From contig DBRN01000011.1 in assembly GCA_002305995.1 (NCBI GenBank), positions 93,628 through 157,627 on the forward strand: a stretch of DNA of 64,000 nt. The letters are read 5' to 3'. Below, piece by piece: positions 1 to 64,000 of the stretch. The notes below the pieces were generated by a model. The model ran no database searches. It saw only the letters and a program-made list of their open reading frames with translations, and was not told the origin of the DNA. Numbering within the stretch: position 1 is the first letter of the stretch; every line of letters starts with the position of its first letter. Made by a program: the position numbers and the translations under genes. This DNA is from Atopobiaceae bacterium UBA1367 (GTDB lineage Bacteria > Actinomycetota > Coriobacteriia > Coriobacteriales > Atopobiaceae).

Positions 1-64
1 CGTTGCGAAGCTCTCAGAGGTGCTGTGGTCAGTCCTGCGGGGCCGCTCAGGGCGGCGTCTCATC

Positions 65-322
65 CTAGTAGTTGTGCTCGCGAATCTCGCCAAGCTGACG
101 CTGGGCCGCGTCCTCCTCGGGGGTGACGTAGTCGATCAGGTCGCCCGGCTTGCAGTTGAGCACCTGGCACAGCGCTTCGAGCGTAGAGAAGCGCACACCA
201 CGGATCTTACCATTCTTGATGTTGGACAGGTTGACGGTCGAGGTGCCCACACGAGCCGCGAGTTCGGTCGAGGTGATCTTCCTCGCTGCCATGACGCTGT
301 CAAGTCGCATTACGATCGGCAT
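65..322 (-). CDS. small XRE/Cro-C1-type helix-turn-helix transcriptional regulator (YozG-like)
   Basis: 85-aa ORF with an HTH signature (ITSTELAARVGTSTVNLSNIKNGK ... FSTLEALCQVLNCKPGDL). An AT-rich promoter-like region lies upstream (323-430). Confidence 0.85.
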   Translation of the reverse strand: MPIVMRLDSVMAARKITSTELAARVGTSTVNLSNIKNGKIRGVRFSTLEALCQVLNCKPGDLIDYVTPEEDAAQRQLGEIREHNY

Positions 323-716
323 GTTCTACTTCCTCATCTGCCATAGTTCCAGATACACATTCTACAGGAAAGATCATGAAGCTTCTGTAAAGAAGATTCA
401 GTATCACATGAAAATGACCTCCGCTTGGTAAAGCTGCGGCGCCCATGATCAGGCGATTGGCCACATGCGCCCCATCTCCGTCCCCTCACCGCACCGATGC
501 AGGTGAGAAGCTGGTTGCCCGTGTGAGACGACGGATCGTGGCCCTCTACTCCCGTAGGTGTCAATGATTGCACAACAGGGTGCCGATGTGCAAGAAGATG
601 TATACCCGGAACGTCATACCTTGTCTGTATCGACGATGGGGCGCGAAGGCGGGTGACAGCGTGCCCCCCACGTGGGGACGGCCTGCCGGGCGTCGTGCGC
701 CGCAGGTGGGATCCAC

Positions 717-1712
717 CTACAGGTTGAGGTCGGCTCCGAAGATCGCGGTGGTGGGCTCGTTCACGTACACGTGGTGGATGGCCTCGGCCAGCTCGTCGGC
801 CACCGAGATCGTCTTGATCTTGGAGCCGGGACGGTCCGCGATGTAGCAGGGGATGGCATCGGTGACCACGCACTCCTCGATGGGGGCCTCCCGGAGGCGG
901 GTGAGGGCTGGGCCCGAGAAGATGCCGTGGGTGGCGCACACGTAGATGTCCCCCGCGCCCTGCCGCTTGAGCTCGTTGATGGAGCCGCAGAGCGTGCCGG
1001 CGGTGTCGATCATGTCATCGTTGATGATGCAGGTCTTGCCCTTGATGTCGCCGATGAGCGACATGACCTCGGCCACGTTGTGCCGGGGGCGGCCCTTGTG
1101 GGCGATGGCCAGGTTGCAGCCCAGGTAGTCGGAGAGCTTCTTGGCATGCTTGGCACGACCGGCGTCGGGGGATACCACCACGGTGTCCTCCCAGTCGAAC
1201 TGCTTGCCCTTGAAGTAGTCGCCAAAGAGGTAAAGCGCCGTGAGATGCGTCACGGGGATGTCAAAGAAGCCCTGGATCTGGCCCTGGTGCAGGTCGAGCG
1301 TGATGACGCGGTCGATGCCGGCGCACTCGAGCAGGCTGGCCACCAGGCGTGCGGTGATGGGCTCGCGCGAGGCGGCCTTGCGATCCTGGCGCGCATAGGC
1401 GTAGTGGGGGATGACGGCGGTGATGCTCGCGGCGCTCGCGCGCTTGGCGGCATCGGTGGCGATGAGCAGCTCCATCAGCAGGTCGTTGACGTTCTCGCCC
1501 GCGATCGACTGGATGATGAAGACCTCGTCGCCCCGCACCGACTCGTCGAAGCGGGCGTAGATCTCGCCGTTGGCGAACTTGCTCAGCTCGAGGCCGCTGA
1601 TCTCGAGGCCGAGGTTGGTGGCGATCTTCTTGGCGAGGGCGTGGCTGCCCGTACCGGTGTAGAGCTTGATTTCCTTCTCGACGTTGAGTGGCTTGCTCAG
1701 ATCTCTGTACAT
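717..1712 (-). CDS. prs: ribose-phosphate pyrophosphokinase
   Basis: 331-aa ORF with Prs-typical sequence (LYTGTGSHALAKKIA, FANGEIYARF, DLHQGQIQGFF, IINDDMIDTAGT). Its start abuts the glmU stop (TAGATG), the classic glmU-prs operon arrangement. Confidence 0.95.
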   Translation of the reverse strand: MYRDLSKPLNVEKEIKLYTGTGSHALAKKIATNLGLEISGLELSKFANGEIYARFDESVRGDEVFIIQSIAGENVNDLLMELLIATDAAKRASAASITAVIPHYAYARQDRKAASREPITARLVASLLECAGIDRVITLDLHQGQIQGFFDIPVTHLTALYLFGDYFKGKQFDWEDTVVVSPDAGRAKHAKKLSDYLGCNLAIAHKGRPRHNVAEVMSLIGDIKGKTCIINDDMIDTAGTLCGSINELKRQGAGDIYVCATHGIFSGPALTRLREAPIEECVVTDAIPCYIADRPGSKIKTISVADELAEAIHHVYVNEPTTAIFGADLNL

Positions 1713-3128
1713 CTACCCCTGCTCCTTCTCGCCTCGTGCCCGCTGCCCCTTGAGCCGCTCCATCCTCTTGGCCGCGTATCCCTCGACCATGACCTGTTCG
1801 CTGCGCTCCACGGCGAGCGCACCTGCGGGCACGTCGCGCGTGATGCAGCTCGAGGCCCCCACCAGGGCACCGGCGCCGATGGAGAGCGGGGCCACCATCA
1901 TGGTGTCGGATCCGACGAAGGCATTGTCCCCGATGGAGGTGCGATGCTTGAGGACGCCGTCGTAGTTGCAGGTGATGGAGCCTGCGCCGATGTTGACGCC
2001 CTCGCCCATGGTGGTGTCACCGATGTAGGAGAGGTGGGGCACCTTGGAACCCCGGCCGATGGTGGAGTTCTTGATCTCGACATGGGTGCCCACGTGCGCG
2101 CCCTCGAGCAGGTGGGCACCGGGACGCAGGTAGGCGCGCGGACCGACCGTGACCCCGGCGTCAATGGTGGCCTGGATGGCGACGGTCTCCTCGATGCGGG
2201 CGGAGTCGGCTACGACGGTGTCGGTCAGCCGGGTGTTGGGGCCGATCACGCAGTCACGGCCGACGCGGGTGTCGCCCCAGAGCATGGTCTGGGGAAGGAG
2301 CTCGCTGTCGGCTCCCACGCTGACCTGCGCACCGACCCACACCTGATCGGGGTCGAGCATGGTCACGCCGCCGTCCATGAGTCTCTCGTTGATGCGGCGC
2401 TGCATGATCTTGGTGACCTGTGCGAGCTGCACGCGGGAGTTGACGCCGAGCAGCTCGGAGTCGTCGCTGGCGAGGAGCGCGGAGACCGGCTCGCCGACCT
2501 CGCGGTAGATGCCCACCATGTCGGTGAGGTAATACTCCCCCTGGGCGTTGTCGTTGCCGATCCTGTCGATGTGCTGGCTGAGGCGGCGTCCGCAGAAGCA
2601 GTAGATGCCCGAGTTGCATTCGGTGAGGTTCGCCTGCTCCTGGGGCGTGCAGTCCTTGTGCTCGACGATGGCGAGCACATTGCCGTCGGCGTCACGCCTG
2701 ATGCGACCGTATCCCGTGGGATCGTCGGGGCACATGGTGAGCACGGTGCAGGCGTGGTGACCGGCCTTGGTGTGCTCGACGAGGTTGCCGATGGTCTCGG
2801 CGCGCATGAGCGGGGTGTCGCCGTAGAGGACCACGGTGGGGCCGTGGAAGTCGCCCAGGGCGTCGCGCACGCACATCAGGGCGTGTCCGGTGCCCAGGCG
2901 CTCGGTCTGATCGACGCACTCGACGTCGGGATCGTTGGCAAAGATGGCACGAACCTCGTGCGCCCCGTGCCCGACGACTACCACGATGCGGTCGGCGCCG
3001 GCCTCGCGGGCGGCGTTGACGGGCCACCAGACGAGTGGCTTGTCGAGTAGCTTGTGGGTGACCTTGGGGTGACGGGACTTCATGCGCGTTCCCTCGCCAG
3101 CGGCGAGGACGATCGCGGTCATTGGCAT
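1713..3128 (-). CDS. glmU: bifunctional UDP-N-acetylglucosamine pyrophosphorylase / glucosamine-1-phosphate N-acetyltransferase
   Basis: N-terminal LAAGEGTRMKS nucleotidyltransferase motif and C-terminal left-handed beta-helix hexapeptide repeats. The start was moved to an internal ATG (MPMTAIVLAAGEG) preceded by GGAGGA; the longer track ORF (to 3218) has no RBS. Confidence 0.93.
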   Translation of the reverse strand: MPMTAIVLAAGEGTRMKSRHPKVTHKLLDKPLVWWPVNAAREAGADRIVVVVGHGAHEVRAIFANDPDVECVDQTERLGTGHALMCVRDALGDFHGPTVVLYGDTPLMRAETIGNLVEHTKAGHHACTVLTMCPDDPTGYGRIRRDADGNVLAIVEHKDCTPQEQANLTECNSGIYCFCGRRLSQHIDRIGNDNAQGEYYLTDMVGIYREVGEPVSALLASDDSELLGVNSRVQLAQVTKIMQRRINERLMDGGVTMLDPDQVWVGAQVSVGADSELLPQTMLWGDTRVGRDCVIGPNTRLTDTVVADSARIEETVAIQATIDAGVTVGPRAYLRPGAHLLEGAHVGTHVEIKNSTIGRGSKVPHLSYIGDTTMGEGVNIGAGSITCNYDGVLKHRTSIGDNAFVGSDTMMVAPLSIGAGALVGASSCITRDVPAGALAVERSEQVMVEGYAAKRMERLKGQRARGEKEQG

Positions 3129-3375
3129 ACTGATCCTCCAGATGGATCGACTATCCCGTAGTGTGGTGCCTTGCTCGGCACGGCCCCTATAGTATCGCAA
3201 CCGTTGGGCGGTGATCACCTACCACTCGCGTGTGCAACGGAAGCCCATAGCTTGTGCGCGCATCTTTTGCGGCGTGCGATTCGAGGGGATGGCGGCACCC
3301 AACCGCCACGTCAGGCGGCCGGGTGGTGTACACTGAACGCGCCTTGTTGCTGGGATCCCAGCGCAGCGACTGCAC

Positions 3376-3450
3376 TGGAGCATCGTCCAGTGGTGAGGAC
3401 TGCGGTTTTTGGTGCCGCCAACCTAGGTTCGAATCCTAGTGCTCCAGCCA
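3376..3450 (+). tRNA. tRNA-Gln (anticodon UUG)
   Basis: Hand-folded cloverleaf. Acceptor TGGAGCA/TGCTCCA with the U1-A72 pair typical of tRNA-Gln; D arm GTCC-AGTGGTGA-GGAC; anticodon stem GCGGT/GCCGC with loop TT-TTG-GT; T arm CTAGG-TTCGAAT-CCTAG; discriminator G plus an encoded CCA. Confidence 0.85.
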
Positions 3451-3460
3451 ACAAGGGCAC

Positions 3461-3491
3461 AGGCCAGGCGCAGCCATGCGTCTGGCCTTTC
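3461..3491 (+). terminator. putative intrinsic terminator after tRNA-Gln
   Basis: 12-bp stem AGGCCAGGCGCA / TGCGTCTGGCCT (one G-T pair), loop GCCA, followed by TTT. Confidence 0.5.
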
Positions 3492-3574
3492 GCGTGGGGG
3501 TGTTCGGGCGGTCGCCCGCCGTGAGGCATGCGGGGGGTGGCGGGGAGGAGAGGCGCCCCCGCACTGGCCGTCTC

Positions 3575-4483
3575 CTATGCGAAGGCCGCGCAGATCGCGT
3601 CCAGCAGCATCACGGCGAAGGTCTGCGCGTCGCCCGTGGTGAAGGTGCCGTCGTAGCCGAGGCCAAAGGGCAGCTCCAGGCGTACCAGCGGCGGCGTGCG
3701 GCGCGAGCTCTCCACGGCCGTGCGGATGCGTCGGGGGAGCGTGTCGATGTCGTCGGTGGTGAGGTTGGGCGTCTTGGACCTGCCCTCGAGCGGCGTGGTG
3801 GCGAGCACGAGCACCAGCTGGTCGCCCTCGCGCGACTGCTCGGTCTCGCTCACCAGGTCGAGCCCGTTCTTGTCGGTGGTCGCCGACGCGAGGTTCCAGA
3901 TGCGCCCAGCTATGTTGCGCGAGATGGGATCCTCGGCGGTCATCGAGATCTGCATGTGCTCGAGTACCCCGGCGGCGCGGGCGAAGCCCATGCCGCCCAT
4001 GGGATGGGGGCCGGCGGCGGGCTTGCCGTCCCACACATGGTGCAGGCGTTCGATGGCGTCGAAGGTGTCGGGGAAGGCCATGCCGTCGGCCAGCTGGCCC
4101 TGGCTCTCCTGGAACTGCTTGACGGCTGCCTCGGTGTACACGCCATAGTAGCCATCCGGCTCGCCGCACGAGAAGCCCAGGATGTTCAGGCACTTCTGCA
4201 GCTGTCGCACATCGGCTCCGTGGAAGTTGGGAAGGCGCAGGTAGAGGGTGCGATCACCCATGCGATACCCCTCGTCGACCAGGATCGACCACGTGGCGGT
4301 GTCCACCTCGGCACCCAGTGGGAGCCCGTGGTCGAGCCGGAAGCGCGCGACGGCCGTCGCCGTCGACGGGCCAAAGGTCTGCGCGAGGTGCTCCGCCTCG
4401 TCCGTCTCGTAGCCAAGCGTGGCAAGCCGCGCCTGGATGTCCTCGACTGCGGCGCCGGTCGCGCCTTCCTTGATAGGCCTCAT
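3575..4483 (-). CDS. peptidoglycan-binding (PG_binding_1-like) domain protein with an uncharacterised C-terminal domain
   Basis: Two tandem peptidoglycan-binding repeats (GATGAAVEDIQARLATLGY...TATAVARFRLDHGLP and GADVRQLQKCLNILGF...YGVYTEAAVKQFQESQGL). The start was set to MRPIKEG, preceded by GAGGAG; the upstream part of the track ORF overlaps the next gene. Confidence 0.75.
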   Translation of the reverse strand: MRPIKEGATGAAVEDIQARLATLGYETDEAEHLAQTFGPSTATAVARFRLDHGLPLGAEVDTATWSILVDEGYRMGDRTLYLRLPNFHGADVRQLQKCLNILGFSCGEPDGYYGVYTEAAVKQFQESQGQLADGMAFPDTFDAIERLHHVWDGKPAAGPHPMGGMGFARAAGVLEHMQISMTAEDPISRNIAGRIWNLASATTDKNGLDLVSETEQSREGDQLVLVLATTPLEGRSKTPNLTTDDIDTLPRRIRTAVESSRRTPPLVRLELPFGLGYDGTFTTGDAQTFAVMLLDAICAAFA

Positions 4484-4511
4484 GTCCCTCTCCTCGTTCG
4501 CGTGCGCCGGG

Positions 4512-5561
4512 CTAGCCCGTGCGCTCCACAAAGAAGTCTGCCATAGAATCAAGCACGGCGGCGGCACGATCCTCGAAGTCCATGCCGGCGAGCTCTCCCT
4601 TCGCGTGACATGCGAGGCTGTGGGCATAGCCGCGCACGGCGTCGATGGCGCCACAGCCCCGCATGAGGTCGACCGCATGGGCGATCTGCCCCTGGTCGGT
4701 GGCGTGCGCCGAGAGGATGGAGACAAGCTCGTCGTGCTCGCGGCCCTCGAGATGCTCGAGGGACCACGTCACGACCATCGTGCGCTTGCCCTCGGTGATG
4801 TCGGTCCTGAAGTCCTTGCCCTGCGCCTCGGCATCGCCCACGAGGTTGAGCAGGTCGTCTTGGAGCTGGAACGCGAGCCCGGCGTCGATGCCAAAGGATC
4901 CGAGCGCCTCGACCTGCCCGTCCGAGCCGCCGCCGCAGATGGCACCGATCGAGAGTGGGGAGGACGCGGAGTAGAACGCGGTCTTGTGGCTTGCCATGCA
5001 GAGGTAGTCAGCCGTGCTCACGTCCCAGCGTCCGTCACGCACCCAGCCAAGGTCGAGCGCCTGTCCCTCCACGGTGCGCTGCTCCATCTGCGCGAGCTCG
5101 TCGAGCACGCGCAGCTTGGTGGCGTCGTCGAGGGCATCGTCGCCGAGCACCCCGGCAAAGGTGCGCACGATGCCGAGGTCGCCTATGTTGATGGCCACGC
5201 CGACCCCCTCTGTGAGGTAGGTGCAGGGTTCGCCGCGGCGGAGCTCCCCCTTGTCGGCGATGTCATCATGGATGAGGGCGGCAGACTGGAAGTCCTCGAT
5301 GGCCACGGCGCTCGAGAGCGCCCTGTCGGCATCTGCGCCCACGGCCTCGCAGCCGAGGAGCGCGAGCGTCGGTCGGGTGCGCTTGCCGCCACTTGCGGTG
5401 AAGCGGCGGAAGGGGGCGTAGGCATAGCGCTCGAGGTCGGCATAGGCCATCTCGTCGGCGAGGGGCCTTGGCGCGTGCTCGGCGAGATAGGCCTCGATCA
5501 CAGGGCGCTTCTCGGCGAGGTACGCGACGAACAGGCGCCCGTGGTCGCTGGTGGTGCTCAC
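4512..5561 (-). CDS. polyprenyl (geranylgeranyl/farnesyl-type) diphosphate synthase
   Basis: Both aspartate-rich motifs are present (LIHDDIADK and FQLQDDLLN). GTG start (VSTTSDHG) lies 2 nt after the galE stop, with a GAGGG RBS. The first half of the 703-aa track ORF is a shadow of galE. Confidence 0.85.
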   Translation of the reverse strand: MSTTSDHGRLFVAYLAEKRPVIEAYLAEHAPRPLADEMAYADLERYAYAPFRRFTASGGKRTRPTLALLGCEAVGADADRALSSAVAIEDFQSAALIHDDIADKGELRRGEPCTYLTEGVGVAINIGDLGIVRTFAGVLGDDALDDATKLRVLDELAQMEQRTVEGQALDLGWVRDGRWDVSTADYLCMASHKTAFYSASSPLSIGAICGGGSDGQVEALGSFGIDAGLAFQLQDDLLNLVGDAEAQGKDFRTDITEGKRTMVVTWSLEHLEGREHDELVSILSAHATDQGQIAHAVDLMRGCGAIDAVRGYAHSLACHAKGELAGMDFEDRAAAVLDSMADFFVERTG

Positions 5562-5563
5562 GG

Positions 5564-6619
<1,056 letters not shown>

Positions 6620-6772
6620 GCAATGCCCTCCTCGGATGGGTTCGAGCCGGAGAACGCCAGCCACGTATGCCCAGAAGTATACGTGTGCGGTATGTGGGCG
6701 ATGTGTGGCGGCCCGGGGAGCGCCCTCATGGGCTCGTGGGCCGGGGGCGGACCCGGGGACAGGCCGTCGGCG

Positions 6773-6994
6773 TCAGCCGTGAGTGTACGTGGTCGCCGCA
6801 TGGAGCATGTTGATCTCAGCCAGCTCGAGCGTGCCGTCGATGTAGGGCTGGTACATCTTCTCGATAGCCCCCACGCCCAGGCTGCAGCCGCTGCACTGGT
6901 CACAGCTCGAATCCCCGCACCAGTCGAGTCCCTGCGCGACGATGCGGATGCGCTCCTCGCGCGTGGTGTCCTTGATGAGCACGCTTCGCATCAT
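6773..6994 (-). CDS. hypothetical small Cys-rich protein
   Basis: 73-aa ORF 6 nt downstream of barstar on the same strand. It carries a CGDSSCDQCSGCS cysteine cluster. No family was recognised. Confidence 0.45.
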   Translation of the reverse strand: MMRSVLIKDTTREERIRIVAQGLDWCGDSSCDQCSGCSLGVGAIEKMYQPYIDGTLELAEINMLHAATTYTHG

Positions 6995-7000
6995 GCGGCA

Positions 7001-7327
7001 TCACGCCCCCTCGGGCCAGCGTATGGTGCCGATGGTGACCGAGAGCTGCGGGTTCTCGCGCGCGGCACGCAGCAGCACCATGCACAGGCGATCCATCTGC
7101 TCGGCGTATTCGCTGTCGGGGGCCATGGCGGCGTCGCGCATCACGTAGAGACGCGTGGGCTCGCTGATGGCGCCCAAGCAGTCGTGCAGCGCGGAGAGGT
7201 CCTTGCCGTAGTGCGCGGGAAATCCTAGCGTCATGCGGAGGTAGTCGTGCACGGTGCCTATGTCGAGCAGGTCGCGCTCGTCGACAGGGATCTCATAGAC
7301 GTCGCTCATGCGCAGGTGATTGGCCAT
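7001..7327 (-). CDS. barstar-family ribonuclease inhibitor (immunity protein)
   Basis: 108-aa ORF with barstar-like features (HDYLRMTLGFPAHYGKDLSALHDCL, then ...LYVMRD...). It lies directly downstream of an RNase-domain remnant. Confidence 0.82.
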   Translation of the reverse strand: MANHLRMSDVYEIPVDERDLLDIGTVHDYLRMTLGFPAHYGKDLSALHDCLGAISEPTRLYVMRDAAMAPDSEYAEQMDRLCMVLLRAARENPQLSVTIGTIRWPEGA

Positions 7328-7640
7328 GGTTGCTCCCGTCTCGCACAGCTGCTCAAAGGTCTGACAGTGGTCGTCGGTGTGGGAGATCAGACCGTCGTTG
7401 GGGAAGACGATGCGCTCCGCACCTCGGTGACTTCCAGTGTAGTCGATGTCACGCTTGATCCATCGACGTCCGTCCTTGTCGGGAAGAGAGTTCTCGTCGT
7501 TGTGGAGTCAGCTGCCACCGATGCCCATGTCCGGGCAGGGTGCTCAGCCTGCCACGTCTGGCATCCCTTGCCCCTGCCGAAGTCCCGATTGGCACAGATG
7601 TGCGTGGCGAGCTCTCGGCTCATATGCCCCAGACAGGCCA
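7328..7640 (-). pseudogene. decayed barnase/RNase Sa-family ribonuclease toxin domain
   Basis: The minus-strand frame contiguous with barstar reads ..LHNDENSLPDKDGRRWIKRDIDYTGSHRGAERIVFPNDGLISHTDDHCQTFEQL.. (microbial RNase motifs). There are two in-frame TGA codons (7544-7546, 7508-7510), no start codon, and no stop before the barstar ATG. Confidence 0.6.
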
Positions 7641-7648
7641 TGTGTTTT

Positions 7649-7729
7649 CCCTACCCACCTACTATCGTCAATATGCGAGGCATCTTCCCACGTTTTGCAA
7701 ACAAGATTGACGATATTAGGTGGGTAGGG
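7649..7729. repeat. 81-bp palindromic element, copy 1 (24-bp arms, 33-nt conserved loop)
   Basis: Arms are CCCTACCCACCTACTATCGTCAAT and ATTGACGATATTAGGTGGGTAGGG (1 mismatch). The loop is ATGCGAGGCATCTTCCCACGTTTTGCAAACAAG. It is near-identical to 8839-8919 in the same orientation. Confidence 0.85.
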
Positions 7730-8666
7730 AACAGAGAAGCTCGTCTACGAGGCGTTGGTTGGCCACGAGGAACGTCCTGCCAGCCGGAATCTGCGCGCCG
7801 AGCCTGCAGGCGATCTTGCGAGCGATGGCCAGACGCTGCCCCTGGTCGCGAATTTGCTCTATGGTCAGCATCTGCAGCTCGATACCCATCTGCTCCGCCG
7901 CGAGCTGTCGTGCGATGTCGGCAGCGATGCTGGTATGGGAGCTGTGGGCGAACTTGCCCTGGTATTCGAGGCCAAACTGATGGTCGCTCCAGTAGACGTC
8001 GATACGGATGCAGTCCTTTCCGACGAGGCGTTGGGCGCTTGGGCGAAGGGTCTGCTCATAGTTCAGCTGAGGTACGGGGAACCCAAACCCCCCGTGTCTC
8101 GGTGGAAGGCAATACACCAGTGCCGTGATGGCCTCCATTGGAGAGGCGGCGTTTGGCAGGATGAGGGGCAGTGCACGACGGGCTCGCTTGATGCCGCTGA
8201 CATGCTGGCAGTGATTGACGTACAGCTGCAGGTCGTCGGGCGTGGCGAGGGGAGCCCTCTCCCTCACGCCGCTGCCGCTATCCCTGTCGAGCGCGAACGT
8301 GCCGCACAGCCGCGCGCCCAAGGCTACGGTCTGTGCCAGCGACAGCTTGGCTGCGCGCTGCACGAAGGTGAGGGCGGGAGAGGCCACAAACAGCTCGGGA
8401 GAGATCTCGAGGAAGGATCCCAGCGGCAGAGGCGCCCTGCACAGATGGCATCGAACGCCGCCCCACGTGCGCGCTTCCTGTGGCGAGGAGACGAGGACGT
8501 CATAGGGAAGGGGGGTGCCCTCGAGCGGCTGGAGGTCAAGACGAGACAGCTCGATGCGGCTCGCCGCACAGTGCTCCAGCATCTGGTCGGCTGCGGGAGA
8601 CAGAGACTCGACCCACGGCTTGTCCAGCACGAGCTCGGCGGTGGCATGTCCAAGAAACAGAGGCAT
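7716..8666 (-). CDS. hypothetical protein with C-terminal DUF559/Vsr-like endonuclease-fold domain
   Basis: 316-aa ORF. The C-terminus (RIDVYWSDHQFGLEYQGKFAH...DIARQLAAEQMGIELQMLTIEQI) follows the DUF559 pattern (D..W......EY.G..H....D..R...L...G). The stop codon lies inside the right arm of palindromic element copy 1. Confidence 0.65.
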   Translation of the reverse strand: MPLFLGHATAELVLDKPWVESLSPAADQMLEHCAASRIELSRLDLQPLEGTPLPYDVLVSSPQEARTWGGVRCHLCRAPLPLGSFLEISPELFVASPALTFVQRAAKLSLAQTVALGARLCGTFALDRDSGSGVRERAPLATPDDLQLYVNHCQHVSGIKRARRALPLILPNAASPMEAITALVYCLPPRHGGFGFPVPQLNYEQTLRPSAQRLVGKDCIRIDVYWSDHQFGLEYQGKFAHSSHTSIAADIARQLAAEQMGIELQMLTIEQIRDQGQRLAIARKIACRLGAQIPAGRTFLVANQRLVDELLCSLPT

Positions 8667-8838
8667 GCGCCCATTGTCCCGATGCCAAGTTGCACGAAGC
8701 TACGCTCGAGGTCGCAGAGTGCAGGAAATTTTCAACAAAGCGCAGGACACGGCGTATGGCGCAATGGGATGGGCGGCGCTAGCCCAGGGTGCCTTCACAT
8801 GAAGAACAGAAAATGCCGTGCGCGCGGCCGCGTACTGA

Positions 8839-8919
8839 CCCGACCTACCTACTATCGTCAATGTGCGAGGCGTCTTCCCACGTTTTGCAAACGAGATTGA
8901 CGATAGTAGGTGGGTCGGG
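8839..8919. repeat. 81-bp palindromic element, copy 2
   Basis: Arms are CCCGACCTACCTACTATCGTCAAT and ATTGACGATAGTAGGTGGGTCGGG. The loop is GTGCGAGGCGTCTTCCCACGTTTTGCAAACGAG (30/33 identical to copy 1). It begins 1 nt beyond the metH stop. Confidence 0.85.
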
Positions 8920-8920
8920 T

Positions 8921-11416
8921 TTATCCCAGCACCTCGCCAGCGATCCGAGCGCTCTCGCTGGCGTCCTTCGCGTAGAAGTCGGCGCCGACCATCTGAGCGT
9001 ACTCGGGGTTGAGCACCGCGCCGCCCACGATGACCTTGCACCAGGGCGCCTGCTCATGCAGCAGCTCGATGGTCTCGGCCATGGCGGGCACGGTGGTGGT
9101 CATGAGCGCCGACAGTCCGGCGAGCTCGATGTGGTGCTCCACCACGCAGCTCGCAAACGTCTGCGGGTCGACGTCGCGCCCGAGGTCGATGACCTCATAG
9201 CCATAGTTCTCCAGCAGCATGCGCACGATGTTCTTGCCGATGTCGTGGATGTCCCCCCTGACGGTGGCCAGCGCGACCGTTCCCTTGCTGGGCACCCCAG
9301 ACGAGCCAGCACCTTCCCTGAGCACGGAGAACCCCGCCTTTGCCGCCTCGGCCGAGGCCATGAGCTGCGGCAGGAAGAACGTGCCCCGCTCGAAGCGCGC
9401 CCCCACCTCGTCGAGGGCGGGGACGAGCACCTCGTTGATCACGTACAGGGCGTCGTGGCCCGCCTCGGCGTCGGCGAGAATGACGCGCACGGCATCGGGC
9501 ACGGGATCCTTGCGGCCAGCGAGCACCAGGTCGCGCACCTGGCCTTCGGGCGTGGTGTCAGCCGGTGCCTGCTCCCCGAGGTCGGAGGTTGCGTTCGCCG
9601 TCGGGCTGGCACTCGCGGGGGAGTCGGAGCGGCCTGCGTAGGAGGAGAGGTAGGCCCGCGCGCCCATGTCCTCCCCCGAGAGCACGCGCCACGAGTTGAT
9701 GACGTCCATGAGGCGGTCGCTCATGGGGTTCACGATGGCCAGGTCGAGTCCGGCGGAGAGGGCGGCTGCCAGGAAGGTGGCGTTGACCAGCGGGCGGAAG
9801 GGCAGGCCGAAGCTGATGTTGGAGACGCCCAGCACGCAGCGCACGCCGGGCAGCTCCCTCTTGACCAGGCTGATGCCATCGAGGATGGCTCGGGGTGCGC
9901 GTTGGTCGGTCGAGGCCGCCATGGCCAGGCAGTCGATGATCACGTCGCGACGTGGGATGCCCAGCTCGTCGCAGGCGGCCACGATGCGGCGCGCCACCGA
10001 CAGGCGGCCCTCCGCCGTCGTGGGGATGCCCCCCTCGTCGAGCGTGAGGCCCACGACGGCGCACCCGTAGTGCCTGGCGATGGGCAGCACCGCGTCGAGC
10101 GCCTCCTGCGTGCCGTTGGTGGAGTTGATGACGGGCTTGCCGGGATACAGGCGGACGGCGGCCTCCACGGCAAGCGGGTCCGACGAGTCGATCTGCAGCG
10201 GCAGGGTGGTCACACCCTGCAGCTCGGACACCAGCCGCACGAGGGTGGCACGCTCGTCGATCTCGGGCAGCCCGGCGTTGACGTCCAGGATCTGGGCGCC
10301 CGCACTCGTCTGGCTGATGGCCTCGCCCATCACGTAGTCGTGATTGCCCGAGCGCAGCGCCTCCCTGAGGAGCCTCTTGCCGGTGGGGTTGATGCGTTCG
10401 CCGATGACCCCCACATAACCGGTGGGGATGGCAGTGAGCTGCTGCGCGCTGGTGACGGCGAAGTCGTCGCGTGGCCTGCGCCTCGCGACGCGACGCCCCT
10501 CGAGCAGCGCCCTCTCGCCGGCGATGAACGCGGGCGAGGTGCCGCAGCAGCCACCGATCACGGTGACGCCGGCGTCGAGCATGCGTGCCACGGCCTCGCA
10601 GTACTCGTCCGGTCCGATGGAGTAGAGCGTGCGGCCGTCCTCCACGTGCGGCAGGCCGGCGTTGGCCTGCACCATCACAGGACAGCCCACCCAGGGGAGC
10701 ATGCGCTCCACGAGCGGGGTCACGTCGGAGGGACCCAGCGAGCAGTTGATGCCCACCACGTCGGCGCCCAGCGCGTCGAGCGTGACGGCTGCGACCTCGG
10801 GCGTGGTGCCCAGAAAGGTGCGTCCGTCCTCGTCGAAGGTCATCGTCACGAAGGCGGGGAGGTCCGAGTTCTCCTTCGCGGCAAGCAGGGCGGCCTTCGC
10901 CTCGGCCAGGTCGGCCATCGTCTCGATGACGAGGAGGTCGGCACCCGCGGCGTCGGCGGCGCGCACCTGCTCGGCGAAGAGCTCGTAGGCCTCGTCGAAG
11001 GAGAGCGTGCCCATGGGCTGCAACAGCGCGCCGGTGGGGCCGATGTCCGCGGCGACGTAGCGGGCCCCCGCTGCGCGCGCGCAGGCCGTGGCCGCGGCAA
11101 AGACCTCCTCGACGCCCGCCGTCCCGCCGAGCTTGCCTCGGTTGGCCCCGAACGTGTTGGTGGTCACGACATCCGATCCGGCAGCCACATAGGCCGCGTG
11201 GATCGCGGTGATCTCCTCGGGGTTGGTGAGGCAGAGCAGCTCGGGGATCTCGCCGGCGGCGAGCCCGCGCTCCTGCAGCTGCGTGCCCATGGCGCCGTCA
11301 AGGAGCAGGAAGTCCTTGCCTGCGAGGACCCGCGCGAGGCGCTCGTCACGCACGCGCGGCGAGCGGGTCGCCCGATGGCCCTGAGGGGTGACGGTCGCAA
11401 CCGATGCGCTAGCCAC
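8921..11416 (-). CDS. metH: methionine synthase, cobalamin-dependent core (Hcy-binding, pterin-binding and B12-binding domains; no activation domain)
   Basis: 831-aa ORF. The N-terminus has the homocysteine S-methyltransferase motif (LLLDGAMGTQL...VVTTNTFGAN), followed by a pterin-binding barrel. The C-terminus has the B12-binding D-x-H-x-x-G motif (VRGDIHDIGKNIV). GTG start overlaps the upstream gene by 8 nt. Confidence 0.9.
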   Translation of the reverse strand: MASASVATVTPQGHRATRSPRVRDERLARVLAGKDFLLLDGAMGTQLQERGLAAGEIPELLCLTNPEEITAIHAAYVAAGSDVVTTNTFGANRGKLGGTAGVEEVFAAATACARAAGARYVAADIGPTGALLQPMGTLSFDEAYELFAEQVRAADAAGADLLVIETMADLAEAKAALLAAKENSDLPAFVTMTFDEDGRTFLGTTPEVAAVTLDALGADVVGINCSLGPSDVTPLVERMLPWVGCPVMVQANAGLPHVEDGRTLYSIGPDEYCEAVARMLDAGVTVIGGCCGTSPAFIAGERALLEGRRVARRRPRDDFAVTSAQQLTAIPTGYVGVIGERINPTGKRLLREALRSGNHDYVMGEAISQTSAGAQILDVNAGLPEIDERATLVRLVSELQGVTTLPLQIDSSDPLAVEAAVRLYPGKPVINSTNGTQEALDAVLPIARHYGCAVVGLTLDEGGIPTTAEGRLSVARRIVAACDELGIPRRDVIIDCLAMAASTDQRAPRAILDGISLVKRELPGVRCVLGVSNISFGLPFRPLVNATFLAAALSAGLDLAIVNPMSDRLMDVINSWRVLSGEDMGARAYLSSYAGRSDSPASASPTANATSDLGEQAPADTTPEGQVRDLVLAGRKDPVPDAVRVILADAEAGHDALYVINEVLVPALDEVGARFERGTFFLPQLMASAEAAKAGFSVLREGAGSSGVPSKGTVALATVRGDIHDIGKNIVRMLLENYGYEVIDLGRDVDPQTFASCVVEHHIELAGLSALMTTTVPAMAETIELLHEQAPWCKVIVGGAVLNPEYAQMVGADFYAKDASESARIAGEVLG

Positions 11417-12122
11417 GGCAGGTCCTTCCTGTTCGTCTGATGCTGCAGAAGTCGGAGAGCGGGCAGGTGGTGCACGACGACTCGAGCCCCGGCTGGGGCG
11501 TGGGATGTATCCCCACGATGGCGGTGACGCTCTTGGTGGGCACCATCAGGTGCGAGGGCGTGAGGGTGATGCCCAGCTGGCGGGTGGCGTCAAGCGTGGC
11601 GAGGAAGGCTGGCTGCACCGAGAGCGGCAGGTCCCCGTAGCCGGGGGAGAAGCGCCGGCTAGCGAAGCTGCCCTGGTCGGCGGCGTAGGCGCGAGCATGC
11701 GCCTCTGCCGCGTCGGCGGCCCGCTCGGCGAGCGCGGTGGCCGCCGAGTCGAGGATGACCTGCCCCAGGGCATCGGTCAGGGAGAGGCGCCGCAGCTCGC
11801 GGTCGACATCGGCGCCGAGGGTCGCAGCGAGGAGCACCACCTCGGTGGCGTCGGCGAGGTGAGTCGCGATGTCGTGCCCTGTGAGGGACAACGCGCACCC
11901 ATCGAGCACGACGGCGTCGGGGCGCGTCTCCCTGACGGGGAAGGCGGCGATGGCGGCGCGCGGCCGGGCACAGGCGAGGCAGCGCCCCACCAGGGCGTCG
12001 ATGCGCGCGTCGAGCTCGCCGGTGAGCTCCTGCCCGTGGTAGCCGAGGTAGCGAAGGACCTCGGCGCGGTCGATGTCACGTATGTCGTAGGTCTCGCGCG
12101 CGACGCGCAGCCTGGCGGTCAT
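11409..12122 (-). CDS. methionine synthase activation (AdoMet-binding) domain protein, encoded separately
   Basis: 237-aa ORF with RFSPGYGDLPL and LTPSHLMVPTKSVTAIVG motifs typical of the MetH reactivation domain. It lies between metF and metH. Confidence 0.8.
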   Translation of the reverse strand: MTARLRVARETYDIRDIDRAEVLRYLGYHGQELTGELDARIDALVGRCLACARPRAAIAAFPVRETRPDAVVLDGCALSLTGHDIATHLADATEVVLLAATLGADVDRELRRLSLTDALGQVILDSAATALAERAADAAEAHARAYAADQGSFASRRFSPGYGDLPLSVQPAFLATLDATRQLGITLTPSHLMVPTKSVTAIVGIHPTPQPGLESSCTTCPLSDFCSIRRTGRTCRG

Positions 12123-12134
12123 CGGGGCCTCGCG

Positions 12135-12998
12135 TCACGCACGCAGGTAGCCGCAGTCGGCAAGCGCGTCGTGCACCGCGCGGCCGATCTCGGGCCGGTT
12201 CATGCTGTAGATGTGGATGCCGTCCACGCCGTTCGCCGCGAGGTCGCGCACCTGCTCGCAGGCATAGCGCACCCCCGCGTCAAACTGCGCGCGCACGTCG
12301 TCGCCAGCGGCCACGAGGCGCTTGACCACGCGCGCCGGAATCGAGGCGCCGCAGTTGAAGGCCATGCGCTGCAGCTGTCTGGTGCTGGTGAAGGGCATGA
12401 TGCCGCAGACGATGGGCACCTTGATGCGCTTGCGGTCGCACCGCTCGCGAAAGCGGTAGAAGTCCTCGTTGTCGAAGAAGAGCTGGGTCACCAGGAAGTC
12501 GGTGCCGGCGTCCACCTTCAGCTTGAGGTGCTCGAGGTCGGCCTCGAGGCTCTCGCACTCCACGTGGCCCTCGGGGTAGCAGGCACCGCCCACGCACAGG
12601 CCCGCGTCCTTGAGGTAGGGGATCAGGTCGGACGCGTAGGTGAAGTCGATGGCCTCGCGGCCAGGGGCGTGGTCCCCGCGCAGCGCCAGCACGTTCTCGA
12701 TGCCTGCCGAGTGCAGGCGCCGCACGTAGGCGTCGATGTCGGAGCGAGACGAGCCCAGGCAGGTGAGGTGCGCGAGGGCCGTGGTGCCCACCCCCCGCTC
12801 GATGCGGCGGCCGATGTCGGCGGTGCGCTCGGAGTTTCCCGACCCGCCGGCGGAGAAGGTCACGCTGATCCAGTCGGGGTGGTTCTCGCAGAGCTCGGTG
12901 GACACCTGCGCGGCCTGGTCGACCGACATGTCGCCTTTGGGCGGGAAGATCTCGAACGAGAAGGACTGGCGGCGTGCCAGGATGTCGCTGATCCTCAT
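12135..12998 (-). CDS. metF: 5,10-methylenetetrahydrofolate reductase
   Basis: The start was set to MRISDILARRQSFSFEIFPPKG, preceded by GAAGGGGG. MetF-like FSFEIFPP, HLTC, ALRGD and LVTQLFFD motifs are present. The longer track ORF (to 13418) is unsupported. Confidence 0.9.
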   Translation of the reverse strand: MRISDILARRQSFSFEIFPPKGDMSVDQAAQVSTELCENHPDWISVTFSAGGSGNSERTADIGRRIERGVGTTALAHLTCLGSSRSDIDAYVRRLHSAGIENVLALRGDHAPGREAIDFTYASDLIPYLKDAGLCVGGACYPEGHVECESLEADLEHLKLKVDAGTDFLVTQLFFDNEDFYRFRERCDRKRIKVPIVCGIMPFTSTRQLQRMAFNCGASIPARVVKRLVAAGDDVRAQFDAGVRYACEQVRDLAANGVDGIHIYSMNRPEIGRAVHDALADCGYLRA

Positions 12999-13147
12999 GT
13001 CAACCCCCTTCGGACTGCCCGTGTGCCCCTGATGGTACCCGTCCGATGTTTCGCCTGCGTGAAGGATGACCTCGGGCGCGACGGGACGCGCCCGTGACAG
13101 GACACGTACGCCAACGGTGCCCCGCGTGGGACCGGGCCGGCAGGCGG

Positions 13148-13588
13148 TCAGTACAGGGGCAGCTCGCCGGTGAGCGGATCTATCTGGTCGGCACGCAGCG
13201 GCTCGAAGGCCAGGCAGGTGTAGGTGGGCTCCCCGTGAAACTCCGTGAGCCCGGCGTCGTGCACGAGCGCGTAGGCAAACCCGAGCTCGCGACCACGCGC
13301 CGCGAGGTCGAGCAGCGCCTCCTCGGAGTCGACGTACACGCAGACCTTTGCCACACCTGCGCTGAACCAGTCGGACAGGGGAGTGGGGGGCGTGGTCCCC
13401 TCGTCGAGGTAGACCCATCCGCCGCCCTGTGCGAGACGCACCTGGTCGAGCCGCCCCTCGCGCGCCAGGGCCACGAGCACCGCCTCGACGCAGGCATGAC
13501 CCGCCTGGGCGGCGATCTTGCCCTTGCGCATCCTCAGGTCACGGCGCATGACGATCATCTGCTTTGCCTTGTACGACGAGACGGCCAC
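13148..13588 (-). CDS. PTH2-family (archaeal/eukaryotic-type) peptidyl-tRNA hydrolase
   Basis: MIVMRRDLRMRKGKIAAQAGHA matches the Pth2 signature (V.R.DL.M.KGK.AAQ..HA). A GTG start (VAVSSYKAKQ) is preceded by GAGGAGGG. Confidence 0.78.
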   Translation of the reverse strand: MAVSSYKAKQMIVMRRDLRMRKGKIAAQAGHACVEAVLVALAREGRLDQVRLAQGGGWVYLDEGTTPPTPLSDWFSAGVAKVCVYVDSEEALLDLAARGRELGFAYALVHDAGLTEFHGEPTYTCLAFEPLRADQIDPLTGELPLY

Positions 13589-13812
13589 GGACCCTCCTCG
13601 GTGGTAGTGGTGGTCCGTCCAGCATAGCAGCCCTGCCCACAGGGCGACCATCCGCATCGACGTGGACGCGCTGGGGCACGTGACCATAGCAGCCCCCCTG
13701 CCCAACAGGGCGGCCATGCGGGCGCTCCGCTCGCACGTGTCGCTCTCGCGGCGCAGGGCATGGGCTGCTACCCTAGGGTGGTAGCTTGGCGCGGCTTTGT
13801 GGGAGGTGCGGC

Positions 13813-14601
13813 ATGGCAGAGGGTGCGGGAGGTCCGTGCGCGAGGTTCACCGGGGTCTTCGACTCCGGCGTCGGGGGCATCAGCGTGCTCAGGCATCTTG
13901 TGAGGGAGCTGCCCTCCGAGGACTTTCGGTTCTTTGGCGACTCGGCCCATGCGCCCTATGGGGCGAAGGCCCCTTCCGAGATATACGAGCTTTCGTGCGC
14001 GATAGCCGACCGCATGATCGCCGATGGGGCGAAGGCGTTGGTCATCGCCTGTAACACCGCCACGAGCGCGGCTGCGCCACAGCTGCGCGCCACCTATCCC
14101 GACCTGCCGATCGTGGGGGTCGAGCCGGCCCTGAAGCCTGCCGTGCTCGCGTCCGGCACGGGCAGGATCCTGGTCATGGCGACCGAGGTGACCCTCGCGC
14201 TCGACAAGTTCCACCGCCTGAGCGACCGCTGGGCAGAGGGGACGGAGGTCGAGACGGTCGCCTGCAACGGGCTCGTGGAACGCGTGGAGCGGGGGAACCT
14301 GGACGCCCCCGACGTGATCGAGCTGCTGGAGAGCCTGATCGGCCCGTATCGCGGCAAGGTCGACCGCGTGGTGCTGGGCTGCACGCACTATCCCTTCGTG
14401 CGCAGGCAGATCGCGCAGGTGCTGGGCGACGTGCGCCTCTTTGACGGGGGAGCGGGAACCGCCCGTCAGCTGAGGCGCCTCCTCGGGCAGGGAGGACTGC
14501 TGTGCGACGAGGACAGGCAGGGGAGCGTCTCGTTCGCGTCCAGCATCGACACGCCCGGGGAGCTGGAGCTCTATCGCCGCCTGTTCTCGCAGCCCTGCTA
14601 G
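13813..14601 (+). CDS. murI: glutamate racemase
   Basis: VFDSGVGGISV, PYG and VIACNTATSAA motifs plus a second catalytic-Cys region (VLGCTHYPF). The ATG at 13813 is preceded by GGGAGG. Confidence 0.9.
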   Translation: MAEGAGGPCARFTGVFDSGVGGISVLRHLVRELPSEDFRFFGDSAHAPYGAKAPSEIYELSCAIADRMIADGAKALVIACNTATSAAAPQLRATYPDLPIVGVEPALKPAVLASGTGRILVMATEVTLALDKFHRLSDRWAEGTEVETVACNGLVERVERGNLDAPDVIELLESLIGPYRGKVDRVVLGCTHYPFVRRQIAQVLGDVRLFDGGAGTARQLRRLLGQGGLLCDEDRQGSVSFASSIDTPGELELYRRLFSQPC

Positions 14602-14738
14602 GGCGGGCTGGGCATGGCGCCACGCTGGCACGGTGGCGTGCGAGCCCCTGCCCCCGACCGTCCCGAGACCCACACGCCTTCCGATCCCTCTCCGATGGGA
14701 CCCTGCTTGGTCGCTATCCCCACCGGCCCGCATGAGAA

Positions 14739-14766
14739 GGCCCGCTGCCGGCAAGGGCAGCGGGCC
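14739..14766. terminator. putative bidirectional terminator hairpin between convergent genes
   Basis: 11-bp perfect stem GGCCCGCTGCC / GGCAGCGGGCC with a 6-nt loop, between the murI (+) and GGGtGRT (-) gene ends. Confidence 0.55.
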
Positions 14767-14792
14767 AGGGTACCACAGGAGGAACAGCTACC

Positions 14793-15797
14793 TTACTTGG
14801 CGAGCGCCTCCTCGACGGCGACGGCGCACGCGACGGTGCAGCCGACCATCGGGTTGTTGCCCATGCCGATGAGGCCCATCATGTCAACGTGGGCGGGCAC
14901 GGAGGAGGAGCCGGCGAACTGGGCGCTGGAGTGCATGCGGCCCATGGTGTCGGTCATGCCATAGGAGGCGGGACCGGCATGCATGTTGTCCGGATGCAGG
15001 GTGCGGCCGGTGCCGCCGCCGGAGGCGACGGAGAAGTACTTCTTGCCGTCCAGCACGCGCTCCTTGAAGTAGGTGCCGGCCACGGGGTGCTGGAAGCGGG
15101 TCGGGTTGGTCGAGTTGCCGGTGATGGAGATGTCGGCGTTCTCGTGCCACATGATGGCGACGCCCTCGCGTACGTCGTCGGCACCGTAGCAGTTGACCTT
15201 GGCGCGCGGGCTGTCGGAGTACGGGGTGGTCCGTACGACCTCGAGCTCGCCGGTGAAGTAGTCGAACTTGGTCTGGACGTAGGTGAAGCCGTTGATGCGG
15301 GCGATGATCTGGGCGGCGTCCTTGCCCAGCCCGTTCAGGATGACGCGCAGCGGCTTCTTGCGGGCCTTGTTGGCGTTGTTGGCGATGCCGATGGCGCCCT
15401 CGGCGGCCGCGAAGGACTCGTGGCCAGCGAGGAAGGCGAAGCACTCGGTGTCCTCGCCGAGCAGCATGGCGCCCAGGTTGCCGTGGCCCAGGCCGACCTT
15501 GCGATCCTCCGCGACGGAGCCGGGGACGCAGAAGGCCTGCAGGCCGATGCCGATGGCGGCGGCGGCCTCAGAGGCGTTCTTGGCGCCCTTCTTGACGGCG
15601 ATGGCGCAGCCGAGAATGTAGGCCCACTTGGCGTTCTCGAACGCGATGGACTGGATGTCCTCGGTGATGTCATAGGGGTTGAATCCCAGGTCGGTGCAGA
15701 TCTTGAGGGCTTCCTCGAGGTCAGCGATACCATACTCAGCGAGCGTCTTGTTGATCTTGTCGATGCGGCGCTCGTAGCCTTCGAACGTGACTGCCAT
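14793..15797 (-). CDS. GGGtGRT-family protein (function unknown)
   Basis: 334-aa ORF containing the eponymous motif (SVASGGGTGRTLHPDN). Its length is typical of the family. Confidence 0.85.
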   Translation of the reverse strand: MAVTFEGYERRIDKINKTLAEYGIADLEEALKICTDLGFNPYDITEDIQSIAFENAKWAYILGCAIAVKKGAKNASEAAAAIGIGLQAFCVPGSVAEDRKVGLGHGNLGAMLLGEDTECFAFLAGHESFAAAEGAIGIANNANKARKKPLRVILNGLGKDAAQIIARINGFTYVQTKFDYFTGELEVVRTTPYSDSPRAKVNCYGADDVREGVAIMWHENADISITGNSTNPTRFQHPVAGTYFKERVLDGKKYFSVASGGGTGRTLHPDNMHAGPASYGMTDTMGRMHSSAQFAGSSSVPAHVDMMGLIGMGNNPMVGCTVACAVAVEEALAK

Positions 15798-15815
15798 TAA
15801 GCTCAGCTCCTTTCT

Positions 15816-16508
15816 CTATTCCTTGCGGGGGTCGATGGTCTTGGCGGGGGCATCCCACTGGCCGTAGCGGCCGGTGGACGCCTTGATGGCCTCGTTGGCG
15901 TCGACGCCCTTCTTGACGTCGTCCATGAACTTGCCGAGGTTGAGGAACTCGAACCCGATGATCTCGTTGTCCTCGTTGAGGGCGAGCTGGGTGATGTAGC
16001 CCTGGGCGAGCTCGAGGTAGCGGGCCCCCTTGGCAGCGGTGCCATAGGTGGTGCCGAGCATGGAGCGCAGGCCCTTGCCGAGGTCGTCGAGGCCGGCGCC
16101 GATGGGCAGGCCGTCCTCGGAGAAGGCGGTCTGGGTGCGGCCGTAGACGATCTGCAGGAACAGCTCGCGCATGGCGACGTTGATGGCGTCGCAGACGAGG
16201 TCGGTGTTGAGGGCCTCGAGGATGGTCTTCTTGGGCAGGATCTCGGCGGCCATGGCGGCGGAGTGGGTCATGCCCGAGCAGCCTAGGGTCTCGACGAGGG
16301 CCTCCTCGATGATGCCCTTCTTGACGTTGAGGCTGAGCTTGCAGGCGCCCTGCTGCGGCGCGCACCAGCCGACACCGTGGGTGTAGCCGGAGATGTCCTC
16401 AAGCTGCTTGGCCTGAATCCACTGACCCTCCTCGGGAATGGGCGCGGGCCCGTGGTATGCGCCCTTGGTCACGGGGCACATCTTCTCCACATCTGACGAA
16501 TACTGCAT
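15816..16508 (-). CDS. NifU-like iron-sulfur cluster scaffold-related protein (usual partner of GGGtGRT)
   Basis: 230-aa ORF with NifU/IscU-like cysteine contexts (GWCAPQQGACKLSL, TLGCSGMTHSAAMA). It sits immediately upstream of, and co-oriented with, the GGGtGRT gene. Confidence 0.75.
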   Translation of the reverse strand: MQYSSDVEKMCPVTKGAYHGPAPIPEEGQWIQAKQLEDISGYTHGVGWCAPQQGACKLSLNVKKGIIEEALVETLGCSGMTHSAAMAAEILPKKTILEALNTDLVCDAINVAMRELFLQIVYGRTQTAFSEDGLPIGAGLDDLGKGLRSMLGTTYGTAAKGARYLELAQGYITQLALNEDNEIIGFEFLNLGKFMDDVKKGVDANEAIKASTGRYGQWDAPAKTIDPRKE

Positions 16509-16993
16509 GAATGCTCCTCTCCATCACATCACGCGCACCCCCTCTTGTGGGGGCGTGCTGAAATCCGGTGTGCGGCGGCGAGGAGCACTGCCCGCGGACG
16601 CCCTGCGCCCGCGGCCCCTCCTCGGCGACATGCGCCTGCCGTCCCCACGACAGGCCACGCGCCTAGTGTACGGCACCGAGGCCGTGAAGCGACCAGCGGA
16701 GGCGCGGGCGTTCAAAGATGTTCGGGAAACGTTCTCACATGGCCGCAAATGGCCTTGCGCCTGGCCGGGCCCTGCCGTGGAAGGCTTTTTGCGGCGCTTT
16801 GTTTCGGTTCCGCGAATGAGCGGCATCCATCCGCCGCCCTGCAGCGCCCTTGTGTCATAGTCGGCCCATCGCGACCATGAGGGTCGCGACGATGCGAGGG
16901 GGCTCACCATGGCAGGGAAGGGCAGTGCGGACACGAGGGTCGTCGGGCGTATGGTCTCGCGCGCCCTCCTCGGCGATGCCCGCATGCCCCTCC

Positions 16994-17030
16994 TGCGACT
17001 TACGAGCCTTCCCTTGCGACTTACGAGCCT
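16994..17030 (+). repeat. 21-bp tandem repeat x2 in a long non-coding region
   Basis: TGCGACTTACGAGCCT occurs at 16994-17009 and 17015-17030. Confidence 0.8.
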
Positions 17031-17210
17031 CCCCCTGGCACCCTAGGTCGCCGACGCGCCGCGAGCGCCGCGCCACGAGCGCGGCTGCGCCCGAGAGGCA
17101 TGCCACTGCGACCAGCGAGCGCCGCCATTCCCGCCAGCACGGTCCGCGAACGCCGCCCCCCTCGCGCACGACATCATGCGATGTGAGGGAGCCTAACGAG
17201 AGGAACGGAC

Positions 17211-18740
17211 ATGACTAGGAAGATCGACATCTTTGACACCACCCTGCGCGATGGCGAGCAGTCTCCCGGCTGCTCGATGAACACCCAGGAGAAGGTCATC
17301 GTCGCACGCGAGCTCGTCCGCATGGGCGTGGACGTGATCGAGGCGGGCTTCCCCGTCTCCAGTCCCGGCGACTTTCGCTCCGTGTCCGAGATCGGCACCG
17401 TGGTGGGTGACGCCGCCATCGTCTGCGCCTTCTCCCGTGCCCTCGAGAGGGACATCGAGAGCGCCGCGGAGGCGCTCAAGACCGCCTCGCGCCCGCGCAT
17501 CCTCACGGGCATCGGCGTCTCCCCCATGCACATGCGCGATAAGCTGCGGTTGAGCGAGGACGAGGTCATCGAGCGTGCGGCCGCTGCGGTCGCCCATGCC
17601 AGGCGGCTTGTGGATGACGTCGAGTTCTATGCCGAGGACGCCGGTCGCTCTGACCCGCAGTTCCTGCTGCGGGTGGTGCAGGCGGCCGTCGACGCGGGGG
17701 CAACGGTGGTCGACATCCCCGACACCACGGGCTTCTGCCTCCCTGATGAGTACGGGGCGCTGGTCAGGCTGGTCGCCGACAACGTCCGTGGCATCGAGGG
17801 CGTCACGATCTCGGTGCATGCCCACAACGACCTCGGTCTCGCGACCGCGCTGGCCCTGGCGGGCGTGCGCAACGGCGCCACACAGGTCGAGTGCACCATC
17901 AATGGCCTGGGCGAGCGCGCTGGCAACACGGCCCTCGAGGAGATCGTGATGGCCATCCGCCTGCATGGCGAGGAGCTGGACGCCCACACCGACATCGTCA
18001 CCCCGGAGCTCACGCGCGCAAGTCGCCTGGTCAGCCGCATCACCGGCATGGACGTGCAGGCCAACAAGGCCATCGTGGGCGCCAACGCCTTCGCGCACAG
18101 CTCGGGCATCCACCAGGATGGCGTGCTCAAGGCGCGCAGCACCTACGAGATCATCGAGCCTGCCGAGGTGGGTGCCTCCGGTCCCGACATCATCCTCTCG
18201 GCCCGTTCGGGCCACGCCGCCCTGCGCCACCGCCTGCAGGAGCTGGGCTACTCCTTTGACGACGCCTCCTTCGAGGAGGTCTACGAGCGCTTCCTCGAGA
18301 TCGCCGACCAGAAGAGGGAGGTCTACGACGAGGATCTCGAGTCCATCGTCCAGGAGCGCCAGCGCGACATCACGGCCATCTACACCCTCAACGCCCTGCA
18401 GATCCAGTGCGGCGACCCGCTGGTGCCCACGGCGGTGGCGACCATCACCAGCGAGAGCGGGGAGAGGTCCGTGGTGAGCGCCATAGGCACCGGTCCCGTC
18501 GACGCCGCCTACAAGGCCATCAACAAGGTGGTGGGCATCGAGAGCGACCTGCAGGAGTTTGCCGTGAAGGCCATCACGCGCGGCATCGATGCCATCGGCG
18601 AGGTCACGGTGCGCATCGCCGCACAGGACGGGCGCATCTACAATGGCAGGGGCGCCGACAACGACATCGTCGTCTCGAGCGCCAAGGCCTACGTCAACGC
18701 CATCAACCGCATGATCCAGGCCACGCGCTCACGCGCGTAG
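17211..18740 (+). CDS. leuA: 2-isopropylmalate synthase
   Basis: 509-aa ORF with IFDTTLRDGEQSPG, HAHNDLGLATA and C-terminal LeuA dimerisation/regulatory region motifs. Confidence 0.95.
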   Translation: MTRKIDIFDTTLRDGEQSPGCSMNTQEKVIVARELVRMGVDVIEAGFPVSSPGDFRSVSEIGTVVGDAAIVCAFSRALERDIESAAEALKTASRPRILTGIGVSPMHMRDKLRLSEDEVIERAAAAVAHARRLVDDVEFYAEDAGRSDPQFLLRVVQAAVDAGATVVDIPDTTGFCLPDEYGALVRLVADNVRGIEGVTISVHAHNDLGLATALALAGVRNGATQVECTINGLGERAGNTALEEIVMAIRLHGEELDAHTDIVTPELTRASRLVSRITGMDVQANKAIVGANAFAHSSGIHQDGVLKARSTYEIIEPAEVGASGPDIILSARSGHAALRHRLQELGYSFDDASFEEVYERFLEIADQKREVYDEDLESIVQERQRDITAIYTLNALQIQCGDPLVPTAVATITSESGERSVVSAIGTGPVDAAYKAINKVVGIESDLQEFAVKAITRGIDAIGEVTVRIAAQDGRIYNGRGADNDIVVSSAKAYVNAINRMIQATRSRA

Positions 18741-18767
18741 GCGGCAGGTGCGGGTGCGAAAAGTCTG

Positions 18768-18810
18768 CCGGGCCGGTCGACCTATGGAGAGGCCGACCGG
18801 CCCGGTCCTT
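18768..18810 (+). terminator. putative intrinsic terminator after leuA
   Basis: 12-bp stem CCGGGCCGGTCG / CGACCGGCCCGG followed by TCCTTT. Confidence 0.55.
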
Positions 18811-19040
18811 TGGCCCGCCAGCTGCGTAGACGCCAGCTGCGCTCGTGCCTATTGTGCTTGACCGACAAATCAACTTGTCGGTGATCCCCTTAGCGGCAGG
18901 GAGATGAATTCTCAGTTTGTCTGTACTTGCCAATGTAGTCACAGGCAGAAAGTACAGACGATTCGTTTTGTAGGTCTTCCTACGCACCGATGAATCGCTT
19001 TGTAGGTGGCTCTCCCATGAGACCATCCTCAGATGTACAG

Positions 19041-19192
19041 ACAAATTCCTCTGCGGGAAAGGCGGGCGTTACTAACCCTGATTTTGCCATCAGTAGCATC
19101 AACAAATTCCCCTGTGGGAGAGGAGGGCGTGAAGCTGCAGGTGTTCTTCGGGTAGGAGCGATGGAAAGCTCCCCTGCGGGAAGTGAGGGCGT
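19041..19192 (+). repeat. three degenerate ~30-nt direct repeats with a 61-62-bp period
   Basis: ACAAATTCCTCTGCGGGAAAGGCGGGCGTT (19041), ACAAATTCCCCTGTGGGAGAGGAGGGCGTG (19102; 25/30 identical to the first) and GAAAGCTCCCCTGCGGGAAGTGAGGGCGTC (19164). Confidence 0.7.
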
Positions 19193-19353
19193 CGAGGGTC
19201 CAGGCACGTCTCCGCCTCCCGGTGGGAGAGGGCTCCTCCGGGCGCCCACGTTACCAGTTGAATAACAGTTGGTGCCAGGATGCCGCGTGGCAGGTAGAGT
19301 ACCTGCCAACAGAAGAGCACGTCCAAACCGATGATGCGGAAGGTAGATGCCGC

Positions 19354-19674
19354 ACGCGCGATGAGCGAGCCTGGGACGGTGAGAGCCAGGACGAGATGCG
19401 GGGCATCGAATGGGCCGCAGAGGGCGCACCGAACGGGCACTGCCCCAGTAGGCTGCGACGTCAGGCACACGTCACGTGCCAGGGTGTGTTGGCACCTGCC
19501 CCACGCGAGTGCAGCTCGCGGCAGCGTCAAAGCATCCGCAAAGCGCACGGGATAGTGCCGTGAATCAAGGTGGCACCGCGAACTCGAACTCTCTGAGTCC
19601 GTCCTTGACGTCCTTATCAGGAACACGTCGGGGATGGGCTTTTTTCATCCCCAGGAGAGCGAGGGGGCCAGGGG
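19354..19674 (+). promoter_or_regulatory. T-box leader (tRNA-Trp-responsive; specifier UGG) of the trp operon
   Basis: Stem I K-turn GCGATGAG (19358-19365); GGTGAGAG distal region; specifier context GAA-TGG-G (TGG at 19411-19413). T-box sequence AATCAAGGTGGCACCGCG (19563-19580). Antiterminator CAAGG[TGGCAC]CGAACTC...GAGTCCG.CCTTG. A competing hairpin CCTTGACGTCC...GGAacaCGTCGGGG is followed by a T-run and the SD. Confidence 0.75.
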
Positions 19675-21189
19675 ATGCATCCGTCACGTGACGAGGTTCG
19701 CAGCCTTGCTGCCGGCGGCGCCTGGAGGCGCATACCCGTGAGGCGCGAGCTCTATGCCGACAGCTTTACGACGATCACGGTCCTGCGTGCGTTGCGGGCG
19801 GCCAGCACGCATGTCTTCCTGCTCGAGAGCGCGGAGGCGGACCAGCGGAGCGGCCGCTACTCGTTTCTGGGCCTCAATCCCAGCATGGAGATCACCTGCC
19901 TGGACGGCACGCTCCGGGTGCGCCGCAACGTCGAGGGCGCCTGCGGTGCGGGCGCGACGACGGATGCGCCCAGCCTGCAGACCCGTCAGGTCGACCATCC
20001 CGGCGACTTCCTGCGAGAGATCATCGCCGACAACCTAACGCCCCAGCTCGAGGGCTTCCCCACGTTCACGGGCGGGCTCGTGGGCTACTTCTCCTACGAC
20101 TACCTCGCGTATGCCGAGCCGACGCTGCGCCGCAAGGGCATGCGCAACGAGGACTTCCTCGACATGGACCTCATGCTCTTCGATGACGTCATCTGCTTTG
20201 ACTCCTACCGCAAGCGTCTGGTCCTCATCACGGGGGTGCGCACGGATGACGTGGACGCCTCCTATGCGGCAGCCGAGGCCCGCCTCGACGCCATCGAGCG
20301 GCTCATACGCACGGGGGAGCGCAAGCGCTTCGAGCCCCTCAGGCTCACGAGCCAGCTCGTGCCCCACTTCTCTCGCGAGCGGTACTGCCAGATGGTCGAG
20401 GTGGCCAAGGAGCACATCCGCGAGGGGGACGTCTTCCAGGTGGTGCTCTCCGATCCCATGGAGGCCACCGCCACGGGAAGCCTCCTTGACGCCTACCGGG
20501 TGCTCCGCAGCGAGAACCCCTCTCCCTACATGTTCTACTTCACCTCGGATGACGTGGAGATTGCCGGTGCCAGCCCCGAGACCCTGGTCAAGCTCGAGAA
20601 CGGGACGCTGCGCACCTACCCGCTCGCCGGCACGCGCCCCCGCGGCAGGACCGTCGAGGAGGACGAGCGCCTCGAGCGGGAGCTCCTTGCCGACGAGAAG
20701 GAGCTCGCCGAGCACAACATGCTGGTCGGTCTCGGTCGCAACGATCTCGGGCGCATAGCCGCCATCGGCAGCGTGAGGGTGGAGAGCCACCTCAAGGTGC
20801 TGCGCCTCAGCCACGTCATGCACATGGGTTCGACAGTCGAGGGCCTCATCGCGCAGGACAGGGATGCCGTCGATGCGGTCGACTCCATCCTGCCTGCAGG
20901 CACCCTCTCCGGTGCGCCCAAGGCGCGCGCCTGTCAGATCATCCAGGAGCTCGAGGGCTCCAAGCGCGGCATCTACGGAGGAGCCATCGGCTACCTCGAC
21001 TTCTCGGGGAACCTCGACACCTGCATCGGCATCCGCCTCGCCTACAAGAAGCACGGCAGGGTGGTCGTCCAGTCAGGTGCGGGCATCGTCGCGGACAGCG
21101 TGCCCGAGCGCGAGTTCGAGGAGTGCCAGGGCAAGGCCCGTGCCGTCATGGAGGCGCTTCGCACGGCGGAGGGAGGCATCGACCGATGA
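19675..21189 (+). CDS. trpE: anthranilate synthase component I
   Basis: 504-aa ORF with the chorismate-binding domain (GDVFQVVLS, LSGAPKARA, GIYGGAIGY). It is first in the trp operon. Confidence 0.95.
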   Translation: MHPSRDEVRSLAAGGAWRRIPVRRELYADSFTTITVLRALRAASTHVFLLESAEADQRSGRYSFLGLNPSMEITCLDGTLRVRRNVEGACGAGATTDAPSLQTRQVDHPGDFLREIIADNLTPQLEGFPTFTGGLVGYFSYDYLAYAEPTLRRKGMRNEDFLDMDLMLFDDVICFDSYRKRLVLITGVRTDDVDASYAAAEARLDAIERLIRTGERKRFEPLRLTSQLVPHFSRERYCQMVEVAKEHIREGDVFQVVLSDPMEATATGSLLDAYRVLRSENPSPYMFYFTSDDVEIAGASPETLVKLENGTLRTYPLAGTRPRGRTVEEDERLERELLADEKELAEHNMLVGLGRNDLGRIAAIGSVRVESHLKVLRLSHVMHMGSTVEGLIAQDRDAVDAVDSILPAGTLSGAPKARACQIIQELEGSKRGIYGGAIGYLDFSGNLDTCIGIRLAYKKHGRVVVQSGAGIVADSVPEREFEECQGKARAVMEALRTAEGGIDR

Positions 21190-21758
21190 TCGTCCTCATC
21201 GACAACTACGACAGCTTCTCCTACAACCTCTACCAGCTCCTGGGCGTCGTGCGTCGGGACATCAGGGTCATCAGGAACGACGCCATGAGCGTGCCCGAGC
21301 TCGAGGCGCTCTCGCCCGAGGCGCTGGTGCTCTCCCCGGGGCCGGGTCGTCCGGCGGACGCGGGCATCTGCGAGGAGGCGGTGCGCGCCCTCTCCGGCAG
21401 GGTCCCCATCCTGGGGGTGTGCCTGGGTCATCAGGCGATCTGCGAGGCGTTTGGCGGGGAGATCACCTATGCGAGGGAGATCATGCACGGCAAGTCGTCG
21501 CTCGCGCTGGCCAATGCCGACTGCCCGCTGTTCGAGGAGGTCAGGCAGCCGATGGAGGTGGGACGCTACCACTCGCTCGAGGTTGCCGCCGAAACGCTGC
21601 CCGCATGCCTGCGCGTGACGGCCGAGACCGAGGACGGCGCCGTCATGGCCGTGCAGCACATGTCTCATCCCACGTTTGGCCTGCAGTTCCACCCGGAGTC
21701 GATCCTCACGCCCACAGGCGAGCAGATGGCGCAGGGCTTCATGGCGCTCGTGGGGTAG
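21186..21758 (+). CDS. trpG: anthranilate synthase component II (glutamine amidotransferase)
   Basis: [24 protein letters not shown] and HPES triad motifs. ATGA overlap with the trpE stop. Confidence 0.93.
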
Positions 21759-21858
21759 GGGGCAGGACGCGACCAGCGGGGCGCAGGCGACGGGCGAGAC
21801 CCACCGGAGAAGAGGCAAGGCGCAACCAACCAGAGCAACCAACCAGAGAGGGGACATC

Positions 21859-22881
21859 ATGATCAAGGAGGCCATCGACAAGATCGTCCAGCACGGGGAC
21901 CTCACCTACGACGAGGCCTACGCCACCATGCGGGAGATCATGGGCGGCAAGACGGCGCCCACGCAAAACGCCGCGTTCCTCGCGGCCCTCTCCACCAAGA
22001 ACACGAGGGCCGAGACGATCGAGGAGATCTCGGGCTGCGCCACCGCCATGCGCGAGGTCGCGACGCCAGTCGAGCATCCCGGCGTCGAGACCCTGGAGAT
22101 CGTGGGCACGGGCGGCGACCGCTCCGGCACCTTCAACGTCTCCACCACGGCGGCGCTCATCTGCGCCGCAGCGGGCGCCAAGGTGACCAAGCACGGCAAT
22201 CGCGCCGCAAGCTCCCAGTCCGGGACCGCCGACTGCCTGGAGGCCCTGGGCGTGAACCTCGACCAGGGTCCCGACAAGGTTCGCGCCGAGCTCGCAGGCT
22301 GCGGCATCAGCTTCCTCTTCGCGCAGAGGTACCATCCAGCCATGAGGTACGTGGCCCCCATCCGCAGGGAGTTGGGCTTCCGCACCGTCTTCAACATCCT
22401 CGGGCCGCTCACCAACCCCGCCCGGCCCACCTTTGTCCTGCTGGGCGTCTATGACGGCTACCTCTGTGAGCCGCTGGCCAACGTCCTCTCCGACCTCGGT
22501 GTGCGACGCGCCTTCGTGGCCTATGGCGAGGACGGGATGGACGAGATCTCCCTCTCGGCGCCCACCAAGCTGTGCGAGCTCAAGGACGGCTACTACCGCA
22601 CCCAGACCATCACGCCCGAGCAGTTTGGGCTGAGGCGCGCGCAGAAGTTCGCCGTCGCGGGCGGCACACCCCAGGAGAACGCGCAGATCACGCGTGACAT
22701 CCTGGCGGGCGAGGACAGCGGTCCTAGGCACGACATGGCCGTGCTCAACGCCGGCGCGGCGCTCTACCTGGCCGAGAGGGCCGATTCCATCGCCGACGGC
22801 ATCGCGCTGGCCGACGAGCAGATAGCGAGCGGCAGTGCCACGAGGACGCTCGAGGCCTTCGTCAGGGAGAGCAACGAGTGA
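21859..22881 (+). CDS. trpD: anthranilate phosphoribosyltransferase
   Basis: [16 protein letters not shown] and KHGNRAASS motifs. The start MIKEAIDK is preceded by GAGAGGGG. Confidence 0.93.
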
Positions 22882-23705
22882 TGGGGACCACTGCCGACAT
22901 CCTTCAGAGGATAGCCGCGAAGACGCGGGAGCGGGTGGCCGCGGAGCGGGCGGCGCTGCCGCTTGCCGAGGTCAGGGCCCAGGCCGAGGCCGCGGCGAGC
23001 AGGGAGCTCGCGGAGTGCCCCGACAAGGGCTTCGCCTTTCCCTTCGAGCAGGCGCTGCGCGCACCCGGCATGAGCTTCATCTGCGAGTGCAAGAGGGCGA
23101 GCCCTTCCAAGGGCCTCATCGCCCCCGACTTCGATCCCACCTCCATCGCACGGGAGTACGAGGCCGCCGGCGCCGCGGCCATCAGCTGCCTCACGGAGCC
23201 AACCTGGTTTTTGGGCAAAGACGAGCACGTCACCCAGGTCGCACGGGCGGTTCGCATCCCGGTGCTGCGCAAGGACTTCGTGGTGGACGAGTACATGGTC
23301 TGGCAGGCTTGCATCATCGGTGCCTCGGCGGTGCTCCTCATCTGCTCGATTCTGGATGACGACCAGCTCGGGGCATACGTCGCGCTCGCCCACGAGCTGG
23401 GGCTCACGGCGCTTGTGGAGGCCTATGACCCCGACGAGGTGCCACGCGCGTTGGCCGCCGGCGCCCGGGTGGTGGGGGTCAACAACCGCGACTTGCGCAC
23501 GTTTCAGGTGGACTTCGGTCGCAGCATCGACCTGCGTCCGCTGGTGGGCGCAGACCGCGTTTTCGTCTCCGAGTCGGGCGTGCGGGACGCCCGTGACGTA
23601 CGCAGGCTCGCGGATGCCGGCGTGGACGCGATCCTCGTCGGCGAGACCCTCATGCGCCAGGCGGACAAGCGTGCCGCTCTCGACGCCCTGCGGGGTGGGC
23701 TCTGA
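22878..23705 (+). CDS. trpC: indole-3-glycerol-phosphate synthase
   Basis: [18 protein letters not shown] and GVNNRDL motifs. ATGA overlap with trpD. Confidence 0.93.
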
Positions 23706-23741
23706 TGGGCGCGCGCGGACTCCGGCAGGCTCGCCCGCGAG

Positions 23742-24427
23742 ATGCTCGCCGCAGCGGGCGCGTCTGGTGGGGCCGCGACGACGACCCCGTCTGGTGGGGC
23801 CGCGACGACGACCCCGTCCGGCGCACGCCCGCGCATCAAGCTCTGCGGCATGTTCCGTGACGCCGACATCGATGCCGTAAACGATTCCCGACCGGACCTG
23901 TGCGGCTTCGTCGTCAGCTTCCCGCGCTCGCATCGGAGCGTCTCTCCCGAGCGGCTCGGGCGGCTGGTGGGGGCACTCGACGAGGCGATCGGTGCCGTCG
24001 GCGTCTTCGTGGACCAGCCGGAGGGGTTCGTGGCACAGGTGGCGAACGAGGTCGTCGACGTCGTCCAGCTGCACGGATCGGAGGACAACGCCTACATCGG
24101 GCGTCTCCGCGCGCTCACGGACGCCCCCATCGTGCAGGCCGTTCGCATGAGGTCCGCCCGCGATGCGTGTCGGGCGGCGCGCTCCGCCGCCGACCTCGTC
24201 CTCCTCGACAGCGGGTGGGGGACGGGCAGGCGCTTCGACTGGGCGCTCGTCGCAGGGGTGGCCAGGCCCTTCATGCTTGCGGGCGGGCTCTGCGCCGACA
24301 ACGTCGCCGAGGCCGTGCGCGCCTGCGCGCCCTGGGGCGTCGACATGAGCTCGGGACTCGAGACCGATGGGCTCAAGGACCCGGCACGGATCAGGGCTGC
24401 CGTCAGGGCAGCGAGAGGAGCCAGGTA

Positions 24428-24428
<1 letters not shown>
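23742..24428 (+). CDS. trpF: phosphoribosylanthranilate isomerase
   Basis: IKLCGM...D, VQLHG and LAGGL motifs. The N-terminus contains a perfect 27-bp tandem duplication (SGGAATTTP x2), so the true start is uncertain. Confidence 0.85.
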
Positions 24429-25627
<1,199 letters not shown>

Positions 25628-25683
25628 CCCAGCCCTGCGTGGGAGGCGGGATCCCCCCACGGGACGTCCGAGAGGAGCATCGC

Positions 25684-26475
25684 ATGCCAAGCATCGCAGA
25701 CGCCTTCGCCAGCAGCCCCAATGGCAAGGCCTTCATTCCCTTCATCACGGTCGGCGATCCCACGATCGAGGTGACCGAGCGTCTGGTGGTCGCCATGGCA
25801 GAGGCCGGCGCCGACCTCATCGAGCTGGGCATCCCCTTCTCCGACCCCATGGCCGAGGGTCCCGTGATCCAAGACGCCAACATCCGCGCGCTGCGCAACG
25901 ACGTGACCACCGACGACGTGTTCGACATGGTCGCACGCGTGCGCGATGCCGGCTGCGCCGTGCCGCTCGCGATCATGACGTATGCCAACGTGGTTTTCTC
26001 ATACGGCATCGAGCGCTTTGCCGCCCGCGAGCGCGCGGTGGGCATGGCGGGTGTCATCCTGCCCGACGTGCCACATGAAGAGAAGGACGAGTTCGAGGGC
26101 GCCTTTGCCGCACAGGGCCTGGACGTGGTGAGCCTCATCGCGCCCACGTCGCACGAGCGCATCCGCCAGATCGCGGCGGATGCCAGTGGCTTCGTGTACA
26201 TCGTCAGCTCGCTTGGCGTGACGGGCGAGCGTGCGGAGATCACCAGCGACATCGGAGCCATGGTCGCGCTCATACGCGAGGTCAATCCGCTGCTTCCGTG
26301 TGCTGTGGGCTTTGGCATCTCCACGCCCGGGCAGGCGGCTCGCATGGCGGCGCTCTCCGACGGCGCCATCGTGGGCTCGGCCATCGTGCGCCTGATCGGC
26401 GAGCTGGGGGAGGCGTGCGTGGGGCCCGTGACGGCCTCCGTGCGCGAGATGGCCGCTGCCGTGCATCGGGCATAG
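25684..26475 (+). CDS. trpA: tryptophan synthase alpha chain
   Basis: FIPFITVGDP, IELGIPFSDPMAEGP and GFGIS motifs. The start MPSIAD is preceded by GAGAGGAG. Confidence 0.93.
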   Translation: MPSIADAFASSPNGKAFIPFITVGDPTIEVTERLVVAMAEAGADLIELGIPFSDPMAEGPVIQDANIRALRNDVTTDDVFDMVARVRDAGCAVPLAIMTYANVVFSYGIERFAARERAVGMAGVILPDVPHEEKDEFEGAFAAQGLDVVSLIAPTSHERIRQIAADASGFVYIVSSLGVTGERAEITSDIGAMVALIREVNPLLPCAVGFGISTPGQAARMAALSDGAIVGSAIVRLIGELGEACVGPVTASVREMAAAVHRA

Positions 26476-26586
26476 GTCCGGGCATAGGTCGCAGGGCGGG
26501 GGTGCCACGGTGGCGGGGATCCCCACCGCGCCCGGCCCGTGGCTCGTCTACGATGGATGTGTGGGGACGGCGAGACGGGAGGGCCC

Positions 26587-27198
26587 ATGGTAGCCATCAG
26601 GAACGTGGTCTTCGACATGGGCGGCGTGCTCATGGACTGGGATCCGGTCAGGATCTCCCATGCCCTGTGCGACGATCCCGACGACGCGGCGCTGCTTGCC
26701 CATGTGGTCTTCGACTCGCGCGAGTGGGGCTGGGTAGACGCGGGGGCCGTCTCGCCGGAGACGGTTGCCTGGACGGCAAAGCTCAGGCTGCCCGAGCGCC
26801 TGCATGAGCTGGCGGACGTCTTTGCCCTGCGCTGGCACGAGGTGTTCGAGCCCTTGCCTGAGATGGGCGTGCTCGTGCGCGAACTCAAGGCCGAGGGCTA
26901 TGGCGCCTATCTGCTGTCCAATGCCGGACCGACCTTCGAGGTCTATCGGGATCGCATTCCCGCAATCGAGCTCTTCGATGGGGTGCTCGTCTCGTGCCAC
27001 GAGCGTACGGTCAAGCCCGATGCACCCATCTACCTGCTGCTCTGCGAACGGTATGGACTGAGTCCCGCTGAGTGCCTGTTCGTTGACGACCTGCGTCGCA
27101 ACGTGGTTGGCGCCGAGCGTGTCGGCATGCAGGGCTACGTCTACGACGGTGACGTTGATGCGCTGCGCCGGTTCATCCACCGGCGGGGATCGCGGTAG
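26587..27198 (+). CDS. HAD-superfamily hydrolase (subfamily IA-like)
   Basis: VVFDMGGVL (DxG motif I), SNAG and FVDD motifs. The start MVAIRN is preceded by GGGAGGG. Confidence 0.8.
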   Translation: MVAIRNVVFDMGGVLMDWDPVRISHALCDDPDDAALLAHVVFDSREWGWVDAGAVSPETVAWTAKLRLPERLHELADVFALRWHEVFEPLPEMGVLVRELKAEGYGAYLLSNAGPTFEVYRDRIPAIELFDGVLVSCHERTVKPDAPIYLLLCERYGLSPAECLFVDDLRRNVVGAERVGMQGYVYDGDVDALRRFIHRRGSR

Positions 27199-27275
27199 GC
27201 GCTCGGGCCCCCGTGCCGCGCCCGCATGCCGGTCGCCGCGGGCGTCTCTGCTTGGGCCGCGCCTTCGGCACGTGG

Positions 27276-27366
27276 CCCACCGCCAGCACGCGGCTGGTCG
27301 AAAGCTCGCGCACGATGGCATTCGCCTGCGCGTCCGACCCACTGCCAGCACGCGGCTGGTCGAAAG
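27276..27366 (+). repeat. 29-nt direct repeat / 33-nt spacer / 29-nt direct repeat
   Basis: CCCACCGCCAGCACGCGGCTGGTCGAAAG (27276-27304) and CCCACTGCCAGCACGCGGCTGGTCGAAAG (27338-27366) differ at 1 position. Each contains the hairpin GCCAGC-acgcg-GCTGGT. Confidence 0.85.
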
Positions 27367-27454
27367 ACGTTGTCCCGCTCACCTAGTCCCCGTGGGGCCG
27401 CCCATCCCTCTCCCGTACACTTGAGCTGCCCGCAGATCGGGCAGGGAAGGGTAG

Positions 27455-28927
<1,473 letters not shown>

Positions 28928-29010
28928 GGTTCCGGCACCTGGCAGGGGCATCGTCTGGGAGAGGGCTGCGAGACAAGCCGTCACAGCAGGGCCGGGATGT
29001 CGAGATGATT

Positions 29011-29047
29011 GGCCCGACCGTGGAGCGATCCTCGGTCGGGCCTTTCC
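29011..29047 (+). terminator. putative intrinsic terminator after the GH1 gene
   Basis: 10-bp stem GGCCCGACCG / CGGTCGGGCC followed by TTTCC. Confidence 0.6.
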
Positions 29048-29146
29048 ATCCCCATCGGCTCACCTCCCGCCGTCCGGCGACGCACCCTCGCCCTTGTGGG
29101 ATAATCGGCAGGGTCAACCCACTCGCGCAGGGATGGTGCAGCTGCA

Positions 29147-29935
29147 TTGGGCTTCTTCGAGTTCCTCTTTGGTCTCATCGTCTTCTCGACGCTCCTGTCG
29201 CTGAGCCTGACCTTTTTGCTGGGCCGTGCCGCCTGGCGCGGTGGCAGGCGCCTGCTGGACTGGGCCCGCGAGCGCAAGGCGCTGCCCGGTGTCCCCCAGA
29301 ACCCGAGCACGGAGGCCCAGGATGTGGTGGTCGAGCGGGAGGACGGCCTTCGGCGGCAGTCTCGCCCGCGCCATGCCGACTACGTGAGGCTGAGCGTCGA
29401 CTCGGGCACCACGGCGGCCGATGTCGCCAAGGTGATGCGTGGCTATGTGGGCGATCCTGCCATGGGACCATACGCCCAGGCGGTCATCGACACCCTCGAC
29501 AGCGCCGCCCTGCGCAGGGAGAGCCTCTTTGCCGAGCTCGACGGCACCTTCCAGCGGGGGACGATCAGCTGGGACAAGTTCGCCACGCCCTCGCATGCCG
29601 CGCTCGACGCCATCCTGCGCAACTCGGCGCTGCTCGCCAACCGCATCCAGTCGTTTGACACGGCCAGCTACCTGCGCCTCAAGGAGGGCATGGGCACGTC
29701 GTGGCGTCGCGGGACCAGCGACGACGGCGAGACGCGCGCCGAGCGCTGGGACGTCTTCAAGGAGACGTTGGCCTCGCTCGACACCGTGCAGGAGACGAAC
29801 GAGGGCCTGCTGCTGGAGCTCGACAAGCTTGCCACTGAGCTGAGCACCATAGGTGGTCCCGAGACGAACGGCAGGGGCGATTCCATCATCGGCGAGATCA
29901 GGCGTCTGGTCGAGGAGGCCAAGTACTACCGGTAG
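29147..29935 (+). CDS. hypothetical membrane-anchored protein
   Basis: 262-aa ORF with a TTG start and an N-terminal hydrophobic helix (FFEFLFGLIVFSTLLSLSLTFLL), followed by a helical, charged domain. No family was recognised with confidence. Confidence 0.6.
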   Translation: MGFFEFLFGLIVFSTLLSLSLTFLLGRAAWRGGRRLLDWARERKALPGVPQNPSTEAQDVVVEREDGLRRQSRPRHADYVRLSVDSGTTAADVAKVMRGYVGDPAMGPYAQAVIDTLDSAALRRESLFAELDGTFQRGTISWDKFATPSHAALDAILRNSALLANRIQSFDTASYLRLKEGMGTSWRRGTSDDGETRAERWDVFKETLASLDTVQETNEGLLLELDKLATELSTIGGPETNGRGDSIIGEIRRLVEEAKYYR

Positions 29936-29938
29936 GGC

Positions 29939-30029
29939 GCCAGCCCACGCGGGCGTCGACACCGGGAGGGTTGCGAGGTCCTCGTCGCCCGTCCAGTCGG
30001 CCAGCCCACGCGGGCGTCGACGCCGGCAG
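29939..30029 (+). repeat. ~30-nt direct repeat x2, 61-bp period, starting 3 nt after a stop codon
   Basis: GCCAGCCCACGCGGGCGTCGAC[A/G]CCGG[G/C]AG occurs at 29939 and 30000. Weaker GCCAGCCGAC.. copies occur at 30135 and 30199. Confidence 0.8.
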
Positions 30030-30272
30030 CACCCGGATCACACGTGGGCAAGATTCCCGGCGGCATCCTGGGCCGCGTCCGCCACCTGTGGTACGGCGTT
30101 CGTAGGGCTGACCAGGCGCCACCGTCGAGCAAGAGCCAGCCGACATCGGCACGCGTGCGCACGCGCGGCGCTTGTGTCGTGTTGTCACGTTTCGCCGTGC
30201 CAGCCGACGGTCGCACCGTCGGGCATGGTAGGGTAGGCAGCGAAACGACCCGCTTCCCGCAGAGGAGCCTCC

Positions 30273-31127
30273 GTGATACAGCTCGTGCTCACCGACCTCG
30301 ACGACACGCTCGTCTGCCATGGCCTCCCGCGCGCCACCGACCATGCCCTTGCCGGCATCCGGGCCCTGGTGGATGCCGGCCTGCACTTCGGGCCGGTCTC
30401 GGGACGCATCCCCAACGACATGGCGTGGATGTTCGACCACCAGAGGGAATGCTATGCGACGGGCGCGTTCTGCAATGGTCAGATGGTCTACGTCGATGGT
30501 GAGCTCGTGCACGCCGAGCCGCTCGACGGCGACGAGCTTAACCGGCTGGCCGAGTTTCTCACCAGCACGGGCAGGGGCATCCTCACGATGTTCGACGTCT
30601 GGAAGGGCGACATCAAGACTGCCGGCTACTTCGTGACGCCCGATGCCGCACATGCCGAGCGCATGCTCGCGCGGTTTGGCGCCGCCAAGCGCTGGGTTAG
30701 GCGCCTTGACGAGCCCAGCTACCTCAAGGCGAACATCCACGTGGACGGTACGCGTGAGGAGCAGGCCGAGGTTCGCGACTGGCTGCGCGACGAGTTCCCC
30801 AGCATGGACTTCGTGTTCCCCAGCAACCAGGCGCCGCTGCTCGACATCTCACCACATGGCTGGAACAAGGGCAGCGCGGTGGAGGTGCTGGTGCGCGAGC
30901 TGGGCATCACGCTCGACGAGGTGGCGGCCTTTGGCGACTCCGAGAACGACCTCGCGATGATCAGGGTGGTTCCCAATGCGGTGGCGGTCGCCAACGCGAA
31001 CGAGCAGATCAGGAAGGCGGCCCGCTGGCAGATCGGGGCGAGTGCCGACGATGCGGTGGCCGATGCCCTCTTTGCCATCGCTGAGGCGACGCGGGCGGGG
31101 GAGATGCCCTCGTTCATGCAGGCATAG
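30273..31127 (+). CDS. Cof-type HAD-IIB phosphatase
   Basis: LVLTDLDDTL (motif I), GPVSGR and AFGDSENDLAM (motif IV). GTG start preceded by GAGGAG. Confidence 0.85.
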   Translation: MIQLVLTDLDDTLVCHGLPRATDHALAGIRALVDAGLHFGPVSGRIPNDMAWMFDHQRECYATGAFCNGQMVYVDGELVHAEPLDGDELNRLAEFLTSTGRGILTMFDVWKGDIKTAGYFVTPDAAHAERMLARFGAAKRWVRRLDEPSYLKANIHVDGTREEQAEVRDWLRDEFPSMDFVFPSNQAPLLDISPHGWNKGSAVEVLVRELGITLDEVAAFGDSENDLAMIRVVPNAVAVANANEQIRKAARWQIGASADDAVADALFAIAEATRAGEMPSFMQA

Positions 31128-31248
31128 GCCCTCGGCACAACGGGACGCAGGCCCTTGGCGCAACGGACGGCGAGGGGTGCCGGGAGGTCTCGTCAATGTG
31201 GGCGTAGGTGTGGCGACCATTGCGCAGGAAGATTGGAGACAGGCGTTC

Positions 31249-31761
31249 ATGAGCGAGGAGAAGAGGCTCCCACGAGGCAGGCGCATGCTGCTGGCACTGA
31301 TCACGGCACTGGTCGTGAGCGTGGCGTTCGTGGGCATGACCATGGCGCGCAACAACTACGCCTCGTGGAACTGGGAGTTCTTTGCATGTGAGACCGGCGT
31401 GGCGGTGATCGCTGCGACATGTGGGTATCTCTGTGGATCCATGGACGAGCGCGGCGTGCGTTGGGCGGACGGCTACCTGGCATCCGACAACGGTGCGCTG
31501 CGCATCCTCCTGAGCAACCTCGTTCCCGCTGGGTTCTGTGCCGTGCTCATGACGCTGGCCCTCGCCGTGCTCAACGTCGCCTATGTGTCCACGGCCCTCT
31601 TCCATGAGGAGCCGTTGGGCATCCCCATGGGCATCCTCATGCGCTTTCTGGCCGACATACCCACCTGCCTCGTTCTTTGCCTGGCAGTGCGCCTAGCTGC
31701 GCTCGGCATTGTCAACAGGCACGCGAGGGGGTTGGAAGCCAAAGAGACGACGCGCCAATAG
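31249..31761 (+). CDS. hypothetical integral membrane protein
   Basis: About 170 aa from MSEEKRLPRG, with four predicted hydrophobic segments. The upstream part of the track ORF (from 30976) overlaps the preceding gene. Confidence 0.55.
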   Translation: MSEEKRLPRGRRMLLALITALVVSVAFVGMTMARNNYASWNWEFFACETGVAVIAATCGYLCGSMDERGVRWADGYLASDNGALRILLSNLVPAGFCAVLMTLALAVLNVAYVSTALFHEEPLGIPMGILMRFLADIPTCLVLCLAVRLAALGIVNRHARGLEAKETTRQ

Positions 31762-31999
31762 GGGGGATGCGCGTCGTCTCGAAGTGGGACTATGCCCGCA
31801 CTCCTTCCTGAGGGGGAGAGGGTCCCTCTGAAGAAGTTAACTATAGTTTACTATTTCTCCCACAGAATGCAAGAGCGTATGTAGGAAATCTGACAGGTCG
31901 TATCGAGGGGCACTGAAGGGGCGCGTAGGGCCAAGCGATGAGGGCTGCTCCATGGCCATCGCGTGAGGAGGCCCATCCTGTGATGGACTGAGACCCGCA

Positions 32000-32526
32000 T
32001 CGGACAGGAAATCGGGAAGCTGTGCGAAGTTGGGATGTGCGCCGGAAAGGGAAATGCCGACCTGTGCAGGGCCGGGGCCAAGGGCGGAAAGGAAAAGCCG
32101 GAGTTGTGCGAGGCCGGCCCCCCAGCCGGAAAGGGAAATCCCAAGTTGTGCGAGACGATGCTCAGCCTTGGAAAGAAAAATCCCAAGTTGTGCGGGGCCG
32201 GGGCCAGGGGCGGAAAGGTTTTCCTCGACTTTTGACCCCAGAGGGATCGCACAACTCAGGGTTTTCCTTTCCGCCAGCGGTGTGTCGTCCGCACAACTCA
32301 CGGATTTCCTTTCCACCATGGACTCCGGCCTCGCACAACTCAGGGTTTCCCTTTCCAGCATAAGCCAAGGTCCTGCACAACTCCGGCTTTTCCTTTCCGC
32401 CATGGGCCACGGCACCGCACAACTCGGGCTTTTCCTTTCCACCAGCGGTGTGTCGTCCGCACAACTCCGGCTTTTCCTTTCCGCCATGGGCCCCGACACC
32501 GCACAACTCGGGCTTTTCCTTTCCGG
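32000..32526. repeat. head-to-head arrays of a 42-bp repeat (6 + 7 units), locus 1
   Basis: GGAAAGG-N8-GAGTTGTGCG cores start at 32002, 32044, 32086, 32128, 32170 and 32212. The reverse-complement units (CGCACAACTC-N8-CCTTTCC) have CCTTTCC at 32266, 32308, 32350, 32392, 32434, 32476 and 32518. All spacings are exactly 42 bp. Confidence 0.92.
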
Positions 32527-32731
32527 TGGGGAGGCACAGCCTCCACAGCATGGCCTACACACAACCCAAGCTCTTCCCCTCCATCGTCTCCCGGGCATCT
32601 GGTACGGCGCAGTGGCAGCTTCGGGAGTCACGGCCCGCATGCCCTGCCACCGAGACGGACAGCCCTGCGGCAGGGCCGAGCCGCCAGAGGTCCTCGACGT
32701 GGCCCGCCACCGGCTGATCCTGTCAGGTCGT

Positions 32732-33463
32732 TCAGAAGTCCCGAGACTCGTAGATGCGCTCGGACAGCAGCATCGAAGCGCCGTAGACGGCCAATGCCAC
32801 GACAAGCGCACCGGCCATCAGCGGCAGGGGGGAGCCCAGCGCCCCCACGACAGACGAGACCGTCCCTGCCACGGTGCGCACCACCTCCCGCACCACCTCC
32901 CGGACGGGTTCGATCACAAGGAGCGTGCATGCCAGGAAGGGCAGCATGAAGTAGACGCGTGCGCGCGAGAGCCCTGTCTTGAAGAGGAGGGGCATCTCGA
33001 TCGCGAGGTAGAGGATACAGACCACCAGCACCAGGCCACTCAGGAGCACAGCCTCCCCCACGGGGACGAGGCCCGGCTGCCCATGCAGCACCATCGCGGC
33101 GGCGGCCCTCACGCACATGCCCGTCAGATTTGCGAGGACCTCGAGCATCACCACCCAGAGCAGCTGGGTGGCGTAGCGGGAGCGCACCACCAGGGAGCGG
33201 GTTATGGGCAGCGAGAGACGAACGCCCTCCCACCCCTCGCGCTCGTCGTTGCCAAAGAAGGTGAGGCAACCGTAGAATGCGAGCATGGTCACACACGTTG
33301 ACACGATGGTGCTGTGCACGTTGGTGGCTAGTGCGGTGGCGTCAGGCGCCGCCTTCGCGACGTTGCCCATGACTGCGATCAAGGGAAATGTCGCAACAAG
33401 CAGGAGATACCCCTTGGCGGCGCCCTTGAGGGTGCACCAATCCGAATACAGCAGTGACCTCAT
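32732..33463 (-). CDS. ABC-2-type transporter permease
   Basis: 243-aa polytopic membrane ORF directly following, and abutting, the ABC ATPase gene. Confidence 0.72.
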   Translation of the reverse strand: MRSLLYSDWCTLKGAAKGYLLLVATFPLIAVMGNVAKAAPDATALATNVHSTIVSTCVTMLAFYGCLTFFGNDEREGWEGVRLSLPITRSLVVRSRYATQLLWVVMLEVLANLTGMCVRAAAAMVLHGQPGLVPVGEAVLLSGLVLVVCILYLAIEMPLLFKTGLSRARVYFMLPFLACTLLVIEPVREVVREVVRTVAGTVSSVVGALGSPLPLMAGALVVALAVYGASMLLSERIYESRDF

Positions 33464-34417
33464 CTACCTCACCTCGCCTTTCACGATGAAGGCCATGACA
33501 TCGTCGATGGTGGCGCGGTCGCACGCGAAGTCGGGGTACGCTCGCATGAAGGCTGCGCGCTGGGGCACCAGCAGCAGGCAGCTGAGGTCGCGGCGCAGGA
33601 CGCGCGCCTGCCCATCCCCCAAAAAGCCGTCGTCGAGCACCTGCTGCAGCTCGTGGCTGCGCAGGTTGGCGACGCCCATGACGTCGCGGATGGTGTCGCA
33701 CTCGCAGGCCAGCGCCACCGCACCCTGCTCTATCATCACCAGGTAGTCGGCCAGGTGCTCGAGGTCGGAGGTGATGTGGCTGGAGACGAACATGCTGCGG
33801 GCCTCGTCCTCCATCCAGGAGCGCAGCACGTCGAGCAGCTCCTCTCGCACGATGGGGTCGAGCCCTGCCGTGGGCTCGTCGAGGACGAGCAGGTCGGCAC
33901 CTGTGGCAAGTGCGCAGGCAAGCTGCAGCTTCATGCCCATGCCACGGGAGAGGTCGCTCACCTTGTGCCGGGGGACGTCGAGTTCCATGACGGCGCAGAG
34001 CCGATCGTACGCGGATCGGTCGAAGCGTGGGTAGGCAAGCTCGTACATGCGGCTGACCTCCCACACGCGCATGCCGGATGGGTAGCTAACGGTCGCGTTC
34101 ACGTAGGCGACGCGCTCGCGGAGGCGGATGAGCTCCTGGTTGCCCAGCGATGCGACGTCATGCCCGAATAGCTCGATGCGACCAGCGTCGGGCAGGGCCG
34201 CTCCCAGGATGATCTTCATGAGGGTGGTCTTGCCCGCGCCGTTGCGCCCCACGAGCCCCACGACCGACCCACGGGGCACGTCGAGCGCGACGTCGCGCAG
34301 GGAGAAGTCACCATATCGCTTGGTGACGCCCTGTACGCGCAGGTCGCAGGGGAAGGACGTACCAGCACGTTGGGCGGGACGCCCGCGATCGAGCCGATAC
34401 GGGCTGTAGGCGGTCAT
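33464..34417 (-). CDS. ABC transporter ATP-binding protein
   Basis: Walker A GRNGAGKTT, signature LSRGMGMKL, Walker B LLVLDEPTAGLD. ATGA overlap with the GntR gene. Confidence 0.92.
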   Translation of the reverse strand: MTAYSPYRLDRGRPAQRAGTSFPCDLRVQGVTKRYGDFSLRDVALDVPRGSVVGLVGRNGAGKTTLMKIILGAALPDAGRIELFGHDVASLGNQELIRLRERVAYVNATVSYPSGMRVWEVSRMYELAYPRFDRSAYDRLCAVMELDVPRHKVSDLSRGMGMKLQLACALATGADLLVLDEPTAGLDPIVREELLDVLRSWMEDEARSMFVSSHITSDLEHLADYLVMIEQGAVALACECDTIRDVMGVANLRSHELQQVLDDGFLGDGQARVLRRDLSCLLLVPQRAAFMRAYPDFACDRATIDDVMAFIVKGEVR

Positions 34418-34794
34418 TGCTCATCATCCTCCAATTGCAGATCGAGCATCTCGCGAAGCTCCTCGGCGGAGATGCCCGCCATGCGGGCGTCGGACACGGC
34501 TCGTGCGAGCGAGGCCTCCACCATGCGCAGGCGCTCCTCGCGCAACAGCTCGAGGTTGTCCCCTGCCACGAAGCATCCCTTGCCGGGGGCGGTGTGGATG
34601 AAGCCCTGAGCCTCGAGCTCCTGGTAGGCACGCTTGGTGGTGATGGCGCTGATGCGCAGCTGCGTGGCGAGGGCCCGGATGGAGGGGAGGCGATCCCCCT
34701 CCGCGAGCTGCCCACCCAGTACCTGAGCGCGGATCTGCGAGGCGATCTGCTCGTAGATGGGCTGGTCCGACGAATGTGACAAGACGAGCTCCAT
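34414..34794 (-). CDS. GntR-family (YtrA-subfamily) transcriptional regulator
   Basis: 126-aa ORF with a winged HTH (IYEQIASQIRAQVLGGQLAEGDRLPSIRALATQLRISAITTKRAYQELE) and the short C-terminus typical of YtrA-like regulators of ABC operons. Confidence 0.9.
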   Translation of the reverse strand: MELVLSHSSDQPIYEQIASQIRAQVLGGQLAEGDRLPSIRALATQLRISAITTKRAYQELEAQGFIHTAPGKGCFVAGDNLELLREERLRMVEASLARAVSDARMAGISAEELREMLDLQLEDDEQ

Positions 34795-34847
34795 GGCGTT
34801 CCCTTCGGGGTCGGACGATCTGTGCGAGATCGCCCTCTCTCGCTAAC

Positions 34848-34868
34848 TGTATATACCGTATATATACA
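34848..34868. promoter_or_regulatory. candidate operator/promoter palindrome of the GntR-ABC operon
   Basis: AT-rich near-palindrome TGTATATACCGTATATATACA lies 54-74 nt upstream of the GntR start, inside an otherwise GC-rich region. Confidence 0.4.
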
Positions 34869-35019
34869 CTAATGTCAAGAAGGTACGGGAAACCCTGTGA
34901 TGCCCGTCTCGCATGGAACAGGCGCCTTGTCCCATCCCTTCCTGTTTGCCCTTCCCACCCTCACACGGTATAGTGGGTCGAGCTTGCGTCAGACGTTTCC
35001 CAGCAGAAGGAGGTGCCCC

Positions 35020-35082
35020 ATGGATGCCGACAGTCGCAGATCCCGCACACCCATGGACATGGGGCACGTGCTCGCCTGGTAA
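35020..35082 (+). CDS. candidate 20-codon leader ORF in the mgtA 5' leader
   Basis: A strong SD (GAAGGAGGTG) is followed after 4 nt by ATG, giving MDADSRRSRTPMDMGHVLAW*. The ORF is enclosed by a long-range pairing between GCGTCAGACGTT (34986-34997) and AACGTCT..TGACGC (35081-35099). Confidence 0.3.
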   Translation: MDADSRRSRTPMDMGHVLAW

Positions 35083-35180
35083 CGTCTTCCGACTGACGCC
35101 ATCGCCCTCCATGCCCATGGTCCGTCCCGCATGCTGCCAAGCCTGGGCCCTATGCCTTGGCGTGAGAGGGGAGGGTCGCC

Positions 35181-37877
35181 ATGACCAAGACCACCCGCAA
35201 TCGCACGCGTCGCTCCAACCCAACGGGGGTCATGGAGCAGACCTGGCTTTCCTACATCGCGACGCTCGACGTCGCGGCTGCCTATGACGAGCTGCGCACG
35301 CGCCGCGCAGGTCTCTCGCCTGCCGAGGTGGAGGCGTCTCGTGAGGCGCATGGAGCCAACCTCATGGCCCAGGCACGGCGCACGCCGGCCGCCCTGCGCC
35401 TGCTGCGGGCTGTCGGCGACCCGTTCGTGCTCATCCTCCTGGCGTTGGGTGCCGTCTCGTTTGCCACCGATGTGGTCTTCGCCGCCCCGAGGGCGCGGGA
35501 CGCGGCGACGCCGCTGCTCATCGCCGCGATGGCGCTCGTCTCGGTGCTGCTGCGCCTTGTGCAGGAGACGCGGGGGGCCGATGCCGCCGCAGCGCTGGCC
35601 GAGACCATCGAGACCACCTGCTGTGTGGAGCGCATGGGCGTCGGCCGTGCCGAGATCCCGCTCGACGAGGTGGTGGTGGGCGATGTCGTGCACTTGGCCG
35701 CCGGCGACATCGTGCCGGCCGACCTGCGCATCGTTGCCGCACGCGACCTGTTCGTGGGCCAGTCGGCGCTCACCGGCGAGTCGGAGGCCGTGGAGAAGCT
35801 CCCCTCTCCCACCGACGGCCTCGTGTCGCCGCCCGAGGCGGCCAACCTCGCCTTCTTGGGCACGACGGTCATATCGGGCACGGGCGTGGGCGTGGCGGTG
35901 CGCGTGGGCAAGGACACCGAGCTGGGCAGCGTCGCCGCGCACCTCGGGTCGTCGGAGAAGCGGACCGCCTACGACCGTGGCATTCGCGACGTGTCGCTGC
36001 TGCTGGTGCGGCTCATGCTGGTGGTGGTGCCCATCGTGTTCGCCATCAACGTGGCGACCAAGGGCGACTGGCTCGACGCGCTGCTCTTCTCGCTCTCGGT
36101 GGCGGTGGGCCTCACGCCGGAGATGCTTCCCATGATCGTGACCACCTGTCTGGCCAAGGGTGCCGTCGACCTCAGTCGTGGCAGGGTGATCGTCAAGCGC
36201 CTGGATGCCATCCAGAACCTCGGCTCCATCGACGTCCTCTGCTGCGACAAGACCGGTACCCTCACCGAGGATCGCGTGGTGCTCGAGCGCCATCTCGACG
36301 TGATGGGACACGAGGACGTGCGCGTGCTGCACCACGCCTTCCTCAACAGCCATTTCGCGACGGGCATGCGCAACCTCATCGACACGGCCATCATCCGCTG
36401 TGCGCACGAGGAGATCGGCCTGGAGGACCAGGCGTTGGTGATGGACAACTTCCTCGTGGACGAGCTGCCCTTCGACTACGAGCGTCGGCGCGTGAGCGTG
36501 GTGGTGGGCGACGAGGACGGCCATACCCAGATGATCACCAAGGGTGCGCTCGAGGAGATGCTGTCCGTCTGCTCGCGCGTCGAGCTCGACGGCGAGACCC
36601 ACTCGCTGACCAGCGAGCTTGAGCAGGAGGTGCTGGATCGTGGTCGCTCCCTCTCCGACGATGGCATGCGCGTGCTGGGCGTGGCACGCAAGGACGAGCC
36701 GGCCGGCGTGGGAGAGCTGACGGTGGCGGACGAGTGCGACATGACGCTCATCGGCTATCTCGCCTTCCTCGACCCGCCCAAGGCCGATGCCGGTGCCGCC
36801 ATCGAGGCGCTGGCGGCACATGGCGTGGAGATCAAGGTGCTCACCGGCGATTCCACCCGGGTCGCCTGTCACGTGTGCGAGCGGCTGGGACTCGATGTGG
36901 GCGGCGTGCTGGAAGGCGCACAGGTCGAGGACCTGTCCGACGAGGCACTTCGCGCGGTCGTGAGGCAGACTACCGTGTACGCCAAGCTCTCGCCCGGCCA
37001 GAAGTCCCGTGTGGTGGCTGCGCTGCAGGTGGAGGGGTACGTGGTGGGGTTCATGGGCGATGGCGTCAACGACGCCGCGGCCATGCGCACGGCCGACTGC
37101 GGCCTCTCGGTCGACACCGGGGCCGACGTGGCCAAGGAGGCGGCGGACATCATTCTCCTGGAAAAGGACCTCATGGTGCTGGAGAGGGGCGTCGAGGGTG
37201 GTCGGCGCACCTTCGCCAACATGAACAAGTACGTGAAGATGACGGCGAGCTCGAACTTTGGCAACGTGTTCTCGGTGCTGGTGGCCAGTGCGTTCCTGCC
37301 ATTTCTGCCCATGACGGCGGTGCAGCTGCTCTTCCTCAACTTCGTGTACGACCTCACCTGCATCGCGATCCCCTGGGATGCGGTGGACGAGGAGGACCTG
37401 CGCAGCCCTCGTACGTGGGACGCCGAATCCCTCTCGGCGTTCATGCGCTGGATGGGGCCTGTCAGCTCGGTGTTCGACGTGGTGACCTTCGTGCTGCTGT
37501 TTGCGGTGGTGTGCCCGGCCGCGTGCGGTGGGGCCTGGGGCGACCTGCCCGCCGAGGCGCGGCTGCGCTTCGCGGCCACGTTCCAGGCGGGGTGGCTGCT
37601 AGAGAGCATGCTCACGCAGGTGCTGGCCGTGCACCTGCTGCGCACCGAGCGCATGCCCTTCGTGCGGAGCCGTGCGAGCTGGCAGATCTGCGTGCTGGGC
37701 GCGGCAGGCGTCGCGGTGGCCGCGCTCATGTGCCTGACGCCGATCGGCTACGTCATCGACCTCGAGGAGCTGCCGCTGGGCGCGGTGCTTGTGATCGCGC
37801 TGGTGGCGCTGGCGTACGCAGCCTGTGTGCTGCTCGTGCGCAGGGCGTACGTGGCGCGCCACGGCAGGCTGCTGTAG
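35181..37877 (+). CDS. mgtA: magnesium-translocating P-type ATPase
   Basis: 898-aa ORF with CCDKTGTLTED (phosphorylation site), TGES, MGDGVNDAAAM and an MgtA-like N-terminus and topology. Confidence 0.92.
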   Translation: MTKTTRNRTRRSNPTGVMEQTWLSYIATLDVAAAYDELRTRRAGLSPAEVEASREAHGANLMAQARRTPAALRLLRAVGDPFVLILLALGAVSFATDVVFAAPRARDAATPLLIAAMALVSVLLRLVQETRGADAAAALAETIETTCCVERMGVGRAEIPLDEVVVGDVVHLAAGDIVPADLRIVAARDLFVGQSALTGESEAVEKLPSPTDGLVSPPEAANLAFLGTTVISGTGVGVAVRVGKDTELGSVAAHLGSSEKRTAYDRGIRDVSLLLVRLMLVVVPIVFAINVATKGDWLDALLFSLSVAVGLTPEMLPMIVTTCLAKGAVDLSRGRVIVKRLDAIQNLGSIDVLCCDKTGTLTEDRVVLERHLDVMGHEDVRVLHHAFLNSHFATGMRNLIDTAIIRCAHEEIGLEDQALVMDNFLVDELPFDYERRRVSVVVGDEDGHTQMITKGALEEMLSVCSRVELDGETHSLTSELEQEVLDRGRSLSDDGMRVLGVARKDEPAGVGELTVADECDMTLIGYLAFLDPPKADAGAAIEALAAHGVEIKVLTGDSTRVACHVCERLGLDVGGVLEGAQVEDLSDEALRAVVRQTTVYAKLSPGQKSRVVAALQVEGYVVGFMGDGVNDAAAMRTADCGLSVDTGADVAKEAADIILLEKDLMVLERGVEGGRRTFANMNKYVKMTASSNFGNVFSVLVASAFLPFLPMTAVQLLFLNFVYDLTCIAIPWDAVDEEDLRSPRTWDAESLSAFMRWMGPVSSVFDVVTFVLLFAVVCPAACGGAWGDLPAEARLRFAATFQAGWLLESMLTQVLAVHLLRTERMPFVRSRASWQICVLGAAGVAVAALMCLTPIGYVIDLEELPLGAVLVIALVALAYAACVLLVRRAYVARHGRLL

Positions 37878-37925
37878 CTGCGTGGGCGAGGATGCCCTCT
37901 GGTTGGGGGAGGCCTGGCCCTCACC

Positions 37926-38783
37926 CTAGAGCGTAAGGGCCAGCCCGGGGCGAAGGGCTCCCACGCGCCCGGGCAGCTCCCGTGCCAGCAGCTCGACCGC
38001 GCGCCCGCCGGTGCAGTGGCCGGTGTGGACATGGCCGATGCCAACGGCGCGGATGGCCTCGACCACCTGCAGGATGTCGCCGTCTGCCGAACGCATGAGG
38101 TGCAGCCCTCCCACGTAGGCGGCGATGCGCGCCCCGGGGAAGGCCGCGCGCACCTCGCTCGCGATGGTCGGCAGGCCCGCATGCGAGCAGCTGCTGAAGA
38201 CGGCAAGCTCGGGCGTGCCGCCTGGCTCGCGGGCACTCAGCTCGAAGACGAGGCTCGTCTCGTGGGCAAAGCCGTCGGGAAGCCATGCGCCGCCCTCGTG
38301 CAGAAACATGCCGGCACGCTCGCCCAGCTCGGTGAGTCCGCCTGTGGCGTGTGGCACGAGATGCACGCCCGGCGCGATGGTGGTCGTGCCGTCTGGGGAG
38401 GCGGGGGAGAGCCTCTCGGCATACTGCGCCAGCAACCCCGGTCTGATGCCAATGTAGTGCGGCGGCTCGGTACCACCCTTGCTCGACCAGCAGTTCTCAG
38501 CGCAGGCCTCGCTCAGGTGCAGCGGTGCCCGGCCGTTGCGGGCGAAGAAGGCCGCCATCCCGTTTGCGTGATCGTGGTGTGCGTGCGAGAGCACGGCGTG
38601 GTCCACGGTGGCGAGGTCTATCCCGAGGACCTCCGCATTGTGTGCGAAGGCGTCCGACTGCCCGAAGTCCAGCAGCAGGCGCAGCTGCCCATAGCGCACG
38701 TGCACCGACAGGCCGTGCTCGCTGCGAAGGCCCTCGGCTGGCGTGTTCTCCACCAGGACGGTTGCGGTGAGCCGGCTCCCCAT
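37926..38783 (-). CDS. MBL-fold metallo-hydrolase
   Basis: HAHHDHANG (HxHxDH) motif and an N-terminus typical of MBL-fold proteins (VLVENT...GLSVHV). Confidence 0.85.
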   Translation of the reverse strand: MGSRLTATVLVENTPAEGLRSEHGLSVHVRYGQLRLLLDFGQSDAFAHNAEVLGIDLATVDHAVLSHAHHDHANGMAAFFARNGRAPLHLSEACAENCWSSKGGTEPPHYIGIRPGLLAQYAERLSPASPDGTTTIAPGVHLVPHATGGLTELGERAGMFLHEGGAWLPDGFAHETSLVFELSAREPGGTPELAVFSSCSHAGLPTIASEVRAAFPGARIAAYVGGLHLMRSADGDILQVVEAIRAVGIGHVHTGHCTGGRAVELLARELPGRVGALRPGLALTL

Positions 38784-38785
38784 GG

Positions 38786-39034
38786 CTAACGCCTCAGCCC
38801 ATACATGCGTGCGAGCGTGGGCACGATCTCGTCCAGCACCGCTCGATCAATGCTCGCCACCGTAGGCACCCGGCTCAGCGAGCTCACTGACGACGGGCCA
38901 TCGATTCTGGTGTTGTCTCCCACAGTGAAGATGATGAGAGCATCCTTGTCGTCGCAGAGGTCAAAAGGGGCTATGCGGAACCTTCCAGCCCGTGTCTGGA
39001 ACCAACGCTGATGGGTTGCGCGAAGCCCGTGGGC
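38786..39034 (-). pseudogene. possible C-terminal remnant of an alkaline-phosphatase-superfamily gene
   Basis: Start-less minus-strand frame reads ..APFDLCDDKDALIIFTVGDNTRIDGP...ASIDRAVLDEIVPTLARMYGLRR*. It resembles the ..LIIFTSDHG.. / ..DIAPTIL.L.GL tail of sulfatase or phosphomutase-type enzymes and is bounded by an upstream in-frame stop. Confidence 0.3.
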
Positions 39035-39140
39035 TCAGGATAGCAGATGGTGCGGCGTGCCTGGCTTGGCACCTGAGAGCCCCTGTCAGGCATGCGTTTG
39101 GTCTTGTCACGCCACGGGCCCCAGGCTTCGATGGCCCGCA

Positions 39141-40076
39141 TCAGCCTGATGCCGTCTCCTGGGGCTGCGTCTCGGCAGCCTGCCGCGTGACCAGCGCGAT
39201 AGTGGCCACCATGAGCGCAAGGCCGACCCAGTCGGCCCACGAGAAGGCCGTGTGCAGCGTGAGGGCCGTGAGCACGGTGGCGCTCACCGGCTCGGCGGCA
39301 CCAAGCATGTTGCCCCGCACCGGCCCCACGACGGAGACGCCGTGCAGGAAGAGGCCGTAGGCCCCAAAGGTGCCAACAAGCGCGGCTGCCCACAGCACCA
39401 GCCAGCAGTCGAGGCCGAGTGCGGGGAAGCCGACCTGCGCGCCCCGCGTGACGCCCCAGAGCATGAGGCCGCAGACCCCTGCCGCCGCCATGCCGACGCC
39501 CGTGGTGGCAAAGCTGCCCCAGCGCTCGAAGAGCGGCTTGGGATAGGTGGTGTAGAAGACCGACGCAGCTGCCGTCGCAATGCCCAGGAGCAGGCCTGGC
39601 AGGGGGAGGTGCAGCGCGCCGGGGTTGCCCCCCGTCGCGATGAGGAAGGTGGCCAGCGCCGCGCAGACGAGGGCGCCCACCTCGAGGCGACGGGGCAGGC
39701 GCCGCTCCAGCGCGCAAGCCAGGGCCAGCACCATGGGGACGTTCAGGCTCTGCAGCACCGTGGCGGTGCCGGCATTGGTGTAGGAGATGGTGGCGGCGTA
39801 GAGCACGGAGTTGAGGAAGAGGCCGGCCGTGCCAAAGACGAGCAGCCTGCGACGGGTGTCCCGGTCGGCAGCCATGGCGTGCAGCTGCGGGCGGTCGCGC
39901 AGGAGCAGCACGGACAGGAACATGACGCCGGCGCCTGTCTGCCGCAGCGACGTGAGCAGCAGCGAGTCGATGGTGGAGTGCGTGAGCAGGTACTGCACGC
40001 AGGTGCCCGACGTGCCCCAGGCGATGGCACCGGCGAGCGTGGAGAGCACGCCCTCGACCAGCTTGCCCCTCTCCAT
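39141..40076 (-). CDS. EamA/DMT-family transporter
   Basis: About 311 aa with 10 hydrophobic segments and two EamA-like halves. The start was chosen at MERGKLVEGV; M27 at 40106 is also possible. Confidence 0.78.
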   Translation of the reverse strand: MERGKLVEGVLSTLAGAIAWGTSGTCVQYLLTHSTIDSLLLTSLRQTGAGVMFLSVLLLRDRPQLHAMAADRDTRRRLLVFGTAGLFLNSVLYAATISYTNAGTATVLQSLNVPMVLALACALERRLPRRLEVGALVCAALATFLIATGGNPGALHLPLPGLLLGIATAAASVFYTTYPKPLFERWGSFATTGVGMAAAGVCGLMLWGVTRGAQVGFPALGLDCWLVLWAAALVGTFGAYGLFLHGVSVVGPVRGNMLGAAEPVSATVLTALTLHTAFSWADWVGLALMVATIALVTRQAAETQPQETASG

Positions 40077-40261
40077 AGGAACCCCCCATCCGTCACAGGC
40101 GACCATGATAGTCGTTGCCTGGCAGAAAGCACAAGCGACGGCACCGCGTGCCCGTCTCACGCCACATCCCGTGCGAGTGGCCACGCCTGTGGATGCCTGC
40201 GGTCGGGTGACGCGGAAATGCCGTATACCTATCTCATCAGAAAAGTGCGAGGGAGGGCGTC

Positions 40262-41188
40262 ATGGCGCAGCAGTATCTGGTTCTGGACATCGGCGGCACG
40301 TTCATCAAGTACGCGATCATGGACGTCGAGGCGCACGTCATCGCCCAGGGCAAGGTCCCGGCGGTGACGGATGGCGAGGAGGGCACGCTCAGGGCCCTGG
40401 CCGACGTGCGCGATGCCGTGGCAGACCACGACTATGGGGACGTGGCCATCTCCATGCCCGGACGCATCGACACGGCTCGCGGCTGGGCGCACACGGGCGG
40501 CGCCTTCACGTGGCTCAACGAGTATCCTGCGGCCGAGCGCTACGGCGCGGTGTTCGGCAAGCCCTGCACGATAGCCAACGACGGCAAGTGCGCGGCGCTG
40601 GCCGAGAGCTGGACGGGCGCCTTGGCAGACGTGGAGTCGGGCTGCGTCATCGTGCTGGGCACGGGCATCGGTGGCGGCATCGTGCTCAATGGCCAGGTGT
40701 GGATGGGCTGCTCGGGGGGCGCGGGTGAGCTCAGCTGGTTCGGGGCCGACTTCGACGGCTTCCGCGACGCGGAGGGCTTCCCCCATCACATGGCGGACCT
40801 CTGGTGCGGACGCGTCTCCGCAGCGACCATCACCGGAAGGTACGGCGCCCTCAAGGGCCTGCCCAAGGGCGAGGCAGACGGCGTCATGCTCTTTGACGCC
40901 TATGACGCCGGTGAGCCTGAGGCCGTTGAGGTGGTGGAGGAGTATGGTGCGCAGATGGCGGCGGGCATCCTCTCGCTGCAGTGCGTGCTCGACCTGCCGC
41001 GCTATGCCATCGGAGGGGGCATCTCGGCGCGCCCGGTGGTGACCGACATCGTGCGTCAGAAGCTGGACGCCTTCTACGATCGCCATGCCAGGAGCATTCC
41101 GTTCTCCCGTCCCGAGATCGTGACCTGCGCCTTTGGCAATGAGGCCAACCTGATCGGCGCGCTGGCCTTCTGCCTGCGCAACGGGTGA
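40262..41188 (+). CDS. ROK-family sugar kinase-like protein
   Basis: LVLDIGGTFIKYAIMD (ATPase fold, phosphate 1), NDGKCAALAE and LGTGIGGGIVLNG motifs. Confidence 0.82.
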   Translation: MAQQYLVLDIGGTFIKYAIMDVEAHVIAQGKVPAVTDGEEGTLRALADVRDAVADHDYGDVAISMPGRIDTARGWAHTGGAFTWLNEYPAAERYGAVFGKPCTIANDGKCAALAESWTGALADVESGCVIVLGTGIGGGIVLNGQVWMGCSGGAGELSWFGADFDGFRDAEGFPHHMADLWCGRVSAATITGRYGALKGLPKGEADGVMLFDAYDAGEPEAVEVVEEYGAQMAAGILSLQCVLDLPRYAIGGGISARPVVTDIVRQKLDAFYDRHARSIPFSRPEIVTCAFGNEANLIGALAFCLRNG

Positions 41189-41259
41189 CGCAGGGTAGGG
41201 ATACGGAAGCGTCTTCGTCCCGCGCGGCGGCGCACGGGACCTCACGAGAGGAGCGCCAT

Positions 41260-41880
41260 ATGGCCAGCAAGCGGCGCGTGGCGGCAGTCGAGATGATCGC
41301 CCAGGCCAAGGGCCGCCTGTACGACGCCAACTTTGACCCTGCCATCACTGCCGCGCTCGACGAGTGCAAGGACCTCTGCCACGACTACAACAAGATGCGC
41401 CCCACGGCGCGGTTCGAGCGCGGCGCCCTTCTGCGTGCCATCGTGGGCTCCATGGGACGGACGGCCACCATCGTCTCTCCCTTCTGGTGCGACTACGGAA
41501 CCAACATCCACCTGGGAGAGAACTTCTATGCCAACCATGGCCTGGTCATCCTTGACGGCGCGCCCGTGACCTTCGGTGACAACGTCTACATCGCGCCTCA
41601 CTGCGTGATCTCCACGGCGGGCCATCCCATCGACGCGCCACGCCGCAACGAAGGGCTCGAGTATGCCCTGCCCATCACCGTGGGCGATGACGTGTGGCTT
41701 GGCATGGGCGTCATGGTGTGCCCGGGCGTGACCATCGGCAGCAATGTGGTCATCGGTGCAGGCAGCGTGGTGACGCGCGACATCCCCTCGGGGGTGGTGG
41801 CGGTGGGCAACCCCTGCCGCGTGCTGCGCGAGATCGGCGAGGCTGACGTCCTGCGCTACGAGCGCTGGGTGCGGGAGTAG
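41260..41880 (+). CDS. sugar O-acetyltransferase (maltose/galactoside acetyltransferase family)
   Basis: Mac N-terminal region (YDANFDP...C....YN) followed by hexapeptide repeats (VWLGMGVMVCPGVTIGSNVVIGAGSVVTRDIP). The start MASKRR is preceded by GAGAGGAG. Confidence 0.88.
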   Translation: MASKRRVAAVEMIAQAKGRLYDANFDPAITAALDECKDLCHDYNKMRPTARFERGALLRAIVGSMGRTATIVSPFWCDYGTNIHLGENFYANHGLVILDGAPVTFGDNVYIAPHCVISTAGHPIDAPRRNEGLEYALPITVGDDVWLGMGVMVCPGVTIGSNVVIGAGSVVTRDIPSGVVAVGNPCRVLREIGEADVLRYERWVRE

Positions 41881-41905
41881 TCCCGCGACCCCTCGCGTGA
41901 TCGTC

Positions 41906-42802
41906 CTATCCGATCCTGCGGTGCTCGCTCGGGGTCTGTCCGTAACGCTCGCGGAAACGCCTGGTGAAGTAGCTCTGGCTTGAGAACCCGCAGTTGCGAG
42001 CCACCTCACCGATGCTCGCGTCACTGCCCTTGAGCTGCCGCGAGGCCATGAACAGGCGATGGTTGGTGAGGTACTCCATGGGCCTGGCCCCCAGCATCGT
42101 CTGGAACTCGCGCTGTGCCTCGCGCTGGCTCACGCCGCCGGCCCGGGCGATCTGGTCGATGGTGAGCTCCGTGGCATAGTGGTCCTCCACAAAGCTGATC
42201 ATGTTCTTGAGCCGGTCCACGGTGCGGGCATAGGCTCGCGTCTCGGTCTGCTGACGTGGCTTGGGGGCATTGGCCAGGATGAGCAGGGAGGCGCGGGTGA
42301 GCGCCTCGCGCGAGGTGGCCTCGAAGAAGTCGTGCTCGTGGGCAATGTCCTCGAAGGCACGGCCTATGAGCCGCGCCGCCTCCCGCTCCCAGGGCTCGCC
42401 GTCTGCCCTCAGCGCGCAGGACTGGATGGCTCCCGCCTGGGCGAGGTGGCGAAAGTACTTGATCCACAGGGCGGAACCCTCGTCGCCGTACAGCATGCGT
42501 GGATGACACACGAGGTCTCCCTCCCTGGCATCCATGCCGTCGATGGCCTGCTCGGCATGGGGCACCCCTGAGTTCACGAAGGCGGCGTCGCCCGCGCGCA
42601 GCACGTAGCGCTCGCCACCGGCGAGGTAGAGTAGCTCCCCCTCCTGGACGATCACGAACTCGTACTCGTCATGCCAGTGGAAGGGCACCTCGTTCTCGCA
42701 CGGGTCGTTGAAGTAGCAACCGCAGGGAAAGCTGGCCGTCCCGTGGCTGTACAGCTCCACCCCCGACGCATTGACCAAGATGGGGCCGTTGTACGTAATC
42801 AT
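41906..42802 (-). CDS. AraC-family transcriptional regulator (cupin + HTH)
   Basis: N-terminal cupin-like sensor (FHWHDEYEF) and a C-terminal AraC HTH (IARAGGVSQREAQREF...GFSSQSYFTRRFRERYGQTPSEHR). Confidence 0.88.
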   Translation of the reverse strand: MITYNGPILVNASGVELYSHGTASFPCGCYFNDPCENEVPFHWHDEYEFVIVQEGELLYLAGGERYVLRAGDAAFVNSGVPHAEQAIDGMDAREGDLVCHPRMLYGDEGSALWIKYFRHLAQAGAIQSCALRADGEPWEREAARLIGRAFEDIAHEHDFFEATSREALTRASLLILANAPKPRQQTETRAYARTVDRLKNMISFVEDHYATELTIDQIARAGGVSQREAQREFQTMLGARPMEYLTNHRLFMASRQLKGSDASIGEVARNCGFSSQSYFTRRFRERYGQTPSEHRRIG

Positions 42803-43022
42803 GCAAGAACCTCATGGACGATGGCGGAAATGGAGTAATCAGCGCCTCCAGTATGAGGTAAAGGTCGGTTTTGTCGCAGCGAAGGTCGCCGGCGTGCTAG
42901 CAATCCCTCCCCAACGGCACGATGCTTGAGGTGTGGGAGTCTGTCAGACGGGGGACATCCCCCGGACTCCCGTGACACGCGAGCTGGGGGAGCGCCCCCG
43001 TTTCTCCTGAAAGGATCCTATC

Positions 43023-43868
43023 ATGGCAGAGCAGAAGGTCATCCTGTGTGACATCGACGGCACCCTCGTGAGCTACGACAACGTGCTGCCCGAAAGCGCC
43101 GTCCGTGCCATTCGCAGGGCGCGCGAGAACGGCCACAGGTTCTATGCGTGCACCGGGCGCTCTGAGGCCGAGATGCCCGATCACATCATGGGCATCGGCC
43201 TCGACGGCATGATCGGTGGCAACGGCTGCTTCATCAAGAGCGGCGACACGGTGGTGTTCCATCAGCTGATTCCCGCCGACGTCGAGCGGCGCATGGTCGA
43301 TTGGCTCACCGAACGCGGCCTGTGCTTCTACCTCGAGAGCAACAACGGCCTCTTCGCCAGCCCAACCTTCGAGACCGATGCCGTGCCCGCCGCACGCGCC
43401 TACAACGAGGGCAAGGGTCGCGCGTTCACGAGCGTGGCGGGTCTGTTCCATGGCATGGTCTTCGGTCTGCCCCTCGAGGACCTGTATCGTGATGACATCA
43501 ACAAGTGCTCGTTCGTGCTCAGGAGCTACCAGGATCACCTCGACTCCGCCGAAGCCTTCCCCGAGCTCAAGGCAGGCACGTGGGGCGGCGCGGGCGAGCG
43601 GGCGCTCTTCGGCGACCTGGGCGTGCAGGACATCACCAAGGCCTTCGCCGTGAACAGGCTCTGTGAGTTCCTCGGCACCTCGCCCAAGGACTGCATCGCC
43701 TTTGGCGATGCGAACGTCGACATCCCCATGTTCGAGGCCTGCGGTCAGAGCTGCTGCATGGGTGGCGGTGGTGACGGCGCCAAGGCTGCAGCAACCTTTG
43801 TGACCACCGATGTGGAGGACGACGGCCTGCACAACGCGTTCGTGCATTTTGGGCTGATCGAGGGCTAG
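43023..43868 (+). CDS. Cof-type HAD-IIB phosphatase
   Basis: VILCDIDGTLV, CTGRS and AFGDANVDIPMF motifs. Confidence 0.88.
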   Translation: MAEQKVILCDIDGTLVSYDNVLPESAVRAIRRARENGHRFYACTGRSEAEMPDHIMGIGLDGMIGGNGCFIKSGDTVVFHQLIPADVERRMVDWLTERGLCFYLESNNGLFASPTFETDAVPAARAYNEGKGRAFTSVAGLFHGMVFGLPLEDLYRDDINKCSFVLRSYQDHLDSAEAFPELKAGTWGGAGERALFGDLGVQDITKAFAVNRLCEFLGTSPKDCIAFGDANVDIPMFEACGQSCCMGGGGDGAKAAATFVTTDVEDDGLHNAFVHFGLIEG

Positions 43869-44084
43869 GCTCCTTTTCGGCTGTCAGGGCGGGGCCGCCG
43901 TGTGGGACGAGCATCCTGTCCCACGCCAGCGCGAGTGAGGGCTCTCCCGTCCCGTCTCGACCCGTGTCGGCGATGAGGCGTCCACATGGTCAGAGGCGAA
44001 AGGCGCTTTGTCGCGCGTGTGCCACCGACGCACGTGCGCCTTGCCCGGCGCGAGGGCGAGGACGTCTCACGAACTGGGGAGGGT

Positions 44085-45566
44085 ATGGCGATGGCAAGGG
44101 ACAGGACGCTCGTCGAGGTCTTCAGGCGCTGGATCATGGCACAGGTGGTCGCGGGCTATCAGACGGCGGAGACGCACGACGGGCACGTTCGCCTGGAGGG
44201 AGAGGCGCACGTTGGCGAGGTCAACTTCTACGACCTTGGGGGTGGCAGCCCCGAGGTGGTGGAGATGCGCATCACGCGCCGATCCGACGACCAGCACGTG
44301 TTCTTCCTGCATTTCATGATGGATGACCTCATGCGCGCGCAGGAGCTGTTTGGCGAGATGGCCGACGCCCTGCACGAGCGGGCCTCCGACCACAGGACGC
44401 GCGTGCTGCTCTCGTGCACCTGCGGCATCACCACGACCATGTTTGCCTCCAAGATGGGCGAGCTGTCCGAGACGCTGGGGCTGGGCTATGAGGTGCAGGC
44501 GAAGCCGCTTGATGGCGCCCTGCGCGCATCTGATGCCTTCGACGTGGTGATGCTGGCCCCGCAGGTCGCCCATGAGCGCAACCGCATGGCGGAGGCCCAT
44601 CCCCATGCGGTGGTGTTCGAGATACCTGCCCGCATCTTCGGCAGCTATGACGCGGCGGGGGCGGTGCGTCTTCTGGCCAACGCCCTCGATGGGCACAATC
44701 GCGCTGAGGGCGGCTCTGCCGACCCGACGGAGCTGCCGAGCGATCTCGTCTGGCCGGGGCGCATCATGGTGGTGGCGGCCGTCCTGGGCGCGCGCCAGTC
44801 GTCCTTCGAGTACCGGGTGTTCGACAACGGTGAGACCGTGCTGCAGGGGAGGAGCACCAAGCGCAGCTTCGACTTCCGCGACATCGAGGACCTGCTGGCA
44901 GGCGTGCGCCTGCAGGGCGTCGATGTGGGCAGGCTCGACGCCATAGGCATCGCGGTGCCGGGCATCATCGACGAGGACGCGGTCTCGCTGCTGATGAGCG
45001 GTGTGTTCGACTATGACCTGGGAGGACACGTCCAGCAGGCCTATGGGGTGCCGGTGTTTCTCGACAACGATGCCAACGCCGCGGCGGTGGGCTGCTACTC
45101 CACCCAACGGAGGTATGGCAGCATCAGCTATCACCGCGAGAGCTTTGGTCACGGGGGCGGTGGCCAGGGCGTGGTCATCGACGGTCGCCTGCATCGGGGG
45201 CGCAAGAACTTCGTGGGCGAGCTGAACCACCTGACAGACGTCATCAAGGTGTCGGGAAGGCCCGCCGACCTGGCCTGGACCGAGGATGGCATGTACGAGC
45301 TGGTCTCGCGCTGGGTGCTCATCAACGTCGTGCAGAACGCGCCCGATGCCATCTACGTCGACGCCTGGCCCGTGACCGACATGGAGCGCCTGCGCGGCGA
45401 GCTCACGCCCTTCGTGGACGAGAGGTACCTGCCCGACCTGCTCCCTGCGCCCGACTTCACGGAGTGCACGCTGCTCGGCGAGCTGGCTCTGTGCATCCAG
45501 CGCCTGCAGCGGCGAAATCAAGGAAGTTCCCCCGGTTCCCGTGGCACCGTGCCTGGCCTTGCCTGA
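44085..45566 (+). CDS. fusion protein: unknown N-domain + PTS EIIB (cellobiose/lactose-type) domain + ROK-like domain lacking the Zn-Cys motif
   Basis: RVLLSCTCGITTTMFASKM ... VVMLAPQV follows the EIIB(Cel) pattern. The C-terminal half carries ROK motifs (IGIAVPGIID, LDNDANAAAVG, GGGGQGVVIDGRLHRGRKNFVGELNH) but no CxCGxxGC. The start is ATG 44085 or 44091. Confidence 0.7.
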   Translation: MAMARDRTLVEVFRRWIMAQVVAGYQTAETHDGHVRLEGEAHVGEVNFYDLGGGSPEVVEMRITRRSDDQHVFFLHFMMDDLMRAQELFGEMADALHERASDHRTRVLLSCTCGITTTMFASKMGELSETLGLGYEVQAKPLDGALRASDAFDVVMLAPQVAHERNRMAEAHPHAVVFEIPARIFGSYDAAGAVRLLANALDGHNRAEGGSADPTELPSDLVWPGRIMVVAAVLGARQSSFEYRVFDNGETVLQGRSTKRSFDFRDIEDLLAGVRLQGVDVGRLDAIGIAVPGIIDEDAVSLLMSGVFDYDLGGHVQQAYGVPVFLDNDANAAAVGCYSTQRRYGSISYHRESFGHGGGGQGVVIDGRLHRGRKNFVGELNHLTDVIKVSGRPADLAWTEDGMYELVSRWVLINVVQNAPDAIYVDAWPVTDMERLRGELTPFVDERYLPDLLPAPDFTECTLLGELALCIQRLQRRNQGSSPGSRGTVPGLA

Positions 45567-45603
45567 CAATGGGAGCATCGAATGCCCGAAGAAAGGATCT
45601 GCC

Positions 45604-46449
45604 GTGCTTGCTGACTACCATATCCACTGCATGTTCTCCGACGACTCCTGGTATGCACCCGAGAGGGTGGCCGAGGACGCCTTCCGCCTCAACCTCGATG
45701 AGATCTGCTTCACCGATCATGTCGACTACGGCGTGAAGCCCGATGTCGAGGACATCACCTCCGCACGCGTGATGGAGGGTGCCCGCGTGGTGAACGTGGA
45801 CTACGCGGCATACTTCCCTTGCATCGCAGAGCTGCGGGAGCAGTGGGCCGGTCGTCTTGCCATCAGGACCGGCCTGGAGTTTGGCGTGCAGACGCACACC
45901 ATCGACCAGTTCGACGCCTTGTGGGACGCGTGGGGCAGCGAGCTCGACTTCACGCTGCTCTCCATCCATCAGGTGGGCGACGCCGAGTTCTGGACGGGCG
46001 ACTTTCAGCGGGGTCGTACGCAGGACGAGTACAATCACGCCTACTACCAGGAGCTCTATGACGTGACGACCAGCTTCGAGCACTGGAGCGTGCTGGCCCA
46101 CCTCGATCTCATCAAGCGCTATGACCCGGTGGGTGCCCAAGACTTCCCCGCGCATCGCGACCTCATTGCGGCAACGCTCGAGCACGTGATCGCGCAGGGC
46201 AAGGGCATCGAGCTCAACACCTCGAGCTTCCGCTACGGCCTGGTAGACCTGCAGCCGGCGCGTGAGATCCTCTCGCTGTACCGCGATCTGGGCGGCACCA
46301 TCATCACAGTGGGCTCCGACAGCCACGAGCCGTCACACCTGGGCGCCTACCTGCGCCACTGCCAGCATGAGCTGGCGGCCCTGGGCTTCGAGGGCCACTG
46401 CACCTACGATCGCATGGAGCCCACCTTCCACCGCTGGGACTTCGCGTAG
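45604..46449 (+). CDS. PHP-domain phosphatase (HisJ-family histidinol-phosphatase-like)
   Basis: LADYHIHCMFSDDS and FTDHVDYG metal-binding motifs, with GSDSH near the C-terminus. A GTG start is preceded by AAGGA. Confidence 0.8.
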   Translation: MLADYHIHCMFSDDSWYAPERVAEDAFRLNLDEICFTDHVDYGVKPDVEDITSARVMEGARVVNVDYAAYFPCIAELREQWAGRLAIRTGLEFGVQTHTIDQFDALWDAWGSELDFTLLSIHQVGDAEFWTGDFQRGRTQDEYNHAYYQELYDVTTSFEHWSVLAHLDLIKRYDPVGAQDFPAHRDLIAATLEHVIAQGKGIELNTSSFRYGLVDLQPAREILSLYRDLGGTIITVGSDSHEPSHLGAYLRHCQHELAALGFEGHCTYDRMEPTFHRWDFA

Positions 46450-46830
46450 GCCTGTGGCGGCAGGTGGGCCCATGCGGGCGATGCGTTGCCGAACACCTTA
46501 AACGTGAGCGACCGCTCGCTGGTGAACGTCTACCCCTCGCTTGCCTCTACGGCCAAGTCCCCGCCAGCTCTTCGAGGTGATCTTACCTGAGCATGTCTCG
46601 TCGGACGGCATCCGTCCCGCCCACCTGACGAGGTAGCGGAGGTCCCATTCGGCCCACCCTGCCGTCGTTCGCCATCGCTTCCATAGATTGGCATCGTCTC
46701 CGCGCGCTCGGAGGCTGGTGTCCCCGTGCTACGTCGCGCGTCGCTTGAGTGGTGCGGTACGTTATGATGGACTACGGTCGACGGTAGGGCTTGCTCCTTG
46801 GGTCGCGCCTCCGGAAGGAGGTGAGGACCT

Positions 46831-46947
46831 ATGGATGGGCTGATTGAGATTCTCAAGCTCGCGGGCGCTGTCGCAAGCCTCGCAGCTGGTTTCGTCAAGC
46901 TTTTGTCCACGATGAGCGAGTCACGCGGTAACAAGAAGGACCGCTAG
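46831..46947 (+). CDS. 38-aa hydrophobic peptide with a basic tail (type I toxin-like / small membrane protein)
   Basis: GGAAGGAGGTG SD lies 9 nt before the ATG. Product: MDGLIEILKLAGAVASLAAGFVKLLSTMSESRGNKKDR*. The SD can pair with the upstream CCTCC (46808-46821). A terminator hairpin overlaps the stop. The ORF is too short for the ORF track. Confidence 0.45.
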   Translation: MDGLIEILKLAGAVASLAAGFVKLLSTMSESRGNKKDR

Positions 46948-46963
46948 CGCCAACTAGCGGTCC
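46938..46963 (+). terminator. hairpin overlapping the stop codon of the small ORF
   Basis: Perfect 10-bp stem GGACCGCTAG / CTAGCGGTCC with loop CGCCAA, followed by TCTCTC. Confidence 0.5.
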
Positions 46964-47131
46964 TCTCTCAGACAACCGGCGCGGCCCGGTAGCCACAGCG
47001 GGCCTTGCCGTCGACCACATTGTACTCGCCTGCGGTCCTTCCGATCAAGGGCGAGGGCGTCTCCATGCGGCGGACACGTGCACACGCGCGGTACACTTCT
47101 CTGGAGCGTCCACGGCGACAGGGGAGTGTCC

Positions 47132-47980
47132 ATGATCAAGCTTGTGCTCTCCGACATGGACGACACGCTGCTGCCCAAGGGGCGGCCGCACGTGTCGTAC
47201 CGGTGCATCACGGCCATTCGTGACCTGCTCGACCTGGGCGTGCGCTTTGGGCCGGCAACCGGGCGTGACGCCTTCGAGCTCGATCACATGTTCTTTGGCG
47301 CGCGCGACTGCTATGGCACGGGCATCGTGGCAAGCGGCAAGCGCGTGTATGTGGATGGCGAGCTGCGACGTCATGCGCTGATCGACAACGGTGCCCTCTG
47401 TGTCCTGGCCGACATGCTGTCGGGCATCCCCAATGCCTTCCTCACGGTAAACGCGTTCGACAACCCCCGTGGCATGAGGCCGTACTGGTGCATCGGGGCA
47501 CGTCGGGGCGACATGGCATGGTTCGAGGGCTACATCGGCTTCACGGGCGAGTCGCTGGACGCGGTGCCCGATCTCGAGCTGATATCAGCCACCATCGCAT
47601 GCACGGGCTCACAGGAGCAGCTCGACGACATCCTCGCACGCGCACGGGAGCTGGTCCCGTGCTTTGACTACGTGCAGCCCACCGGACACTGGGCGGACAT
47701 CCTGCCAGCTGGCCTCAACAAGGGAACCGCGCTGCCGATGCTGCTGGACGAGCTGGGCGTCGGTGCCGATGAGGTGCTGTTCTTCGGTGATGCCGACAAT
47801 GACCTGGTGCTCATGGGCGCGGTCGAGCACTCGGTCGCCGTGGGCAACGCGACGCCGGCGGCCGCGGCGGCCGCGCGCTGGCACATCGGGGAGAGTGCCG
47901 ACGAGGCGGTGACACAGGCGCTTGAGGAGCTGGCGGCCGGCCTGCGCGAGGATCGGATGCCGCGCTTCATGCGAGGGTAG
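47132..47980 (+). CDS. Cof-type HAD-IIB phosphatase
   Basis: LVLSDMDDTLL, GPATGR and FFGDADNDLVLM motifs. The start MIKLVL is preceded by GGGGAG. Confidence 0.88.
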   Translation: MIKLVLSDMDDTLLPKGRPHVSYRCITAIRDLLDLGVRFGPATGRDAFELDHMFFGARDCYGTGIVASGKRVYVDGELRRHALIDNGALCVLADMLSGIPNAFLTVNAFDNPRGMRPYWCIGARRGDMAWFEGYIGFTGESLDAVPDLELISATIACTGSQEQLDDILARARELVPCFDYVQPTGHWADILPAGLNKGTALPMLLDELGVGADEVLFFGDADNDLVLMGAVEHSVAVGNATPAAAAAARWHIGESADEAVTQALEELAAGLREDRMPRFMRG

Positions 47981-47993
47981 CGCTTGCGCGAGG

Positions 47994-48620
47994 CTATCGT
48001 CCGCGCACCCTTGCCCAGAACCTGGTGGAGAGGCTGGCCCTATGGGTGGTGCCGGTGCGGATGCCACGCAGCTTGGAGCCATGGGCAACGCAGGTGAGCA
48101 CCACGAACGCGATGCTCACGGCGGCGCAGTCCCAAGGGAGGACGAAGGGGGCGGCGAGGGCGTAGGCGCAGATGGCGGCGACGGCGGCCACGCTCAGGTA
48201 GCCGGAGCAGATGATGGTGACCACGCCCACCACGCCCGCGAGCGCGCCGAGCGCGGGCTTCATGAGCACGACGGTGGAGGCGATGGTCGCCACCCCCTTG
48301 CCGCCCCTGAGGTCGTGCCAGAAGGGGTAGATGTGCCCGACCGTGGCACCGAGTCCGGTCCATGCGGTGCTGGCCTGCCAGCCAAGCTGTGGGAGCATGC
48401 GGCTCATGATGAGCACAGGGACCAGCGTCTTGAGGATGTCGCCCGCAAGGCAGGCAAGTGCCGCCGGCATGCCCAGCTCGTGGCCGACGTTGGCCATCCC
48501 CGGATTTCCGTCGCCCATCTCGAAGACCGAACGCCCAGCCACCCTGCGGGTGACGACCTCTGCCGTGAGCATCGATCCGCACAGATATCCAACCGACAGG
48601 CAGGCAAGGCGTGCGACCAT
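47994..48620 (-). CDS. plsY: glycerol-3-phosphate acyltransferase (acyl-phosphate dependent)
   Basis: GYLCGS, GDGNPGMANV and GHIYPFWHDLRGGKGVAT motifs. About 208 aa and polytopic. Confidence 0.9.
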   Translation of the reverse strand: MVARLACLSVGYLCGSMLTAEVVTRRVAGRSVFEMGDGNPGMANVGHELGMPAALACLAGDILKTLVPVLIMSRMLPQLGWQASTAWTGLGATVGHIYPFWHDLRGGKGVATIASTVVLMKPALGALAGVVGVVTIICSGYLSVAAVAAICAYALAAPFVLPWDCAAVSIAFVVLTCVAHGSKLRGIRTGTTHRASLSTRFWARVRGR

Positions 48621-48779
48621 GTGACCCCCAAGACCAACGCGAGCGCTCCGACGTGCAGAAGTATACCGCCCCCCGTCATGCCAGGAGGTTGGCGTGACAA
48701 AGGGGCCGGGCCGAGGGAGCGCTCCTGCCACCTCGGCCCGGCCCTTGCCGTCGATCTCGGTCGGTATGTCTAGCAGCTT

Positions 48780-50309
48780 CTAGCAGACGTTCAGGAACTC
48801 GAAGCGGCCCATCTCGTAGGCGTAGGTCTCTGCGGCCTTGAAGGTGGATGTGACGTTGAGATCGGTGATCTCCTGAGGCCACCAGCGGGTGGACATGGTG
48901 TACTCGCCGCCGTTGACGTAGATCTCGATGGCCGAGGTATCGATGACCATGCGAACGTCCTCGAGCCTGCCGGCGGAGAGCTCGGCGAGCGGTAGGCGGC
49001 GCACGGTGCGGTAGCCACCGGCAATGCCCTTGAAGCTCAGCTCGACCATGTCGCCTATCACGGCGAGCTCGAGGTCGGCGTTGAGCAGGATGCGCCCCTC
49101 GCCCTCGATGCCCTTCAGGCGCACGTCGGCGGTGCCGTTGGCAAACGCGGCGCCGATGGCACCCTCGATGTCGAAGGCATCGTAGTCGGAGGTGCCCAGC
49201 TTGCCGTTGGAGTCCTTGGCTCCCTCGGCGGTGAAGTCGATGCGCGCGCCGCGCAGGGCGTCGTACTCCTCGCAGGGCCACTGGCAGATCCTGCCGGCGT
49301 CGTTGAGCGAGAGCTCGCGCAGCCAGGTGAGGGTGTGCAGCCACTCGTAGGTGGGCACCTGGTACTGCATCTCGATGTCGGGCAGGCCCATCCAGCCCAC
49401 CAGGATCTGGCGACCCCTCTCGTCGGTGAAGACCTGCGGCGCATAGAAGTCGAAGCCGTAGTCCAGCTCGACGAAGGTGTCCTCGTCGATGCAGCCGTAG
49501 GGGGCGGCGGCATCCATGAGCTCCCTGTCTCCGGAGAGCAGGTCGACGACCGTCCCCTCCACGGGAAAGTAGCCGCTGTTGAAGTTGTTCTGGAACTTGG
49601 TCAGGCGGCTGGGAACGCCCTGCGGGCACACGAAGAAGAACTCCCTGCCACCCAACGTGACGATATTGGGGCACTCCCACATGTAGCCGAAGGGCTTTCC
49701 GCTGATGGTGGTGCAGGATCCGGCGAGCTGCCAGTCGCTGACGCCATCGGGACTCTGGTAGAGGAGCATGGCGGGATGGTCGTCCATGGTGCGGGCGCCC
49801 AGCAGCATGTTCCAGGTGTCGTTCTGCCACCAGACCTTGGGGTCGCGCACATGGCAGCTGCAGTAGCTGGGATAGCCGTCGTTGCCCAGGACGAGCCTGC
49901 GGTCGGAGAAGGTGCGCCCGTCCTTGGAGATGACGAGCGTCTCGTTTGCCTGGCGGCCGTCGTAGTCGTAGTTGTGCTCGCCCGGCTCCAGCACGTTGCC
50001 GGTGTAGTAGCACCACATCTCGTCATCGCGCACCACGGCGGAGCCGGAGTAGGAGCCGTTCTTGTCGAGCTCCATCTCGGGAATGATGGCCCCGCGATGG
50101 AACTCCCAGCTGATCAGGTCGCGACTGGTCCAGTGGCCCCAGCCATGGCCGGGCCACGGCCAGCGCGGCGCGTACTGGTGGAAGATGTGGTACTCGCCCC
50201 TGAACTGGCAGAGGCCGTTGGGATCGGAGAGCCAGCCCACCGCGGTCTGCAGGTGAAAGCCAAGCCTCCAGTTGTGCTGACGGTAGTCGAGGTTGACGTG
50301 CATTTGCAT
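48780..50309 (-). CDS. scrB: sucrose-6-phosphate hydrolase (GH32)
   Basis: WLSDPNGLCQFRGEYHIFHQY (nucleophile NDPNG-type motif), RDPKV and WECP motifs. It is adjacent to the fructokinase and PTS genes. Confidence 0.88.
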   Translation of the reverse strand: MQMHVNLDYRQHNWRLGFHLQTAVGWLSDPNGLCQFRGEYHIFHQYAPRWPWPGHGWGHWTSRDLISWEFHRGAIIPEMELDKNGSYSGSAVVRDDEMWCYYTGNVLEPGEHNYDYDGRQANETLVISKDGRTFSDRRLVLGNDGYPSYCSCHVRDPKVWWQNDTWNMLLGARTMDDHPAMLLYQSPDGVSDWQLAGSCTTISGKPFGYMWECPNIVTLGGREFFFVCPQGVPSRLTKFQNNFNSGYFPVEGTVVDLLSGDRELMDAAAPYGCIDEDTFVELDYGFDFYAPQVFTDERGRQILVGWMGLPDIEMQYQVPTYEWLHTLTWLRELSLNDAGRICQWPCEEYDALRGARIDFTAEGAKDSNGKLGTSDYDAFDIEGAIGAAFANGTADVRLKGIEGEGRILLNADLELAVIGDMVELSFKGIAGGYRTVRRLPLAELSAGRLEDVRMVIDTSAIEIYVNGGEYTMSTRWWPQEITDLNVTSTFKAAETYAYEMGRFEFLNVC

Positions 50310-50384
50310 GGGTGGGACCTTCCCTTCTCTGCGGGCGATGAGAGGCCCCGCCGACCTGATGCGGGCGGGCGGGGCCACATGTGC

Positions 50385-51353
50385 CTATCGCTGGTCCTCG
50401 CGGGAGGCGAGCACCTCCTCGACGTCACTGCGCTCGGGCATGGCGGGAATGGCGCCGCGGTTGCGCACGCACAGCGAGGCGACGGCGTTGCCGAAGCGCA
50501 CGAACGATGCGGCGCGGTCGATGGAGACCAGCTGCGGCTTGAGGCCGCTCTCGCAGAAGGCGCAGAGGAAGCCGCCCCAGAAGGAGTCGCCGGCGCCGGT
50601 GGTGTCCACGGCGTCGACGCGGAAGCTCGGCACCATGAGGGAACCGTCCTTGGTGGCCACGAAGGCGCCCTCGGCGTCGAGCGTGACGACGACGACGCTG
50701 GCACCCTGGTCGAGCAGGGCCGCGGCCGCGGCTGCGGGGTCGTCGAGGTCGGTCATGAGCGCGCACTCCTCGGCGCTGATCTTGATGAGGTCCATGTACG
50801 TGACGAGGGAACGCATCTGCTCGGCGGCCGCCTCGGCGCTGGGCCACAGGGAGTCGCGATAGTTGGGGTCGTAGGACATCACGCACCCGGCCTCCTTGGC
50901 GGCCTTGAGTGCTGCGATGGTGGTGGAGCGGGCGGGCTCGTCGGTGAGGGAGAGCGAGCCCACGTGGAAGACCCTGCTGTCCTTGATGATGTCGAGGGGC
51001 AGGTCCTCGGGCTTGAGCTGGGTGTCGGCGCCGGGCTTGCGCGCGAAGGAGAAGGAGCGATCCCCCTGCTCGTCGAGGGCCACGAAGGCCAGCGTGGTGA
51101 AGAAGTCGGGATCGGAGATGAGGCCCGTGCAGTCGATGCCGTTGGCCTCGAGCGTCTCACGGAGGAAGTCCCCGTGCATGTCCTTGCCCACCTTGCCGAT
51201 GAAGGCGACGTCGTGGCCAAGCTTCTTGAGGGCGACGAGCACGTTCGCGGGTGCTCCGCCGGGGTTGCGCTCAAACAGCTTCTGGCCGCTGGGGGAGATG
51301 CCAGCGTCCGTGAAGTCGATCAGCACCTCGCCAAGTGCGGTAACGGAAGTCAT
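50385..51353 (-). CDS. scrK: fructokinase (PfkB family)
   Basis: ALGEVLIDF, GGAPANV and TTGAGDSFWGGF (PfkB signature) motifs. The start MTSVTALG is preceded by AAGGAG. Confidence 0.88.
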   Translation of the reverse strand: MTSVTALGEVLIDFTDAGISPSGQKLFERNPGGAPANVLVALKKLGHDVAFIGKVGKDMHGDFLRETLEANGIDCTGLISDPDFFTTLAFVALDEQGDRSFSFARKPGADTQLKPEDLPLDIIKDSRVFHVGSLSLTDEPARSTTIAALKAAKEAGCVMSYDPNYRDSLWPSAEAAAEQMRSLVTYMDLIKISAEECALMTDLDDPAAAAAALLDQGASVVVVTLDAEGAFVATKDGSLMVPSFRVDAVDTTGAGDSFWGGFLCAFCESGLKPQLVSIDRAASFVRFGNAVASLCVRNRGAIPAMPERSDVEEVLASREDQR

Positions 51354-51370
51354 CACGGGCTCCTTTCGAT

Positions 51371-51385
51371 GGGAACGATTCCACA
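51371..51385 (-). promoter_or_regulatory. candidate LacI-family (ScrR) operator, site 3
   Basis: The minus strand reads TGTGGAATCGTTCCC, 18-32 nt upstream of the scrK start. The same 13-15-nt motif occurs at 53684 and 58121. Confidence 0.35.
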
Positions 51386-51570
51386 TGCATAGCTAGGAGC
51401 ATACGCCATGTCCGCGCATGACAGGCGGACGGGCTTGCGACCGCCTGCATTCGCTAGGTGAGGGGAGGACAGCGGGCGCTTCCCAACGCGCTCGGCTCCC
51501 AACAGAGGGCGGGCGGTCGCTTGCGCGACCGCCCGCCGGTGGTACCCGTTGTGGTGCTGTGCGACCGAGG

Positions 51571-53601
51571 CTACTTGGTCACGGTGACGAGCTTCTCGCC
51601 GGCCTTGACCGTGCCGATGACGGGGGTCACGGAGGCATAGTCGTCGGTGTTGGTGACGACCACCATGGTGGCCGTGGGCTTGCCCGCGGCGGCGATCTCG
51701 TCGAGGTCAGCGGTGATCAGGAGGTCGCCGGCCTTGACCTTGTCGCCAGCGGCGATGTGGGCCTCGAAGGGCTTGCCCTCGAGCTGGACGGTGTCGACGC
51801 CGATGTGGATCAGGATCTCGGTGCCGTCGTCGGAGAGCAGGCCGATGGCGTGCTTGGTGTCGAACAGCATGGTGACGGTGCCGTCGACGGGGGAGTAGCA
51901 CTCGCCGGCGGTCGGCTCGACCACGGCGCCGTTGCCCATCGCCAGGGAGGCGAAGACGGCGTCGGGGGCGTCGGCCATGGCGATGACGTTGCCGGCCATG
52001 GGGCTGGCGAGAACGCCGGCCTCGGCAATGGCGTCGACCTTGGTGGGGGCTGCGGGAGCGGCGGCCTTGGCGGCCTCGCGGGCAGCGGCGGCCTTGGTCT
52101 TCTCGTCGTCAGCGTAGAGGACCGCGGTGACCGCGAAGGACACGGCGAAGGCTGCGGCGACGACGATGGTGTACTTGAGGGCGTCGGCGGTGATCAGGTA
52201 GCCGAAGACGCCGGTGATGCCGTAGGCGATGGAGTACAGGCCCATGAAGGACGACAGGGCACCGCCAACTGCCGCGCCGCAGATGGCGCCGATGAACGGC
52301 TTGAGGGCGGGCAGGTTCACGCCGTAGATGGCCGGCTCGGTGATGCCGAGCAGCGAGGAGAGGCCGGAGGGAAGGGCGAGGCCCTTCTTCTTCGCGGAGG
52401 CGGTCTTCATGAAGACGGCGAAGCAGGCGGCGCCCTGCGCGACGTTGGCGGCAGAGATGATGGGGTTGAAGGCGTCGGCGCCCTGCGCGACCAGGCTGGC
52501 CTCAAGCGCGTTGAACATGTGGTGCACGCCAAGAACGACGGTCAGCGGGTAGATCGCGCCTGCCAGCGCGCCTCCCAACCCGAACGGGATGGCAAGCAGG
52601 AACTGGAAGAAGCGCATGACGTACTCTTCGAGCATCGAGAAGATGGGGCCGATGAACATCATGGTCGCAAGACCGGTGACGAGCACGGTGGTGAGCGGGG
52701 TCACGAAGAGGTCGAGCATGTCGGGCACATGGGCATGCAGCCACTTCTCCAGCTGGCACATCAGGAACACGGCGACCACCACGGGGATGACGTGGCCCTG
52801 ATAGCCCTGCAGCGTGACGTTGAGGAACCCGAGGAGCTGAACCTGCGGGATGCCGCCGGCGGCGGTGATGGCGCCCTGGCTGGCCTCGGCGGCGGTGGTG
52901 GCGGTGCCGGTTATCTTGGTGATGAAGTCGGCAGCGGCGGGCGACCCGATGACCTGGTAGGCGTTGTAGCCGCCCTTCTCGGCAGCATCGACGAGGCCGG
53001 GGATGCTCCAGGCGTTCATGAGGCTGGTGTGGTTCATGATCATGCCGATGACGCCACCGAGGAACTCGTTGCCACCGAAGACACGGGCGGCCGAGAAGCC
53101 GATGAGGATCTGCAGGAACACGAACGAGGCGTTGGAGAAGTTGTGGATGAGGATCCACCAGCTGTTCATCTGAAGCGAGTTGCCCATGGCGTTGTCGATG
53201 CCCTCGGTCAGGCCCATGAGCAGACCGGAGGCGACGATGGCCGGGATGATGGGGACGAAGACGTCGCCGAGAGCCTTGGTGGCACGCTGGATGGGGTTGC
53301 CCTTGGCGGCCGCGGCGGCCTTGGCGTCGTCGGTGGAGCCAGCGGCGATGTTGCCCTGCGCGCAGAACTCCTCGTAGACCTTGTTGACGGTGCCAGTTCC
53401 GTAGATGACCTGGAGCTGGCCGGCTGCCTGGAAGTTGCCCTTGACGAGCGCGGCATCCTCGACGGCATCCATGTTCACCTTCGCGTCGTCGGCGATGACG
53501 ATGCGCAGGCGCGTTGCGCAGTGGGCTGCCGAGACGACGTTCTCGGGGCCACCCACGGCGGCAAGGATATCCTTGGCTGCTTGTGCGTGTTCAGAAGCCA
53601 T
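51571..53601 (-). CDS. scrA: PTS sucrose-family transporter, EIIBCA
   Basis: N-terminal EIIB (AAHCATRLR phospho-Cys motif), a polytopic EIIC, and a C-terminal EIIA-Glc domain (HAIGLLSDDGTEILIHIGVDTV). The start MASEHAQ is preceded by GAGGAGGG. Confidence 0.9.
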   Translation of the reverse strand: MASEHAQAAKDILAAVGGPENVVSAAHCATRLRIVIADDAKVNMDAVEDAALVKGNFQAAGQLQVIYGTGTVNKVYEEFCAQGNIAAGSTDDAKAAAAAKGNPIQRATKALGDVFVPIIPAIVASGLLMGLTEGIDNAMGNSLQMNSWWILIHNFSNASFVFLQILIGFSAARVFGGNEFLGGVIGMIMNHTSLMNAWSIPGLVDAAEKGGYNAYQVIGSPAAADFITKITGTATTAAEASQGAITAAGGIPQVQLLGFLNVTLQGYQGHVIPVVVAVFLMCQLEKWLHAHVPDMLDLFVTPLTTVLVTGLATMMFIGPIFSMLEEYVMRFFQFLLAIPFGLGGALAGAIYPLTVVLGVHHMFNALEASLVAQGADAFNPIISAANVAQGAACFAVFMKTASAKKKGLALPSGLSSLLGITEPAIYGVNLPALKPFIGAICGAAVGGALSSFMGLYSIAYGITGVFGYLITADALKYTIVVAAAFAVSFAVTAVLYADDEKTKAAAAREAAKAAAPAAPTKVDAIAEAGVLASPMAGNVIAMADAPDAVFASLAMGNGAVVEPTAGECYSPVDGTVTMLFDTKHAIGLLSDDGTEILIHIGVDTVQLEGKPFEAHIAAGDKVKAGDLLITADLDEIAAAGKPTATMVVVTNTDDYASVTPVIGTVKAGEKLVTVTK

Positions 53602-53683
53602 AGAACCCTCCTCTTTCGTGTTTGTTCCTACCGTTTCCACAGAACCTGTCCATGAGCGACATCACGGCTTGCAGCCAGACAAG

Positions 53684-53699
53684 CTGTGAAATCGTTCTC
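53684..53699. promoter_or_regulatory. candidate LacI-family (ScrR) operator, site 1
   Basis: TGTGAAATCGTTCTCA is pseudo-palindromic around the central CG. It lies 83-98 nt upstream of the scrA start. Confidence 0.35.
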
Positions 53700-53896
53700 A
53701 TACGCACAGATTCTAGCGTCTTTTGAAGGATACGTGAACGAGAAATGGCAAATAGATGGAGAACGGCGGCGTTTTTCGTGTGACAGTCCGGAAAGTGCGC
53801 CAAAGTCGACCTGCCCACGCCCCAAGAGGCCCGTGCGCAGCCATCAAGGGAGGCGCTACGGTGTCTCGTGCGCCCCCGTCTCGGCAGACCGCCGCG

Positions 53897-54880
53897 TCAC
53901 CGCGTGGAGTTTCGACCGTAGATCTCGTAGCCCATCTTGAGTTCGCGCGGTATCTCGTCCCCGCCGTCCATGGCGGCTACGAGCATCTTCGCTGCCTCCC
54001 TGCCGCTGGTCTTGTAGAAGAGGTGGGCGGAGGTCAGCGAGGGCACGAGGATCCTCGAGAGCTCTGAGTCGCCTATGCCGGTGACCTGCACCTCGTCCGG
54101 CACGCGGTGGCCATACTCGGCGAGGCAGGTGATTGCGCCGAAGGCTATGTCGTCGGTCGCGCAGGAGATGGTGTCGATGTCGGGCACGGTGTCCATGAGC
54201 TGCTCGCAGCAGAGATAGCCGGACTCCACGGTGAAGTCGCCGATGACCTGTGCCTCTGGCAGGGGGGTGATCCCTGCGGCGCGGCAGGCGTCCGTGAAGC
54301 CTCGGTGACGCATCTCTCCCGCGGCGATGTCGTCGGGGAGCACGCCGATGTAGGCCGGCTGGCGGCACGAGCGCAACGCGAACCGGGAGACCTCGAAGGA
54401 GGCGCGGTAGTCGTCATGGTACACGCAGTTGTACCCCTCGAGATCCTGCCCCAGGATGACGAGGGGGGTGGTGAGCGCCCTCATGACCTTGAGGTGCTCG
54501 CTCGTGATGACCGTGGCCATGAAGATGATGCCGTCGACACGGTTCTGGTCGGCAAAGAGCCGTAGGTACCTGAGCTCCTCGTCGGGACTGTTGTTGGTGT
54601 TGGCGAGCAGCATCTGGTAGTCGGTGCCGACGAAGCCCTCGGTGATTCCCGCGACCATGCGGGCGACCGACTGGGAGTTGATCTTGGGAATGATGACGCC
54701 CACGAGGTTGGTCTTGCCGGTGCGCAGCTGCTGGGCTGACTGCGACGGCACGTATCCCGTCTCCTGTATGACGCGGCTGATGAGCCGACGCTTCTCCTGG
54801 CTCACGTAGCCGTTGTTGAGGTAGCGCGAGACGGTGGCGCGCGAGACACCTGCGAGACGCGCGATTTCGTTGATGTCCAT
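53897..54880 (-). CDS. scrR: LacI-family transcriptional repressor (sucrose operon)
   Basis: The N-terminal HTH (MDINEIARLAGVSRATVSRYLNNGYVSQEKR) is followed by a periplasmic-binding-protein-like sugar-binding domain. Confidence 0.88.
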   Translation of the reverse strand: MDINEIARLAGVSRATVSRYLNNGYVSQEKRRLISRVIQETGYVPSQSAQQLRTGKTNLVGVIIPKINSQSVARMVAGITEGFVGTDYQMLLANTNNSPDEELRYLRLFADQNRVDGIIFMATVITSEHLKVMRALTTPLVILGQDLEGYNCVYHDDYRASFEVSRFALRSCRQPAYIGVLPDDIAAGEMRHRGFTDACRAAGITPLPEAQVIGDFTVESGYLCCEQLMDTVPDIDTISCATDDIAFGAITCLAEYGHRVPDEVQVTGIGDSELSRILVPSLTSAHLFYKTSGREAAKMLVAAMDGGDEIPRELKMGYEIYGRNSTR

Positions 54881-55068
54881 GGTGTGTCCTGCCGATGGTG
54901 TGTGCTCCCCCCTGCTCCATCCTACTGCGTTGGCGTGCCCTAGGGGTGTGCCAACGCACAAACAGCATGCCTTTGCAGGGCGAGCGCGGCCAGGCGCGAG
55001 AAATGGCGCGACCCCTGCATGGACGTGCGTCCATGCAGGGGTCGCCTCTTCTCGCGGGTTGGTGGTGG

Positions 55069-56490
55069 CTACGAGTGCGTGACCTCGTAGCTGTGATGGG
55101 CGAGGTCGGCGTCGAGCTGGGCCCAGGCCTCGCCGGAGCTGCGGCGGATGACCAGCTTGCCCTCGGCGGGGATGGTGACCTCCATGTCGCCCTCGACGTC
55201 GAAGGCGGGGTGCGCGTTGCGCAGCTCCATCAGGCGCACGAGCTCCCTGACCACCGGGCGCTCCACCTCCTGGGCGACCTCGGCCTTGGAGTAGTAGTGG
55301 CGGTTGATGTTGCGACCCTCCTTGGTGGACTCGAGCAGATCGATGTCGTTGGCGCCGGCGAGCAGGCCCACGTAGTAGACCATGGGGATGCCGGGCGCGA
55401 AGAACTGGATGGCGCGCGCCAGGTCGTAGGCATCGTCATCGTTGCCCAAGGCGCTGTAGTATGTGGTGTTCACCTGGTAGATGTCGAGGTTGTTGTAGGC
55501 CTCGGTGTTGTAGATCCGCTTGACGTTGGCTCCCTCGGAGAACATGCGCTCCTTGACCCAGTCTGTCTGATCGTCGGGAAGGAGGTCCTTGACGTCCACG
55601 ATGCCCAGGCCGTCATGGGTGTCGAGCGTGGTGAACTGGTGCTTGGGGCTCATCTCGAGCCAGCGCTTGAGGTAGGTGCCGTCGCCGGAGTACAGGGCGT
55701 GCAGGGTGAGCACGGGCAGCGCGAAGTCGTAGATCCAGTAGCCCATCTCGGAGACCTTCATCTGGATGGTGTAGTGCTCGTGGATCTCGGGCAGGATGGT
55801 GACGTCCGCGCCGAGGACGTCCTGCATGCCGTCGAGCAGCTCGGATGTCTCGGGCTGCACGAAGAAGCAGCTGGTGCCGGGCTTCTTGCAGGCGTAGGCG
55901 AAGGCGTCGAGGCGGATGATGGCGGCGTTGTTGTCGGCCATGGTGCGCAGGGTCTCGGCGAAGAACCTCTGGGCGCGCTCGGAGGCGACGTTGATGTCGA
56001 TCTGCTCCTCGCCGAAGGTGCACCAGACCTTCTCGGTGGTGCCGTCGGCAAACTCGGCCTCGACGTAGGGCGCGCGTGGCTTGCGCTTGTAGATGGCGTC
56101 GACCTGCTCGTCGGTGGGGAAGCCTCCCTCCGCGGCCCAGAAGTCCTTGTAGCGGATGAAGAAGTCGCTGAACTCGGAGTCGTCCTTCTTGGCCAGGAAG
56201 TCCTGGAAGTAGGGGGACTGCCGCGAGATGTGGTTGATCATGAAGTCGAACATGAGGTAGCGCTTCTCGCCGATCCTCTTGACGTCGTCCCAGGTGCCGA
56301 AGGCGGGATCAACGATGTCATAGCGCATGGGGGCAAAGCCGCGATCGGCCGACGAGGGGAAGAACGGCAGGATGTGGACGCCGCCGATAGCCTTCCCGAA
56401 GTGGGTGTCGAGCACCTCCTCGAGGTCGGCGAGGTTCTCCCCCAGGCTGTCGGCGTAGGTGATGAGCATGATCTTGTTGTCGAACTTCAT
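55069..56490 (-). CDS. gtfA: sucrose phosphorylase (GH13_18)
   Basis: IMLITYADSLG, GGVHILPFFPSSADRGFAP, IRLDAFAY and TLDTHDGLG motifs characteristic of sucrose phosphorylase. Confidence 0.92.
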   Translation of the reverse strand: MKFDNKIMLITYADSLGENLADLEEVLDTHFGKAIGGVHILPFFPSSADRGFAPMRYDIVDPAFGTWDDVKRIGEKRYLMFDFMINHISRQSPYFQDFLAKKDDSEFSDFFIRYKDFWAAEGGFPTDEQVDAIYKRKPRAPYVEAEFADGTTEKVWCTFGEEQIDINVASERAQRFFAETLRTMADNNAAIIRLDAFAYACKKPGTSCFFVQPETSELLDGMQDVLGADVTILPEIHEHYTIQMKVSEMGYWIYDFALPVLTLHALYSGDGTYLKRWLEMSPKHQFTTLDTHDGLGIVDVKDLLPDDQTDWVKERMFSEGANVKRIYNTEAYNNLDIYQVNTTYYSALGNDDDAYDLARAIQFFAPGIPMVYYVGLLAGANDIDLLESTKEGRNINRHYYSKAEVAQEVERPVVRELVRLMELRNAHPAFDVEGDMEVTIPAEGKLVIRRSSGEAWAQLDADLAHHSYEVTHS

Positions 56491-56522
56491 GTGCGGTCTC
56501 CAATCGATCGTCTTTGCGTGCT

Positions 56523-56546
56523 GGGGACGACATCCCCGTCGTCCCC
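56523..56546. terminator. hairpin between the GH32 and sucrose phosphorylase genes
   Basis: 9-bp stem GGGGACGAC / GTCGTCCCC with a 6-nt loop. No clear T-tract. Confidence 0.35.
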
Positions 56547-56559
56547 CTTGGTGCCGACG

Positions 56560-58050
56560 TTAGCGCGTGATCGTCTCGTTCCAGCCGGGCAGGTCGAGCA
56601 CGGGCGCCTCGGCGGTGGCGTACATCTGCGCCATGGTGTCTGCCATGGGGTAGACGGTGCCCGTGGCCGACAGCGTGCATGCCACCCGCAGGTCTGCCGC
56701 CTCGGGGCAGAACCAGCGCGAGGCGAAGGTCTCGGCGCCTCCGTTGGCGAAGATCTCCACGACGGAGCCGTCGACCAGCACACGCAGGTCGTCCAGCCCG
56801 TCGAGGGGAATGGAGCGGCTCGTGCGTCCGGCGGACGATGCTTCGTCGAGGTAGCGGACGCCCAGACGTCCGTGCTCGTAGAACACCTGGAAGCTGCCGT
56901 CGAGCGTGAGCGCGCCCTCACCCTCGATGCCCGTGAGCACGATGTCGGCCATGCGCCCTGCGACGATCGTCTCGCCGCTCAGCGCCCGCCCGTCCCCACG
57001 TAGCCCCTCCAGCTCGGGCACGGGGACCTGGAGGATGCGCCCGTCGGGGCGGCGCGAGAGCAGGCGCGGCACCGTCGTGCAGTGCCACCACGCGAGCCCG
57101 TCGGGGACGGAGGTGTAGTGGTCGTCAAAGGTGCCCATCCACCCCACGAGGATGGTGCGACCGGCATCGTCCACGAAGGTCTGTGGGGCGTAGAAGTCGT
57201 GGCCGAAGTCCCACTGCACGAAGCCGCGCTCGTCAATGGTGTCGGTGTCGATCAGGCGCTGGCCCTCCGGCAGCTCGAAGTAGCCGGGCGTCCAGCGGTT
57301 GAACCAACGATCCCGCAGGCGCGGCAGGCCTTGCGGTGAGATGGCGAGGTACTCGCGACCATCGAGGCTCACCACGTTGGGGCACTCCCAGACGAAGCCA
57401 AAGGGGTACTCCGACTCGATGGCGTGGCTGAAGGTCCAGCTGATGCCGTCTTCGGAGTCGTACAGCAGGCACAGGCCGCGCGTGTCCTCGTGGCGCCCGC
57501 CCAGCAGCATGCGACGCCTGCCGTCCTGCTCCCAGACCTTGGGGTCGCGCACGTGACAGCTGCAGTATGCGGGGTAGTCGGCATTGCGCAGCAGCACCTG
57601 CTTGGGCCCAAGGCGCAGGGCGCCCGGAGGCCCGTCTGGGTCCGGCGTCGCCACGCAGGTGATCGTGTTCTGCTCCCGGCCCGCGTAGACGTAGTCGAAG
57701 TCCTTGGGGCTGTGCCCGGGCACGGGGTCAACCACGTTGCCGGTGTAGTAGAGGCGCAGGACGTCCTCGCCGGACGGCCCGGCGTCGCGCTCCACGAAGG
57801 CGCTGCCGCTGAACACGCCATGGCGATCTTCGGGGATCGACGGCTGGATGGGCACGCCCTCGTACCTCCAATGGACGAGGTCGGGGGAGCTGAAGAGCCC
57901 CCACGCCTTCTGGTCCACTGTGGGCCAGTCGTGATCGTACTGGTAGAAGACGTAGTAACGCCCGCGGAACTGGCACAGCCCGTTGGGGTCGTTGAGCCAG
58001 TTGCGCGGGGAACGCAGGTGAAAGCCGACCTCCCAGCTCCTGTTGGGCAT
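56560..58050 (-). CDS. GH32 beta-fructofuranosidase / sucrose-6-phosphate hydrolase paralogue
   Basis: WLNDPNGLCQFRGRYYVFYQY, RDPKV and WECPN motifs. The start MPNRSWE is preceded by GAGAGGAG. Confidence 0.88.
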   Translation of the reverse strand: MPNRSWEVGFHLRSPRNWLNDPNGLCQFRGRYYVFYQYDHDWPTVDQKAWGLFSSPDLVHWRYEGVPIQPSIPEDRHGVFSGSAFVERDAGPSGEDVLRLYYTGNVVDPVPGHSPKDFDYVYAGREQNTITCVATPDPDGPPGALRLGPKQVLLRNADYPAYCSCHVRDPKVWEQDGRRRMLLGGRHEDTRGLCLLYDSEDGISWTFSHAIESEYPFGFVWECPNVVSLDGREYLAISPQGLPRLRDRWFNRWTPGYFELPEGQRLIDTDTIDERGFVQWDFGHDFYAPQTFVDDAGRTILVGWMGTFDDHYTSVPDGLAWWHCTTVPRLLSRRPDGRILQVPVPELEGLRGDGRALSGETIVAGRMADIVLTGIEGEGALTLDGSFQVFYEHGRLGVRYLDEASSAGRTSRSIPLDGLDDLRVLVDGSVVEIFANGGAETFASRWFCPEAADLRVACTLSATGTVYPMADTMAQMYATAEAPVLDLPGWNETITR

Positions 58051-58120
58051 TGGTCTCCTCTCGGCGTGGCGTGCGGGCATAGGTCGAGGATATGCCTTGC
58101 GCGTGCGGGTCTGGCCGTGC

Positions 58121-58135
58121 GGGAACGATTTCACA
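58121..58135 (-). promoter_or_regulatory. candidate LacI-family (ScrR) operator, site 2
   Basis: The minus strand reads TGTGAAATCGTTCCC, 71-85 nt upstream of the GH32 start. Confidence 0.35.
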
Positions 58136-58241
58136 CGATTTGCTCGGGGAGCGGGGGAAGACCGTGCGATGGGATGTACCCTTCACGCCCGCTCGCGCGA
58201 ACTGCGATCCCCGCTGCCGGGTTGGCCCAACGTGTATATGG

Positions 58242-58720
58242 GGCGGGCGGAGAGGGCTCGACCGTGCGAGGGTGTGGCCGGTGACGGAAAGGGTTTTGCC
58301 GAGTTGTGCGGGGCGCGGGCCTCGGTCGGAAAGGGAATCGCCGAGTTGTGCGTGGTGGCTCCCCATGCCGGAAAGAAAAACGCCGAGTTGTGAGAGAGGA
58401 CGACCGCCCCTGGAAAGGAAAAGCCCGAGTTGTGCGCGCCGTACCTCCCTGCCGGAAAGGAAACACCCGAGTTGTGAGAGCCAGCGGGGTCACAACTCGA
58501 CAAAACCCTTTCCGCCACCGGCCACAAGATCGCACAACTCGACAAAACCCTTTCCGCCACGGGCCCAGACCCCGCACAACTCGGGGATTCCCTTTCCGGC
58601 TGAGGCCCGCGCCCCGCACAACTCGGGGATTCCCTTTCCGGCAGAGGCCCGCATCCCGCACAACTTGGGGTTTTCCTTTCCATCGTTGACCCAGCTGCCT
58701 CACAAGTTGGGAAAGAGACC
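58242..58720. repeat. head-to-head arrays of the 42-bp repeat (5-6 + 5-6 units), locus 2
   Basis: GGAAAGG/GGAAAGA starts at 58286, 58328, 58370, 58412 and 58454. CCTTTCC starts at 58507, 58549, 58591, 58633 and 58675. All spacings are 42 bp. Degenerate terminal units occur near 58246 and 58698. Confidence 0.92.
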
Positions 58721-58914
58721 GTCGCCCATCTCCCGGCACCCATCGGCATCCCTCACATGTCGCATCATCCCGCCACTACCTATGCGGCACCCCCGAGCTT
58801 GCCGACGGAAACCCGCGGAGACCACCGATGGGCCTGCCTTCCAGGTCGCTTCGCGAGACGAGTCTGTGGGACCTCCTCGATATGAGGCGCCCGACGGGTG
58901 CGCCCAACAGGGGA

Positions 58915-59006
58915 GGGGCATTCCTCCCTGATGAGGGGTCCCCCGCAACCACGAGAGCGGCGGCAATCGTCGAGAGTGGGGCGTCCCTACCTGATGAGGG
59001 GTCCCC
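58915..59006. repeat. 29-nt direct repeat x2, 63-bp period, proximal copy covering a gene's stop codon
   Basis: GGGGCATTCCTCCCTGATGAGGGGTCCCC (58915-58943) and GGGGCGTCCCTACCTGATGAGGGGTCCCC (58978-59006) are 26/29 identical. The second encodes the ..GRGPLIR* end of the ACT-MBL gene. Confidence 0.8.
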
Positions 59007-60396
59007 TGCCGGGGCAGATCGTGTACCCGTCGAGCTTGTGGCGAAGCTGCCCGCGAATGCGGCCGGCGAGATCGGGCTTGGTGTCGTAGCTGGCGCGCAG
59101 GTGTGGTTGCAGGTCGAGGAAGGTGCGCTGCAGGTCCGTGAGCCCTGTGTCGTTGACGAGCAGGTCGCCGGTGAAGGCAACCCGCAGCTCGGGGCAGGTG
59201 ATGATGGTCTCGCCGCGCGCATGGCCCCCAGCCCCCTCGATGATCCTGAGGTTCCAGTCGCCGAAGCGCATGCTGCCGATGGTCTCGAGGGGGTCGTCGC
59301 CACTGCGGCCACCTATGACGACACAGCGCCCAAGCTGCGGCGTCTCATAGCGCGAGAGGATCTTGGTGAGCGTGTTGTAGGGGGCGTGCATGGGATTGCG
59401 CTCGCGATAGCTCGCCCGGCCCTTGTGCTCGTTGACGAAGTTCGAGTAGCAGGTGCGGTTGAGGTAGACGGTGTCGAAGAGGCGCAGGAGCCCTGCGGCA
59501 TCGATGTCGGGGTGGGTGATGAGCGCGCTCTTGCGCCTGAAGGAGAAGTCGCCGAAGAGGTCGTCGAGCAGCGTGTGCATCTCGTTCTCGAAGCACCCAA
59601 GGCCGCAGTCGACGAACAGCAGCGCGCCGTAGTACTCCAGGATGTAGGTGTTGTCGCCAAAGGGCGGCTCGATGACGTGCATGGTGAGCCTGTCCGCGAG
59701 CCTGTGGCGCGTGACCGTGGCCTTGAAGTCGCGACCGCTGTTCTCGACGATGAGTTCGGCGAAGCGCTGGATCCGGCCGAAGACCTCCTTCGGTGACTCG
59801 TCGCGCTTGTCGACCACCTGCATGACCTTGTTGGCCTGTGCGAGCGCGCCGTTCGTCTCCTCCTGCGAGAGGCCGAGCGTCTCACGCAGCGTGTTGGCAA
59901 AGGTGACGTAGAAGATGGTGCTGTCGAGGAGTCGATCGGTCGCCTCGTAGTCGAGGACGCGCACCTCGCAGATCTTGGAGAGGTCATCGAGCAGGCCCTT
60001 GATCTCGGCGGTGTTCTCGACGAGCAGGCCCATCTTGAAGTTCTGGTAGGGGGTGCCGTTCTCCTGCGAGTTGATGTAGGGGATGTTGACCTCGTGGCGC
60101 TTGATGACCTCGAGCGTGGGAAGCAGCGCGCCGGGAACGTCGGGCAGGACGAGCTCGATGAGGATGATCTGCCGCATGCCCGGGTCATCCACGAGGTACT
60201 CGATGTCCTTGAGGCGGTCGGAGATGAGCTCCTGCTGCTCCTCGGTGGCGTCGACCTCGATGAGCAGCGTCCGCGTGTCGACCGCGCGGTTGTAGTTGAC
60301 GCGGACGATGTTGCCGCCGCACTCGGCGATGGCCTTGCTGGCGGTGAGGAAGGCGCCAGCCTGGTCGGGCATGTTGGTGATGTAGGTCTTGCGCAT
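58987..60396 (-). CDS. ACT-ACT-MBL-fold hydrolase fusion protein
   Basis: Two N-terminal ACT-like units (ITNMPDQAGAFLTASKAIAECGGNIVRV... and ELVLPDVPGALLPTLEVIKRHEVNI...) are followed by an MBL-like domain (LITHPDIDAAG, GGHARGE). The start MRKTYI was chosen. Confidence 0.75.
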   Translation of the reverse strand: MRKTYITNMPDQAGAFLTASKAIAECGGNIVRVNYNRAVDTRTLLIEVDATEEQQELISDRLKDIEYLVDDPGMRQIILIELVLPDVPGALLPTLEVIKRHEVNIPYINSQENGTPYQNFKMGLLVENTAEIKGLLDDLSKICEVRVLDYEATDRLLDSTIFYVTFANTLRETLGLSQEETNGALAQANKVMQVVDKRDESPKEVFGRIQRFAELIVENSGRDFKATVTRHRLADRLTMHVIEPPFGDNTYILEYYGALLFVDCGLGCFENEMHTLLDDLFGDFSFRRKSALITHPDIDAAGLLRLFDTVYLNRTCYSNFVNEHKGRASYRERNPMHAPYNTLTKILSRYETPQLGRCVVIGGRSGDDPLETIGSMRFGDWNLRIIEGAGGHARGETIITCPELRVAFTGDLLVNDTGLTDLQRTFLDLQPHLRASYDTKPDLAGRIRGQLRHKLDGYTICPGRGPLIR

Positions 60397-60546
60397 GGGA
60401 TCCCCCCGGTGGCCTTGGTTTGTACGATGATAGGCCATTCGGGCGGATTGTCGGCTTTGGTAGCGGTTTGGAAACGAGAGGTACGACGGGCGTGCCCGGC
60501 AGCTGCGCGCGCGACGGGCAGGGGCTGACGTGCAGCCCCCGCAAAA

Positions 60547-60635
60547 CTGACCACAACATCTTCGTATGAGAGATCGGGAGAATTTTTACCTGTCATTTCA
60601 GTTTTATGAAGCTCTGAGAAAGATGTTGTGATCAG
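60547..60635. repeat. 16-bp inverted repeat bracketing an AT-rich island
   Basis: CTGACCACAACATCTT (60547-60562) and AAGATGTTGTGATCAG (60620-60635) have 1 mismatch. The 57-nt AT-rich loop lies upstream of the ACT-MBL gene. Confidence 0.75.
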
Positions 60636-60648
60636 TCTCACCGGCCTC

Positions 60649-60722
60649 GCGACAGGTGGGGTCCTGCTGCCGAGACGGGCGGCCTTGCGACAGGTGGGGT
60701 CTTGCCGCCGAGACGGGTGGCC
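60649..60722. repeat. ~38-bp tandem repeat x2 (each built of two ~19-bp sub-repeats)
   Basis: GCGACAGGTGGGGTCCTGCTGCCGAGACGGGCGGCCT and GCGACAGGTGGGGTCTTGCCGCCGAGACGGGTGGCCT lie immediately downstream of the lipoprotein gene. Confidence 0.8.
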
Positions 60723-60743
60723 TCCCGAGAGGGTTCCCTCGCG

Positions 60744-62042
60744 TCAGCCCTGCGCCCCCATCGGCCCGCCCTCGGGAGCGCCGCCACCCATCGGACCTCC
60801 CATGCCCCTGTCGCCGCCCATCATCATCGAGTTGGCGATGCTCGTCACCTCCTCGCCATTGACACGGATGGTGCCACCCGTGAACGACGAGCTGCCGTCG
60901 AAGTCGAAGGCGAACTGTGCGGAGATGTCGATGGTGCCGCCGCTCACGATGAGGTCCCCGTTGGCATCGAGCGCGTCGGTGTCGCCGGCCGCCATGGTGA
61001 TGGTCACGTCGCCGCCGGTGATCTCGATGATGGGGGTTCCCATGCTGGCGGACTTGGAGGTGGCGTTGATGCCGTCGTCGCTGGCGCTGATGTCGATGTC
61101 TCCACCATTCACCTGCACGTAGGTGGCCTCGAGCGCCTCTTGGGCCTCGATGGAGAGACTGCCGCCATCTATCTGGAGGATCGTGGTCGCCCGGATGCCG
61201 TCATCGGATGCCGCGATGTCGAAGGTGCCCCCGCAGACGTAGACGTAGCCCAGGGTGTCGTCATCGTCGTTCTCGGCATGCAGGCCGTCCTTGCCTGCGG
61301 TGATGTCAAACGACCCGTCGGCGATGCGGATGGAATCGTGTGCCTCGAGGGCGTCCGAGGTGGCGGAGACGACGTAGGTGCCACCGGTGATCGTGAGGTC
61401 GTCGTGGCTGGACACGCCGTTGTCGGTGGAGGTGACGACCAGCGTCCCCTGGCCGTTGAGCACGAGGTCGTCCTTCGAGAAGATGGCGGCGTCCGCGCCC
61501 GTGCCCCCATCGTCGACGAAGGCGCCCGTGACCTCCAGGACGTTGGTGGTGCCCTCGACCGTGGTCACAAAGACCTTGTCGGCGCTGATCACGCAGATGG
61601 CAGGGGCGTCCTCGTTGGAGATGCTCGCGCCATCGAGCACGAGCTGCACCTTCTCGGTGTCTGCGACGTTCACGGTGACGGTCACGTCAGTCACGTCGCC
61701 GCCGATGACATACACGCCCTCCTCGGTGATGCGGACGTCCTCGCCGCTGGTCAGCGTAAGGTGCGTGGCGTCGGTGGTGTCTGCTACCTGGGTCAGGTCG
61801 CGCTCGGTGAAGAGGTCGGTGGCGTCGATGGCGCCGCCGGAGGTGACGTTGGCGGCAGTGACCGAGGCGGCGTCTGCCTCCCCGCCGCTGCCGGAGGGCT
61901 CTGCCGACGCAGCTTCGGTGGTCTCCTGGGCCGCACCGCTGGTGGCGGGGGATGTCCCGCAGGCGGTCAGGGCAATCGTCAGGGCCGCAGCGAGCAATCC
62001 TGCGCCACCCAGCCTGACGATGGTGTGATCGAGGGCGCTCAT
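60744..62042 (-). CDS. lipoprotein with Cthe_2159-like (beta-helix, carbohydrate-binding-type) repeats and a Gly/Met-rich tail
   Basis: Signal peptide plus lipobox (LTIALTAC). Repeated motifs G.(I/V).I.GG...I....DG(I/L)... occur throughout. The C-terminus is MMMGGDRGMGGPMGGGAPEGGPMGAQG. Confidence 0.72.
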   Translation of the reverse strand: MSALDHTIVRLGGAGLLAAALTIALTACGTSPATSGAAQETTEAASAEPSGSGGEADAASVTAANVTSGGAIDATDLFTERDLTQVADTTDATHLTLTSGEDVRITEEGVYVIGGDVTDVTVTVNVADTEKVQLVLDGASISNEDAPAICVISADKVFVTTVEGTTNVLEVTGAFVDDGGTGADAAIFSKDDLVLNGQGTLVVTSTDNGVSSHDDLTITGGTYVVSATSDALEAHDSIRIADGSFDITAGKDGLHAENDDDDTLGYVYVCGGTFDIAASDDGIRATTILQIDGGSLSIEAQEALEATYVQVNGGDIDISASDDGINATSKSASMGTPIIEITGGDVTITMAAGDTDALDANGDLIVSGGTIDISAQFAFDFDGSSSFTGGTIRVNGEEVTSIANSMMMGGDRGMGGPMGGGAPEGGPMGAQG

Positions 62043-62329
62043 GAGACTGCCTCCTTGGGCTTGTCGTGTCCCTTGTCAGGCACCAGCCTAAGGGACGAGC
62101 CTGAAGGGATGCTGAACGCCTGGGACCCATCACAGCCTGCGCGACATCCTGAGCGGGCTTTCAGGTTGGGAGAGGGGCCGCCGGGGTCGCTGCCGCGGAG
62201 TCGGGTCCGGACTCAGGGTGCCGATCGTTGAGGGGGGCTTTGCCATCTCCGAGCCACGGGGCGCAGGCGGGGCGATTCTCCTATACTTCAGGCGTCGCAC
62301 CCACGAAGCTCCCCAAGGAGGCCTGACCC

Positions 62330-63697
62330 ATGTCCATCAGATCGGCCGCGGCGATTGCGGCCTGCAAGGCAAGCTATCGCGTGATGCGCCTGCTGGGTCG
62401 CACGGCACGCGCCCTGCCGGGAATGATCGCGCTCAAGATCGACCCGAACATCATCGACAGGCTGTCCCGCGGGCACAGGGCCATCGCCATCACGGGCACC
62501 AACGGCAAGACGACAACGACGCACGTCGTCCAGCAGGCGGTCATCAACACCTATGGGACCGCAGCCTATGACCCCTCGTCGACCAACCTCGCGCAGGGCA
62601 TCGCCACGACGCTCTGTCTCGACAGCACGCTTTCCGGCAGGCGCATGAGCGACTGGGCCGTCATCGAGTGCGACGAGGGCGCGACCAAGGTGCTGCTGCC
62701 GGCCACGAGGCCGCAGGTCCTGGTGGTCACCAACCTCTATCGCGACCAGGTCGACCGCTACACCAGCTGGACCACGGCTCGCGACTACATCATCAAGGCG
62801 GCCCAGGCCAGCCCCGACACCGTGCTCGTGCTGGACGCCGACTGCCAGGTGACCGCCTCCATCGCGGATGCCGTGAGCAACGAGGTGGTGTGGTTTGGCG
62901 TGGAGTGCCCCGTCTACGAGGAGGGCATCGGTGACTTCGACGAGCACGTCGCCTGCGTCGACTGCGGCACGGAGCTGGAGTTTGGCACCCGCACCTTCGC
63001 GCACCTGGGCGACTACAGCTGTCCGGGCTGCGGCCGCACGCACCACGAGGCGGACATCGCGTGCACCAGGATAGAGAACCGGCGCGAGAGGAGCTGCACG
63101 CTCACGCTGCGCATCAACGGTGTGGAACAGGTGGTCGAGGCCAACGTGCGCGCCGGCTACGATGTGTACAACGCCGTGGCCGCCGTCGCCGGCCTGCTCG
63201 CGACGGGCATGCCCGAGCAGGACGTGTTCCGCGCGCTTGCCCGCTTCACGCATGCTGCGCATCGCTTCGAGATCTTCGACGTCGATGGCACGCCCACGCG
63301 CCTGCTGCTCATGAAGAACACGGCTGGCTGCAACCAGCTCATCAACATGCTCGTCTCCGAGGGGCAGCTGCCCCAGCACCTCGTCTGCCTGCTGGCGGCG
63401 GAGATCATGGACGGGCTCTCCACGGAGTGGATACAGGACGTCCGGTGGGAGCGGTTGTGCGGCCCCGACACGCAGGTCATCGTCGGTGGTCCCAAGTACG
63501 CCGACATGCGCGATCGCCTGCTGCGCGCCGGCGTCCAGGGGCACCGCATGCGCGTCCAGACCGACTATGCCGCGCTCGTGCGCGACATCGCCGCCATCGG
63601 CGAGCCGGTGACCGTCATCGCGAACTGCTCGACCATCGAGGCGCTGCGCCTCGAGCTGGTGAAGGGATACCAACCCGTCGACTACTGGTCGGAGTAG
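62330..63697 (+). CDS. murT: lipid II isoglutaminyl synthase subunit MurT (Mur-ligase family)
   Basis: ITGTNGKTTTT P-loop, a CxxC...CPGC zinc ribbon (CVDCGTELEF...YSCPGCG) and a C-terminal DUF1727-like region. The N-terminus resembles characterised MurT. Confidence 0.85.
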   Translation: MSIRSAAAIAACKASYRVMRLLGRTARALPGMIALKIDPNIIDRLSRGHRAIAITGTNGKTTTTHVVQQAVINTYGTAAYDPSSTNLAQGIATTLCLDSTLSGRRMSDWAVIECDEGATKVLLPATRPQVLVVTNLYRDQVDRYTSWTTARDYIIKAAQASPDTVLVLDADCQVTASIADAVSNEVVWFGVECPVYEEGIGDFDEHVACVDCGTELEFGTRTFAHLGDYSCPGCGRTHHEADIACTRIENRRERSCTLTLRINGVEQVVEANVRAGYDVYNAVAAVAGLLATGMPEQDVFRALARFTHAAHRFEIFDVDGTPTRLLLMKNTAGCNQLINMLVSEGQLPQHLVCLLAAEIMDGLSTEWIQDVRWERLCGPDTQVIVGGPKYADMRDRLLRAGVQGHRMRVQTDYAALVRDIAAIGEPVTVIANCSTIEALRLELVKGYQPVDYWSE

Positions 63698-63698
63698 C

Positions 63699-63787
63699 CT
63701 TCGGTCCGTGTGCGGTCGGGAGGTGCCTGGGTCGATTGCGGAGAGCGTCCTCAGCGCCGCTTCGGTTCGTGTGCGGACGGGGGGTGC
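63699..63787 (+). repeat. 28-nt direct repeat / 33-nt spacer / 28-nt direct repeat, starting 2 nt after the murT stop
   Basis: CTTCGGTCCGTGTGCGGTCGGGAGGTGC (63699-63726) and CTTCGGTTCGTGTGCGGACGGGGGGTGC (63760-63787) are 25/28 identical. Confidence 0.8.
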
Positions 63788-63922
63788 GCCTCCTGCCGCA
63801 CGCGACGCGGCCAGCCGCTCCCGTTAAGGAAACCGAAAGGTCTGGCGCGAGTTCGGGAAAGGTGCACCCCCTATCCTGAGACCATGCACGACCCGAATTG
63901 GTTCCCAACAAGGAGGTACACC

Positions 63923-64000
63923 ATGTGGACCAGAGGAGAACTCAAGACCAAGGCCAAGGGGTCGCTCAAGGCCAACTACTGGAAGGCGGTGCTCGTCGCG
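63923..64000 (+). CDS. DUF975-like membrane protein (5' end only; runs off the window)
   Basis: AAGGAGG SD, then MWTRGELKTKAKGSLKANYWKAVLVA, an N-terminus typical of DUF975 proteins. Confidence 0.5.
   Translation, partial: MWTRGELKTKAKGSLKANYWKAVLVA

Follow-up and report, generated by a model that had tools for sequence, protein, structure and literature searches.

The window, which is the whole 64,000-nucleotide stretch of DNA analysed here, includes two copies of an intergenic repeat array built from 42-bp units, and both belong to a family dispersed over 20 or more chromosomal loci. Every array has two arms of units that point at each other across a short polar centre, and in comparisons between strains two short blocks within each unit change some 6-7 times more slowly than the remaining sequence. 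The reading that we favor, to which we assign a probability of about 0.45, is that the arrays are phased binding sites for a putative sequence-specific DNA-binding protein and that they would grow and shrink by unit slippage. The anatomy has an unusually "designed" appearance, in that a bipartite, non-palindromic site, a period of four helical turns kept in spite of diverged linkers, convergent arms meeting at a polar centre and purifying selection limited to the blocks are found together.

Organization of the arrays and of their units

The coordinates of the two loci, of their parts and of the neighboring genes are shown in Table 1. When the window was searched with the motif GGAAAGG-N8-RAGTTGTG allowing up to three mismatches, 27 matches were obtained, all except 3 of them within locus 1 and locus 2, while 1.52 were expected and the maximum in 100 shuffles was 5. 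A preliminary description of this DNA, made from the sequence alone, had located the forward and reverse cores of locus 1 almost to the base. It had also counted six forward units; their positions are right, but units 1, 2 and 6 are degenerate, and the last of them is a distinct unit, the T-type, that reads GGAAAGG-TTTTCCTC-GACTTTTGAC. The statement that every spacing is 42 bp is true within the arms but not across the centre, where the 23-nt matches start 38 bp (locus 1) or 37 bp (locus 2) apart, and the degenerate edge unit of locus 1, thought to be in the 42-bp register, is found 58 bp past the last good unit. The recurrence of a linker every 168 bp was correctly recognized (CAGCGGTGTGTCGTC at 32275 and 32443); TRF lists periods of 42 and 84 bp at this locus, the latter being a higher-order period. 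As had been proposed, locus 2 has the same period and the same facing arms, but its polarity, as defined by the T-type unit, is opposite to that of locus 1.

Table 1. Parts of the two arrays found in the window and genes that flank them.
Feature	Coordinates	Strand	Description
Locus 1, whole	32002-32582		6 forward + 7 reverse units; motif GGAAAGG-N8-GAGTTGTGCG; period 42 bp
Locus 1, forward arm	32002..32236	+	6 units; 25-nt cores at 32002, 32044, 32086, 32128, 32170, 32212; units 1-2 degenerate, unit 6 is the T-type inner unit GGAAAGGTTTTCCTCGACTTTTGAC
Locus 1, centre	32237..32247	none	CCCAGAGGGAT, 11 bp; T-type unit on one side, first reverse unit on the other
Locus 1, reverse arm	32248..32524	-	7 units CGCACAACTC-N8-CCTTTCC, exactly 42 bp; 84/168-bp higher-order repeat; CCTTTCC at 32266, 32308, 32350, 32392, 32434, 32476, 32518
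Locus 1, edge unit	32558..32582	-	Degenerate, out of phase, CACACAACCCAAGCTCTTCCCCTCC
Locus 2, whole	58244-58723		5+5 good units, plus 1 degenerate unit per edge
Locus 2, forward arm	58244..58478	+	Degenerate edge unit 58244; good units 58286, 58328, 58370, 58412, 58454
Locus 2, centre	58479..58488	none	AGCCAGCGGG, 10 bp; T-type unit on minus strand
Locus 2, reverse arm	58489..58723	-	5 good units, cores 58489-58681; degenerate edge unit near 58699-58723
Left neighbor of locus 1	31249..31761	+	170-aa hypothetical membrane protein, no Pfam match; 3' end toward array
Right neighbor of locus 1	32732..33463	-	ABC-2 permease of GntR-ABC operon; 3' end toward array
GH32 gene by locus 2	56560..58134	-	5' end toward array; from the 496-aa gene call in L025, true start near 58050
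ACT-domain protein gene by locus 2	58987..60438	-	3' end toward array

The alignment was built first with 26 window units and then with 88 unique units taken from nine loci. It gives the consensus gCC..tGgC GGAAAGG rAAAnCCC GAGTTGTGCG gGGcc.gg, with 1.3-2.0 bits per position in the GGAAAGG and GAGTTGTGCG blocks. The 8-bp spacer between the blocks (N8) retains an A-tract followed by C-rich bases, or a T-tract in T-type units, while its sequence is variable; the conservation of the tract as the sequence drifts suggests a readout of shape and not of bases. The linker is a GC-rich 17-bp segment with a weak consensus, GGGCCGGG GCCnnnGGC, and about 0.2-0.5 bits per position, and linkers recur within loci as well as between loci.

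The same convergent organization, n forward units, a polar centre and m reverse units, was found at all loci read, with arms of 3-7 units in which GAGTTGTGCG lies on the proximal side, so that the units are aimed at the array centre. In all arrays the unit adjacent to the centre on one side is of the T-type, with a T-tract replacing the A-tract, and ends in TGAC; it is followed by about 10 bp, usually CCC..., and then by the first reverse unit. As a result of the presence of a T-type unit on one side of the centre only, the array has polarity.

The spacing of the units is strict. Within arms a spacing of exactly 42 bp was measured 68 times out of 72, the exceptions being two spacings of 84 bp, one of 41 bp and one of 43 bp, despite a linker divergence with a median of about 10 differences in 17 positions. 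Since neutral intergenic DNA so heavily substituted should carry insertions and deletions, this strictness points to a constraint on length or phase.

Both loci are located in ordinary chromosome of 63-72% G+C. The genes of the window include prs, a glmU-like gene, metH, metF, the trp operon, genes for GH1, HAD phosphatases and a P-type ATPase, the GntR-ABC operon, ROK and PTS genes, two GH32 genes, a sucrose-phosphorylase-like gene and murT, and there are no mobile-element, cas, rep or par genes among them. Locus 1 lies between convergent gene ends, as first described, since both flanking 3' ends face the array, and locus 2 is flanked by a gene 3' end on one side and by a gene 5' end on the other. 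Promoter and terminator scans of the array gave nothing meaningful. The proposal that locus 1 is not coding was borne out. The G+C content at third positions (GC3) of the arrays is 0.57-0.67 in all six frames as compared to 0.79-0.95 in real genes, the conserved positions form contiguous blocks without 3-nt periodicity, and the frame chosen by gene callers differs between loci, as illustrated by the reverse arms (AQLGLFLS, HNSGFSFP, RTTRAFPF). These observations, which include neither the GC3 bias nor the single conserved frame of a gene, also speak against a repetitive protein gene, the possibility that the preliminary description had itself raised as a refutation.

Dispersal of the family and variation between strains

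Locus 1 had been regarded as one of two such loci. Searches of protein databases with translations of the array revealed instead a dispersed family, of which nine loci have been read and about 25 distinct array translations are present in public protein collections. With a window ORF that traverses locus 1 as the query, a set of 1.84 billion representative proteins yielded 14 matches, 13 of which have the same 14-amino-acid periodicity (ERKxxSCA, AQLxxFLS, HNSGFSFP); a 325-amino-acid mosaic of all six unit frames gave 17 matches, 14 of them new. The approximately 25 database entries are spurious ORFs that represent translations of other arrays. Seven further array loci were fetched, and they show the same architecture in ordinary intergenic DNA. 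The flanking genes are metG/argD (L033), band-7/ABC (L034), amylase/PTS-EIIA and acetyltransferase/feoB (two arrays in L038) and recQ/eamA (L039, the same site being represented from other strains by L047-L049), and the architecture is again found in L040. At least six arrays are located on one 1.77-Mb contig.

All checkable sources of arrays belong to one species (RuvB 99-100% identical). The RuvB of this host is 82-90% identical to Atopobiaceae proteins, including those of Parafannyhessea umbonata (86%), Olsenella and Tractidigestivibacter, which places the host, an actinobacterium of gut type, among the uncultured Atopobiaceae (Coriobacteriia). The matching MAG, GCA_030058555.1, is labelled "Acidobacteriota bacterium" at NCBI, which is at odds with this RuvB similarity. 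Besides the arrays that were looked for, one extra array was met in about 78 kb of unselected flank. From this frequency and from the approximately 25 ORF translations we estimate that there are about 20-40 arrays per genome, and that they occupy an estimated 0.5-1% of this small genome.

The nearest sampled relative (L041-L046) has a RuvB that is 90% identical and coding DNA that is about 78% identical, and it has kept the synteny of ruvCAB-eamA-recQ. In it the eamA-recQ spacer is 64 bp long and free of arrays, as opposed to about 1.26 kb including an array in L039 and L047-L049, and no array was found within 21 kb around ruvCAB-eamA-recQ. Judging from this comparison, the arrays arose within the host lineage, the corresponding sites of its closest sampled relative being empty. 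Families of linkers and the centre module are common to several loci, and also to both arms of a single array, indicating that copying or conversion has carried multi-unit blocks from site to site and from arm to arm.

That the arrays are not artefacts of assembly is shown by the recurrence of the same sequences in SPAdes, MEGAHIT and NCBI MAG assemblies made independently for different samples, which were retrieved by exact look-up of the flanking proteins. The positions of the arrays are the same in every strain sampled, while, as had been anticipated, the number of units varies. Locus 1 has 6+7 units in the window, in GCA_030058555.1 and in one ENA contig, 6+5 units in the 1.77-Mb contig (L012) as a result of a clean 84-bp, two-unit deletion in the reverse arm, and 6+0 units in another ENA contig (L013), in which the whole reverse arm is missing. 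Locus 2 has one 42-bp reverse unit fewer in L025 and L026. The changes in array length thus involve whole units, which are gained or lost.

Substitutions were counted between the window and both L012 and L025. The two conserved blocks were changed at 3 of 340 sites (0.9%), the N8 spacer at 9 of 160 (5.6%), the linkers at 19 of 292 (6.5%) and the flanking intergenic DNA at 22 of 408 (5.4%). The difference between the blocks and all other classes taken together (50/860) is significant (Fisher p=3.6e-5). Protection is limited to the two blocks, which is a signature of sequence-specific recognition or else of a homogenization restricted to the blocks.

Proposed binding sites and competing explanations

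If the arrays are binding sites, the period of 42 bp, equivalent to four helical turns, would place all sites on one face of the helix. The GGAAAGG and GAGTTGTGCG blocks would be the recognition sequences of a putative protein that coats one face of each arm, each site being bipartite, non-palindromic and about 25 bp long with an A/T-tract between the two contact blocks, and the phased A-tracts would add in-phase bending. The two opposed arms could then assemble into a dyad-symmetric nucleoprotein complex, nucleated at the polar centre, that might serve as a nucleoid-structuring site, as an insulator, or as a docking site for a recombinase or a transposase-like protein. Expansion and contraction of the arrays would take place by slippage of whole units or unequal exchange. 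The preliminary description had suggested a cooperative protein-binding array such as an iteron or a centromere-like site. The first part of this suggestion receives indirect support from the selection confined to the blocks and from the constraint on linker length, but membership in either of the two classes is not supported, as neither rep nor par genes were found near any of the nine loci. The neighbors are those of a housekeeping chromosome (the trp operon, GH1, GH32, PTS, metG, argD, recQ, ruvABC and feoB), and ParA, ParB and Rep domains are absent from the window ORFs and from the gene tables of the seven other loci.

Several observations count against the arrays being binding sites. No DNA-binding or partition gene was found consistently beside the arrays at the loci read. 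The strict 42-bp spacing is in part a by-product of the duplication of whole units. From the centre of the innermost forward core to that of the innermost reverse core the distance is 35-36 bp; as this does not amount to a whole number of helical turns, no continuous phase runs through both arms. The outer units decay toward the edges of the array as they would in neutral tandem arrays. Finally, concerted evolution, in which more than 200 units undergo gene conversion, could account for the uniformity of the blocks in the absence of any function.

A more specific version of the binding-site proposal is that a lineage-specific protein polymerizes outward from the polar centre along one helical face of each arm, so that the arrays would be the cis-acting part of a chromosome-wide system and a 1.8-Mb genome would carry about 20-40 dyad-symmetric nucleoprotein bodies acting as dispersed centromere-like or condensation anchors, or as bidirectional insulators of transcription or replication between gene units. 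We regard this version as speculative and put it forward with considerable reserve. Should a cognate protein exist, it would constitute a new module for DNA-protein recognition, and might reveal a new way of organizing the chromosome or a new class of foldback elements in bacteria.

The last of these possibilities can be considered as an explanation in its own right, namely that the arrays are non-autonomous, MITE-like foldback elements in which the arms are inverted ends made of tandem binding sites for a transposase encoded elsewhere, and in which the conservation of the blocks reflects recognition by the transposase together with recent ancestry. We consider it the main rival, possible but rather doubtful. 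A family that is dispersed, restricted to one species and present at 20 or more loci is what such elements would produce. The polar centre module and the linker families shared across loci indicate that whole multi-unit blocks, and not single seeds, were copied; both polarities occur, and the contrast in the length of the RecQ-EamA spacer relative to the RuvB 90% relative would be explained by an insertion. However, among eight oriented copies there are no discrete termini, no conserved leader or tail, no terminal inverted repeats and no target-site duplications, and neither a transposase nor an integrase was detected in the 64-kb window plus about 120 kb from other loci (about 200 kb of a genome of about 1.8 Mb). 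In addition, the array positions are stable among all sampled strains, and the outermost sites, which should be the most important for cleavage, are the least conserved. Binding-site arrays and foldback elements are not mutually exclusive.

A role at the RNA level, in which a hairpin in a read-through transcript would terminate transcription, protect the 3' ends of upstream mRNAs as in the case of REP/BIME, or give rise to double-stranded RNA, is less likely, and we think it improbable. The hairpin or cruciform suggested by the preliminary description is thermodynamically possible, with -337 kcal/mol (z=-9.4) for locus 1 folded as RNA and z=-10.2 for locus 2 folded as DNA. Furthermore, 8 of 9 loci have one or more genes whose 3' end borders the array, and some of the linkers of locus 2 are complementary between the arms. 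As a function, it fits the data poorly: the arms are unequal (6 versus 7, 3 versus 6) and one strain has 6+0 units, most linkers are not complementary in register, which would break the stem into 25-bp segments split by 17-nt internal loops, and one array lies between divergent gene starts. Single 42-nt units are unstructured, the minimum free energy z-scores against shuffles averaging +0.37 for forward and -0.15 for reverse units (88 unique units), and this mean near 0 also led us to reject a hairpin within each unit (GCCCG...CGGGC around AGTTGTG). An RNA hairpin would require neither an exact 42-nt period nor non-palindromic bipartite blocks, and Rfam returned only spurious plant-miRNA matches below threshold. 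Across loci the arrays are found in convergent, tandem and divergent intergenic regions and in both polarities, and this variety of gene contexts fits a DNA-level role better than a transcript-level role.

The arrays could also be functionless tandem minisatellites that owe their uniformity to gene conversion and unequal crossing-over, being tolerated in intergenic DNA only. The variation in unit number between strains, the identical adjacent units and higher-order repeats, the degenerate edges and the lack of associated genes would all be expected of them. Nevertheless, homogenization should extend over whole units, while here only the blocks are conserved and the N8 spacers and linkers change at the rate of the flanks; the diverged linkers are almost free of insertions and deletions, and the same polar centre is present at all loci. 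This explanation is also in the less likely group, and on balance we find it a little harder to accept than a transcript hairpin.

Lastly, the possibilities of a CRISPR-like array, of a protein gene with repeats and of an artefact of assembly can be dismissed as very improbable, in spite of the regularly interspaced conserved repeats with degenerate terminal copies, the equivalence of 42 bp to 14 codons with several frames open, the ORFs that gene callers sometimes place on arrays and the many short-read (Logan) contigs that end inside them, because the linkers are 17 nt long, recurring and of consensus sequence where CRISPR spacers are unique and about 26-72 nt, the arms are inverted, dozens of loci exist and no cas genes were found among the window ORFs or at the seven other loci; because low GC3, contiguous conserved blocks, varying frames and spacings of 41 and 43 bp are incompatible with a protein gene; and because identical arrays are present in independent assemblies.

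Comparison with known repeats and DNA elements

The view that these arrays do not correspond to a described repeat family stands, since Rfam, plasmids, phages, 185,579 GTDB species representatives and JGI metagenomes yielded chance matches only. No similarity to the arrays was found in 72,556 PLSDB plasmids and 50,697 INPHARED phages. In Rfam there was no match at the gathering threshold, the best being spurious plant-miRNA hairpins with 33-41 bits against thresholds of 168-197. The exact two-unit pattern had a chance single match in the GTDB representatives, within a DnaJ zinc-finger gene of an archaeon, four unrelated matches in JGI metagenomes, one of which is a low-GC 42-bp repeat (L023), and no match in IMG/VR. 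The literature on 42-bp repeats and on repeats of Atopobiaceae gave no description of the array family. The family, real and clearly delimited, appears to be undescribed, an architectural variant among the bacterial interspersed intergenic repeats. Resemblances to ECF-sigma promoters, to a CRP-like TGTGA-N12-TCACA at the centre, to Tus-Ter (GTTGTAAC) and to MtrA sites were discarded due to a misfit in spacing or sequence.

As for the way in which the arrays would probably work, the closest analogue is sopC of the F plasmid, which consists of 12 tandem 43-bp repeats, each of which binds SopB. In both, the period is close to four helical turns and there is one site per unit, the latter being a prediction in the case of the arrays. 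However, sopC and the iterons are composed of direct repeats, are found once per replicon, and lie on a plasmid or phage, beside the par or rep genes that belong with them, whereas the arrays occupy at least 20 chromosomal loci, lack par and rep neighbors and have convergent arms. REP, BIME and REPIN elements are imperfect palindromes that form a stem-loop, are mobilized by RAYT transposases and are bound by IHF and gyrase. Like the arrays, they are dispersed, intergenic and often located at the 3' ends of genes, but the array units do not fold by themselves and form two blocks of direct repeats, in contrast to the clusters of alternating orientation seen in REP.

Inverted arms made of tandem repeats are also known from the foldback (FB) transposons of Drosophila, which are eukaryotic and have long inverted arms of tandem short repeats, and the ends of Tn7 and of Mu-type elements contain 3-4 irregularly spaced sites, with sharp termini and target duplications. 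In those systems the repeats represent multiple transposase-binding sites. The irregular spacing, the sharp termini and the target duplications are not seen in the arrays.

With respect to distribution, the arrays most closely resemble the interspersed intergenic families, such as STAR, BOX, BIME, MIRU and the minisatellite MITEs, a likeness that we take as an analogy. The STAR elements of Staphylococcus have a 14-bp motif, T(G/A/T)TGTTG(G/T)GGCCC(C/A), separated by spacers of 40 bp or more and all copies direct; they occupy many intergenic loci whose location is species-specific, they expand or contract from strain to strain, and neither a function nor a means of propagation is known for them (PMC3532100). 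The arrays share with them the short motif with diverged spacers, the many intergenic loci, the restriction to a species and the variable number of units, but differ in having a bipartite 25-bp core, a fixed 17-bp linker, convergent arms, another motif and a high-GC actinobacterium as host. Given that the STAR motif is absent from them, the arrays can be considered an analogue and not a member of that family. BrickBuilt and MITEPgRS/464 of Porphyromonas gingivalis are MITEs that include internal minisatellites, non-repetitive leader and tail modules and terminal inverted repeats resembling those of insertion sequences (PMC4596501). The arrays, in contrast, have no leader, tail or terminal inverted repeat and consist wholly of units in two inverted arms. 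In other respects these MITEs, as well as the pneumococcal BOX elements, are comparable to the arrays: they measure about 0.2-0.6 kb, are present in about 10-130 copies, are intergenic and restricted to a species, and are composed of sub-units of 23, 41 or 45 nt in variable number, although these sub-units are all direct.

Interspersed repeats of this kind (REP/BIME, BOX, STAR, MIRU) have repeatedly proved to be handles for nucleoid proteins, mRNA stability, typing and mobile elements. For the host species, the arrays are ready-made VNTR markers for the tracking of strains; they also systematically break short-read assemblies and give rise to spurious "hypothetical proteins" in public databases.

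Gene calls at the arrays and assembly breaks near locus 2

Among the genes called in ENA, NCBI and Logan sequences, approximately 25 "hypothetical proteins" of 150-340 amino acids (protein matches P0008-P0021 and P0148-P0161) are spurious translations of the arrays. Array translations used as protein-search queries proved an effective means of locating copies of this non-coding repeat. The window includes two paralogous GH32 genes, and short-read contigs (L027-L032) end within the second of them, so that assemblies near locus 2 are fragmented by this gene as well as by the array.

Coordinates of features in the window and on other contigs
Feature	Location	Remarks
GH32 paralogue 1	window 48780-50378	
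GH32 paralogue 2	window 56560-58134	6 kb from paralogue 1
Hairpin-like motif, two copies	window 58920-59000	3' end of ACT-domain gene
Related motif	window 31795-31820	left of locus 1
tRNA-Arg(acg) call	window 41828-41920	93 nt, ARAGORN
Perfect tandem duplication	window 23761-23818	27 bp x 2.1
Tandem repeat	window 60642-60732	38 bp x 2.4
Self-complementary direct repeat	L039 8690-8790	25 nt x 2
Perfect palindrome	L038 1230-1270	38 nt, GC-rich
Exact tandem copies	L023 3630-3736	42 bp x 3

Small repeats and palindromes near the arrays

The hairpin-like motif at the ACT-domain gene is present as CCTCCCTGATGAGGGG and CCCTACCTGATGAGGG, 63 bp apart, and the related sequence beside locus 1 is CCTTCCTGAGGGGG. 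These sequences, for which no match was found in Rfam, may define a second small repeat family. On contig L039 the repeat CATCCCACG(C/T)CAGGCAGGGTGGGAC immediately adjoins the recQ/eamA array, within a 1.26-kb recQ/eamA spacer that is only 64 bp long in the related species. The palindrome GGGACGGGGCGAAGCCCGCGCGGGCTTCGCCCCGTCCC of contig L038 directly follows one of its two arrays (L038a), with convergent genes on either side, and is probably a bidirectional terminator.

Taxonomic label and other features

The proteins of GCA_030058555.1, the MAG matching the window, carry the NCBI name "[Acidobacteriota bacterium]", a label that is probably wrong. Its RuvB shows 82-90% identity to Atopobiaceae proteins (Parafannyhessea, Olsenella, Tractidigestivibacter), and the gene content of the window and the MAG is Gram-positive (MurT, LytR-Cps-Psr, Asp23). 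The tRNA call is probably a false positive because it overlaps the end of a maltose-acetyltransferase-like ORF; Rfam did not confirm it. The sequence GGAAAGTCTTCAAAACAGTTGTG of L023, an unrelated metagenome contig of low GC (36%), matches the search pattern by chance and is probably a coding repeat of 14 amino acids. The trpF (PRAI) ORF carries the 27-bp duplication at its 5' end, and the 38-bp repeat lies upstream of a Cthe_2159-domain gene.

Follow-up and report, generated by a model that had tools for sequence, protein, structure and literature searches.

The window, by which we mean the whole 64,000-nucleotide stretch analyzed here, has a G+C content of 66.6% and encodes proteins whose closest counterparts, in rumen and gut Atopobiaceae and Coriobacteriia MAGs, reach no more than 83% amino-acid identity, so that the species itself falls outside the 185,579 GTDB representatives. 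Between a GH32 sucrose-6-phosphate hydrolase/fructosidase gene and a gene that joins an ACT domain to a metallo-beta-lactamase fold (ACT-MBL) lies an array of 42-bp repeats, called locus 2 here, whose units run in one direction up to a short centre and in the opposite direction beyond it (Table 1). As the sequence-only reading of this DNA had placed it, the array is upstream of the GH32 gene and downstream of the ACT-MBL gene, both on the minus strand; the GH32 start is 236 bp from the first clear unit, and the ACT-MBL stop codon is about 264 bp from the outer degenerate unit. A Pfam scan from 27.5 to 62 kb, which takes in the neighbours of locus 2, those of a second array (locus 1) and the 26-kb interval that separates them, returned ordinary sugar-metabolism, transport and housekeeping genes and no transposase, integrase, par, rep or cas gene. 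The GC skew stays positive over the full 64 kb. We rejected a replication origin or terminus (a DnaA-box cluster or a Ter fork trap) on two grounds, the lack of a GC-skew switch in the window and the existence of at least 15 loci of the same family.

Other features were noted beside these genes. Near their 5' ends the GH32 gene and a paralogue at 48780-50378 have 100 bp in common at 77% identity (57936-58033 and 50171-50269), and several Logan contigs end within the first GH32 gene, not at the array. A 38-bp tandem repeat of 2.4 copies (CGGCCTCGCGACAGGTGGGGTCCTGCCGCCGAGACGGG) occupies 60642-60732, between a Cthe_2159-domain gene and the ACT-MBL gene, and is found in other strains too with a period of 38/39 bp (L001:9673-9756). 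Farther away, a perfect 27-bp tandem duplication (23761-23818, 2.1 copies, 100% match) sits just upstream of a gene that starts at 23900. Between locus 1 and the membrane ORF next to it is a stretch that is locally A+T rich (31825-31900, GAAGAAGTTAACTATAGTTTACTATTTCTCCCACAGAATGC) in a genome of 66.6% G+C; it could represent an operator or promoter, or else the point where a small RNA starts.

Reading of the sequence and a pattern search together bore out the structure, coordinates and 42-bp period that had been described for locus 2. Plus-strand cores of the form GGAAAG-N9-RAGTTGTG lie at 58286, 58328, 58370, 58412 and 58454, and the same search placed minus-strand cores at 58491, 58533, 58575, 58617 and 58659, with CCTTTCC starting at 58507, 58549, 58591, 58633 and 58675. 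Spacing within each arm is 42 bp throughout, a period that TRF and a repeat finder also recovered. The innermost opposed cores start 37 bp apart on either side of the 14-nt centre, and both inner cores end in GTGA in place of GTGCG. One side of the centre carries a special unit in which a T-tract replaces the A-tract, and in the window strain only, this T-tract unit has a second copy at 58533-58555. When the motif was searched for with up to two mismatches across the whole 64-kb window, 24 matches were observed against 0.33 expected from shuffles, a count reached in 0 of 100 shuffles, and 23 of the 24 fell inside locus 1 and locus 2.

Table 1. Features of locus 2, its neighbours and locus 1, followed by the layout of the six loci recovered as DNA (unit numbers are given as forward + reverse arm)
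Feature	Position	Strand	Remarks
GH32 sucrose-6-phosphate hydrolase/fructosidase gene	56560..58050	-	RBS precedes ATG at 58050
Strain-variable 81-bp flank segment beside locus 2	58176..58256		Not part of the repeat family; present in window, absent from L026 and L027
Locus 2, degenerate outermost forward unit	58244..58266	+	CGGGCGGAGAGGGCTCGACCGTG; in 42-bp phase with the array
Locus 2, forward arm	58286..58476	+	Five 42-bp units, cores GGAAAG-N9-GAGTTGTG
Locus 2, centre	58477..58490	no strand	14 nt (AGAGCCAGCGGGGT); 37-bp centre type
Locus 2, special innermost T-tract unit	58491..58513	-	GGAAAGGGTTTTGTCGAGTTGTG followed by ACCCC
Locus 2, reverse arm	58491..58681	-	Five 42-bp units; four copies in other strains
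Locus 2, degenerate outermost reverse unit	58701..58723	-	GACGGTCTCTTTCCCAACTTGTG
ACT-MBL gene	58987..60396	-	
Locus 1, forward arm	32002..32234	+	Six units, outer two degenerate
Locus 1, innermost T-tract unit	32212-32234	+	GGAAAGGTTTTCCTCGACTTTTG followed by ACCCC
Locus 1, reverse arm	32250..32524	-	Seven units, 84-bp higher-order repeat
Locus 1, whole			6 + 7 units; centre 38 bp; between membrane-ORF and ABC-2 genes
Locus 2, whole			5 + 5 units; centre 37 bp; between ACT-MBL and GH32 genes
L164			6 + 4 units; centre 38 bp; between metG and argD
L165			5-6 + 5 units; centre 38 bp; between fba and GH1
L166 (L166/L167/L168)			5 + 5 units; centre 37 bp; between arsC and GH4
L169			6 + 3 units; centre 37 bp; upstream of GmrSD gene cluster

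The recurrence of the array at 32000-32585 was also confirmed by pattern search: locus 1 consists of 6 + 7 units at 32002-32524, between the 3' ends of a convergent pair, a small membrane ORF (31249-31761, plus strand) and an ABC-2 permease gene (32732-33463, minus strand). Several claims about how the two loci relate to each other were not supported. They had been read as direct copies, yet the T-tract unit is on the plus strand at locus 1 (32212) but on the minus strand at locus 2 (58491), which puts the two loci in opposite orientations, and their centres belong to different subtypes, of 38 and 37 bp, respectively. The reported resemblance of their flanks was not found either, as BLAST homology is confined to the arrays, and comparisons of three and of five loci revealed no common flank or terminus. 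Units had been thought more alike within a locus than between loci; in fact, cores are 0.81 identical within and 0.80 between, spacers 0.40 and 0.39, and only a few adjacent units are duplicates. Nor was there support for the 26-kb interval being special because it is bracketed: both loci belong to a family whose 15 or more loci occupy unrelated sites, and no inversion, deletion or amplification of it was seen, all six assemblies that span either locus being collinear with the window.

The family came into view through gene-calling errors. Spurious ORFs are annotated across the arrays, and their 14-amino-acid repeats, such as ERKxPSCA, AQLGxFLS and PHNSGFSFP, served as search handles. Queries with single spurious-ORF proteins returned 15 such sequences, while a concatenated six-frame protein query had no matches. 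Four of the sequences led to new loci with DNA, and nine others have only 32 to 43% identity to the fetched loci and so represent further loci; one sequence at about 50% identity (P0010) may be the version of the L165 locus that a relative or a diverged strain has. The family thus comprises six loci recovered as DNA and at least nine more inferred from spurious ORFs with 14-amino-acid repeats. Multiple dispersed copies in one genome, a mark of MITEs, are seen here as several loci in the same sample or genome: ERZ2647956 holds L164 and L167, and ERZ926433 holds L165 and L166.

All six loci have one plan, in which four to seven forward 42-bp units are followed by an asymmetric centre and three to seven reverse units. 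In 6/6, one and only one of the two innermost units has a T-tract for the A-tract, and ACC or ATCC follows it. This unit reads GGAAAGrTTTTyCTCGACTTyTG, then ACC, in loci with a 38-bp centre, and GGAAAGGrTTTTGyCGAGTTGTG, then AyC, in loci with a 37-bp centre. A single plan with a one-sided T-tract unit in six loci indicates that the whole head-to-head module, asymmetric centre included, is the unit of descent. Each unit has a bipartite motif of about 25 bp, made of cGGAAAGG, about eight variable nucleotides of which the first are A/T rich, and GAGTTGTGCG, and behind the motif comes a spacer of essentially random sequence and fixed length, about 17 nt after the CG. No DNA-binding, transposase, par or rep gene is a constant neighbour of the six loci. 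An integrated element with integrase (Arm-DNA-bind_4/Phage_integrase), NikA-like, AAA_25 and DUF4379 proteins was noted beside a GMP-synthase gene at L164:15876-20522, 5 to 10 kb from the L164 array and without an evident link to the arrays.

The same region was recovered by exact-protein look-ups from independent assemblies of strains about 99% identical. ENA contigs built with MEGAHIT and with SPAdes and an NCBI assembly span locus 2 (L026, L027 and L170), and the flanks of the window are kept in all six assemblies that span either array. Logan short-read contigs enter the array and repeatedly end inside its first or second unit. This breaking at the arrays could speak for an assembly artefact, but that candidate was rejected because the arrays are spanned by independent MEGAHIT, SPAdes and NCBI assemblies.

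The suggestion that the arrays behave as VNTRs proved right, with three locus 2 alleles among strains that are about 99% identical and the loss of an arm at locus 1. At locus 2 the window has 5 + 5 units, L026 and L027 have 5 + 4, and L170 has a different 5 + 4 arrangement. One GGAATCCCC unit is gone from L026 and L027, an exact 42-bp deletion, and one T-tract unit is gone from L170. At locus 1, L034 is identical to the window and L040 differs by one SNP, while L041 lacks the whole seven-unit reverse arm through a 310-bp block deletion between the outer degenerate unit and the innermost unit, the rest of its sequence being identical. The 81-bp flank segment of Table 1 contains CAACGTGTATATGGGG; it is placed between the array and the start of GH32 and might influence the promoter region of this gene. 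The strain ERZ2647912 carries a further difference (L170:15716-17330), a 1.6-kb insertion at the point that corresponds to 63913-63915 of the window, between murT and a DUF975 gene; it encodes an IS110-family transposase (DEDD_Tnp_IS110/Transposase_20) and is absent from the window strain. This insertion in one strain is the sole transposase found near the arrays and has no link to them.

The arrays could also be read as a neutral palindromic minisatellite, in which tandem duplications of selfish or accidental nature underwent a single inversion and were copied around by recombination, without any sequence-specific function. Degenerate outer units, as expected under unequal crossing-over, adjacent duplicate units together with the 84-bp higher-order repeat, copy numbers that change between strains and the loss of an arm without obvious harm are all in keeping with it. 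However, three observations fit such a repeat poorly. First, across 52 units from five loci, the 19-nt spacers are saturated, at 40% identity in pairwise comparison against the 31% expected from base composition, yet the 23-nt cores are 80% identical, and of the 50 spacings between neighbouring units of an arm, counted in six loci, 47 measure exactly 42 bp. Second, strains differ more in the locus 2 array (94.6% identity, a 5.4% difference) than in its flanks (99.0 to 99.2% identity), but the differences avoid the motif: only 3 of 37 fall in GGAAAG or RAGTTGTG, which make up 36% of positions (binomial P = 1.3e-4, or P = 1.5e-3 once an ambiguous cluster is removed). Third, one asymmetric centre has been kept across six unrelated loci. 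We therefore regard the neutral minisatellite as quite improbable. Because cores are so much better conserved than spacers, spacing is almost always 42 bp and SNPs avoid the motif, both the motif and its helical phase appear to be maintained by selection. The conservation of the motif could owe something to gene conversion between units instead of selection for binding.

The sequence-only reading had named an assembly artefact, a known repeat family and coding sequence as ways in which it could be wrong, and none of these was borne out, as assemblies span the arrays, database searches gave no match and codon-position GC is flat. ORFs do cross the arrays, and gene callers annotate them, but their GC content is 0.57 to 0.69 with little regard to codon position, compared to a GC3 of 0.84 to 0.93 in neighbouring real genes, and they have no Pfam matches; a coding repeat was rejected for these reasons. 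A conserved repeat of about 25 bp followed by a variable spacer of about 17 bp has a superficial look of CRISPR. A CRISPR array, however, has near-identical direct repeats of 23-50 bp that all run one way, whereas here nine interior positions of the 25-bp motif vary between neighbouring units, the spacers are about 17 to 19 nt rather than about 26 to 72 bp, each locus has two opposed arms, and no cas domain was found among the scanned window genes or the genes called around the six loci. The CRISPR-like, coding and artefact readings are effectively refuted.

Inverted arrays can also be read as structured nucleic acid, either a long hairpin RNA, such as an sRNA precursor or a bidirectional terminator, or a DNA cruciform. 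The 486 nt of locus 2 fold far better than shuffled sequence (-152 against -98 kcal/mol, z = -10), three units have weak terminator-like stems (CCCCG-CACAACT-CGGGG, then a T-rich run), and a gene 3' end borders each of the six loci on at least one side. The good fold, however, follows trivially from the inversion of the arrays, and the best pairing in it is out of register. Mirrored spacers are no more complementary than the background (0.43 versus 0.46 for nonmirrored ones), and a unit-level stem around AGTTGTG pairs 59.1% of cells, compared to 58.7% in shuffles, without covariation. Spacer complementarity and stem covariation thus gave no sign of a selected hairpin, and a hairpin or RNA function was rejected on that basis. 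Rfam had no match at locus 2 at the gathering score, and its subthreshold matches were generic long-hairpin miRNA precursor models only, for example at 38 bits against a threshold of 168. A structural role of this sort is very unlikely.

The reading that we prefer, at a probability of about 0.5, is that locus 2 is one copy of a dispersed, noncoding and species-restricted element composed of predicted protein-binding arrays, plausibly derived from mobile DNA and now probably evolving in place. A period of 42 bp would correspond to four turns of B-DNA and would set all motifs on one face of the helix. The arrays would then be putative cooperative sites for a sequence-specific DNA-binding protein encoded elsewhere, and the two arms, once assembled, would face each other over the specialized centre. 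Cooperative binding along each arm would be expected to conserve the motif and the length of the spacers while leaving their sequence free. As to origin, mobile DNA seems the most plausible source, in the form of a foldback-like or end-only derivative of an element whose ends would have held multiple transposase-binding sites, and such an origin would explain the dispersal of the family. Current evolution would proceed in place, with units gained and lost by unequal recombination or slippage and an arm occasionally deleted, in line with the behaviour expected of long inverted repeats.

Set against a mobile origin, the loci examined offered no conserved termini, target-site duplications, empty site or autonomous copy. 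No terminus is common to five loci, where outermost units are degenerate or end abruptly, and no direct repeat flanks the loci. The conserved terminal inverted repeats that mark the boundaries of a MITE are likewise missing, the arms being inverted overall but their outermost units degenerate. At the orthologous position, relatives that are about 80% identical in amino-acid sequence have a different set of genes.

One possibility is that the binding arrays have a host function and no mobile origin, with a chromosomal protein forming a fixed nucleoprotein structure at gene 3' ends. Such a structure could be a bidirectional roadblock to transcription or replication, an insulator, or a nucleoid-organizing or gyrase-type site, by analogy to BIMEs and to barriers of the Ter and RTS1 type. 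The six loci all adjoin at least one gene 3' end, with two between convergent genes and none between divergent ones, motif and phase are constrained, and opposed polar arrays recall Tus-Ter, RTP-Ter and RTS1, which are opposed polar barrier sites. But the absence of loci between divergent genes (0/6) is not significant, with a chance of about 0.18, GC skew shows neither terminus nor origin in the window, and a single replichore has the element in both orientations, as locus 1 and locus 2 are mutually inverted. The motif is also absent from the relatives searched, which would be surprising for a site with a core role in the host, unless its protein is lineage specific. On balance, we think a purely host-derived array unlikely. 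A further idea, possible although we would give it clearly less than even odds, is that the loci are cis sites of a new sequence-specific DNA-binding system in the Coriobacteriia. This would be either a foldback-type transposon with arms made of transposase sites or a host or domesticated protein that polymerizes along phased sites on both sides of the asymmetric nucleation centre, building dispersed roadblock or architectural complexes.

Among described systems, the closest analogues are the pneumococcal BOX element and BrickBuilt. BOX elements have the structure boxA-(boxB)n-boxC, with a subunit of about 45 bp whose number varies between strains. Both BOX and the family described here are dispersed, intergenic, lineage restricted and modular, with a variable count of subunits of similar size. 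BOX, however, is one direct boxB run between distinct A and C modules that pair, whereas here two opposed arrays of a single unit type flank an asymmetric centre without distinct terminal modules. BrickBuilt, a MITE with an internal minisatellite that occurs in 19 copies in Porphyromonas gingivalis, is built from 23-nt direct repeats without spacers and has leader and tail subunits and small inverted ends (PMC4596501). Like BrickBuilt, the present family is species specific and always intergenic, has a tandem core of variable copy number and is present in a comparable number of copies (at least 15 here). Its 42-bp units of motif and random spacer and its head-to-head arms are different, and neither leader nor tail nor terminal inverted ends could be found.

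Other parallels concern arrays of protein-binding sites. Eukaryotic Foldback (FB) elements and end-only derivatives of Mu, Tn7 and CACTA/En-Spm have inverted arms of tandem units that resemble binding sites. As in those elements, the arms here are long, inverted and variable, composed of short tandem units and separated by little or no loop, but neither a transposase partner nor a conserved outermost terminus nor a target-site duplication came to light, and the outermost site, best conserved in transposons, is the most degenerate in these arrays. Plasmid centromere and iteron arrays, such as F sopC (12 x 43 bp), R1 parC (2 x 5 iterons) and the P1 and F inc iterons, which occur in both orientations, similarly consist of regularly phased repeats with a conserved predicted binding motif. 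The sopC period nearly equals 42 bp, and the parC and inc arrays form two clusters. Those arrays, though, lie beside par or rep genes at one or a few sites on their replicon, whereas we found at least 15 loci among ordinary chromosomal neighbours, with no par or rep gene and no match in 72,556 plasmids. The REP/BIME sequences of E. coli are dispersed, extragenic and often at gene 3' ends and bind gyrase and IHF. They resemble the present arrays in being dispersed and extragenic, with a variable number of units in both orientations. REP units, however, are individually palindromic and alternate in orientation, whereas these units are asymmetric, lack stem covariation and change orientation once.

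Searches outside the source species gave little. An exact two-unit pattern had no matches in 185,579 species genomes (the GTDB representatives, among which the source species is absent) or in JGI metagenomes, and a looser pattern had none in viral contigs, so the family is not widespread. No similarity to the plasmid or phage collections was found. A sequence-only model of the unit (R1) found nothing in 335 kb from related MAGs at E values up to 10. In 214 kb of DNA from the same species, all 96 of its matches fell within arrays and none was an isolated site, and the regulon of a single-site transcription factor was rejected for this lack of single sites outside arrays. Nothing relevant was found in the literature on the motif, under the accession numbers or on repeats in Atopobiaceae. 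Judged from these comparisons, the family appears to be previously undescribed and species restricted, with an architecture that seems unmatched by any described bacterial family that we found; in kind, it is a dispersed intergenic repeat element of gut and rumen Atopobiaceae.

Two other kinds of array were noted. A metagenome query for three copies of AGTTGTG at 42-bp spacing returned unrelated repeats only. On the metagenome contig MTKX01032399.1 (L054:3840-4160), at least seven 42-bp tandem units each contain the 20-bp palindrome AGTTGTGCACGTGCACAACT, which has GAGTTGTGC in common with the motif studied here and occurs in extra copies at 3665-3705. The layout resembles that of a centromere- or operator-type array, and no par or rep Pfam matches were found in the neighbouring ORFs. 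In related Atopobiaceae MAGs, another intergenic family (L016:2193-2402, L016:14415-14654 and L015:10060-10189) is placed immediately behind the stop codons of genes and consists of 52-bp tandem units that each form an internal hairpin (GTCGGGAGTGT...ACACTCCCGAC). One of these arrays, on L015, lies directly downstream of the ACT-MBL orthologue, and its contig ends in the array. The Atopobiaceae may in general have lineage-specific tandem arrays between their genes.

Dispersed bacterial repeats such as REP/BIME, BOX and MITEs have repeatedly been handles for host proteins, mobile-element enzymes, strain typing and rearrangement. In practical terms, the arrays described here break short-read assemblies and are misannotated as hypothetical proteins, and they are ready-made VNTR markers for strain tracking. 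Their signature is an unusual one, with saturated spacers, a conserved bipartite motif, an exact four-turn period and an asymmetric centre at unrelated loci, and this combination points to a specific protein partner, so far not sought, in a poorly studied lineage of the gut and rumen.
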